This document shows positions 1 to 59,174 of a DNA stretch of 59,174 nt, in pieces; positions within the stretch are counted from its first letter, which is position 1, and every line of letters starts with the position of its first letter. Below the pieces are notes generated by a model. It was given only the letters and a program-made list of their open reading frames with translations, did not search any database and was not told the DNA's origin. The stretch lies in contig JTLS01000007.1 of NCBI GenBank assembly GCA_000826855.1, positions 1-59,174 of the forward strand. The letters are read 5' to 3'. The stretch is from Basidioascus undulatus. Lineage: Eukaryota. A program made the position numbers and the translations under genes.

Positions 1-129
1 CGGCGGCGTATGGAGCAGGATGCGAAGGTCGCGAGGCGCGATGCGGAGAAGATGGAGAAGATGAGGAGGAAGCAGGATAGAGGGAGGTCAGGGTGGCCAG
101 GTTGGATAGCGACTGATGGTCGGGTTTAG
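1..129 (+). CDS. 3' end of an unknown charged/coiled-coil gene entering from the left edge
   Basis: Frame 1 reads RRRMEQDAKVARRDAEKMEKMRRKQDRGRSGWPGWIATDGRV to TAG at 127-129. No homology recognised. Confidence 0.4.
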   Translation, partial: RRRMEQDAKVARRDAEKMEKMRRKQDRGRSGWPGWIATDGRV

Positions 130-862
130 AGGAGGGGAGAGAGCGTTGCGCGATCGTCGACCATTGCATGATACCTCTATCCACGCAGTATTCTGGTGTT
201 TTGTGTTGTTCGAAGAGAAGGATGCGAGTGAACAGCCGTGTGCACTGCTCGGGCACGCGTGCATAGCTCGGGCGTATGCTCATACCTTGACTTAACGAGA
301 CGACACCTGCCCAATTCACTATACGCGGGTGCTGAGCGTTCGTATCAACTTCCTGTATCCTCGTTTTCAGAAGACGGACTCTCCGGCATTCGAAGGCGCA
401 GCGGAGGGCGGGCTCAGCGCTAGCCCCCTGACGCACGTATGGCGCAGTTTTTCTCGTCTCTAGACTGGCGGGAAACGTGGCGCTCTATTTTTAGATATAT
501 TTTCGTATGGATTGGCGAGCAAGTGCGGCCAGCCTGCGTGAGATGTTCGAGCTTAGCGTTCACTGTAGACTGAGGGCTCGCAGACACAGGCTGGATGGCG
601 AGCCGCTGAGCTGCGGATGGCCCCTTCAGAACACTTTCATGACGTACGACGGTCCAGTGAACTGACATGCGGAGTGCTTGCATAAAACACCGCTTAGAGT
701 CCACAGCTGGGCACTGGGGCTCGCGCTGCATAAAAGGAGGGTGCTGCACCGACCGACGACTCCATTCCCCACCATCCATCGCTTCCACACATCTAATACT
801 CCTCCGAGCACCTCCACTCCTTCCACCTTCCCAATTACATTCACTCCTAATAAAACCCCAGA

Positions 863-1527
863 ATGCGCACCACTTCCCTCCTCGCCGTTGTTGCCCTCTC
901 CGCTACCGCCATGGCTGCTGCTGCGCCTGCGGTCGGCGGCGCGTCCGGCTACGCCATGATGAGCCGCCGCGATGCCGGCGAGCTGAGAAGGCACCAGTGG
1001 AACGGGGACGACAAGAAGGTACGTTCCAGTTTAGAATTCGGCAGGTCTAGGTAAAGCAACGCTGATTGCGGTCTGAAAGCAGAAGGAGGACTACAAGAAG
1101 GATGATGATAAGAAGAAGGGGGACGACAAAAGGGAGGTCGACAAGAAGGATAACAAGCAGAAGGGGAAGAGGGACGAGGTAATGAGACTGTCACCTACTC
1201 GCAAACCTGCAACGCAGAAAGCGTCTGACAAGGCATCACTGGGCGCCTACAGAAGAAGCATGACGACAAGAAGAAGGATGGCGACAAAAAGAAGGACGAC
1301 AAGAAGAAGGACGACAAGAAGAAGGATGACAAGAAGGATGACAAGAGGGCCGAGGTCAGGACACTTTCACCTGCTCACAGATTTGCAGGTTGAAGAGCTT
1401 CTGACAGCGCTCCATTGAATCCCTACAGAAGAAACATGATGACAAGAAGAAGGATGACAAGAAGAAGGATGACAAGAAGAAGGATGACAAGAAGGACGAC
1501 AAGAAGAAGGATGAGAAAAAGCACTAA
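863..1527 (+). CDS. Secreted Lys/Asp-rich repeat precursor (Kex2-processed repeat protein-like), 4 exons
   Basis: Signal peptide MRTTSLLAVVALSATAMAAAAP. Exons 863-1018, 1083-1178, 1253-1354, 1429-1527, all phase-0 GT-AG introns. KKKDD repeats separated by RR/KR sites. TAA at 1525-1527. Confidence 0.85.
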
Positions 1528-2099
1528 TCGGTGCGTTGTAATGTTGTGTTATGTGATGCTCCATGTCGAAAACTTAAAACATACCAATCTCAACCCGCAG
1601 ATGTGGCACGCGGTGCAGCTTCAGTGGGGATTGTTAATGCATGATCTTTCTACAGAAAGGAGGGTAGGTTCATAATATGATGCCTTGCACATGCACGACG
1701 TTGCTGCAGGCTGCTACCCCCAATGTTAGCCTGCAGCCCATTCCTGGTAAAGCTCGCCTTGAAGAGTTCTGCACCTCCAAGCATTGAGAATGGCTTCTCC
1801 CAGTGAATTTCGTGATATTATGTGGCAGTTGTTGGTGATGGAGTATCGCTAGTCACCGCCTCGCGCAACCAGTGCTTCACTGTCGATGAGGGCATCGTCG
1901 CAATCCATTCATCTCTCGGAGCTAGTGCAGGTGCACCGGACGGGGAGAGAAACAGAAGCACTAAGAAAGTGAACGAGGCGGGAGAGAAGCGGGGTTGTGA
2001 AAGGGTGGGGACGATTGAAATATCGACGCAATGCAGGGTGTCGCTCGCCGCAGGTCCGACGTCAATCTCCCGACCGCGAGTCTCGAGACAAATAATAAT

Positions 2100-2400
2100 T
2101 AAGTAACACCTAACACTTCCAATCCCGCGGCACTTCAGGATAGCACCGCTCTATGGAGCTGTCTGGCAGCGTGCCTTGCGTCCGTTCAACACACGCACTC
2201 CCTGCATATCGCTCAGCATCCCGCTTCGCGTTCTCCTTCCCGCCCAAAAATAGAAGTAAAAGATTCAATAATCAGGGCCTCCTCTCCCGTCTTCTCAAGG
2301 CTGCGCTGCTCTACGGAACTGTTGAGGCAAGTCACGCATGTCGGATGGGTCACTGATAGTGCGCTTGTGCACGCCTTTCAAACTCTCAGAAAGCGCACTC
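2100..2400 (+). repeat. Dispersed copy (two units plus 3' tail) of the ~155-bp repeat family
   Basis: Aligns by eye with 19388-19685. Core motifs GGAGCTGTC at 2155 and GGAACTGTT at 2315. Confidence 0.8.
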
Positions 2401-2656
2401 CGCCGGCAGCTAAGAGCCATACTAGACCTATTGTATGAAGCTGTGGTTAAAGCTCTGAAATGGGGACGGACAATGTGCACGTACTGCACATTGGGTCTGG
2501 AGTGTACAGCAGGGAAGGCGCACATGGCGTGCGCTGCCAAACCGTCGTACGGACAGAATAAGAGCCATAGACCAACGAGGCCGGGGGGGGGAAACTTCAC
2601 ACCGCACATGGTGAAGGACAAGGAAACTTACATAAGAACGGCCATCAAGCTTCCTC

Positions 2657-2730
2657 GGGCATATGGTGTAGTGGCTTATCACGCCTTCTTAGCATGGAGG
2701 AGGTCTCCGGTTCAATTCCGGATATGTCCA
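2657..2730 (+). tRNA. tRNA-Ala (AGC), intronless
   Basis: GGGCATA/TATGTCC acceptor stem with G3:U70, CCTTC-TTAGCAT-GGAGG anticodon arm, GGTTCAATTCC T-loop/B-box, discriminator A, followed by TTTGTTTT. Confidence 0.95.
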
Positions 2731-3385
2731 TTTGTTTTGCTCTTTTATTGCCCCGGGTTAGCCAGCGCACGTCGAGACATTCCCAAGACACGCGATCTCT
2801 GAGGAGTCGCGGCAAGCCGACCACAGTACAGTCGCGCAGTCCATTCTTCTTCTTTGACATTTCTCCCGACTCCTTCAACACGATTGTCTGGTACACACCC
2901 CCTTACACGGAGTGGTAATCAGCTGTTCTGCTCTAAAGGCTCTTCCAGTCGTCCACCATTGCGGCTGCTCTCTGTTGCGGAGCGGTGCTGTTCTGCGCGA
3001 GCGTAGCGCTACGTGCTCAGTTGTGGCCTTGCAATGCAACGTTACCGAGAATCCACCCCTTGGTGATGAATCTTGAATTTTGACAGTCTCCTGTATCACG
3101 AGCCTATTGTATCACCCTGATGCTGGGTCAGTGAGAAACCTGCCAGTGCATGCGTTTCACTGGCGTTACGACGGAGATGCAGGGACACGCTTGGCAGTGT
3201 TCTCACGCTTTGAAAGAATATCATGGTGATTCTTTGGTGATTGGCAAGCATATTAGTTACAGTGAAAATGAGCCAACAGTGATTATGCAGTGACAACACA
3301 AAGCAACCCATTCCACCCAACCAGACCAGAGACTTCACGCCGCGTTCTGTGGTGCAGAAAGACAATGGAGGCTCCGAGTCGTTAC

Positions 3386-4025
3386 TCACCGGTGGTTGTG
3401 GACAGTCCAGTCCTCTTTCTGATCTGCTGTGCCACAGTAACACGCGCCCTTGCCCCGTACGCAGTACCTCCCATCCCGCCCACAAACCTCACACCACATG
3501 CCGGCGCTGAACGCATTCCCCAAGTTGATCATGATCTCGAGCATGTTGAACACGTCCGGTTGCCCAGCTTCGTTTGCCAAGCTTCGTTTGCCAGACGTGT
3601 CGCGAGCTCGGATATGGCAGTGTCGGACTTGCTGGCGCGCTTGGCGCGCAGGAGAGTCCGGGCGACGTGAGACAGTCAGGTGGTGAACAGCTCGGATGCC
3701 CCGTCGTACTGGATCCAGATGGGGTAACGGGTGTTGAGGACATTCTGGCGGCAGGCGGATTGGAACGCAGCGACCGCGAAGCGGCGGCGCAGCGGGAGAG
3801 GTTCGGCTTGTTCGGCGGGCGTGCGACCGAGGACGAGGCCCGAGGAAGGCCAGGAGCAAGGGTGAAGGAGGACGGTGATGCGGCCGGTGCCCTTGTCGAC
3901 GGTGAGCGCTCCGTTGGCGAGCGTACGCGGGACATGAGTGAATGTGAGGCGCAGGCCGAAGGGCTGCGCCAGACTGCGAAGCCCAGTCTCGAGGCGATCG
4001 ACCATTGCCGCGTGCTCAACATGGC
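3386..4025 (-). pseudogene. MYND-type zinc-finger protein pseudogene
   Basis: CEVCGRDGRYCVRGKGACYCGTADQKEDWTVH is a degenerate MYND motif. In-frame TGA at 3676-3678. A 14-bp tandem duplication at 3566-3593 shifts the frame. Confidence 0.65.
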
Positions 4026-7000
4026 TAGGGGTGTGATCAGAGCACAGGCTGCAGAGGGAGAAGGGAGAAGCTGCAGAGGATCGGAGGGGGATAGGTGCGC
4101 AGTTGCATGAGACACGGGACCTTCAACCTACACGAAATGAACGCCGTACGGACCATGTGCTCAAATTTCCAGGCAGGTTTTTAAATGGACTTTGTCCAGG
4201 CCAGGAAATTGTTGTGTGTCTCTCAACGGGCCGCACGAATGAAGCGGCACGAGGAAACGAACGCAGAGACGGATGTGCAATTACATATGAGATATAAAGC
4301 CTAAACAAAGCGTACCAAAGCAGCATTGGAGAAAGTAAAAGTACTGAACAAAGACACGGCGATAGTCAAAATCGAAATCGGAGCGAACAAGGAGGTGGGA
4401 GCGCGTCATCAATTGGCGATGCAAGACTAAACCTTTGCCTCATGCATCTGCACCGGCGGCGGACCGTAATTGAATGCCTGGGCCGTGTAGGGGTCCGATG
4501 GGACTGGCGGTAGTGCGTCGCCGCATTGAACGAGAGGTCGAGCTCGGGCGTGTGCAGGAACAGCTCGGGCGCCTTGTTGTCGACGACGCCGGGCGAGTCG
4601 AATGGGGCAGAGATGGGGTCTCAGAACAAGGAAACAACGTTAGAAGGGACGCCTACGAAGTTGTTCGGATGTTGCGGTTTGGATAGAGAGCGGGAGAGGG
4701 ACCTATGCGGCTTGGTTGCTACGAGGGCGGCGGCGGATGATGAAGAACTTGATGAAGCCGATGATCACCGCTCCGACTCTGAAAGGAAGCGGATAAGCTC
4801 AGGGGTTTTCTGACTCCAGTGCAGTGATGGTACACTGATTCAGCAAAGGCCCTGTAATCCCACATAATCAGCTCGCTGCGGGCGCATACACCCCGAGAAT
4901 TGTGTGAAATGCACGCAGGCCCAATGATCGTGTTCCGCTTCTTCTTTGCGGCGTCCTCTTTCCTTCTCCACGGCCCTCTCCGCGGCCTCCTTGGCAGCCT
5001 TCACGTCCGCAATGTGCTGCTTGGCCTTGTCGGCGGAGTACGTCGCGTACGTTTGGAAGGCCGAGTCCGGAATCCGCGTCTCGCTGTTATTCGGGCTGGC
5101 AGGATAATGGAGGGAGCACGTTAGGATGAAATGTAACGGGGAAGAACTTTAGTAGAAAGAAGTACATCGATCCAATGTCGAAGCCGTGGGAGGTGCAGTT
5201 GGACAGGTAGCTGTTTTGTGTTCCACAACACCCCCGATTAGCCATTAGCCATCTGGCTGCAGCAGGGCGTAGCTCACGGAGAGAAATTGGCTCTTTGACA
5301 GCGGCGCTGAGCATCCAGAAATCTCAGATCAGTTGAAAAGGTGGGAGTCTTTGAATGGCAGGGATATACTGTGCCATGCCGCCTGGAAATTGTAGCTGGA
5401 GAACGAAACGGTAAGCACGCAGTCCTTGGTTGCGCTCAAGGATGCCCATCCGATACCGCTTAAAAACACAACCTTACCTTGAGATGCGGCAGCTGCAGCT
5501 GTAGTTCCCCTTAAATTCAGTATCAAGCACTGCGCCGTATTGAGCGGGCAAGCAGCTCACTTGTTCATAGGCTCGTCGTATCCGTCGGATGATCGTTCGC
5601 CTGGGCTTGCATAGCGAACGTTGGGTTCGAGCGACCCAATGTAAACCTCTGATAGGGACAGTTAATGCCGGTGTATCAGCCTCTGCCCCCGCTCTTCGCG
5701 AACAGAGGGGGATCGGAGAAGGGAATGCAGCTCACCACCGCCGTTACAGGGCGCCAGCACAAATGCCTGGACCAAGCAGGGGTCAAACCCGACGTTGTTA
5801 TTTGCCTGGAGCATTGTTATAAGTTAGTCTTGCAGTCATCTGGAACGTGAAGCAGGCCATCGGTGGACCCATGCGTAAGTCGAACGGCAGAAGGCCTCGC
5901 TGGTGATGTCCGCCGACTGTTGCGGGAGAAGGCTGAAGCGAGGGCAAGAAGGAAGCCGAGAGTGGCCAATGGGCTGAGTTGGAGATTCTGCATTGTGCTA
6001 GTCGAAGGAACGGGGTGGTTTGAGGTAGCAACAACAGAGAGAAAGAGGCTGTGAAGGTCGATGTTGGTGCACACGCCTCCTAACCGCTTTTGAGCACGAC
6101 CTAAAGTGTATGAATCCTGTGCATTGAGCGCTTCAACGTGCCTCAATTGAGAACTCAAATGTGTGGCAGCTGTATAAAATCTGGCACATGTTGGTGCCAT
6201 GCGACTGCCAACGGGCACCCATTCAGTCTCTTGGCAGCTGCCCGGCCACGATTCTTGCGCCTCGTCCGAAGGAATTCAAGGCTTCGCTCGTTTAATAGCT
6301 TTTGTGAACAAAGCAGAAGTCCTGGCGACGAAAACCGGTTCCGAAAGAGATGTCGGCTTCCTGCTGCAATTACTGGGCGTGGCTTGCGGCTTGAAGGTGC
6401 GTACGATCAGGGCACTGAACAAGAAGCTGTCGGGTTCCTGTGGTTGCCTCAGCACAGCATCTCAAGTGTTTGCCCAGCCGGGCAGCCATATTGATCATTC
6501 AAGAACTTCCAGGCTGTGCTGATATCACAACAACACAGACTCTGCGCACTGGTACTTGCTGTGTCGCTGGCGCATGGAACTTTGCATGCCACTGAGGTCA
6601 GCGCATCACGTTCAGAAAGCTCGAACCGGGGAAGCGCAATATGCGTTCGATGAGAAGCGCGGCTGTGTTGGTGTCGAGATAACGCGTCGCGGCTTGCGCG
6701 TCGGACATGTGCTAGCTGAGGATGTACGCGCCGACGCCGACGTGTCGCTGTCGCGCTCGAGAAGCAGCGATCGGCAGAACTCGACGCTGGAGCTGGGGCA
6801 GCAGGAAAAAAATTCTCAGTACCACGGTAGGCGGTGGCTGTGGCTTGAAGCATAATGGACACGTACGGTCTTGCTATCGCAACTGAGTCGGATCACCGCT
6901 TTCAGCGGCGGGAGGAGCGCCGCTGTGCTCGCCCCGGCTCGCGACGTGATTGCAGAATGGAAGTGGTGAAGACGGCCGAGCCCGCGGATACCGAACTGGG

Positions 7001-7768
7001 CTTTAAGAGCGGACTACGCGCTGAGTGCGAAGCCGGCGGAGCAGAGCTCGTCGACGAGCGCGGTATGTTGTCCGGCATCGGGCGTCGCAGCGCGGGCGAG
7101 ATTATGCGCCAGCAACGGATCACGCCGGCCGACTCGAATGGGCGTGCGCGCGCCGGCGAGGTCAAGATGCGTCCGATTGACCGCACCGCCAGGCGGAGAG
7201 TCGCCGGTGACGAAGGGGACCGCAGAACGTCGACGAGAGCGACTGCGCCCCCCTTGGCGAGAATGGCGTCCGCGTGCTGCTTATCGCGCCTGATAGCGCG
7301 GGCGCGTTGTCGATGAGATGATGACTTCTAGCGTGCTGAGAGCCCGCGAATCGAGCGAGAGGAGAGCGCTGGGCCGCGTCTGGTAGCGTCGAGAAGGGCG
7401 AAGGGCCAGGAAGACTGCAGAGACCGCTGGAGTCGAACCGGCGCGCGAGGTCGTCCACATCGGGAGAGTGCGGTGCCGCTGCACGTGGAAATGCGCGCCG
7501 GCGGTGGAAGTTTAGAAAGGGCGATGGGCTCGGGGGAGACCGAGATAGATTGCAAGTACAATCTCCGCGGATTCCCGTCCTTTTCTTGAGCTTGAGGAGA
7601 AGACGGATATTGATATGTGTGATGAGGTTGAGTGGATGCACTGATGCAAAACTTTGTTTCCAAATCGAAACATAACAAGCAGCCAGAGGGACGACGCCGG
7701 TGGTATCACGCACGACAATAGACGGAATGAATGATGTATGAAATGCGTTGAACAACGAGTGTGGGAGG

Positions 7769-9752
7769 CTAAACAGCCTCTTTTAAATGGTCGGCTTCCG
7801 CGCGCTTGACGTATTCCGGGAAGATGTCCACTGTCTGAGCGGACGCGGCGTCGACCTGCCTGGAGTACTCCAGCTCTCTGGGTTAGACACAAAGATACCC
7901 AATGCTCGGGTGAGCGAGGTACTGAGATAAGATGGATACTGGCGGCAGGGACGCACGTGTGCACAAAACGCTCCATGCTGATTTCGATGCCTCCATGCTC
8001 ACACCCAGCCGATCTTGAACGCGCGCGGCCACTGGACTGATTTCTGTTGGTCCAGTTCTGCAGAGGGTTAACATGATAAGTGATTTCTGGCCGGGAAGTC
8101 GGATGCGAAGACGGTCCACCTTGCTGAAAACGTATCCCTTGGCTGCGCTGTTGGAGCTCTCCTCCTTGCGGTAGAAGTCGGAGAGATGCCGGAAACCTCT
8201 TCCGGTCCCGGTAGGGAACAAAAGCATTGTCAGGCATGCATTGCTGACGTTGCACATATAACTTGTCAACCGATGTTTACAAGCAAGAGGGACTCACCTG
8301 CACGCGGCCATCGTGCTGATTGTAGCTGCGCCCCAGGCCATGATAAACATCATGGGCGTGTTGAGCTTTAGCAGGGCAAATACTGCTTGCACAAGGTTGA
8401 TCAGGAAGGTAACTAAAGAGGCAGGTCAAGGTGGTCAGCATTTCAAGAGATTTCACCCGCGCGAGATCAAGATGGGAAGGAAATTTCACCGATAAAGTAG
8501 ACCATTCCTGCCATGAGGCACATTAAGCGTCAGTTCCAGTGTGCTGAGATCCACCCTATTAAGGATGGAACTCACCGTCCTGAATGAGCAGAGTGCTCAG
8601 GCCGCTGCTCCCGAGGCCGTTGCGCATCCAGATAAGACGACCAGCAGAGAGGATGAGAACGGTGGCGTCTACCACTAGTTGTTTGAAGGTGGAGAATATG
8701 CGGCAAGGAGCATAAAAAGATAGCATCAAGAACTTTGCCTTGAAGGTGAAGCATAAGAGGGTGCTTACACATGGTTAGGACGTACTGCAGCACGAACACG
8801 TTACGAGTGGACAGTGAGTATACAACCATTCCTAAGCAGGCAAGCTAGCGGAGGGCAGGTTCTCACATTGGCAGAAAACCACGTCGCTACATAGGTCACG
8901 ACACATCCTTGACCGTCCACCCATATGGTCTTGGCGCAGACCGTACCTGGATCGAAACGGAACAATCACCATTAGCTACTGCATCGAAGGTATGGAGGTG
9001 AACTACTTGACGCACTGTGTGACCAGGTGGCGATCTGGCCAAGGTTCATGAGGACAAGGCAAACATCGATGTACTTGTTATGTCGCCCTGACAGAGGCAG
9101 AAAGAGGTGGGTCAGCTTTTGTCGGTAGCAGTGCACGTTGCAAGCCGGGAACAACTAACAGATGGCCTGAACAAGGGGCGCGACTCCTGCGTCAGCTAAT
9201 GTTGGTCTGGCGCAGGGGGCATCCAAACCACAATGCTCACCGAGGTTCGAAGCATGAGAAGCGATGAAGAAGCACAGGTGGCGAATCCGGAGCAAATCTG
9301 AAGCAAGATGAGAAACGCGTTGCAGTTTATTGCGGTCTCTGAATGGTAGAGGATGTTTCTGTGATTATCGATCAAGGGTAAGAAGGCACACTCCCGCTTT
9401 GGACATGACAACCTTACCCGAAAATATAACTGCCGCAAACAAAATATCTCGCTAGAAAATATGGAATCAAAGGAAGGCGGAATTGCCGTTCGCCCTTGAG
9501 CAGACTGTACTCCACGTCTCTGACATTGATAGAGTGTACCGGCTCAGCGCTAGACGACAGTGCAATGATAACAAAAAGCGTACAGCGTTATAAGGTACTC
9601 CCAGGCCCACATGCCCATGTGACAAAACTATTCGTGGGCTTTAGTAAACTTGAAGTCCTGATGGCGATAGCGCCGAGAAAACGCACTCCGAAAGCCAGAA
9701 AGACTTGGAAGTCCCTTTGGACCTCTACAGGCGAGTTCCAATCATTGCCCAT
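7769..9752 (-). CDS. Basidiomycete 7-TM GPCR-like membrane protein (DUF6533-like), multi-exon
   Basis: Spliced: MGNDWNSPVEVQRD..WEYLITLDVEYSLLKGERQFRLPLIPYFLARY..LLMLRTSAIW..GLSTLLIQDGMVYF..ISTMAACRGFRHL. Family-typical motifs and canonical introns. C-terminal exons less certain. Confidence 0.8.
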
Positions 9753-10960
9753 TGTCGAGACGGGAGTGTGTGAGTAACTGAGTCCTTTGAGGTGTAGAGG
9801 AAGTGAGATGAGGGTGGAAAGAAAGGCGAAGCGATTCGAGAAGGGCACAGCTCGAAGAACCGTGCTGAAGTCTTCAAAGATGCAGGCGGTATAACGGCGG
9901 CCCGTTCACAAGGACTGGGTGGTGCGACAACTGCGAGCGCACTCATCTGGGCGATTTCGAAAAACAGATGCAGCAGCAGTGGCATTGAAGCGGCTCCAGA
10001 ACGCCGTCAGGGCAGCTGTCTGGCGCTGACGACGAAGCCTTGAGTCGTGGCCATCCTCATGGTCGAGGAGCGCAGCCTCGAAACCGGTCAAACTAGTTCA
10101 ACCCCTGGAATCTACGGCTGAGTAGGAAAAATCACTGACACAGGCAAGCTGCACGCCAGTCTGAAAGGCGGAAAAGGAACGGCGTGCTGCATTGCCGAAG
10201 TCGGGCGGGTCGGGGCGCCGAAAGGGTTGGCCGGACCAGCTCGACAGCTGTGGAAACGTTCCTGCTTCGTGTGGGCACCTGAGAGAAACGCGGTCGTGTG
10301 GGTCGTTTCCCGCGTGACCGCACGCATCGCCCACCTCAAGTTCGAACAAAGTTTCGTCTTTTCTGCGTCCAGGAGCTTCCATGACCTGGAAATAGTGCAG
10401 GATCTTTATCTCTGTGGGAGGTACAGTGGGCGAAGTAGGCGAATGCAACAGAGAAGGGCTCCTTGAGGCGAAGGCTCCCTTCGAAAATGCGAGCGGAATG
10501 CACTCGACGGCACGTTGACAAGTCGCGGGACCCCTTTCCTTGGGCAGATCTCGGGCGAAAGAACTCCGTATGCAATGTTTACAAGTGTGTCACGGGTTCG
10601 TGTCGCCTGTCCAAGGTGCACGAGGAGAAATTTTGCACACGGAGTAGCCCTGCGTCGTGAAGGTCCAAACGTACGCGGTAGGTATACCTCGAAAAAGGAT
10701 GCTTCATCATCATTGACGACAGCAATGTTGTAAGAGGCGCAGGTGTTTCGAACGCAATAAATACATCCGCTTACTCCGCTGCAACTGAGCCGGGACCGTA
10801 GTCTTCCCCCGTTCGAAGCTCTGCATGCATGCCTTTCAGCTTCGAACTGTCGGATCGAGCCCACTCGAGTTGTTCACCATTGCTCATTTCTCTCACCTTT
10901 TGCTGCACGGCTTGCTGGCGTCGTTTGTCCTTTCCCTCAGCTCTTCCGCTTCTAGAAGCC

Positions 10961-13113
10961 ATGCCGCTTGCTCTCACGGACCTCGTTTTCATCCCTTCGG
11001 TTTCTACCGCTGCCTGTCTTGCGGCAGTCACCGTGGCCGTCTACCATCTTTGTCTCACTCTTTACTATCTTTACCTTTCGCCACTCGCAGGCATCCCTGG
11101 GCCGAAAGCCGCTGTACTGGTGCCGTACTGGTCGACTTTCAAGTGGATCCAAGGCGATCTGACGCCGACGATCCAAGACTTTCACACCCGCCATGGCTCG
11201 CCACTCATTCGCATCGGCAGGAATGAGGTCGCAGCCTGGGGGTTGAAAGGTGAGTTGAGGTTACTATAAGAAAACATGGGGTGACATTTGCTTCGGTTGC
11301 TGATACAATATGGCTGCCTGTTGCATGGTTACAAAGCTTACAGGGAGATCTACGTCGAGAAACGGTTCCCCAAGGACGGTGATTTCTACCAGGGCATGGA
11401 CGGTTTCGACCTTGGTGCGGAGGCTCATAGCGTTTTCACCATGAGGTTCGTTTACCAAGTCCCTGCTCCAGCGTCAACATGGCCACCTTGACTGAGTGCC
11501 TCTGCTTCCAGCGACCCCGCCCAACATCGCCAACGCCGTCAGATCCTTTCTCCGCTCTTCTCCCGCCAATCCATCCTTAAAATCGTGCCGCTTGTGAACG
11601 AGAAAGTCGACCTTCTTGCCTCAGGCATCGAGAAACACGTCAAATGGTGGGGCTCTGTCAACCTCCTCCTCGCTATTCGTGCCACGACAATCGACATCAT
11701 CTGTAAGTCGTGCCTGTCTCTTCCGACTATGGTTGGTAATCCGGGATGCTTTGGCTCAACCAACTCGCACCTACTCTCAGCTGTTCTCGGCTTCGGACAG
11801 GCTCTCGGCGCGCTCGAGCATTCGGAATTCAAGCATCCGTTTCTCCTTGCTTTTACCGACGGCTTCCCAGCTCTCATGGCCCGCGTCAGCTGGCCCAAGA
11901 TCGTCGACAGCGTCCGGTTTCTTCCTGGCGCTCTTGTGCCCACTGCTGCAAAGAACATGGGCCGGCTTATGAAAGTGCGTGAGCCACTGACTACTGCGTC
12001 CTTCTTTTTGTTTGACCCGCTACTCACCCCATTCCCGACACGCTCAGATCATTTCCGAGTCGCTCAAGACACATCTCCAGTCACGCTCCGCGACTTCTCC
12101 GTACCCCGTTGTTTTCGCCAACCTCCTGGAGTCGCAACCTCGCCCGTCTTCCGCAGCTATCGAAGCCGAAGCGTTTGATTTCCTTGGGGCAGGTATGTCG
12201 AGATATGGAACTGCGTGGACGATTGCATCAGCCCGCCTGGTTGTACAGCATGCTGAGAATCGTCGTCTTGGTTTCTCGCGCCAGGCGCCGACACCGCCGC
12301 TCATACGTGCATCGCCGCGGTTTACCACATTACGAAAAACCAGTCCATTGAGTCAACTCTGCTCGAGGAGCTCCGCAGCGTGGCCCCGAGCCCCGAGGAC
12401 AAGCCGTCTCTCCAGGACCTCGAGAAGTTGCCCTACCTCACTGTGCGCGCCTGCTTCCTCCGTGTCTTCGCTTAGAATCCCTTGTGGATGGTTGCTGATA
12501 TAGTACTGTTATCACCCACATCTCAGGCCTGTGTCAAAGAGGCGCTCCGTATCGCAGTCCCCGTTTCAGGCGTCAAGCCGCGTATCGTCCCCAAGGGCGG
12601 CTGGGACTTCGAGGGTGTCTATCTGCCTGAGGGCACCATCGTCGGCGGACTCGCCCTCTCGGTCAACCACGACCCTGCCATCTTCCCTGAACCGCTCGGT
12701 ATGCCTCAGGCATCTTGTTCTGCCTCTTTTATAGCGAACGAGCCTTATACCTAATACCTGCCAGCCTTCAAGCCCGAGCGCTGGCTTAATGCGGAAGGCA
12801 AGTTTGACAACACGCTCGACGCCTACCTCATGACCTTCTCGAAGGGCCCGCGGCAGTGCCTCGGCATTAAGTTCGTCACCAATGTTTCTCCCGCGTTCCC
12901 TAGATGCTCTGCAGTTCGCTTACCCTAGCAACCGCTCTCTTTCGCAGTCTCGCCCATGCCGAAGTCTACTTGATTGTCGCCTCACTCATCAGGCGCTTCC
13001 ACTTCACTGTCCACCACACCATGCGTGAGGACGACATGTCGACCAAAGGGCGCAACTTCTTCACCGCCATGCCTGCTCGGTGCGAAATGCGGGTCAAGAA
13101 GCGGGACACCTAG
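10961..13113 (+). CDS. Cytochrome P450 (CYP53-clan-like), multi-exon
   Basis: N-terminal TM plus SPLAGIPGP hinge, I-helix GAGADT, K-helix KEALR, FKPERW, heme motif FSKGPRQCLG. Exons splice in frame. Confidence 0.95.
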
Positions 13114-13570
13114 ATCCAGTCGTTTCATTCTGATTTCTTCTGATTGGAGACCTGGGGATCTCTTCTCATTTTGGTAGTATCCGTTTGCCTTGTCTGTTTC
13201 ACTCCTCGGTTGATTCCTTATACTGCCATTGTATGCAAAGACCCATTTGACCCCTATTGTTCGCTGGGACGAGCACATCCTTTCCATGTCATTGTCTTTG
13301 GCATCGTTTCAATTCATTTACTTCTGTCACTATCTGTGTCTGGTGCGCTGCCGGGAGGTAGAACCAGAAGAGAAAGCGAAAAAGGGACGAGGCATGCGCT
13401 CTGAGGATGAACCGCTTGAAGAGCAGTCTTCTGCACAGCCGAGCAGTATACTCGTCCTCCCGCGTCGAGAACCCGTCATACCACCGCGCCTTTGCTGGTC
13501 AGTCGCTCAGGAGCGCAGGAGCGTAGGAACGGGGTTGTTCGATGGGGAGCGAGGTGGGAAGAAAGCGAGG

Positions 13571-13596
13571 GGATGGATGGATGGATGGATGGATGG
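13571..13596 (+). repeat. (GGAT)n microsatellite
   Basis: ggatggatggatggatggatggatgg. Confidence 0.9.
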
Positions 13597-14206
13597 GGAG
13601 AACGCGTGGATAAGTGATGAGGATAAGCACCGCTTTCGAGTAGCGGGTGCGAGTGAGTGAGTGGGCGAGTGAGTTGCTCAATGGAGCATCGCTTCAGGGC
13701 GTCCGAAAGGAAGTGAATTGCTAGAGAATTCAGCCAGCCAGGAGAGAACGAGCATGATGAGGCTGTCCACTATCCAGCTGTTGAGATGTTGGGAGACGCC
13801 TTGGCTTGCTGTCAGCGGGTGCCAGTGCCAGCGTTGTCAGAACGTAATAGAAGATAGACCGCCAGCTGGTGATCTTCAGTGATCGACCGCGCCCCCTCGC
13901 TGTACGCAAGGAGATGACTGAACAGGCGACGATGGCGTGGAGGGGCGAGGGGCGGTGTCCGTGGACGTCCGGAAAATGAACGAGACAAGAGCTTGGCCGT
14001 GCCTGTGCCTGAGCATGTGGGGTTTCGATCCGCTTACGTAATGAAAAGACGGTTTCTATCGTTCTCCTTGACGTCCAGGCTTGACACCGGCGGCGATGGC
14101 CTAGAATTGCTTTGTTCTTGTCACACGTGTATTCTTTAAACGAGATTGGAGGTGTGCGTGTACATCTTCTTGTCCTTCAACCACTTGCCACCCGCATCCC
14201 AACGGG

Positions 14207-16440
14207 ATGCTGTCCCTCCTGAGCCCGTCGCAAGCACTCACGCTCGCTGCCGCCTGCACAGCACTCACACTCGGTTCCCCCACGCTCGGTCTTCCGCAGT
14301 CCCGCTCTTCTTCAACCCTCTCAATCCCCCTCTCCAAGCGCGCTAACTCGTACATCGACCCGGACACAGGCTTCGTCGACCCCGCGAAGCTCACAGCCTT
14401 CCGGAGCGCGACTCGGCAGTGCGTGGTAGCTTTTCCACTCCCTCACCTTCGACTAGTGGTTACTGACTGGAGCGTGCTGGGGGGGGAAACAGTAAGGTTC
14501 GCAAGAACGCAGCGCAGTTCCAGCTCCGGACTGGGCAGGCGTTCGGGGGCGGTGTCCTCCTGCCGGAGCAGGAACTGCACTCGCGCCTGGAGCGGCGCGC
14601 GCAGGGGGACTTGGGGTTGACGTCTTATGAGACGCATTGGGGGGGGAGGATCTCGGTGATTAACTAGTGTTCTATGCGAATGGGGGAGAAGGCAGCTGAA
14701 AGAGGTCTGCGTGCCCGTGCAGATCGGCACGCCCCCCCAGGAGTTCGATATCGACTTCGATACGGGGTCGACGGACCTTTTTGTGTCCAGCCAGAGCTGC
14801 CGCTTAACCTGCTCCGAAAAGACCCTCTACGAGCCGAGCTCTTCGTGTGCCCTCCTTTTCCGTTTCCGCAAGCCGAACTCTGGCTCACAGCCTCCTTTCT
14901 CGCAGCTCGACTGCAACTAGTCTGGGTGAGCGATTTAGCCTGAGGTTTGTCTCCCAAACTCCCTCCCGTAACTCCGGCATTTAAAAAGCAAGCTTATGAA
15001 ACCGTTCGCACGCAATTGCAGTTACGGCCTCGGCGATGCCTCCGGCTTCCTCTACAGCGACACCGTCTCCGTCTCCGGCTTCTCCGTCCCGAACCAGGTC
15101 CTAGGTGCCGCAACGACGCTCGCGTCCCCGTTCCAGTCCATCACGGGCTTCGAGCCGGACGGTGCGCCCCCCCTTCTTTCTTCCTCCTTCCTCCTTCCTC
15201 CCGTTGTCCCGACGCAGGCTGGCAGTGCTGATGCGGTACGGGCGGGAGGGGAACAGGCTTGATGGGCCTCGCCTGGCCCAATCTGTCGTCATTTCCCGCT
15301 ACGCCGTGGTTCAACAACCTCATCTCCACCGGGGCGCTGGACGCAGGTGTATTCTCTTTCCGGTCCGTCGCGTCCCTCCCCCTCACCTCTCCTCGCCTTC
15401 CTCACGCCCTCCCTCCCCGCAGACTCGCAAAAGACGACTCTTCCTCGCTCCACCTCGGCGGCGCAAACGCCTCTCTCTACAGCGGCGACATAATCTACTC
15501 TCCTGTCGTTCAAGGAGGCTACTGGCTCATCTCGCAGGACGACCTCTCCGTCGGGCCCACCTCGCTCAACGCCGGGGGGTACGCAATCATGGACACGGGG
15601 ACGACGCTTATCTACGCTCCGCCGTCGATCGTCGATTCCCTGTACTCCAAGCTCGAGGGCGCCGTCAGGGCGGACTCGCTGGGAGAGGGGTACTACGTCC
15701 TCCCGTGCGAGAACTTGCCTTCGGATGTTTGTGCGTTACCCCTTCTCCCCTTCCCCGCTTCCCCATCACATCGCTCAAACCTAAACTATCTCTTAACCCG
15801 TCCCGAATTAAAATTCAGCGGTCACCTTCTCCGGCCGCTCCTTCCCCATCTCCGCCGAAAACTTCAACGCCGGCCGCGTCTCCGTCCGCCGGCGCGGGGG
15901 GAACTCGTACGGGCCCGGCCCGTCGGGGACGGACCTGAACAGCACTTCTTCCGGGGGGAAGGACGACTCCGGCATTGACTTTAGCAAGGACTACTGCCTG
16001 GGCGGGATCGTGGCGGAGGACCTCGAATTGGGCGCGGACACGTACCTTGTCGGGGACGTTTTTTTGCTGGTGCGTCCCCCGCTCCCCCTCGCACTCGCCC
16101 TTTTCTATTCCTCTCCCTTTTCCCCCATCTGCTCCATAACCTTTCGGAGCATTCCTCTGACGCGGAGAGCCCAAAACAGAATGTCTACAGCGTGTACGAC
16201 TTCGACAACTCCCGCGTCGGCTTCGCCGCGCTTGCCTCGGACGCCCAGCAGCCCAACGCTACCACGGACGGGAAGGGCTCGGGAAGCTCGGCGGACGGGA
16301 AGGGCTCGGGCAGCTCGGGCTCGGGGACGGAAGGCACTGGGTCGGGTCCCAGCTCTGCTGCTCCTTCGTTGCGCATGGGGTGGGAGGGGACGACGCTGGT
16401 CACGCTCGTGCTGTCGGCGCTGTTCTGTAGCTTCATGTAG
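14207..16440 (+). CDS. Secreted, probably GPI-anchored aspartic protease (peptidase A1)
   Basis: Signal peptide, SIPLSKR prosegment, IGTPPQEFDIDFDTGS and AIMDTGT catalytic motifs, VGDVFLLNVYSVYDFDNSRVGFA, Ser/Gly linker and hydrophobic C-terminus. Confidence 0.93.
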
Positions 16441-17388
16441 TTCTTTTTCATGCGAGGTTATGTTATAGCGGACGGTCTGGTCTTCGGAGTCTTGAGAACC
16501 GTTTTAGCGGATCTGCTGCACGCAATCAGCTTCCGAGCGCGATGCTGTGCCCGCTTGAAAGCTTGATAGTGCAAATCCAAGCCCTGCGCACTCGACAATT
16601 TTACTCGTTTCTTCTGCGTTCTTAAAAACAAAGGAAACCATCCTAGTTTCATAAAATAGGTATGTTTTACGTCCTGCCGCCACGTTGCGGCGACTGAATG
16701 AGTGCTGACTGCATGTGGCGCACGATGCCCGAGGTGTCGCGGCAGCCTGAGCACAGGCCCGAGGCGGCGCATTCAATGCCAGTCCGGAAACTGTTGAACA
16801 TCTGGACTTTTATGATACGAATTAAAGCAATGCGGCGAGCACCGTCGCCGAAATGTCCGGCTCGACGCTGCAGTGCCATCGCTCCTCACTCAGGAGGGAG
16901 GGCTGCCGCCTCCCTTCCAGCACACAAGCAAAGGGTGCCATGTGAGCGAGTGGTCTACACATCCAGCTTTGTCTGATTAATTTCCGGTACTCACTAGTTT
17001 CTTCCGAGCATCAACACGCCGCAACGGTTGCCTGATAGCCACTCGCGTTTGCTGAACGTCCCGGATACATTGGAAGCATCCTAAACAGGATGGGCACACT
17101 TTATTAACGAGGCGGTGCCTGATATAGGAACACAGGGTGCTTGTTCCTCTTATCACTTGTCAGGGAGGAAGGGAAGTCGAGAGCGCCAGGACAAGGTCTG
17201 TGGGAGAAGGCATAAAAGACCGGTTCGGCCAGTGGACTTCGCTCTTCGACTCTGGTCCAACCCAACCTCGACTTCTTACCACCCCTTCACTGTACCTCCA
17301 CAGCTGTTAGAATCTTTGCTCTCTGTCTCACCTCTGACTTCGCTCCTCCTCCCCCTTCAGCTAGCACACTCCCCTTCTTGGCTCAACC

Positions 17389-18324
17389 ATGATGGTCCTC
17401 GCTCTCCTGGCTATTACGCTCCACATCGCGGCTGCCGCGTCGCTCGAGGTTCCTCCGGCCATGGCGACCTCACGAAGCCCCCATGTTCACGCGTCGTACA
17501 TCATGGGGAAGGCTCCGGCGCCGTCGCGTTTCAAGCGGAGGTGCGATCTCCTCGCTTCAACCTCCTCCCATATGTCTGTTCCTTTGGAATGGATCAGCTG
17601 AACAAGGGGTCGGTCTTTGGTACAGTACCGGCTGGCCCGTGAGAACTGCGCGTACAACACCTTCGACGGCAACAACCACTTCGTTCCCTCCAGCGACAAA
17701 TGCGACGCGACTATTGCTGCAACGCATGGATCAATGCCGTTTTCGTACATAATCTCCCTCCTATAAAGGTTGAAACTCGTGGCTGACGTATGGAGCGAAA
17801 TGATGCAGGACTGTGGCAGCGGGTCGGACACCAGCACGTGGACGCTTGCGTCTGCCCCACGCAGCTGACTCGGCGCGCTCTGCGACGACTGCCTCTACGA
17901 GGGGGTCACCGTGTCGGCGAACGACTACGCGAGCCTCTGGAGTTCGCTGTGGGAGTGTGAGTCCACTTGACTTCGGTTTCGTACTGCGGCCGCTGCTAAC
18001 TCCGCCATACCAACAACCATGCTCTACTCCTGCGTCGAGGAGGGCTACATTCGGATGGGTTCTGCGTCTTCCAGCATCTCCTCGCCTACCCCACTTCGAC
18101 TCGGACCACCTCCACCTGCCATCCCGACCCTATGTGTACCCCTATCACCACCACGAGAACAATCGGCTCGAAGGCTCCCGCGAGCATACCCGACTCTCTT
18201 CTTTCGGTTTCCTCTTTGGTCTTCCTTGGCTCCAGTCTGTTGGTATACCCGCTCATACTCTTGCGAATCAATGTGTTCGGTCCCTGCAAAAGTAGTCCGC
18301 TTGTCTCTTAACTGCTTCGTGTAA
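17389..18324 (+). pseudogene. Probable decayed small secreted Cys-rich protein
   Basis: Signal peptide MMVLALLAITLHIAAAASL and a KR site. Cys-rich fragments (ENCAYN..KCDATI, DCGSG, DACVCP, LCDDCLYE) lie in different frames. Confidence 0.4.
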
Positions 18325-18789
18325 TAATGCCAGATTTGGTAATTTTAAGAGTAAGGTGAAGAGAAAAGAGTATGGCGACGTAGTTCAAGCCCGTGGAACG
18401 ACGTGCAGAGCACAGAGACGCGGAACGTCGCCCTCAGCCTTTCTTCGGAATATATGTTTTAAAGCTGTGTCCAAGGAATGACTTTGTAACCTGCCGATAT
18501 AGTTTTGGCCTTGAAATGAACACCGCCTCGATGTCCTTTGGCAGAGGGAGACCTTGGGGAGACTACTACAGTCTGATGCTGCACGATCTCGATTCTTCAA
18601 CAGGCTCGGACAGGCCATTCCCTCATCTCTATTGCGGGAAACGGAAAAAGAAGTCAGCACAATCCATTCCACATCCTCATCCGCGTCCCGTCCTGCGTTC
18701 GCCACTCGCCGCTCGCCACCCGCCTTGGGCCTCTCTCCCTCTCTATCCACACCAATCGCTTTACTAGGAATCAAGAGTCAAGACCTCCA

Positions 18790-19690
18790 TCGTACCCCTT
18801 CGCGCTTCCTCCGGGTTGCCGCTGCTCTAAGGAGCTGTCGAACGCCAAACTCGATTCAAACAGGCATTCCTGTCCAGCTTAACGTCCCCCCAGATCTCGT
18901 GCCATACCATTTGGACCATTTCTTCCGTCCAAGTGCCAAGAGCAAGAATGAAGACTCAACACCTCCCTCACGCGCTGCTCCACGGAGCTATCGAGCAGCG
19001 CATCTCGCGTCTGTTCAACTCACGCAGGTCACTCGATATCCCAATGGCTCCTGCCTCCAACCCAAGCACAGAAAATAAAGGCTCAAAAATTAACACCCAT
19101 CCCCCTTACTCGTCTCAGGGTGGCGCGACTTTGCGACAATGTTGGGCTGCCTACCGGTCAAACTCACATTAACGTACACACTGCGCAGATGGCCGACTGT
19201 TCTTCATGATCAAATATCAAAATGACGAAATCAATATACAAGGATTTTCTTCTTCCTTTCACGCTTCTTCAGGATTGCTTTGTTCCGCGGAGCCATCAAA
19301 CTCCTCCGGGGTAGCGCGTCCGTCCAACTCATGCCTTCTCCACAGGTCCGAAGGCGATCTCCCGACCCCAGAATCCAGTGAAATAGCCAGTAACAAAAGC
19401 CTAGCACTTCCCTCTCGCGTCTCTTCAAGGTAGCACCGCTTTGCGGAGCTGTCTGGTAGCATGTCTTGCGCCTGTTCAGCTCACGCACTCTGCAGATCGT
19501 TCGGCATCACACTTCGTTCTCCCTCCCACCCCAAAATCAAATCCTAAGAAGTTAAGAATGAGCCCCTCCCCCTCCCCGCTCCTCAGGGTTGCGCTGCTCT
19601 ACGGAGCTGTCAAACTAAGTCACCAATTGTCAAACAGAGCACAGTGCGCTTGCCCACGCCTTTCAAACGCATCGAAAGCGCATTGACAGG
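18790..19690 (+). repeat. Degenerate tandem array of six ~151-158-bp units
   Basis: Core (ctcaggRT)GCGCTGCTCTACGGAGCTGTC variants at about 18831, 18984, 19135, 19289, 19445 and 19603. Confidence 0.75.
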
Positions 19691-20149
19691 AACTCCTAAT
19701 AGTCTTGTGGAACCTCAAGAGGCGTCGATAGCCATGCTGTGGCGAGCTTCTACACAACCGACTCACCGCTGCTCGATCTCCACTTTCCCAACTATTTCAA
19801 CATATCCGCAGTGAACCCTTTAGCGCATATTATAAATCATCTTTCGGTATCAGCGCAACCGGACCCCGGCTAGGTCCCGCACCGAGTCGCTCGGCCCCCA
19901 CACGCTGGCAGCGGTGACCCTTCTTTCAGACGGCGGCGCGTCGGAGAACAGCTATTGACGATGAACGACTGGTATTCTTCTGGAGCAGTCAAAGAGCGGC
20001 ATACGATCCACATCAAATGAAGAAAGTTGGGACTGCCGATGCGTCCTGCCTGTGCAGCGTCGAGTGACATGGCCCGGCCTTTTCGTTCGCGAGGACGCCT
20101 TGGGATTGTCAAAGCTCTGGGCTGGCAGTGCAGGCGCCAACGAAACAAA

Positions 20150-20223
20150 TGGACATATCCGGAATTGAACCGGAAACCTCCTCCATGCAAAGAAGGCGTG
20201 ATAAGCCACTACACCATATGCCC
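20150..20223 (-). tRNA. tRNA-Ala (TGC), intronless
   Basis: Reverse complement GGGCATATGGTGTAGTGGCTTATCACGCCTTCTTTGCATGGAGGAGGTTTCCGGTTCAATTCCGGATATGTCCA folds into a full cloverleaf. Confidence 0.9.
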
Positions 20224-20777
20224 TTGCGTAATTTGTTAAACTTTATTTTTAAGACTGTCATCACGGCAATGTGCACAGACCGGCAAGAATCAAAGAGCTA
20301 GGAGGAATTACAAGGCTAGATAGAAAATTGAATACAATGAGAAAAGGTAAGCGTAAAGAGACGCTGAGAGGCGTGTCAACACTTCAGGTGGCTGTCAGCG
20401 GAAGGAATGGGTAGGATGGACAACTGTGTCCGTCAGTGCTATCTTTCTCCGACAGGCATTCCAAAGGGTTGGCTCTTCCATCCAATTCAGGCAGGAGGCT
20501 TCAATGTTGAAAAGGTTGGAGTTGACATGCAGGCCTTGGGCCAGCTCGGAATTGACGGCGTGGAAGTACTGTGATTGCGTCTAAAACCCTACGCAAGAGG
20601 CTGCCTGGTATTTGCCTGTAGCGATTGAGGTCGTTTTTGCTAATTCACAAAGATGTTCGACAAAGAGTGGTCCAACTATTATTTACTGTACGCATCGGTT
20701 CTTGGGCAAACACGCCGACACAGGTGGCAACCCGTCCGTTCATCCTAAAACAATGCGCAAGCCCATCTGTAACCCTC

Positions 20778-22073
20778 TTAAATGAGCCCCGGCACAAGCG
20801 CCCACCGCGTGCGGTTCTTGTATTGCCTCCACTGTTCGCCATACTTGCCCTCCATCCACTGCTCGAGCACGGGCACGCCGCGTGCCGCAAAGTCGTAGCC
20901 GAAGAGAAGGAAGTTGAAGAGCGCGCCGCTGGGCGAGCCGGCAGCGAGGGCGAAGCCGGTGCGCCAGAGCGTCTGAGAGGGGAAAAGGGAGAGAGGAACG
21001 GGTGAGTGGGTGATACGAGGGGGAGACGAGAGGAAAGACGTACGTAGAATGTGTAGTTGATGTTGCGGAGAATGGAGAAGAGTCCTATCAAAGCGGGATC
21101 GTTAAGGAGCTACGGAAAGAATAAATTAGAAGACATACCTCCAGTGTACAGCTTCCCCTTGTTCTCGGGCTTGCGCTTGAACGCCTCGCGCTGGAGCTCA
21201 GAGACGAGCTCGCCGGTGATGCCGATGCCGTAGAGCGCGACGCCGGTCCATTGCAGCGGGGAGAGCTCGGGACCGTTCTTCAATGAATGTGGGGGATGAG
21301 AGCGGACAAAGGAAGAGTGGAGTGCGGAGATTATCGGGAAGAACCACGCACAGGACTGTAGAACGCCAAGATCACGTTGATGGAGTTCATGGCGCTGCGA
21401 ATTGCGACAACAGTTTCAGTGAATTATCGCACTTTGGACTTGATGCACGCCAGACAATGTAGACAATACGGACAGGTTGAAAAGCGAGACGGCGAAGGCA
21501 GGGACGTTGTTCCGCTGACAGACGAGCGCGTAGATGCTCTGTTTAACTCATGCAGAACAGTTCAGTAAGGCCTATCCCAGTGCGGGTATATGGAACGAGG
21601 AATCCACCTGCTTGATCGCACTCCCCAGGCTCATGCTAACCAAGATCAATCCGAGCTGGCCCAGCCCGCCAGGCCCGCGGGGATTGATCAGCGCGCGGAA
21701 GTCAGCGTGCGGGCGGAGGCCGAGCTTGATGAGTGCATGGCAAGCCCATCCGCGAGTGATGTTGTGGTATTGGAACAGCGGCTGTTCGGAGTGTCAAGAT
21801 CGATCGAGATGGGCGCGTCAGCTTAGCTAGGGTGGGGAGAGAAGGAGTAAAAGGCCGACTTGCGTCTACTGCGCGAAGACCGACGAAAGCGAGCTTGTTC
21901 AGCGTCGTCGCTGATGAGCTTCGATCGATGCGATCAGCAGGCATCCTTGCCGAAGAATTGGGAGTGTTGAAGATGTTGGTGGGGAGGAAACAACCGATGG
22001 CAGAGCCAAGCAGAGCAGCGGGAGGTCGAGCTAAGTTAGGGCCTCCACCGGTTCCGGTCAACGTGAGCACCAT
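20778..22073 (-). CDS. DUF1295 / steroid 5-alpha-reductase C-terminal-like membrane protein
   Basis: Spliced: GELVSELQREAFKRKPENKGKLYTGGLFSILRNINYTFYTLWRTG..VPVLEQWMEGKYGEQWRQYKNRTRWALVPGLI*. Confidence 0.85.
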
Positions 22074-23199
22074 GACGACATGGCGATAGCTGCACAACGC
22101 GACGAAACTCGCACAGCGAGCTGAAATAAATGCTGCTAACAGCCGTCGTATGCGCTGTTACGGCTTGTTACGGCATATTTATATTGTCTGAATACTTGAC
22201 CACCCACAAGGGTGATCTGCGAGCACTTGCGATTGTGTGAGAGATTCTCGCTGCCCCACGATAGCCGGAAGCCAGGAGACTGTGGCACATCCTTAAGGGA
22301 TCGCTGAACAATTTGCTGATAGTGTCCACTTTTGCCTTTGCCTTTGAAATTCGCAAAGTTTTAAGCGGAATGGCCGCCGGGCGGTCGCGAGTGCCAGCAC
22401 GTGCTATAGCTACGCTTTGCTCTGAATTGTTCTGCATTGCCTCGAAAAAACCATGAACAAACATGTATAGCATTATACATTGCTATTCTGGGGTTCCAAC
22501 CTACCCTTTCCAGAATCACTAGCCCAACCTCACTTTGACGCCAAATTATTCCATGTCTTCCCCCCCGCCTGTGCGGGCACGCCATCAACCCTCTTTCGAT
22601 GCCGACCAAGATCTAAACCGGCTGTTAGATCTCTGAGTATGGGTACCTGGTGATCCTTTGGCAGCTAACACTTTAGCATGTGAGGTTTCAGAACGTGTGC
22701 AGTTGTGCGGTGCTCAAGGAAATCGAGTTGATCGCCCAGAGTAGACGGCAAGCAGGCCACCTCTGCGTATCAGTACATGCCCAGTTCAATACCATAACCG
22801 AAGGAGCAGTATAGACGGAAATTTTGGGGACATTGCTCTGGGAAACTGATCGGCATCGTTTCCGCAGACCGCTCCTGCGGGAAGGTCGAAGCGCCGTGGA
22901 AGTCATTAGAGCAGGCAGTACCGTTCTCGCATGCGCTTGTTCTGGCCACACAAGTGCCGTTCGACAGCAGGAAATGTAATGTAGCGGTAAAACATGTGAC
23001 ATGAAGTGCGATAAAATCGGCGACAAGCGCCAAGGAGGTTCCAGAAGCTCGACCACAAGAAAAATGCCCCGCAAACTAGCCCAAGACTGCAAATAAAGGA
23101 AGGTATGCGACTGGTCAAATCAATATGATGCGGACCGCGTCACAGGTCGTTGAGCAGAGAATCAGCATAGTAGCCAAGTCGAGCACCATGTAAGGCGCT

Positions 23200-23630
23200 C
23201 CTCACCTGGCCGTTCACCCTGGCAGTCGCCCGAAGCTCTTCTCGATGATGTGAGCTCTCAGTTTGGCCGAGACATTGTGCGCTACTAACAGCACATGTTC
23301 TTCGCAGCGCGTCAACATCGGCGACAACGAGTGGCGCGCGTCTTGCTTTACGATGGAAGTCTACGCCATGGGCCCTACAGCGGGCGGACCGCGCTGCACC
23401 TGTTTGAGTATCGTGGCCCGAAGGAGCCGACCTTCGTCACCGACCCTGGTGCGTCTGTCGCCTTGCAGCCTCCAGCTACGCTCGACTGACGCAGCATTGC
23501 GGTAACAGGCGTGAAACAGCTCTGCATCATCAAGACCACGCTGCCTCCTGGGTTGAATGGCAGAAAACAGATCGGTGCCAACGGCATAGAGTACTACAGC
23601 TACAAGGTCGACGTGCTCATCTGCCTGGGG
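23200..23630 (+). pseudogene. C-terminal fragment of an HSPA12-like (Hsp70/actin-like ATPase) gene, inverted
   Basis: LFEYRGPKEPTFVTDP|GVKQLCIIKTTL..GANGIEYYSYKVDVLICLG resembles the basidiomycete HSPA12 C-terminus. Confidence 0.6.
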
Positions 23631-23714
23631 AGGGCTATAAAAATAGGTTGGTGATGACCGTCTCTTCCTTTTTGCCGGTGCCGCAGTGGCTCGCAGCGTT
23701 TGGGTAACATAGCA

Positions 23715-24270
23715 TCAGACGGGGCCCAGGTGCGGTACGTCCTCACACCGTAGTACGCGGGCGCTGAGAGGGTTTGAAGGCACTAAGTCATCCCAATTTT
23801 TGACTAAAATCAAAATTCGAATTAACTTACAGGTGCAACTCTGCACGCTACGGTACATGCCATAGCGGCACGCGGCGAGAGCTACCGCTTTCGAGCCGCT
23901 GTCCATCAATTGCATCTAGGCAGAACGCAGTACGCAATTGGCTTGGGTATACTGACGAAGATTTGTCGTCTGGCCGAAGAACTAGTGCGAAGTGAATTTT
24001 GGCCGCCACTGGCATCACGATGCAAAAACGTCTGCGATAGTTCTGTTCAGAGAGCGACGGCCCACTCACATTTTTCGCACAGATAGTCATTGCTTCCGAA
24101 GCCACCGGCACACAAGACGTACTGGAGGAGGCGGCTCCGCTCAGCCAGAATAGCTGCAGTTGAGAGAATGTATACGACGCACCTTGCTCTGCGAGCTCTG
24201 GCACTGCTGTGCTGCCGCCTCGACAATGATGTCCACATGAGGCTTGAACGCCCGCTCAATTTCTCCCTGA
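23715..24270 (-). pseudogene. Central fragment of an HSPA12-like gene
   Basis: EIERAFKPHVDIIVEA..YVLCAGGFGSNDYL..VLRPDD..SKAVALAAC..YYGVRT in the order expected for HSPA12 motifs (GGF.SDYL, RPD, KAVA, YG). Confidence 0.65.
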
Positions 24271-24619
24271 GGTAGGCGTCAAAAGCTGCGGGTTATACAG
24301 AGATGCGAGAGCGATGAGCGAAATACGCACCACAATCTCGATGCAGCCACGGTAATCGTTCAGCAGGGGCTAGCCAGCACAGCTTGTGGCGAAGGCCAAA
24401 GTCCTCCTGCACATGATCCTGATATAAGTGAACGGTCTTAAGACTGTCCTGGCGCCCGAACCGAGAGACCTTGCTTTTCGTCCACTCCCCTCCCTCCATC
24501 TCCTCCCTCCCTAAGGCCTTCATACCGATGGATGGGGATACCGTAAACAGCGGCGGAAGCCGCACCCAGGCGCCGTAAGCATTGCACTTGTTTGTTCCCG
24601 CTCATGACTGATCTCCCAG

Positions 24620-25202
24620 ACTACCAGAATTGATCAAGATACCTCGCGGACGTCGGACGCAGAGACTCCTCCCCTAACCACCACGGAATGTTCTACGACT
24701 GACGCTCCCAGCGCGATTGAGACTTCCAAGAGGCCGCATCGACGGACGCTGTCCAGTACAAATCACCTCTCGTCAAAGGCAGCGCAGCCTCGTCCGCCGC
24801 GGCAACCATCGCCGGAGGTGGACAGTTCACTACCAATACGAAGAGGTGAGCCGGAGCAGCTCCGTTCTCTTGAATTCTCCTATGCGACTTTCTCACCTTC
24901 AAACTGGTTGTAGTGCTAGCTCCACGTCCGCCCCTGCCGCCCTCGGAGCGAGCTCTGACTCCTCGTCCGCCTCGCCCGCCCCTACCGCCGTGCTCGGGGC
25001 ACTTTTCGGTGTCTCCTTCGTTGTCGCGCTCGTCCTCGCCTTCCTCCTCTGGCGCCAGCGCCGCAACGCCCGCCGCCTTGCCGTGTCCGACAACGCCGAC
25101 GGGATTGACGAGAAGGGGCTCGCCGTCCCGGCTTGTCCTCGACGTCCGACCGGAGCTCGCGGGAGAAGGTGGTGGTGGAAGGTGGAAGGCGCGTGGTGGT
25201 GA
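24620..25202 (+). pseudogene. Ser/Thr-rich single-pass membrane protein fragment
   Basis: S/T-rich stalk, TM AVLGALFGVSFVVALVLAFLLW followed by RQRR. No start or signal peptide found. Confidence 0.45.
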
Positions 25203-26391
25203 ACGGGGGTAAAGATGGAAGACTGCGTGGCTGGGGAGTTTGCGAGAGTGAGGAGAGGTGCGGACGTGTAGCCGCGGCGCAAGGAGTGGGGGAGCAGGGC
25301 GTGGGCGGCGGGGCATGATTGACTTGAGGAAGCGAGTGTGGGTGGGTGGTGTGGGTAAGCGGTGTGTTGTGATTTGTGAACTGGGTGCTGGGTGGGTGGG
25401 ACGAGATGAGAGGAGCGGGGGCATGTTAATGGACAGCACGAGGAGGCGAGTGGTGCGCAGCCATGCCTGCCCGGCTAGCCTTTTCGAGGCCCGAATGAGG
25501 GATGTACAGAGCTGAATGCTGTGCAGAAACGACTATTGACCACAGAACGAGGTGACGCGGTCGCCCGCCTTGGTGGGGATCCCAGGACCCTCCCGCAGCT
25601 CGGGGTCGTCGCACCAGCTTCCCGCTGCTGCCTCGCAGCTCGATCCACCCCTCTGCTCTACACGAACAAGACAGACGCGTACTCACAGATTCTACCGATT
25701 CAAAGTCAGTCTTCCGCAGCTTGCTTTATCGGGAGTGGTCGAGGGGCCTCTCGGCGGGTTCGAGAAGGTTACCGATGAAAAACGAGTCGGCCAGCGACGA
25801 GGATGCGAAAACGAAGGTGAACGAGGCGGAGATTACGACGAGGTTGATGTCGAGGGAACGGAACGACCCGAATAGCAGACAACCTGCGTCGACGAATGGA
25901 ATGAGAACGGAACCGAAGTGGACGGGTGGTGGATTCGAGGATCGAGGCAAACAATGCCTGGACGCTTGCGCAGACAAGAAACGGAGGCGACCGCACGCGG
26001 GTCGAAGTCTAATTAATCTGAAACACGAGTCCCAGGAGCACGAGGAACGCGCACGCTGCTGATTTTTTTCCCGGGGGTGTCTGCAGGTTCGCTCGCTGCC
26101 TTGCTTTCTTTTCCAGCTGCCGAATTGGTATTCATGTCTTTCGGAAATGTATCACAGCTTCGAAGGACTAGGGGACTTGGCGGTCTGAAGAGGTGCAGCA
26201 ACGGTGTCAGTGTCAGGCTGGTCGGGAGCCGGCCTCCCCTGCGGCGGCCTCCCCTTGGCCTCCCCCGCTCATCACTCATCATGGTCTTCCGCGATCCTCC
26301 CATCCCCACCCTCCTTCATGCGTCTTCACCCCATCCTCCTCGCTGGCTCAGCGCCGCCGTCGGCCTTCACCTGCTCATCACCCTGCTCGCC

Positions 26392-27023
26392 ATGGCCGCC
26401 TTCCCGGCCGAGGTCCTCGCGCTCATAGCCTCGCACATACAAGACGCCTTTGACGTGTCCAAGCTTTCGCTCGCAGCCCTCCGACTCCACGCAGTCGTCG
26501 AGGCCCCACTCTATCGAACCGCCGCGCTCACCGGTCAAAACCTGTTGCACTTCGTCCGCGCGCTTGAGGCGCACCCGGCGCGTGGCGCATTCGTGCAGCA
26601 GCTCGAGATACGGTGGACTGAGCCAAGGGACCGAGACCGGAATTGATATCTTCGCTCGCAAGAAGGCGCGGAGGCAGCTTCAGCGGAGCCCAACCGGATC
26701 GCGCGGGTCCTCGACGTCCTCCGCGCCGCACCAAACCTGCACCAGCTCACCTCCTGGCCCCCGCTTGAGGCCGAGGCGTTCTTCCTCGCGCTGGGAGCGC
26801 GCACGCCCCCGCTTCTCCCTGCCGGGCTCGCATCCCTTCAGGAGCTCATCCTCTGGCACGACGAAGGGAACCCAGATGGGGGCTCTACCTCCTTCAGCGT
26901 GTCCGAGCTCAAGACTCTCATAGAGACGCCCGATCGAGGCTGTAGACCGCAGAACGATCGTTTCAAAGAAGTGAGGCTGCGCAGCAGGCTGATATGGTAC
27001 TCACGTATAGCTCTTGGCAGATG
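26392..27023 (+). pseudogene. F-box-like protein with frameshifts
   Basis: MAAFPAEVLALIASHI..LSLAALRLHAVVEAPLYR..HPARGAFVQQLEI, stop at 26646. The continuation LRAAPNLHQL..LASLQELIL is in another frame. Confidence 0.65.
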
Positions 27024-28296
27024 AGAGCAAGAGCCTTGCGAGTCGCAGGGCTATCGTGCTCGTATCGTCGCCGGTGGAGAGCGCGAATATATGCAGAAGT
27101 ATCTCCTCAGGGAGGCTCAGAAAGGGGCTGATGCACATTTCGATAGGGCTGAGAGAGGGTGAAAATTTCTATGGGATGAGCTCCAAACAGGCGGGCTGGT
27201 GGGCAAGTGTCTGGCTGAACCCGGACGGTGTAGAGGCGGTCGAACTTGGAGCTCGATACAAGGCAGACAGCGTAGATCTGATGAAGTATGACAGTCAGTG
27301 AAGCGACGACTCGGGCAGCAGATGAGCGAGTGTGCGGCAGTACTGTCATGATAGCGGTCTTGACCTCGTCAAGGTCGAGTCTCCTTGAGACTTCCTCCCA
27401 GCTGCAGCAAATGGTTGGAAGAGTGAGCTTGCCCGCCCCTTTGATATAGGCAAGCACTGCGGCCGCTCTGCGCGCGATGTCGGTGGACGCGTCGGTGTCG
27501 TCAGCCATGTCGGACGCACGAGTGCTGGCCGTGAGGCCGGTGCTGGAGTCGCTCGTGATGGCAGTTGATGTTGATGAAGACATGGTGCGGTGAAACTTTG
27601 AGTGGGCAGATGAAGCACCCCCAAAGATCAATGAGAATGTTGATCACGCAGACGAATGTTCCGTGGTCGTCGAGGTTCGAAGCCGGATTTCAATTGAACT
27701 TGATCGTGTGCAGCCGAACTTCTACGTGGTGCCCGCCCGCCATGGCCCGGACGTCTGCGTGACTTATCATTCCGTAAAAAAGGAAAAGGTTTAAGATTCA
27801 TATGGTAAGAGAGGTTTTCATTTTAGAAATGTACGGTCCGAGCTCGCTGCGGTGATCGCCTTTAGCTTGTCGAGAAGCCCAAGAGAAGCCCATCATGGAT
27901 GTTTCTCCCAGCAGTCCTCTGGGAAGAAGCGTCTTGAAGAAGAGGAGATGTTCAAAATGAACAAAGATTTAAACGAGCCTTCTAAAGTTTTTGCTGTGAA
28001 TGCGGAGCGTCGAGGAACAGTTCTACAGAATGGCGAAGACCGGGCCGAAAGTCCCTTGCAAGCAGCAAGTTCTTTTGACGGCAAGCCCTGGCTTCATAAA
28101 TATTGCAAATGTGGGGTATAGATTAAAAAAAATGCAGAAAGGTATTGAGAATCATGCGGAAATATCATTTGGATGGAAGAGCACACACATCGAGTGGATT
28201 GTTATTGGCAGTGCGGAGTTGGTGCAGCGAATGTGCCAGCAAACCAGGCTCCAATTGATGCGACCTCGAGAACTACTGTCCGGAGTTCAGACCTCT

Positions 28297-29108
28297 TTAC
28301 CAGAGAGAAAAGAATGAATCGGGGCTCCCGTCGACCTTCTTCCACCTCTCCTCCCCAAGCACTGTCCTAGCTTCGTCCGTCGGCCTCGGCTCGACGATCC
28401 GCTCAATCAAGAACCCCGCGCTCGCGATCTCGTCACTCATCCGTCTGAGCGGCCACCGATAAAGCTTGACCTTTCCCCTCCCTTTCCACTGCTGGGTGAC
28501 CAGGACCGGCTCGACGTGGTACGACACTGTGCGGCTGCTGGCCCTCCTTCAGGAGGTCGAGCCAGTCCCTCGTGGGGTGGTGCACGGAGAAGACCATCCG
28601 TCCTCTGGTCAGAGCAGGCGGTGCGCGGAGGACAGGAAGGCGGACCAGCTGTCGAGGTAGTGGGGCGCGAGGGAGGAGACGACGAAGTCGAATGGCTCGT
28701 CGGATGGCTGCTGACAGAGGGCGTCGAGTGGCGTCGCGAGGTCGGCTTTGTGAAGCTCTGCGCGTTTCTGGGCGTCCTGGGGAAGAAGCTGCAGATGCTG
28801 TTAGGCGAGTCGCAGCATTTCTCTGCTGCCGTCGACGCCGACGACGCGGGCCGCGCCCGAGGAGAGGAAACGAGACCCGAGCGACATGGCGCCGCAGCCG
28901 AGGTCGAGGATGGAGAGGCCCGCGGGGTCGCCGATGAGTGCCAACATAGCTGGACGTTCAGTGTTTCTGGCAAAATTTGAGCCGATCATTTGGCTGTGAG
29001 CAACAGAAGACACTGCAACTTCGGAGCTACGCACGCGTTGTAGATGCTCGTCATGTTCTGGGAGTCGTAGATTACTGCGAAGCGGTCATACTGGCTAAGG
29101 TTTGCCAT
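28297..29108 (-). pseudogene. Class I SAM-dependent methyltransferase pseudogene of bacterial type
   Basis: YNA|..ERPAMLALIGDPAGLSILDLGCG, VVGVDGSREML, PFDFVVSSLAPHY, MVFSVHHP, AGFLIERIVEPRP. TAA at 28801-28803, TGA at 28609-28611, further frameshifts, one intron. Confidence 0.8.
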
Positions 29109-29647
29109 TATTGATCTACTTCCTTTACTGGAAGTCGAGACCGTTTGCAGAATGGCAAGAGAGAGTGAGACCACGAGGCCGGGGCCGTCTGCAAGGGGAG
29201 GAAGAGTCGACAAGAAGAGGGAGATCGCTTCCGATGAGTTACAAAATTTGTAGGTTAGAGCCCTACGTAATGCAACAAGCTTGGGTGGGGTAGTGGTAAC
29301 CTGGGTCGTTGCCATTTGAAATCGACCCGCCCCGTGTTCGATTCACGGTTCAAGCAGTTATATTCATTTTGATTTTCACCCTCATCATTGTTGCTTTTTG
29401 TCAACGGTGAGTCAGGTTCTCTCCAATTTTGCTTATTCCCGTTACAGGCAAGGCATGAAGCCAGACATCAAAGAACGCTGTCATGCGAGTCGCAGCTGAC
29501 GGCTGACGGCCCGGCGCCTCCTCAACGACGTCAGACGCGTCCGTGTTCTTCTTGCCTCTCCACTTGCACCTATCTTCACCGTTCTCGCCCAGCTTCCACT
29601 CAACCATCACCACCTCCCAGCTCACATCAACCTTACCCAAGTCCACC

Positions 29648-30985
29648 ATGTGCGGCTCATCCAAGTGCAAGAGCGCCATCATCGCGCCCTCCGCCCTCGC
29701 CGTGCGTCTACCCACCGTATCGCTTGCTGGGCAAACCAGGAGCTCATCTCGGCGATGGGGCTGGGTTGGCGGACGACGTGCGGGTAGTGCGACTTTGGGA
29801 AGCTGACGGAGGAGTGCAAGCGGATTGTGGAGGACGGGGCGGACTGGGTGCACATGGGTGTGTTGTTCCGCTTCTTATCCTGGAGGGCGAAGCTATGCTG
29901 AACTGCTGGTTCCCAGATGTCATGGACGGGTTAGTCTAGCTGCGACTGACTGATAGCTCAAGGGGCTTATGCTGAAGCATGCGAGCTGCGCAGGCACTTT
30001 GTTCCCAACATCTCCTTCGGTGCGCGCAGCCCATCCCCGCCCCGCCATCAGAGCTGAGCTCACCTCCGCTCCCCTCCATTTAATAGGCGCACCCGTCATC
30101 GCATGCGTTCACAAGGCGCTCCCCGACCTCAAGATGGACTGCCACATGATGGTTGCTGACCCCTTGAAGGTGAACCTCTCCCGACCTCCTATTGCGAGCC
30201 GCGCCCATAGCTCACACGGCAGACTGTCTTCGGGGGCCGGCAGTGGATCGACGACATTGCCGCCGCTGGTGGGTGGCAGTACAACTTCCACTACGAAGCG
30301 ACCAGTGCGTCTACTTGCCATCCCTCTGCAGTGCAACCCGGGCCGAGCTGATCTTGGCTGCTGCGGTCTGGGCGCAACGCAGACGACCACTTCGCCGTCA
30401 TCCGCAAGATCAAGGAGAAGGGCATGCGTGCGGCGATGACGCTCAACCCATCCACGCCCTCCACCGTCGTGACGGACGAGCTCGCAAAGGAGCTCGACAT
30501 GGTGCTCATCATGACTGTGTGGCCGGGTACGTCCTGCTTCCCCTTTGGCCGTCCCTCCATCCACCCCGGGCTGACGAAACCGAGACTCTCCCTCATAGGT
30601 TACGGCGGCCAAAAGTTCATGCCCGAGAACCTGCCGAAGGTGGCTGAGCTGCGCAAGCGCTTCCCGGAGCTCGACATCGAAGTGGACGGCGGCGTGGGGC
30701 CGAAGAACATCGACCAGTGCGCCGAGGCGGGTGCGTGTCTCTTTTTTTCTTACCTTCATTTCTCCCCTCCTTCTTCCTTGTCCCTTGATTTCCGTCGCAT
30801 TCTCTTCGTACCTCCTCCTGGCTCTCGCTGACATGACTCCTTGGACCCCGCATCTCCCAGGTGCCAACGTCGCCGTCGCCGGCACAGCCGTCTTTGGCGC
30901 CGAGAACCCGAAAGAGGTCATCTCCACCATACGCGCCGCGATCGACCGGGAGCAGGCCAAGCTAGCGGGCAAGGTTTCAGCATAA
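29648..30985 (+). CDS. RPE1: Ribulose-phosphate 3-epimerase, 9 exons
   Basis: IIAPS, [59 protein letters not shown]. Confidence 0.97.
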
Positions 30986-31928
30986 CGCGCTGGCACTCGT
31001 GTTTATGTCGAGATATTCTTGTCCATATCCCCGCATGTTTCGAACAATCCGCATACATACCTTTGTCTCGGTCTTCCATTTTGAGATCGTCTGTACGTCT
31101 TCATGAGATGCCAAAAGATGCCACCGCATTCGTCGTCTTTGTTTTGCCTCTTTGCATGCCCTTTCTCTGTAATGTTACCCCTGTCCGTTACTGCTCATGA
31201 ACGCTACGCAACCCCCATATACACGCTACCGTCCGTAGCCCTTCCATGATTGATTGGCCTTGGCAGTGTGACAAAGCACCAGATCTCCCTCACCTCAGCC
31301 GATCAATCGCAAACCAAACGACCAGTCCGAGTCTTAGCGCTCATAGAATTTTACTGTACGAATGAGAGAGTGCGAGAGCCAAACGACGAATCGCCGAAGG
31401 GGCGAGGGAGGGAGAACGCATATTACAGACGGGCGAGCAGGGCGTGGGTAGTTCATGAGGGCAAGCGGGCGGCAGAGAGGAAGGGTATGCGTATTGGGAG
31501 ACCTAGTTACGATGGGGATGATGGACAAGCCAGGAGGAGAAAACACCTCGGAACAACATGGCTGAAGAAAGACTGCTCTAGAACGATCGCAGACGCTTGC
31601 GAGATGTAAAAAGGTGAAGAAGAAAGAAAGAGGAAGAAGGAAATGAACACAGCGCAAGGAGCGACGTTGTCCGTGGAAAGAGAAGAGCCGAGAGCCAAGG
31701 GGAAACCGTGAGAGAGATTGAGAGAGAGGAGGGGGGTGGGCGACGGGCGATCCGGTCCAAGAAGGGCGAAACGGGAGGGAGGGGGAGGGAGGGGGCAGAC
31801 GAGTCGACATCCGGTGACGGAGGCTCGGCGGGACAAAGGTCGACTGGCGGGCGTGTCAACTGACCGGAAGGACGGACGGAGGCACCCGCGAGCGAGCCGG
31901 GACTTGTTCGTCGAGTGTTTGTGCGGGC

Positions 31929-34674
31929 TCAAGAGCCCCACCTGTTCGTCCGCGCGGGCACCCGTGAGTCTGCATGCCAAGGGCAAAGGAAAAGAAACAC
32001 ACAGAAATCGACGCACTCGATGAACTCCCCATACATGTTGGGCCGCTCCCCGCGGACGTACGCCTCAAACGTGCGCTTGAGAACCGTCGCCCAGCTCAGG
32101 TCGCGCTCCTCCGCGTCCGCCTTCTCCTCTTCCTCAACCCCCTCGCCGGCAGCAAACGCGCGCGCGAGATCGTCCGCGTCCGCGCCCGTCTGCGGGGCCT
32201 TGGGCCCCGGGTTCGCCGGCTTCGCGTTGACGTCGCCCGCGCGGAGGGCGTCGCGCGCGAGGCGCTCGCCGGCCGCGAAGCGCGGGCCGAGGTCGGGGAA
32301 GTTGCGGTACGGGTCGAAGGGGAGCCACCAGTAGTTGTGGAAGTGGTAGGAGAAGGCGCCCTGGGAAAGAGGGAGAAGGGTTAGATTGAAGCGCGTGGGG
32401 ATGGGAAGTGGAGAGCGGGGGATGTATGTACCTTGAAGAAGCCTTCAACGCCGACGGCGAGGGGGGAGGCAGCCTCCGACTTGGGCGTCTGGAAGAGGTC
32501 CTTGAACCTGCGGGACGGCAGAGACGTCAGCTAGGAACGCAAGGGGATCGGTGATCGAACCGCGGCAGACGCACTCCTTGAAGTACGGGAACGGCGGACG
32601 ATCGCGCTGGTAGTACTCGGTGTTGAGCCAGGCCGGGTCGAACAGGGCGTCGGGGAGGCGGAGCAGGAGGCCCTCGGCATTGGCGTCCTTGGTGTAGCGG
32701 CTGACGGTCATGGGGTGGAAGTCGAGGCCGTTGTTGAGCGCGGTGCGGAAGAGGAACGATCCGAGCGCGCTCTTCTTGTGCATCCGGAGCACGGCCGTGT
32801 TGTACTTCTCGAGGCGCGACCAGCGGTACGCGAACGCGCCCTTCCACCCCCAGAGCTCCTCCCAGTCGCGGAGGAGGAGCGTGTCCGCGTCGAGGTACGT
32901 GCCGCCGAAGCGGTGGCAGAGCAGGAAGCGCGCCATGTCGGAGAGGACGACCGTGAGCCGGTCGTAGCCCGACTCGGACGTGGACCCTACCCGGTTGAAG
33001 AGCGGGTCGCCCTCGGCGTCGTGCTTGCCCGTCGGGCTCGGCTTCTCGGCCGCCGCGCCGTCCTCGCCGCCGTCCTCGGCCTGCTCCTCGCTCAAAGCCG
33101 CAGCGGCGGCGGCGGCGGCCTCCTCTTCCTCCTTACGCTTGGCCTCCTCCTCCTCCTTCTTGGCCTTCGCGCCCTTGGGGCTCCCGTATTTCACGCCGCC
33201 CGAGTTGAACAGCTCGTGGTCGCGCCAGTGGTCCGCGAGCTCCGGCACGCCGTCGAGCTGCTCGGTCGTGTTCCACATCCGGAATTTGATGACGTCCGCG
33301 AAGCGCTCGTGGAGGAACGGGCTTGACCACGGGTTGGCTGCGAGCGAGTCATACATATCGCGCACCGCGGACGGGTTCGGGATGCTCGCCGCCGGGCCGG
33401 GGTTAATCCAGACCCAGAACTGGGGGCGGCAGACGTTCGACGGCGGCGGGACGCCCGGCGCGTGGTGGAGGTAGAGGTTCTGCGTGTAAAGGAACGAGAG
33501 CAGTGCGAGGTACGGCTTGTCCGTGAACGGACCCGCCCAGAACATGTGGAACAGTCGCGGGTGGTCCGGGTCGCAGGGCTCGATCGTCACGCCCTTCTCA
33601 AGGTCCGACTCGAGCGAGCGCGCCGTCGCGCTGGGGAGCGTGTACAGGTGCTTCCAGCTCTCCGTTGAGCCACGGCGGACGCGGTTGCCGGCGTCGAGCC
33701 CCGCGCCGGTGCGAAGGACCTCAAGACAGTCCCGCACGTACTGGCCGGTGGAGAAGTCGCAGTGCTCCATGACGACGTCCATGTCGATCGCGGAGCCGGG
33801 AACTGGGCGTGGCGGGTAGCGGACCGAGCCCGAGCGGTCGAGCGCGCCTACGTCGTGCTCCGGCGAGACGTCGACGTGGAAGTACGCGCGCTCGGGGCCA
33901 TTGTGCAGGACGGGGTAGGCGGACGCGTTGGTGGGGTAGGGCGAGTTGGAAACCTGGTTGGAGGACAAGCGCGAGCGGACGATCGGGGAAAGGGAGTCGA
34001 TGGGGGGAAGGCCGTTGTTGGGGATGTTGGGCAGTAGGTGGACAGAGTCGGGCACTGCGGGGCCCCCTTCAGATAAGGAACCATTCCGAGGCGCACCTGG
34101 GTTATACGGGGTGGAAGAAGGACGCACCCTTTCTATAGCTCGGGTAGTGGCCCGCCTCGATCTCCCATTCCCACATTTTGCGTATCTCCTTCTGCGTCAA
34201 GATGTTGGTGTTGGGATCTTGGAAGGGAAGGTGGACTTCGATGTGCCGTCGCCTCGCGAAGCCCTTGACGAACCCAAGGAGGACGAACGTCGCGAGGACG
34301 GCCGCGACTGCCATGATGAGCACGGTGCGTAAGCGCTGCTTGAAGCCGCGCTCGCCGCGTCGTGCCCGGCCGCCGCCCGCCGTGGAGAGGTGAATGGGCG
34401 AGTCTAGGCGGCCCGCGAGCGCGCGCGGGACGGGGATGGGGATCGCGCGGTTCGTGAAGGGGATGGGGAGGAGGAGGACGGAGGAGGAGCGGGACTGGAG
34501 GTACTGCTTCTCGAGCACGGCGCTGCCCGGGTCGAGCGGCAGCAGCTTGGGCTTCATGAAGGGCGAGGGGGACGACGAGCCGGAGCTGGTTGCGCGGTGG
34601 GTCGGCCGCGAGGGGAACGCGAACGAGGGCATCGGCGGGCGGGGGGAGCGCGAGGAGGAGGCCTGTGCGTCCAT
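31929..34674 (-). CDS. Type II membrane glycosyltransferase family 32 (DXD)
   Basis: N-terminal TM, FHMFWAGPF, SDMARFLLCHRFGGTYLDADTLLLRD, FSYHFHNYWW. Ends FIE|WGS*. Confidence 0.88.
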
Positions 34675-37184
34675 GGGACAAGGGGAGAAGACTGTCAGTC
34701 GCTGTGGTTCTTGGCTGGCGCGGGGCTAGCCGCTGAATCGCATATGTGCCGAGACGTCCTTGCTTGAAGCGAACATCGCCCTCCCAGCCGGAGAAGAGCG
34801 CGCAGATGGTTCTCAGCTCACCTCGGTGGACACAAGCACCTTCCAGAAGGATGCTCGCAGCCTGGTGCGCGTAGAGGAGATTAAGGTGAGATGAAACTGG
34901 ACTGTTTGGGCACAAGACAAGCGTGTCAGTACAGCGTTGTCGAAGAATACGTGAGCATTGCGGGGACTCGAGCGAACGGGCGAGCGAAGGAAGCCGGGGG
35001 GCAAGCGAGAAGATCCCGAGACACCGTCCTTGGCTGTGCGCCTTCTTCGCCTGAGAAGCCCAGGACGGCGTTCCTCCAGGCCCAGTTCACAGTATGAATA
35101 GATCTGATGCGCCTGCGCGAAAGCGAGAAGCACCGCGAGATTCGCCAGCGAGAGCCAGCTCGTCCCATCTTCTTCCCCCAGACGCCATGCCCGTACCACC
35201 CGCCCCCCGCAATCTTCCCCTTGCCCTCAGCGATCCCAACGCGCCCTACTCTTGCCCCCCGCAGCGCGCCCATCCAGCGCCTGCACGGCTGTGCCCAGCG
35301 CACTCGCCCCACCCTCTCACCCCCTAGCGCGCTCTATCAACCCGCGGCTCACCTTCGGACCCGCAGCAGCACCTTCCACGCTTGTCAGTCTTTCCGTCTC
35401 CAGGTCCCGGCGCGGTGGCTGGCCGGGTGAGCGAGGGCGGGGATGGGGGAGAGGAAGACGCTGGCCGGGGCGAGGACGGGGGCGAGGAGGAAGGGGGTCG
35501 AAGCGAGAGTCGAGACAGAGTCCAAGAGGCCAAACGTACGAGGAGAGGGGAAGCGGGGTCGAGGGGCCGGGGGCAACAGCAGCCCAGCCAGCCAGCGAGA
35601 TTGATCGCGACTGCGGTGAGACGGGCACGCTCAAACCCTGAACGCACCGCGCACTGCATTTTTCTTAATCTTGTTGCAGAGCTTGCGTACTTTTATTTTC
35701 ACTTGGGTAGTGCGCATGTTCCATGCATATGTTTGGGTACATTGCGACAAGCAAGAGATACCCGCGATAGCTGTCAGTTCACGTGACACGCGAGGCTCGA
35801 CCTCCCTCCTTTTCCTTCTTCCTTCTCTCTCCTACATTTCATCTAACCCCCTCTTCCGGCCCAAAAACCTCCCATATTTCACCTCACATTTCTCATCCCA
35901 CCACTACAACATTCACTAACACTCCCCTCCTCATCCTCCTCTCCCATCCTTCACTCCGCGTTACTCATCCCCTCGCCGCTGCCGCCGAGCAGAGCCCTCC
36001 GCAGCAGCGCTAGCCTCGTGGTTGCACCGCGACTCGCCGCCCGCCGTTGCACCATCATTACGCTTGTTGGCTGCGGACGAGCACAGCACAAGTTTTTTTG
36101 CCTGCATTCACTCATTTGCCTTTTTCTGGATGCAGACTGGCGTGTATCGCTATCCGGAATGAACGATTCTGCGAGCGCAATCTTCCTATCCAGAATGTCC
36201 GGGTGGACACACGCCGCGAAGGAGAAAGTGGGAGCGTTGTCAGCAGGCACTCGGCGCACGAAAATTGGGCTTGCAGTTGGCGGGTCCTGGGAGGCACCGA
36301 CGATGCGACCCGCATCGGCAGGAGACTGGGAGGCACTGGTCGAAGCACGCAAATTTGTCTCCAACTTCGGATGACGCGCTCCCAGCGCACGTTCGTTGGT
36401 GTCACTTGGTGCTGACGTGCGTCGGATTCTACATTGTGCAATTATGTTGAAAGGGTCAGAAGCTGGCACTGTCACTCTGCATCAGGAAAGCGGCGTGCAA
36501 CAGTAGCGGTGTACGTTCCCGACCTTGGCAAAGGATGGGTTTTGGGGGGGTATCATTAGGTTCTGCAATTTGTGCTATGCTTTTGGTGCAGGATTCATTG
36601 GGGCGATTATCTATCGGTCCCTCTTTGGGTCTGCCGTTGAAAGCGTTGCTCCATTGCTTCACGCCTGGGTACCCAGTACTTGGGTTCCCGTATCCTGGCA
36701 TCTTATCTTTCTCTATTATTGACTGTAAGGAGTACAATGTCCCGGGCTGCACGAGCGAGGGTGCAAGAAAGCTGCGGTACTGCTCGGTCAAGCATCAGCA
36801 GGCTAAGCAGTGCCTTTTCCCCCTTCTTCACTTTTTGCCAGCTGCTGGCCGCCATCTGAGACACCGGAGTTGATTTAACTTGCAGTCTCTGCACGACAAC
36901 CCAGCGCAAAGCAGCGGATAGCCAAAGGCGACAAGGCTCGAAGATTGCCTCCTCGCCGCCCCCGCTTGCGTCAGGACTCGAGGCTTCGAGCCGACTTCCC
37001 GCGAGGTACGCCGCGCCATTTGCGAGCGTTCCCCCAGCTGTCGCTGACCTCCTCGGGCCTTCAGCTTTCCTCTGCGATTCACACCTTTGCCAGCACTTGT
37101 AGTGTCTCGCACTGCCCAGGTAAGCCCCGCTCGCTTGTCTCGTGGTGTTTCCGCCACTCATACTCGCGCTGCACGCTCGCCCCT

Positions 37185-37230
37185 CTTCGCCGCGTCTCTT
37201 TGCATCCTCTTCTACGGAGCTGTTCGGACT
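37185..37230 (+). repeat. Isolated remnant of the ~155-bp repeat core
   Basis: cgcgtctctt..gca..ctacggagctgtt resembles 19416-19453. Confidence 0.45.
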
Positions 37231-38440
37231 TTGCTAAGCTGTATTGTGCGCGTGGGTGCCTCCTCGTTTAGGCTCCATGTACTGACACGGCTCCACCAGT
37301 TTTCTGATTCTACCCTGTTCTCATCGAGACGTGGACGACAGCCTTTGTGCCTTGTGCGTCTCTTCCTAAGACGCCTCGGCTTCTCGCGCTAATATTATGT
37401 TGGCGCGTAGGCCACCGCTGCTGCTGTCGTCCGAGGATCACAAGGCAACCTGTGCAAAGATGCAATGAACTGCCTGCGGTATCGTGGAATGACTGCTTGG
37501 AGACGCAGGACTGTGGAACCGATGTGCGCTGGTGGCAATGTCTACCTTTGTGAAACGTATTGGTAAAATTATTTTTAAAATTAGACAGCCTATGTATCAA
37601 ATTCCTTAAAGAGAATGGAAGCGGGAAGGGATGCAGTGCCAGTAAGCGCAGTGTTTTGGGCGCATTGTATCCACACTTGACCTCCTTTGTTGCATTGTCT
37701 TGTCTTGTTCGTGACACGAGGGTCTATTATGACTCAACATTTAAAGGGAAGGCTTTCTTTCCCTCCGCCAGACTCCAGAGTCAGGTTAACCTGACGCAGC
37801 CGCTGACAGCGTGAGCGTGTTCAACTACGCGCAGCCTCTTTGTTGCATCCATTCCCTCCGACCAAATTGAATATGCCGCGTTCGAGGGCAGGTTTCCGCG
37901 GCGGGACTATGTGCGAGGTAGGACAAGAATCAACGGCTCAAGGTCCGGAATTGCGGCTCGCCGCCCAGGGATCGAGTAACTGGGGATTGTAAAGAAAGCT
38001 GGCGGTGGTCCAGGTACCGTTTCAGGACGGATGTGATTGCACAATGCACTTTGAAGTTTACCTGGAAAGACCAAGATAATTCTGCAGAGGCTTTCAAGCC
38101 GTATCCCTTTCCCATAGGTTGTGGGCGTCATCTCTCTTGAGCTCTGTCACTCTCCTTCGGTACCAACAACTCAATCGACAGCGACAGACTCGGAGAAGAC
38201 AGGAAAGCGGCAGACCCAGTGGAAACCCTGAGGTAGGAGTGAATGAGAAATTGGAGGGAGACCGTCAACTGAGCGATCGAAACGAAACACACAAAAGGGG
38301 GGCGCAGGCTGGCGCAGGCAGTCGGCAAGGAGGGTAGTCAAGCAGCTCGGGAGAACACCGGCGCATCGCAGTCTGAAAGAAAGTCAAGGCTTGGTATTTT
38401 GCGCGTTAGCTCCACATAACGGTAAATTTCCTCCGTATAT

Positions 38441-41381
38441 CTAGGCGCCATCTTTCTCTGCAAGCCACGCTTTCACGAACGCAACCATCTCGGCATGGAT
38501 CTCCTTGATGTCGCGGGGCTCCTTGCTGGGGTCCTTGAGGCCGTTCCTGCAATCCCCGGACTTCGGTCAGCCACCATGCAGACAAAAACATGGAGAGAAA
38601 ACGACGGACTCATCCCAATGATGGGTGCCGTGCGGAATGACTTTGAACGGCTCGGAGATGGTGTCGTTGCGCAGCGGCGCGCGGTCCGAGTGAGGCGTGG
38701 CGGGCTTCCAGGGGTCTGTGCGCCAATGATTCAGTAGCTGTTTCCCTGCAATGACGAGCTGGCCTGCACGGCGTACCGTCCTCTCCGTCGATAAAGGCGA
38801 GGCGCGAGTACGAGAGCGAGAAGTCGCCGAGGTCGTTCACCTGAGACGCAGGCACAAGAAGGCCATGAACACCAGCACAGCATGCTGAAAGAGGGTTGCA
38901 TAACGTACCTCGTGGACGGCCGGCCACTCGGGCAGGCAGTAGTGCTTGCCAGGCGGATAAGACTGTCCAAGGTGGGATGTCAGCAAAAAGAGCGTTGCAA
39001 TGCGCGGTCGTCACGGTGATTACCTTGTGGCAGAACTTCGAGGTCTGCGTCACATAAAGCGCTTAGCATGAGAAGAAGAATAGCTGCCTGAGTTACGCAC
39101 GTAGTCCAAAGTGAGACGCTTCGAGACGATGCGAGGATACTCTGGGTCGGGCGGTGCGCCTGGGTTTACGGGACAGATGAGCTCATGGCCTGGAAGCGGA
39201 CAACCTGAAAAATAACCTTGGAAGTAGCCCCACTGGATTGAGCCGGCGCACAGGTCAGCCGTAGTATCCGATGCAAATTAACCAATGTCCAGGGCGCACC
39301 TGCGTGCAGACCTGTAGTGTCTCCTTTCCATTAGATGCTGGTCTAGCTGAAAGCGACTGTTGTGGCTGACCTGGAAGCCCCACGCCCTGCCGTTGGAGAA
39401 GTCGTGCTCGTCCTCCACAAGGTCCTCCTCCCCGTACGTCCCGAAGCACTCCTCAACAGTCATGCCTTCCGGGCATTGCGAGACGACGTTCTGCAACCAG
39501 CGATATTATCAGCGGCCCCCTAGCAGATCGGTTAATCCACGCACGTCCTTGATGAACTTTCCGTAGTTGAGCACAAGTGCCGGGATGCGGATCAGACCAA
39601 AGGAGCGGTCTCGGTTGGGCGTGGAAAGGGCTGCGCAGAAGTCTAGGATGTGCACATATTTTGAGTACGTGCTGGCAAACGAGGAGCGAGGGACAGCAAC
39701 CAACCGTCAAAGACCGTCGAGCTGACTGCGGGGTCCCAGTTCCTGGACTGCACCCCGCCGAGTGGGGAGGAAATCACGTCCACGAAGTCGGTGTTGTGGC
39801 TGAACGATCGCGTGGCCTTAGCTGAAGCCGGTCAAGCGATGCGAGCGTGAAAGGTGCTCACGAAAGGTCGCCAAGACCGAAGACGCTCTTCAGAACTGAT
39901 GCATATGGGACAGAATCAACTCGGATGCGAGACTCTGCAGTGGGAAGCACAAGCGTGCCTTTGTGAGGGAGTGACACGGGCAGGTCAAGAACCGTGTCGA
40001 TAGCCAGGATCGCTTCCTACACTCCGTGAAGTTAGTCCTGGGAACACCTAATATGAGATAAATGTGTAGCCTCACTTGAAGGTTCGCGATGCACTCAGGG
40101 TCCTGGTTGGTCCTGCAGGATTGTCCCCCAGATTAGGTGCGGCTTCGTAAAGAACGCCAATCACACGTACCGAATGATGTCCATGTACTGCCAGTAGAGC
40201 ACGTCCGCGTGCGTCACAGCTATATTAGCAGGTCAGTCTTGTGTACCAAGCTGCAGGACCCACGGCAACCTACCGCTGGATGCGATGCCGCCGAACACGA
40301 GGTCCGGGTAGAGCTTGCGCATGTGCGCCGCACGCGCACCGGCGTAGCTGCCGCCGTAGTCTGAGCACCATGAGAGTGTCAGTCCATTGGATGAAGTGCA
40401 CAAATATCCCACTAACAGATCCACCGCGTTCCGTCGGCAGGCGAAAGCGAGTGCGAGATGCCGCGCGGCTTGACGTGCTTGATGAACTCGGCAGAGTCTT
40501 GCAGCGCCAGCGAGTTGTTCAGGAATCTGGAATTGTTGGGAGATGAATGGGCTTCGGAAGTAAACATGTGCAGCGTGAACACGCACCGGAGGTTGTCGGT
40601 CGAGAACGTCTTGACCGGAATCGACTTTCCGTAGTAGCTGTACAAGTTCAGGGTGAGCACAGGCGCCCGGTGTGACGGCGACTAGCATACCGGTGCTCCA
40701 GAACTATCGCAAGACCGCCGGTGACCTCCGCTAGGATCTTGATGATGCCATGGTCGAGGAAGGGGAGGCGGTCGGCTGCGAAGATTGAGTCTCAGAGCAG
40801 ATCTATGAACATCTAGAGAGCTGATGGGGGAGCCTCACCACCAGACGTCTCCCCTCCGTCAAGAACGAGCACTATTCCATCCGAAGCAATCCGTCAGCCT
40901 CGCCGTACAGCTTCGTGAGGTTTGCTCGCCGGGCGTGAGGCGGGTGGGCACTCACCCGGTCCTCCAGGCTTGTAATATTTGTCGTTGACCCAGTAGCGTT
41001 GTTCAAAAGTCTATAGCAGGGTTATTGATGAGTTTCTCCCCCGAACATACGATAGGTACGGATAGTCGCCACGCACAGCGTTCGAGTGCTTATCGAAGTG
41101 ATTCACCCGCTGCTCGAAGGTCTGCGCAGGATAGAGATCCTCCAAGTTCTCACCCCTCTGCCCCTGGAAGACGAGACCTGCGCGATCGAAATCTTCTTGC
41201 CTGTGTGCAATTGCAAGAAGTCGAGATATGAGCTCAAACGAAATCGAGCGATAGGCGTTTCACGAACGAACGCCTTCAGTGCTGTGCGAAGCGCGGGATG
41301 CCTTGCGAGGAACTCCCGCGATAGAAATGCGCTTGTGAGCGGGGTCAGTAGTAGGAGTGGTGCGAGTTGTTTGAGTATCAT
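38441..41381 (-). CDS. Secreted serine carboxypeptidase, peptidase S28 family
   Basis: Signal peptide, VNHFDK..TFEQRYW, LDGGE, LEHRYYGKS, TDNLRFL, nucleophile YGGSYAG, DPWK, HHWDENG. Confidence 0.93.
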
Positions 41382-41600
41382 TCTATGAGGGTATGATGAA
41401 GGCGATGATAACAGAGCAAGCTGCAAAATGTGGGCTTCGAACTCGTATCAGGGGCGAGGCAGGGGCGTCCGAGCGCACCACGCGGCTCGCTCAAGGCGCG
41501 TCCGGCGCAAGGGGTGGGCAGGAATCCCCCGCGCGGTCGAGACGCGTCGCAATTGCCGACCGCCTTCGCGTCTTCTTTATTAACCACCACCAGATGCAGC

Positions 41601-42351
41601 ATGGCGAAAAGTATGGTGAGTGCGAGCTTGCTCTCTATATAAATAATTATTGTTTTACACGGGCGCACTCCGGGCCCACCGCAGACACCTCCTCTCACCC
41701 TCATCGTTGCCGCCACGCTCACGAATGGAATCGGCAAGGCCGCGACCCTTCCCTGGCGTTTGCCCAAGGAGATGGCGTACTTTGCCAGCGTCACGTCCGC
41801 GGCGCCTGAGGGCACGACCAACGCGCTCGTAATGGGACGCAAGGCTTGGGAGAGCATCCCGCTAAAGTTCAGGCCGCTGAAGGGGAGGCGGAACATCGTC
41901 GTGAGCAGGGACGACAAGTATGGCCTGTGCGTGTATCTCCCTCTTTGCTTTGTTTGTGTCGTGATATGCTGAAGGCAGGTGCTACAGCGGTTCAAACGCT
42001 GCCGATTCCCATCTTGCGTCTTCCATCTCTTCCGCACTCGCGCTTCTACAAGATCCCTCCCACTCTCCGCCCACCCACCGCGCTTTCTCGATCGGCGGTT
42101 CAGATATCTACCGCCACACGCTGCCTCTTGCCGAGCGCGTACTCCTCACGCGTGTGCTTAGTCCCGCCTTTGAAGACTGCGACGTCTTTTTCCCGGAGCT
42201 GGGCAGCGAGTGGATCAGGCGAAGTCATGACGAGCTGGAGAGCTGGGTCGGCTTCGAGGTGCCGCGGGGTGAGGTGGAAGAGAAGGGCGTCAAGTACGAG
42301 TTCCAGATGTGGGAGAGGGCGGCATGGGATGGAGCTCGGGAATACCATTGA
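41601..42351 (+). CDS. DFR1: Dihydrofolate reductase, 3 exons
   Basis: LIVAAT..NGIG..LPWRLPKEMAYF, VMGRKAWESIP..RPLKGRRNIVVSR, IGG, CDVFFP, YEFQMWER. Confidence 0.95.
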
Positions 42352-42866
42352 TTCTCGGGCGGCTGAACATGGCGTGCAAGATCACTTCGTCGCAGCGAGG
42401 CTCACTTGAGCTTTTATGCCGCTGGCCTCTCATAGCTCACGTCATAATGCTTGCTTATCTTAACGGCCCATCCATCCACGCTAATCAATGACACATTGCC
42501 GTACTCGGTTCGATCGCACATCGGCCATGCTCTTGCGCGTTCGCTTTGGGAATGTCCCTTTGGCTGCCGGTGTTCTCATGTCATTCGACCATTGAGTTCT
42601 TCATATAAAGCTACTGGACATTGACACCTCAAAATTTTCCACCTCACGGATAAACACACAGCCCCTACCTGCGCTGCCTCGTGCTGCACTGAGCCTCAGG
42701 ACATGACACGTTAATGAGGCAACCCTGCTGTCCTCCGTTTCGCAGCCAACTCACATCTGCACTACCTTTACGGGATAGTCCTTAGTCAAATTGATTACGA
42801 TTCCATGCGTGTCCGTCATATACAGCAAAGCAAGAGACCTGCGTCCAATGCGGAACTTCGCATGGA

Positions 42867-43444
42867 TCAGATGCCGCCGAACCCGCCCAGGCCGCCGCCG
42901 AATCCACCAAGGCCCCCATCAAAGCCTCCGCCGAAGCCACCAATGCCCCCATTGAAGCCGCCGTCGAAGCCGCCAAAGCCGCGGCCGCCGAATTGGCGCT
43001 GTGATGGAGAAAAGCCGCAGCGTGAGGCTCCGTGAAAGTCCCACACGGCCAGGAATGGAGCTTACCTTGTTATGATCCTTCTTCTTGTGATCCTTTTTCT
43101 TATGTTCTTTCTTCTTGTGCTCCTTCTTGTGTTCCTTCTTATGACACTTGTGCTCCTACATCACAAAAGAATCTGTCAGCGATCTCTTGCTGCCTCCTTC
43201 TGACAGCGCAGCTGCACGCAACCGCCTCACCTTCTTATGCTTGTGCTCCTTCTTGTGCTCCTTTTTATGCTCCTTCTTTCCGCCCCTCTTCTCAAACTCA
43301 GTTTCCGCCCAGCGCAGGCGCCTCGCCATTGGAGATGCCACGAGGCGCTAGTGCGTGCTCGCCCGTCTGGCCCTCTGCGAGCGGCGCAGCCAGCGCGAAG
43401 GTCAAGGTGGCCGCGAGGATGGTGAGAGCAATGGGCATGCGCAT
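42867..43444 (-). pseudogene. Secreted KKEH-repeat plus Gly/Phe peptide precursor with a 1-nt frameshift (pseudogene or assembly error)
   Basis: Signal MRMPIALTILAATLTFALAAP. Removing one base near 43308-43310 joins it to EFEKR-GG(KKEH)n. Exons 43231-43444, 43066-43155, 42867-42998 with phase-0 GT-AG introns. Confidence 0.75.
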
Positions 43445-45476
43445 TTTCGGTAATAGGCCTTTGTTGGAGAATGGAGGGTGGCTGTGAGTAACAAAGGACA
43501 AAGTGTTAGAGCTATGTCAACGCAAGCTTATCAGCAGCCGATAGTAACCCTGCTCTGCACAACTCTCCTGATGTCATATATAAACCAACACCCTGACCAC
43601 CGCTCGGGGTAATACTAAGGTATTCCGAGTTCTCCTTTCAGGCTTTTGGCTCCTTGAGCATGAGTTCACGGGTTCAGGTGTTGCTGCTTGCTGGACTGTC
43701 CCTGAAGTACTTTACAAACGCGTCACGTCTTCCAATGCCCGTGACCATCGCGCTTGCGCCGAAGTTCATAGGAGAAGAACCAACTCAGAATGCTATAGAA
43801 ATGGTAGCAGAAACGGAACATGGTGGTAAACAGGGCGATGGACCGGACGAAGACGCTTGGGCACAGGAGCTAATGGTTTCGATCACATCAAGACCGCTTC
43901 GGGTCAGCCACTGGGGTCAGCCACTGCATCCAACGCCTTGACCAGGGGAGACGCCAGTTGAAGAGAGACTCTATTTAAGCCGATTTTTTCACATATGCTC
44001 TATGAAGAGGTTCTGTAAGTGCATGTGCTGTCCAGCTTGGGTTCATTGCTCAGAGGGTAAGTCACTGACCTATATTTCAACCGTTCGCCCTTTAATTTGT
44101 ACAGCCTCCAGCACCCCCAAGCAAAATACGCCAGCTCGAGGGTCAGGATTGCGTCTGCCCTTTCCTGGGTCACCTTCGGTGCCAGCCGAGCGAGGAGCCC
44201 CGCAAGCGGTGAGGCCGCTGATGATAGTGACGGGCCCGCCTATCGGGTTCCCCGCCGTCGCCATCGCGACGTCGACCGCGAGAGAAAGATGAGGGCCAGG
44301 ACAGTGCAGGGTCTGATGTCCGCAGGGTCGTTGTTGGCGGCCGCACTAGTTTTGGAGACTCGTGGGACGGCGTCCGCATGGGGGCGCGGTCGACGGTGTC
44401 TTGTCAACGGGGTCGGCCATAGAGGTGGGAGGCGGGTAGAAGCGGTCGGGATGAGGTGTACGGGCCGTTCAGGCAGGCCGATGATGAGGGTGAGGGGAGT
44501 AGATACAACTGCGTGCACCTTCCACACCTCAGTACGCGTACTCGCCGGCAGTTCTAACTTCGCGGACTGGAGCTGGATAGCGTTCGTTGCGTGTATGCAT
44601 ACTACCAGCCTCACGACTTGCTTTCACACTTTCGAAGGCAACTTTACCTTCCTTCCAGAAGACCTTTGGTGCCAATATGTGGAACGCCACACATACACAT
44701 GCGCTGTGTGCTTAATCATCGAACTTCAACTGAAGGTCAAGATCATGATCCTCGACATGTCTGCCTTCTCCGCCAGCCTCTGCGTGTAAGTAGTTCACAG
44801 CTTCGCTCCGATGACTTGTGGCCTCTTTATACAAGTTTCTATGCAGTTTCCCCTCAAACAAGAAAATGGAGGGCAGGACCAAGCCGATGGAGGTCGGCAA
44901 GTACAGCCACGTCTCGCGGGGCACCGCAATGTGATATCCTATGGTACTCGTTATTTTCGGCCTTTGGCGCTACATCGTATGACATTTTCGATGTATTTGT
45001 CCTGGAATGATGTTCACTGGCAAGCTTCAGAAAAGAATGCAGTTCGAGAAACAGTTCTGCCCACTTCAGCGCAGTCGAGGCCGGTGATGCTGCGGAACGG
45101 CTCATTGTGCCTGGCGCATTGATCGCGAGGCGGAGCGACATATATGAATCTTGCAGCGATCACATCCCGCGCGCCGAGGTCCTTGGAGGTCGGCTTCGGT
45201 TCTTGCATCATGCAGATGGCTGACAGGCCGATGATTATGGGGAGCACGAGGAGCTGGACGAGCTCCATCCTCTCGACACTCATCTTCTCGTCCCCTGGCG
45301 GTGGTCCTGCCCGCGTGTAAACCACCCTTTTCGCTTGTTAAATCCTCTGTATACCGGCAACGTCAACCTAGACGTCTACCCACACTCGTTTTACAATACA
45401 CTTCGACAGTCACAGCCCCCTTCGATACCCGCATCGATACTCCGCGTTACGACCCCGGCTTCGACGCGTTTCTTCG

Positions 45477-46936
45477 ATGCACCGACTCACCCTCGTCTTC
45501 CTCGGCCTTCTAGGCCTCCTCGCCTTGGCCTCGTACGCGTCCGCTTGTTATCACATTGTGGAGTTGGCTAAGGTCCTTTTCTTGTCGTCTCAGCGCCAAG
45601 CACATCCCCGCCACTCACCGCTCCCACAACTGTTCCGTGCGCCCGGCACACTTCGGCGCCCGCGTTCCCCTCCAGGCCCGCGAGCAGGGCGCCCTCCCTC
45701 GCCGCAAGAGCGGCAAAAAGAAGCGCGCTTGCAAGCCGCGTCCTACGACTTCCTCGACGGCCAGCTGGGCCGCCCCAACCACGACGAGCACTACCGGATG
45801 GGCGCAGCCGACCTCCACGAGCACGCCGTGGGAGCAGCCGAGCTCGAGCACTCAGGAGTGGACCCAGCCGAGCTCGAGCTCGCAGGAGTGGACGCAGTCC
45901 AGCTCGAGCTCCCAAGAGTGGACCCAGCCGACGGTCGAGCAGCCAGGACTGGAGCCAGCCTAGCTCGACCTCCAGCTCCGAGGCTGCCACGGAGACCCCT
46001 GCAAGCTCCGGCTCCGGCAATAGCGACAGCGGTCCGTGGAGCTCGGCCATGACTTTCTATGCCTCCGTGAGTCGAAGTGTCGTTTGTGTTCCTTCAAGGA
46101 GGGTGAGCTGACTAGATAGATACAGGGCCTCAACGCCTACGGTTGGACGCAGTGAGTATTTCTTATTGTCTAGCGTCCCTGTGCGACGACGTTAACTGGG
46201 ACGCGCTTGTGAACAGCAACGACGGCAGCATGGTGCGCTGTGGTTTCTGATATTGCAGTCGTTGGCACACGCTGAGGATAGGGCTGTTTCTTCACCTCCT
46301 GCAGATCGCAGCGGTCTCGATGGATCTCTTCGACAACTATTCAGGTATGGCGGGTTGACCTCAGCCTCAGCCCTCCGGACACGCCCCTCAGTTGCTCACC
46401 CGTTCGACCTCTACCTGCAGGATATTACTGGGCCACTTCCGTTAACAAGTATGTACATTGTGATACTCCAACCGTACTTTCCGCGGCAGTTGCTGATCGC
46501 ATCGTTCCACAGCCCTGTCCGTTAGGCCCTCCGTTGGCCCCAGCGGGATAGATCTTGTGCCAGCCGACTGACAACTTGCTACAGATCTGCGGCCAGAAGA
46601 TCAAGGCTACGCTCTCCGTTGGCGGTCTCACCAACACGGTCGAGGTGCAGGTAGCAGATCGTTGCGAGGGGTGCGCTTACGTGTGTGTTGTCACTGCTCT
46701 GCGTCTTCCCAACTCCGCGTTTCCGCTCTGACCTTCCAAACCCCCTGTCAGCGCGACCTCGACTTCTCGGTCTGTCCAGTCTCACCGATTAACCGGCGTG
46801 GACGCTCTTACACGGACCGTTTATGCAGACCGGCGCGTTCCTGCAACTCGTCAACGGTATCGAATACTCGGGGGCATCCGGCGAAGGTATTGGCCGCATC
46901 ACGGCCGGCGCCGGTTTCTCCTGGGAGTGGGCTTGA
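45477..46936 (+). pseudogene. RlpA-like DPBB / expansin-related secreted protein, frameshifted
   Basis: Signal peptide, QEWTQPSSSS repeats, MTFY|GLNAYGWT..IAAVS..ICGQKIKAT..VADRCEGCAY..DLDFS..SWEWA*. Extra G near 45933. Confidence 0.8.
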
Positions 46937-48265
46937 TTCGACCCCCCCGTCTTCTGAAGATTTTCCTCCTGTACAAGTCATTACTCTACAATCTTGATAT
47001 GCTCCCTTTTTTGTGGACGTCGAGCTTTCGCAACCGCTTTCCGCTGCGCTTATGCCTCTAGCTGGATCTTTGCTACTCCTTTTTGTCATTCTAAATGTTC
47101 TGCACTTAAGTAAAGTACATCATTTAACAACTTGCCAAAGCAGAGTAGAGATTGGCAGAAACGAGAGGCAGTGGCAGTGGAAGAGCGGCGGCGGGTGCTG
47201 CCGGGTCAGGACAGGCCGGGAGGAGGTGGAGATGGACGAGAGGGAGGGCACGGTCGACGGGTTTGCGTTGCCGGACAAGAAATGGGAGCCGCGCTAAAGG
47301 CAAGGGGAGAAATGGGGAAAGCGGGAGAGCAAGAAGCTCTAGGATGACGAGGCGGAGATGAGGGTCAGGGTGGTCGGACCGTGATTGCCCGCCCCTAGCG
47401 GAAGAAGACGGGAGGACGCTGCTTTGACGAATTGTTACGAGGCGGATACAGGCTACGGATCTGCTGAACATATAACACCGCCGATTGTGCTTGCATTCTG
47501 CGTGAAAGATGGGCACTCGCGATGGGCGGCACACCCGCAGTTCCCATGGCCGAACGCGACGCATTCTGGAAGACAAGATGCCCGTACAGGTCCTCCCGGA
47601 CAGACAGGGGGTTGATATCGTGCAGTCTAATAATGTGCGCAGGTCGGTGCTCCGAGTGTTCGTTTCAAGGAGGTATTGTTGGCAGGAGCGCCTCCGCAGC
47701 GACGAGTTGCTTCTGTCGATCTGGCTCGAGCTGCGTCCTCAGCTTCCTGATCGGCGTCCTCAGGCTGTCTACGTTCATGTTCCCTGTTGTCGCTTTGGCG
47801 TTCCTTTCCAGCTCAGACTGTTTCTCGACTTCTTGTACATTTTCGAAACCTTCATAGTCCCATGGAGGACAATCAGTAGAAATGCTATGAACTCGGCCCC
47901 CTTGTTGTTATTCTTACACTTACAGCGGCCGGTACTTGATACGTATATTCGACCCAAAATTACATCCCCGGACAGCGCAGTTCTCGGTGCCTTCTTCGGC
48001 ACACAACCTTGATATTGGACCACTTACACAAGTAATAATAGGTTTCATCGCGTTCCTTAATAGACAGACGGGGCTGTTCTTTCTTTAACCTCATTCGGAC
48101 TCGACTAGTGCCAGCAGCTTCGCTCTTCCTGCCCTTTACCTCTTCCTCGCCGGTCTCCGCTCACCCTTCTCACATTCTAATACGGTTGGACTGCTCGGAT
48201 ACTTCTACTCATAAACAGACCAGCTACAACTAATCGTCACACACTCGCTTCATCAACCAACAATA

Positions 48266-49878
48266 ATGTACTCGCTCGCACTTGTCCCTCTCCTCGCCGC
48301 TGCAGTGCGGGGGCAGGTCACGGCTACGGGCAGTGAGTCCACCGAAACTGAGTCCTCTCCTCCCTCACGATATTCATTGTGGTGGTTCTTTTACAGCCCA
48401 AGGTGTCACAAATCCTCCCGCTGCGACCATGGGCACGCCAGTCAACCAGACGTCGATGGCTCGACTGCTGTCCGTCAACAGCGTTGATGTGAGTCGGATG
48501 CAGCTCGATACTTCAAAGGACGGAGTTGACCCCGTTGCCTTCAAATAGGACTGGTGTCTATTTGCTCCCCCCAGTACCGGCGACACCATCGGCGACACAG
48601 AGGCCATCGAGGTCGCATGGTGCACAAAACCCCGCAACAACGCTCGGGTCATCCCTGACGGCACCATCTACGCTGCTCACTTTGTTCGCTGGTTTCCCTT
48701 CTCGTCCTGATGTCGCTGGACCAACTCAACACCTTGTCCTCCAGGTCACGACCGACTTCTATGTTCAGGTCTCGGCTATCGGCGACTTCACCAACGTCAA
48801 CCTGAAAGCTGGTGACTACGGTGGCGAGCTCGACCCGCACGGTGCAACCGGCGCTGGTAACCCCGTCGGTGGCAACGTCACCTCGAACGTCACCGGTGAG
48901 GATGTATCTTACCAAGAGTGGATGGTGCGTGCACAAAGATGTCGGTCGCAACGCCTCCCAACAGTCTCTGACATTTGGTCGGGCCTGCAATAGAGCTATA
49001 TCTCCGACACAATGTTCTGCATCCGTGTCTGCACCAACGAGAACTCGACTTACTCGGCTGCTGCTATGTGCGAGCACAAGGTATGTCGGCTCTCATTCTC
49101 ATCCGCCTTACTCCAGCTGAAGTGCGAGCGGAAATCAAGCTCGACGAGATGGGCTGCACTTTCGTCATGCCCGGTGACTACTCCAACGGCACCTTCGACT
49201 CCTGCGAGGCTGATGTCGCGTACCCACCTGGTAATGGGTCCTGTTATATGCGAGATTCAAGTTTAAGAGCTCAAATCTACATGCTCAGGCTGGTACCCCA
49301 TCGTCGAGGGCGGCTCGACCTCGTACTCGGTCTTTGCTCAGTACTTCACTGGCGCATACACCCGTGAGTTTTGTTTGGGGAGGCCATGCTTTAGAATACT
49401 CACAACGATTTATATTCAACTACGGCAGAGGACGGCACTCTGGGTAAGTTGTCCTGAAGCAAGTAGCTGCCACCATGAACCCCAGACTAACGAACAGTGG
49501 CGCAGTCGGTTACACTGTCGGTACCACTGCCACCCCAACTGCGCCGTTCACCGTTCCCTCTTCGTCGTCTTGCACACCTGTCTCGACCATCTCCAACGGT
49601 ATCGCTTCTCTTGCTGTTGGGAACGCGCCATCTTCTGTGAGTACTCCTTAAACCCCGCATCCGCATCTTCTGACCCGTCTCCGGCTGCCTCTTCCTAGGG
49701 CTCCAAGAGCTCTTCCAACTCCAAGGCGACTGCCGGCTCCCAGAATGCGTCTGGCAGCAACACCGATGGCGCCAGTGGGGCCCGTCGCGTCGCACTCTTC
49801 CACTCCGACGCGCCCATTGTCGGCCTTGGCGTTGCCGCTGGCGTTGTCATCATGTCCGCCGCGGTAATCTTCCTCTAA
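48266..49878 (+). CDS. MP88 / macrophage-activating-glycoprotein-like GPI mannoprotein, copy 1
   Basis: Signal, ARLLSVNSVDDWCLFAP, EVAWCTKPRNNARVIPDG, GGELDPHGA.G.GNPVGG, LDEMGC.FVMP, S/T tail, hydrophobic C-terminus. Confidence 0.88.
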
Positions 49879-51093
49879 GATGGGCTGCTTTCTTGGGGCT
49901 TGTTATCTTGTGTCTCCCGTACTCGCATGCTGCATACAATTCTCCCGTCGCTCTGCACGGGTTTCATCTTTTCTTTCCGTTCGCCAAACTAAAAATTCCT
50001 AGACAGCATTCAAGGTGAGGTGCAAGGGAGGCGCAAGGGAGGTGTTGAGCTTTGCACCACTTCGAGAAAGTGCAATGTCCGAAGTACTTGGTTTGAAGCT
50101 ACACGAAAGAGGAGGCATATGGCCCGTCTACGTGAAGGCCTGTCCTTGCGTTGATCGTCGACCGAACAGCGCAGTACGCACCTCGCAGACCTGCCCAGCC
50201 ATCCCACATACTTCGTTGGGAGAAGGCCGTCCGCTTCGAAGGCCCATTGAGCACTATTGATCTGTACCAAATGAACGAAAAATGGGAGTTCACTCTACAT
50301 ACCGTGTGAAGGTAGTGAACCACAGGCAACAAGCTTCCAGACGTGCGTGCATCAGTCCAACTTCTTGCTGTGCAGACAGGGACTCTCGTGGTACATTTTG
50401 TGATACGTTAGCTCTGAATGACCGGCATTATGCAAGTACGCAAGCGCAAACCTGCGTAGATCTCTGCGCTCTGTGATCGGCAGACGCATAGGATATTTAC
50501 AGCGGGTTGGCTACCCGCTAACTCAAAGTCCCAACGTCTTCGGGATGAGGTTGGATGATGTCTGGACTCTGGTTGTACTGCCTGTACTGTACAACCACCT
50601 GCCTGTACTGTACAACCAGACTAGTCGTTCTCTTCTCAAGCCAGAATTGAAAAGGGAAGGAAGCGGAACCAAGCACAGCGGCATCAAAAGTGGTAATTTT
50701 AGCAGACTGCGGGAGGAACAGGAACGCGCGACGTTTGGCACAGTGCACGAGGTGCAGCGTGGGCGGCCCAGAACAATACAAAGGACTATTACAAAAGTTG
50801 AAGCATATAAAAGCTACGGATGCTTGAACGCGGTCGGTTCCTCGGCAGGCGCCCCTGGGAAGGCCGATTCCAAAATAGGCACAGCGAGGAGGCTGTTCCT
50901 TTCTTTACACAAGCTGTGGACCTCGTCGATCCAAACCACCTTCCCCCTCAGTCCGCTGCTCTCTCCTTCTCGCTCACTCCTCTCTGTCCTAATATTAGCT
51001 TTCTCTCTCTTGTTTTCCCCTTACACTACCCCCCGCCGAGCTCCCTCCGTAGCTTCACAGCCAACGCACGCTCGTTCAGCACGTACAATCGCC

Positions 51094-52715
51094 ATGCACT
51101 CGCTCGCCTTCGTTCCCCTCCTAGCCGCTGCCGCGCGCGCCCAAGTCACCGCCACTGGTAGTAGGTCTTTCTTTCTTATACAAACAGGGAAAGGAGGCAT
51201 TAACCGTCGGAACAGCTATGGGCGTTTCGAATCCTCCGGCTGCGACCATGGGCACGCCGTTTAACCAGACATCGATGGCTCGATTGCTTTCTGTTAACAG
51301 CGTTGATGTGAGTCCCGGGCATTTTTGTTTGAGCTCCCTATGGTGCACAGGACTGGTGCCTGTTCGCCCCTCCCAAACCTGGTGACACCATCGGCGACAC
51401 TGAGGCGATTGAGGTCGCATGGTGTACGAAGCCTCGTAACAACGCTCGTGTCATCCCCGACGGCACAATCCACGCTGCCCACTTTGTGAGTCGGTTTACC
51501 TTTTCTTCCCGATACCCCTCCGCTTACCCTACCGTGATGCTTGTAGGTCAAGACCGACTTCTACGTGCAGGTCTCTGCGATCGGCGACTTCACTAAGGTC
51601 AATGTCCAAGCGGGTGACTACGGCGGTGAGCTCGACCCTCACGGTGCGACCGGCGATGGCAACCCTGTCGGTGGCAACGTCACCTCGAACGTTTCTGGCC
51701 AGGATGTGTCTTACGAGGAGTGGATGGTATGTGCTCAAAGCCTGCCTGACAAAACTGCAACTGTAATATGGCTGACATTTTACCGGCGTGTTTGACAGAG
51801 CTACATCTCTGACACGATGTTCTGCATCCGTGTCTGCACCAACGAGAACTCCACTTACTCGGCAGCTGCCATGTGCGAGCACAAGGTGTGTTGATTGTTG
51901 TCTTCAGCATTTGTTGGAACAGTTCAAGCTCACTTCGCCATGCAAATTCAGCTTGATGAGATGGGCTGCACACGTTCGTGATGCCTGGCGACTACTCGAA
52001 CGGCACGTTCGACTCTTGCGAGGCTGACGTTGCCTACCCGCCTGGTACGAGGGCTTCAGTCTATGTACATTTTTCTGGCTTCAAAACTGACATGCAGCTC
52101 ATGCACAGGCTGGTACCCTATCGTTGAGGGCGGTTCGACCTCGTACTCGGTCTTTGCGCAGTACTTCACTGGCCAGTACACCCGTGAGTAGCTTGTGCGA
52201 GGGATGGGTACAAACCAGTTAGCTGAGAGCGTTACTTTTGGCATGCGGCAGAGGACGGTCTCGGTAAGTTGTCTCAGAGAAAGCACAGCCCTGATTTTTC
52301 CGCCTCACCACCAACCTTCTTCGCAGTCGGCTACACCGTCGGTACCACGGCCACGCCGTCTGCGCCGTTCACCGTTCCCTCTTCGCCGTCCTGCACGCCC
52401 ACCTCTACTATCTCAAACGGTATCGCTTCCCTCGCCGTCTGGGGCGTCAGCTCCTCCGTGGGTTCCTCCTCCCGCCATACCGCTTCCTCGTCTGCAGCAT
52501 CCACCGAGACGTCCTCTTCTCCTTCTACCACGCAGGGCTCCTCTATTAAGGGCTCGTCCGGCTCCAAGGCCACCTCCGGCACCGGATCCAGCTCCTCGAC
52601 CAAGGGTTCCAACGCCGCTGGCCGTGTCGCGGTCTTCAACGCCGACGCTCCTTTGGTTGGCCTCGCGGTTGCCGCTGGCGTCGTGGCTCTCTCCGCGGCT
52701 GCTATTGTTCTTTAG
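51094..52715 (+). pseudogene. MP88-like GPI mannoprotein, tandem copy 2, with 2-nt frameshift
   Basis: Exon-by-exon paralog of copy 1. TGCACACGTTCGTG at about 51967 versus TGCACTTTCGTC in copy 1 (extra AC). Confidence 0.8.
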
Positions 52716-53434
52716 GTGCAACCTTCACATCCATTATATCCCTTTATATCTATGTTATACGCTCCCCATTCTCTCCTCGCATTTGCATACCGCATGTTTT
52801 CGGTTTCTGTTACGCATGGACTCTCTCCCCGTCATCCGTCCACAACCCAGAGTCAAACATAGACTGCATTACTCCCGTCCTGGGTACCGGCTGTGTGTGT
52901 TTCCTGTACTGTCGTGGGTTCGCGAAGTGCGCTGAAAGGGAAGGCAGCGGCGCCGTGAGCTTGCTCAGAAGCGGCCGGAGGATTTCGCTGCCGCTGGTGT
53001 AGTTGTGGCTCAGCCTGCCGCGGCGGTCCAATTAGACACCCACTCTCACTTCCCGCTGGTGTATGCAGCTTCCCAGTCTGTTGATCCTCACAAACTTTAG
53101 TGTTCCACCCAGTTGCTCATCACACCCAACGCACGCTGGCGTAGTCCGAATCGTCATGCATTCATTCATCGTCCTGCTCTCGGCCAAGTTCCTTCTTGCT
53201 ACCGTACCGTGACGACTGGTGCTTTACGCACGGGCAACTCAAGTTTCAGATAGCCGCATTGCCAATCTGTTGCAGCGCCAGGCCAGTATCACGCGATGAT
53301 CAGCAGAGACTCTGCAGATCAGTGAGCGCAGCGATGATTTCGTGTAGATCGTGAGAGCATCATAATGACTAGGTCGTGGCATTAGATAGTGTGTATGAAT
53401 CCGTGTACCAAGCTCCACCTCTAGGCAACCATCG

Positions 53435-54343
53435 TCAGACCACCCGCCCAATCAGCATAGCATGAACATCGCCCGCGTGGTGTCGCACTCCCTTGTGAAG
53501 CGGAGGAGGGTGCGGCAAGTGCACCGATGCAGGAGTGCGGGGGGAGACGTCGGGTGATGAGTCCGGCGTGTGGTCATCGCTCGCAGTCGCGCTCGTTGAA
53601 GGTGTGAGGTGAGGTGTCGGCGGTAGGCAGTTGGTGGGAGGGGGAAGGACGTGGGGCGGGACGAGCGTGGAGGAGCTGGTGGAAAGCGCGCGGAGAAGGC
53701 CGTCTATCTCGCTCTGCTGCACATCGATGTGCATGTCGAGGTGTGCAAATAGCTCGCGCTCCACTATAACACAAGCGTTAGAGTCAATGCATGGGTACAG
53801 CGAGGCGAGTAACGTCGTTGCCTACGCACTTTGATTTACGTCCTTTATGGTCAACGTGCTCCGCGTCGCGACAGACCAGGAGGCGGACGAGAAGTTCTCG
53901 TCGCAGTGGTACTTTGACGAGAGCATTACAGCCGCAATGAACAACCTGTACCCGCAGGAGCCTGGGCCGGGGGTCGAGGAGCGGGTTAGGCCAAGTTTCG
54001 GAAACGGGCCAAGTTTCGGAAACGCAAGAGTGGAGGGAAGACACGCACCTCGAGCGGAAGGGTGCTTTTGTTTCAGCCGCCGAAGCAGGACGAGGCCGGC
54101 GAGAGTGACAGGGTGTGGCAGTTGGGTGCGGTACAGGGTGTAATCTATCATGGAGGCGAGGGAGCGCGACCCTGCCGTGGGCGTGGCGGGGCAGGAGAAT
54201 AGGGTGGTGATGATTGCCGCGGACAGAATCGCGATTGGGCTCGGTCGTCGGCGCGTGGAGGATGATGAGCAGCATGCCCTTGTAGCTGCAGCACGTTTTT
54301 GATGAGAGCATGAGGGGAAAGGGGTGTAGGACTTGGACGACAT
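53435..54343 (-). CDS. Pho85-type (Pcl) cyclin
   Basis: IDYTLYRTQL..LAGLVLLRRLK..SCGYRLFIAAVMLSSKYHCDENFSSASW..DVNQ|MERELF cyclin box, then a P/S-rich tail. Confidence 0.82.
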
Positions 54344-55365
54344 CGTGATGGGCGTTACGGCTCGTCGAGAGAGGCGGGGCGGAGCGCGAGGCGGCTCGAT
54401 GAACATTCGGGTGAGAACCACAAACGATCAGTCGAAGGAAGAGAAAGGTAAATAATGTGAGCGATGAGCAGCATGATGGCAGTCAGTCCGTCTCATATGA
54501 GTCGGCACGTGCCGGGAGGAGAGCGGGCGGAGCGAAACGGGCAACGCCGGGGATATCAGCGAAACGACATCGAATCGGATTAGCGACGGTTGATCTACGA
54601 CCCGGAAACTTGGCCAACGTCAAGGCCATCGACCGCTTGGGCGTCATGAGTAATCCAAACTGCGGTAGGCGCAAAAGGGCCCGCCCACAGGCGAGTCTGT
54701 GAGCCAGCGAAATGAGCGTGTGAGCGTAGGGGAGCGAGGGGCAAAGCATGTGCGCGGTGGCGCGCCGGTCGAGGCGAACCGGTGGAGGGTTGAAGATCGA
54801 CTGCCTTTCGAAATGACTACATTTGATACTGACTACTGACGCCACTCTGCTAATGATCAGCGAGTTGATAGTGCGTTTCAATGCCACGGCGCATAGCGGG
54901 GCTTTTCGGGCTGTTGCTTTGGGCAGCAGGCGTGCTATGACGTTGATTGCACGGACGTACAGCCGCCTTCAACAGCCAGAAAGGGGAAAGCAGCAGTCCT
55001 GATGTCCAGGATGAGCTCGGTCGCTGCGCTTGCTCGTCTTCAATTTGCGTCAAGAGCGACGGCCGCGATAGCACGGGTAGCGGCCGTCTGATATGATAGC
55101 GCGATGAGGGAGGCCCCCTTTACTTAAGCTTCACCTCGGACATGTCCGGCTCTTCTCGCAACTGAGCCGGCAAAGTAGGTACATTCAACTTGCATCAACG
55201 CGACTTTTGGGGTCGGCATGGGCAAGGAGTGACGAGTCGTTTGGGAAAGTCATGCGCATCGCAGACGGGGCACCGGTGGCTTGTCGACAACGTGCAAGAA
55301 ACAATCATGTGCAATTCCGCCCCTCAGTGGGCAGTCCGGTTCTTCGCTGGGATCTGGCAAGAGGG

Positions 55366-55397
55366 TTTTTTTTTTTTTTTTTTATATTTTTTTTTTG
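55366..55397 (+). repeat. Poly(T) tract
   Basis: About 30 T interrupted by ATA. Confidence 0.9.
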
Positions 55398-55973
55398 GAA
55401 GGAGAGCATTCGAAGCAAGAGTGGAACAGGACAGCATAGAATGCAGAGAGACAGCAGCGAAGCACGACGTTGTCAGTCGAGCAACTCCAACTTCGCCGGT
55501 GCTCGACACACAGATATGGAATCTACAGAATGTGTGCTCAAGATAGGGCGGCAGGTGGTGCAGAGCAGAAGGCGGGTGAGAACGGAAAGAAAGTGACAGT
55601 GGCAGTACGTCGACAATGTCCAGATTGGGGCCCTAACCTGTCAATGTGAGGTGTAGTTCGCCCAGCTCCGCACTCTGCCGATAGAACGTCCACGCCCATG
55701 TTCAGTACCAGTTTGCTCAGATATGTATCCACAGGCGCAGCGAGCTACACGTGTATCGTCGTTTGACCAGAAGCACGCCGCAACAAGACTCTCAGGTGGA
55801 GTCGACGGGTGAAAGCGCACGAATACATTCAAGTTGTCCGTCAAGGGATGTATTGCCCTTCCCGTGCAATTTGCATGTACAGTGCGAACAACAGCCAACG
55901 TCGTCCTCAAGCGGCCCCTCCCTTGGAAAAGGACTAATGTCAAAGAAGTCGCCAATTCCACTGCCAGCATCAT

Positions 55974-57189
55974 TCACCAGCTTCCTTTCACCTTGATCTC
56001 ATCCCCATCCCCGCTGATAAGAACGACATTCAAACGTCCAAGGACACCAGCAAGCCGCAGAGCGCGGAGTGCATGGGCCCCGCTTAAGCGAACGATAGGC
56101 GAAAAGTCGTGTACGTGAACGGATTTGAGAGATGGAACATTCTGCTTCAAAAGACCAGAGAAGAAGCGCATGAGCTGTTCGAAATCCGCGTCCGACATCA
56201 ATTCGGGAGAACATGGACACGTGGGAATGAGCTTGACGAGACAAGGATGTTGGAACACCGCGCCGTGCGCCTCGTCGATGCCAGGCATGCCGCACACCTC
56301 GAGATGAGGGGAAGCGACATGGAGGTAGTCGATGCGAGGTGCTTCAGAGACGCATTCGACATGTAATTCTTTCAAGTTGAACCCGATCCGTTCGAGGGTG
56401 TGGCGCAGCGCCTCGCGAGGCAGCTCGTGAAGCGAAAGGTCAAGCTCCGCCAGCGTCGGGAGCTCTGAGACGGAGAGCTGCTCCAAGATGCTCTGTTCCC
56501 AGTCTACAGGATGCGCTTCCGAGTCGAGGGTATTGATAGCGAGTGATTGAAGGCAGGGAAGCTCGAGAGCGGATGGGCAATCGTGGGCGTTTGCAGCATC
56601 GAAGTGTAATTCCATCTGGAGCACGGTAAGCCTCGTAAGGCGTGAAACGCATGAGAAGAGCAGGTCGATCGGAGCATGCGTGACGATCGACAGCTTTTTC
56701 AGCTGGAGCACGGACGGACTGAGCACGAAAGCGGCGATGAAGTCGAGACCGAGCGAGCCGCCAGTCAGTGCGTGGATTTGGACTGAGCGTAAGCCGGCAA
56801 GGAAGTTGAAAGGAAGCAGGTGACGTGCGCCGTGGTCTTCCAAGCGAATGTTCTTCGAGTTGAAATAGTACACGAGCTCCTCGCAGAGCGTCGGCTTGCC
56901 GAGGCGGATGCTGCGCCGAATGAGATGCTCGGTGAACCGGTCAAGGCAGTTTGAGCGCAGCGTGATTATGCGGAAGCGTAAGGATTCCGCGAGGGCCTTG
57001 AAAAAAACGTACGTCAGATGTTGGATCGAGGGAACTGGGCCATGCCACACAGAGACGCACATTCCACCGGCGGCACACGAGCGTCAGGTTGGCCGCTGGA
57101 GACTCCTCCTCGAAGAAGTACTTCCAATCTCGGCCGCCGAGCGCGAAGTGAATGATGTGAAGCAGGATTTCGTCGGGAAAACGGTCCAT
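55974..57189 (-). CDS. F-box protein with LRR/RNI-like C-terminus, 2 exons
   Basis: MDRFPDEILLHIIHFA..LTLVCRRWN|ALAESL; repeated LxxLxL (LQLKKLSI, LPCLQSLAI, LPTLAELDL, FNLKELHV). Confidence 0.8.
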
Positions 57190-58446
57190 GGCTTGCCCTG
57201 TGGTGGAGACTAGGTATAGGGGCACAGGTGGGAGAAGGAAATGGTAGGAGCAAAGGAGGACTTGCGATCGTCATCCTTGACTTCGCAGTCACCTTTGTTT
57301 AGGTATCCAAACTTCGGAGTTTAGCTTCGTTCTCAGCAAAAGCAACAGCGATGCCGTTGTGAAAGGTTGAGAACAATTGCTCGCAAATGGCTTATCCTAA
57401 TAGACAAGCTTCGAGATGGACGGAGAGCCACGGACACGGTCGGATACGCGTCGCAGCCATTCCCGGAAGACCCTGACCCTTGTGCCTGCGCTGGGATCGA
57501 ATATATCCATGTAACAGCATAAACGAAGGGCGGGGCGGTATTGCGGTATGATACTCTACAACTAATCTCTGCTCACTTATGCACCAGATCACCCGCTCCC
57601 CTCCGGAGGCTCCCTCTCCGCCGGCAATCCTCAGCACCCCCTTCGCGTTCCGCGTCAGTGTGCCATCGTCAATCGGTCAGGCTCGGCCCCCGCTCTTGTT
57701 TCACATCAGTTTAGAAGGTTAGCTGCAATTGAGAGGAACTCGGAGATAAACCTTCCGCGGTTCAATCATGTCGCAACGTCCTTCGGCAGATACGTGAGTT
57801 GTAACAACGTCCGAGATGCAGCAGGGCCACGCACCTAGGGGAATCCGAAGAAAGGGCCAGTCTCGCTCCAGCGCCCAGTGGGTGCAAACCACACCCTCCA
57901 AGCGCGTCTGAACGTTCACTTAAACCCCATACATACGAAGCGCACAGTGCTCACCAAACTACTCCTCCCACTCCCCAAGCATCCGCTCCAGCTCGGCCCT
58001 CTCCTCCCTCCGCCTCCTTGCCTCCTCCTGCGCCTGCGCCCTTCTTCTGGCACTCCACTCCCGCAAGCAGAGCCTGAGCCCAAAAGAACTCGGCCTTGAC
58101 TTGCGCAAGACGGCCAACCCGTCCGCCTGCGCGCGGTACAGCGCCTTCAGAGTAGCGGCACCCCCTCAGGCGGGAGTGCACCAAGTGGATGGACCGCTCG
58201 AGGACGGTGGTATAGCTGAAGGGCCGTGGAGCCCGAGCGATACAATTAGTGGAGACGATGGTAGGTATGGCATCGTGGTGATGAGTTGGAGAGAGGGGAA
58301 GGCAGGAAAAGCAGGAACGGATTGTATCCGCCTTCTCACCGACTCCCTATCCCCGAAAGGAACTCCTCTCCCCGAAAGGCACTCCGAAGCACGCCCTCGA
58401 TCCCACTCCAAGCTCACCTCGGCCCTCACCCATCCTTACGCTCACG

Positions 58447-59042
58447 ATGTCCACGGCCGCCTCCCTCGCCGCCAACGCCGAAAAGCCGCACGCAGAGGCG
58501 AAGCATTCTCCCTCTCCCTCCCCAGCGTACCCCTCCTTCCCCCACCAGCGCCGGTCCCCGTCCTCCGACGACTGGGACGCGGGCTCGTCCTCCTCCGAGT
58601 CGAGCGAGGACCGGCTGCTGCGGCAGGGTGCGTTTCGCCAGATCTGGGCAGAGAGAGAAGGGGAGAGAGGGGCTGATGATGTGCTGTGGTGCGTGGTGTG
58701 CGCGGGGACAGAGTGGGAAGCCTCGGTCCAGCAGCTCGAGCTTCTGTTCTCCGTCGTCGTCCTCCCGTTCTTTGGGAAGTGGCTGGGAAGGAGGTTCAGC
58801 TTCTGGTGTGCGTCTTCGCTCTTCCCGTTCCGCTTCCTTCCCTTTCCACCCTCCCTCCATAGCGCGCATCCACACGGCTTCCCTCTTCCGCCCGTCCTCC
58901 TGCCAGCCCGAGCGCACGTACGCTGACCGCAATGCTTGCAATGGGATTCGCCTACGCAGTGTACGGCCGCTGGAAGGTGTACGGCTGGACACGCCAGCTT
59001 TGGACCGGCCCGGGCGTGGGCGTGCCGGGGACGCTACTATAG
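58447..59042 (+). CDS. MIM2: Mitochondrial import protein Mim2-like, 3 exons
   Basis: Acidic N-terminus, then EWEASVQQLELLFSVVVLPFFGKWLGRRFSFW|LYGRW, matching the recalled Mim2 signature. Confidence 0.78.
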
Positions 59043-59174
59043 GCGCAGGTTCGGACGTGGGCGGGCTATTCTGGGAGTGCATGGAGGGGCTGCGGGTTGG
59101 GAGAGGAGGCGGAATCGTGTGGGAGGAGGGGGGGAGAAGGGTCAGCGCGCGAGCCATTCCTCGACCGGCACGAG

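Follow-up and report, generated by a model that had tools for sequence, protein, structure and literature searches.

A candidate secreted Lys/His and Gly/Phe repeat gene of Basidioascus undulatus interrupted by a frame offset

Described precursors and how the locus compares

The fungal precursors termed KEPs are recognised, in the passages of PMC6339444 that set out the rule, by a signal peptide, by KR or RR cuts that yield four or more fragments and by a motif present in three or more copies between the cuts. Examples are Rep1 and Rsp1 of Ustilago maydis, as covered in portions of PMC6339444 and PMC4617103, and Ustilago Hum3 is likewise among the closest described kinds by plan (PMC4617103, in part). 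The K2PP effectors, of which SnTox3 is one, have a signal peptide, a disordered N-terminal part that closes with KR (RR and LxxR also qualify) before the midpoint of the protein and a different C-terminal part, and they release a folded domain; the Kex2 motif given in the same passages of PMC8528282 has Arg at P1, Lys or Arg at P2, preferably an aliphatic residue at P4, and a residue other than Asp at P3. In the plant Capsella bursa-pastoris, a secreted precursor of ~120 amino acids gives rise to shepherins I and II, two linear Gly/His-rich antimicrobial peptides with a short linker between them, according to the section of PMC4695807 that deals with them.

The locus described here is located on the minus strand at positions 42867-43444 of a 59,174-nucleotide stretch of contig JTLS01000007.1 (B. 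undulatus, assembly GCA_000826855.1), which was analysed as a whole and is referred to as the window. Like the KEPs, as these are described in the passages cited above, it has the layout of a small fungal secretory precursor in which KR borders segments that are hydrophilic or amphipathic and of low complexity. However, no sequence similarity to them was found, the locus has two KR sites that separate unlike fragments (Lys/His and Gly/Phe) rather than copies of one motif, and its signal-peptide-like ORF ends at a TGA (43300-43298) one frame off from the rest. As in the K2PP effectors, a signal peptide would precede a part that ends with KR and a different C-terminal part, with EFEKR in the first half of the product, but only in a frame-repaired model that finds no support in the DNA. 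Unlike the effectors in those passages of PMC8528282, both parts of the product are of low complexity; the P1 and P2 residues of the Kex2 motif are present at both KR sites, with Glu (site 1) and Asn (site 2) at P3, but P4 is Phe and His, respectively, and not aliphatic. Whereas the plant family, as outlined in that section of PMC4695807, mixes Gly and His in each peptide, the Lys/His and Gly/Phe blocks are segregated in this gene, and exon 3, without homology in the protein search, Pfam or the Atlas, is not a recognisable member of a shepherin-like glycine-rich antimicrobial family.

The Gly/Phe part also resembles the glycine-loop segments of keratins, loricrin and the glycine-rich proteins of plants and insects, in which runs of Gly are likewise set with aromatic or aliphatic anchors; this likeness is compositional only and is to proteins of other kingdoms, and the protein search and the Atlas gave no alignment of exon 3 in its support. 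The Gly/aromatic antifungal NLP/CNC peptides of nematodes also start with Gln behind a KR. Histatin-type peptides are secreted, His/Lys-rich, cationic and plausibly metal-binding, and the DELD proteins of Serendipita indica are secreted and His/Ala-rich. The product of this locus has, in contrast, neither a sequence relation to these nor a DELD motif, and its His residues alternate regularly with Lys and Glu. The gene adds one more orphan to the wide range of small secreted repeat proteins and pro-proteins of fungi.

Structure of the locus and the frame offset

A TATA-like hexamer, predicted at 43577..43582 on the minus strand, is located ~135 nt 5' of the first ATG (43444-43442), which has an A at -3 and is followed by a second in-frame ATG. 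This ATG opens a 48-codon ORF (43298..43444, minus strand; frame A) with a signal-peptide-like N-terminus consisting of MR, a 15-residue uncharged hydrophobic run and then ALA|AP. The remainder of the gene is read in a second frame (frame B). The frame-B part of exon 1 (43231..43347) encodes a unique stretch, EFEKR, with the KR codons at 43290-43285, and then GG and the first (KKEH)n run at 43284-43231, within which a tandem repeat of period 12 was detected at 43240-43278. Intron 1 (43156..43230, 75 nt) has a GTGAGG donor and a CTGAC branch-like motif 20 nt before a TAG acceptor, motifs that resemble those of three introns in a second gene at 863-1527, and its retention would introduce an in-frame stop. 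Exon 2 (43066..43155) consists of 30 codons of K/H/E/D repeats (tandem periods 12 and 15) with one Cys and with NK as its last residues. It is followed by intron 2 (42999..43065, 67 nt, phase 0), which has a GTAAGC donor, CTCAC with a pyrimidine tract and a CAG acceptor, and which divides the second KR exactly between the K and R codons; the Lys/His block is thus bounded by KR on both sides. Exon 3 (42867..42998) comprises this Arg codon, a 42-residue Gly/Phe peptide and the stop TGA (42869-42867), with tandem periods of 21 and 33; the peptide starts with Gln, contains 25 G, 8 F and one Arg, and has a pI of 4.2.

The coordinates and compositions given in a first-pass annotation of this DNA, and its junctions 43230/43156 and 43065/42999, are correct, and both introns are canonical in sequence. 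Its observations that the second KR is split exactly by intron 2, and that the Gly/Phe peptide has its own exon and an N-terminal Gln, can likewise be read directly from the letters. In another frame of exon 3 (42998-42919, minus strand), the GGC/TTC repeats read as an Arg/Trp/Leu-rich string. An alternative product ending in this frame was considered and rejected: the sole GT donor in the signal-like ORF could be joined to it, but is poor (GTGGCA), and the string was taken to be a by-product of repeat composition. A GPI-anchor signal at the C-terminus was dismissed by eye, as the tail is Gly-rich and not hydrophobic.

All five tandem repeats detected in 42500-43800 have a period divisible by three (12, 12, 15, 21 and 33). 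When the six frames of the window were scanned, a Gly content of at least 50% over 25 residues occurred in exon 3 alone, and stretches with at least 40% Lys were confined to this gene, the gene at 863-1527 and one short run at 55327-55416. Codon choice follows the preferred codons (AAG for 22 of the 25 Lys, GGC for 18 of the 25 Gly in exon 3 and TTC for six of its eight Phe), and synonymous variants are scattered within a constant peptide pattern. GC3 is 0.67-0.77 in the proposed frames, compared with 0.84 in a Pfam-confirmed aspartyl-protease exon, and by itself cannot separate the two strands. A gene on the plus strand was nevertheless rejected, since the antisense frames are Pro-rich, Ala/Glu-rich or Leu-rich, use the non-preferred CTT for Leu and lack GT..AG introns at the block borders. 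Only 6 of the window's 429 first-ATG ORFs (30 codons or longer) passed a crude signal-peptide rule; these six, in which true signals are counted, include the frame-A ORF, the gene at 863-1527 and the start of an S28 peptidase gene; such starts are therefore rare, and the frame-A start is unlikely to be a chance upstream ORF. From its repeat periods, composition, codons and two canonical introns at the block borders, the locus has the appearance of a gene rather than of repeats that arose by chance.

The two frames are separated by a zone (43298..43350, minus strand) in which a +1 shift is needed, bounded by the frame-B stop TAG at 43350-43348 and the frame-A stop TGA at 43300-43298. The first-pass annotation had joined them by a one-base correction and had proposed a check for an indel at 43298-43350. 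That correction finds no support in the available runs. Contigs from two of these, X1 (2014, depth 18.6, 24,453 records) and X2 (2025, a different study, depth 52.8, 16,194 records), each span 42300-44000 in one piece and are identical to the window, with no other letter and no gap. A third run, X3, derives from the sample that also gave X2; its 163-base contig of depth 2.3 covers 43305-43467 gap-free with a single mismatch. X3 leaves the remainder of the gene uncovered and speaks neither for nor against its expression. Since the assembly may have been built from X1 or X2, these two provide one independent confirmation at most, and all runs were compared as contigs, in which rare variants are hidden. 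The zone contains no homopolymer of more than three bases. Candidate introns that would restore the open frame (at least 31 nt, with a length of 1 mod 3) were searched for in silico; all 138 have GC or AT donors, and none has a GT donor or a CTRAY branch motif. As no GT-AG intron restores the frame, splicing cannot bridge the +1 offset. On the basis of the X1 and X2 contigs and the lack of a long homopolymer, we conclude that the offset is present in the DNA itself and that a sequence error is unlikely. A product with the signal, the Lys/His block and the Gly/Phe peptide in one frame is not encoded intact by this DNA.

A downstream frame-B ATG (43327..43329, minus strand) sits within the frame-A ORF, in a weak context with C at -3, and opens a 106-codon model without a signal peptide. 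No second disabling change was found downstream of the offset, where both introns are canonical and the 106 codons are open, which suggests either that the frameshift is very recent or that the internal ATG is still in use. Lys and Glu codons are one step from stops, and an old pseudogene should have gained some; their absence argues weakly for a young break.

A second Lys-rich gene and the reading of the locus

An intact four-exon gene for a 150-residue protein is located on the plus strand of the window (863-1018, 1083-1178, 1253-1354 and 1429-1527), with GT..CTGAY..CAG introns of 64, 74 and 74 nt. In its predicted product, a signal peptide is followed by a short segment containing two RR sites and then by Lys/Asp repeats of the (KKDD)n type. 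The last two exons, together with the introns that precede them, are duplicated, and KR occurs two residues before the end of each of the two exons that come before this pair (KRDE and KRAE). A comparison of the duplicates over codons 1-20 shows five synonymous third-position changes and one codon indel; that the substitutions are all synonymous is good evidence that the peptide of this gene is under selection. The gene shows that this fungus encodes predicted secreted proteins built of Lys-rich repeats, in which dibasic sites mark the borders of the units, and this plan makes a secreted reading of the frame-shifted gene more credible than a non-secreted one. The N-termini encoded by the two genes align weakly (BLOSUM62 local score 38, reached by 13 of 2000 composition-preserving shuffles, a comparison that flatters any pair of signal peptides). 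Frame B reads RRLRW where the gene at 863-1527 has RRHQW, at a spacing of 16 nt in the former and 15 nt in the latter, which would fit a single-base insertion near 43323-43339 but is suggestive only. Paralogy of the two genes is unproven at the DNA level, as neither the introns nor the upstream regions align convincingly.

The best explanation, to which we give about an even chance, is that the locus is a lineage-specific gene for a secreted low-complexity protein carrying a genuine frameshift, and is thus a young pseudogene or a null allele. It would be a three-exon gene for a signal peptide, a short spacer, a polycationic Lys/His/Glu repeat block of ~47 residues and a 42-residue Gly/Phe tail of the glycine-loop type, in which a real +1 offset parts the signal peptide from everything downstream in the sequenced strain. 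Most ribosomes would start at the strong first ATG and halt after 48 codons, and the bipartite product would be absent or made in mere traces, through leaky scanning to the third ATG. The bipartite secreted precursor proposed by the first-pass annotation survives in part: the signal-like ORF, the KR-bounded Lys/His block and the Gly/Phe exon are all present, but the signal is out of frame and the product is not intact. Such a precursor would belong to an ancestor or another allele, and this genome would not make it.

In an intact ancestor or allele the protein would enter the ER, after which two fates appear about equally likely. A putative Golgi Kex2 could cut after EFEKR and NKR to release a Lys/His polycation, with a predicted charge of ~+15 at pH 7 and 11 His, and a Gly/Phe peptide with an N-terminal Gln, predicted to be neutral or slightly acidic. 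Alternatively, the polypeptide could remain an uncut diblock at the cell wall, as a wall or adhesive protein. Kex2 processing and the possible metal-binding, antimicrobial or coacervate roles are proposed from composition and two dipeptide motifs.

A frameshifted secreted gene is not the only way in which the locus can be read. The functional gene might start at 43329-43327 and encode a 106-residue, non-secreted low-complexity protein of pI 10.2, in which the Lys/His/Glu repeats would serve nuclear or nucleolar targeting and the Gly/Phe tail would self-associate, with the signal-like ORF as an overlapping upstream ORF that throttles translation. The repeats and the tail would then be comparable with nucleolar proteins that have what we take to be similar KKE/D and Gly/aromatic tails. 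As this reading would predict, frame B contains an ATG, is open across all three exons and carries no further damage 3' of the offset, but few ribosomes would be expected at this downstream ATG: it has C at -3 and falls within the frame-A ORF, when the first ATG, with A at -3, is backed by a second one in the same frame. A signal-peptide-like upstream ORF would also rarely arise by chance (6 of 429, a count that includes true signals), the signal peptide of the intact gene at 863-1527 is in frame with Lys-rich repeats, and a tail with one Arg in 42 residues is not an RGG/GAR domain, all of which makes the downstream start improbable. It is more doubtful still that there is no protein-coding gene here and that simple repeats of triplet type (AAG/GAG/CAC and GGC/TTC) are flanked by chance splice-like motifs and a chance signal-like ORF. 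Such repeats could keep low-complexity frames open through composition alone, and a homologue was found in none of the libraries searched; against this, two GT..CTNAC..AG introns of typical fungal length fall exactly at the block borders, every repeat period is a multiple of three, synonymous codons vary inside a constant peptide pattern, the signal-like ORF and TATA-like element are correctly placed, and selection on the peptide is evident in the parallel intact gene at 863-1527.

The offset could also be a sequence error common to the assembly and the contigs, in which case the strain would encode an intact bipartite secreted precursor. The rest of the gene looks intact, and X1 and X2 are both possible sources of the assembled DNA and were compared as contigs rather than as raw reads. 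However, runs from 2014 and 2025, made in separate studies and with different depth and record number, give the same letters without a gap, X3 crosses 43305-43467 gap-free, and the zone has no homopolymer above three bases, so that an error of this kind seems very unlikely. Least probable, in our estimate, is that the DNA as it stands yields the full precursor through a programmed +1 shift of the ribosome at AAC-UGA-G (43303-43297). If the U of the stop codon were skipped, ..GGN would be followed by EFEKR, which is the exact frame of the Lys/His block, and +1 shifts stimulated by a stop codon exist, as in antizyme. To our knowledge the AAC-UGA-G site matches no fungal +1 heptamer, and the 98 nt downstream of the UGA fold no better than their shuffles (z = +0.96; equal or better folding in 172 of 200), which does not place the locus with the antizyme-type shifts. 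By a conjecture that we regard as equally far-fetched, the efficiency of such a stop-codon-stimulated shift would set the output of a self-associating or toxic diblock, and the KR cuts would yield a metal-binding polycation of histatin type together with a glycine-loop peptide capped by pGlu.

If an intact allele of the frameshifted secreted gene exists, it would encode an unusually clean natural diblock, with a Lys/His polycation and a Gly/Phe glycine-loop segment behind a signal peptide, and would lend itself, as a compact system, to studies of fungal secreted peptides, of metal binding or of cell-surface condensation driven by cation-pi contacts. In its present form, the locus would illustrate how fast orphan low-complexity secreted genes arise and decay in fungal genomes, and a product that is gained only by 'correcting' a base needs a read check first. 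The intact Lys/Asp-repeat gene at 863-1527 would be the better experimental entry point to the family.

Neighbouring genes and searches for relatives

The window has a fungal character, with short introns that carry CTRAC-type branch motifs and with coding sequence split into many short exons, and it encodes a Mim2 mitochondrial import domain (58285-58923, plus strand; PF19117, E = 9e-18). Mim2 is, as far as is known, fungus-specific. The convergent 3' neighbour of the frameshifted gene is a dihydrofolate reductase gene (41643-42348, plus strand; two Pfam-matched exons, E = 4e-18 and 1e-8), and the two stop codons are ~520 bases apart. Beyond it lies a gene for a secreted serine carboxypeptidase S28 with short exons (~39500-41381, minus strand; Pfam matches at 40236-40703 and a signal-like start at 41381), and the eukaryotic aspartyl protease exon used for the GC3 comparison is at 15232-15975 (plus strand; PF00026, E = 2e-22). 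ORF starts at 44289 and 45477 (both plus strand) also pass the crude signal-peptide rule and match no Pfam family, and these may be further orphan secreted proteins. Long ORFs in the window are mostly without a Pfam match (4 of the 114 ORFs scanned gave any row), which suggests that the coding sequence is split into short exons or is lineage-specific. There is no sign of a RiPP-type cluster around the locus; no neighbouring ORF matched a Pfam family of peptide-modifying enzymes.

Searches for homologues covered proteins, domains, RNA families and metagenomes. Against longer proteins in a search of 5.8 billion proteins, 7999 candidates were scored for the exon-3 peptide with none at E <= 0.01, and neither the signal exon (409 candidates) nor exon 1 of the gene at 863-1527 (374 candidates) gave a match at E <= 1. 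A phmmer search of the signal exon against 1.84 billion representatives returned three matches at E <= 0.001. These are long proteins (1217, 373 and 3154 aa) with 2-6 internal stretches each, and two of the three were inspected and rejected as unrelated tandem-repeat proteins. The ESM Atlas gave no usable match for exon 3 or exon 2. None of eight exon translations scored above the Pfam cut-off, the sole row being 13.1 bits against a cut-off of 27, and the exon translations of the gene at 863-1527 belong to no Pfam family either. Rfam had no match in 42300-44000. In the metagenome scans, peptide patterns gave 598 matches, none of which was confirmed, and a 26-base exact word gave none. No intact orthologue of the frameshifted gene was thus found in the protein and metagenome collections searched, in which genomic DNA of fungi is sparse. 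In the literature searched, none of the Lys/His, Lys/Asp and GFGGGLGGF strings occurs, while the GGFGGGF string occurs there in keratin, plant and insect contexts, as far as excerpts of those sources extend.

Other contigs of X1 and X2 match two parts of the Lys/His block (43075-43128 and 43240-43279) with 4-6 mismatches. At least two of them (940 bases; 8.5-21 kb) lie outside the window and carry coding sequence for Lys/His/Asp/Glu repeats. The continuations beyond the matches, inspected visually in the reading frame of this block, consisted of Lys/His/Asp/Glu-rich codons without a stop. Further members of this Lys/His/Asp/Glu-repeat family probably exist in the genome, and the matches hint that the family is multi-copy. 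Two very short matching contigs were present at much higher depth.
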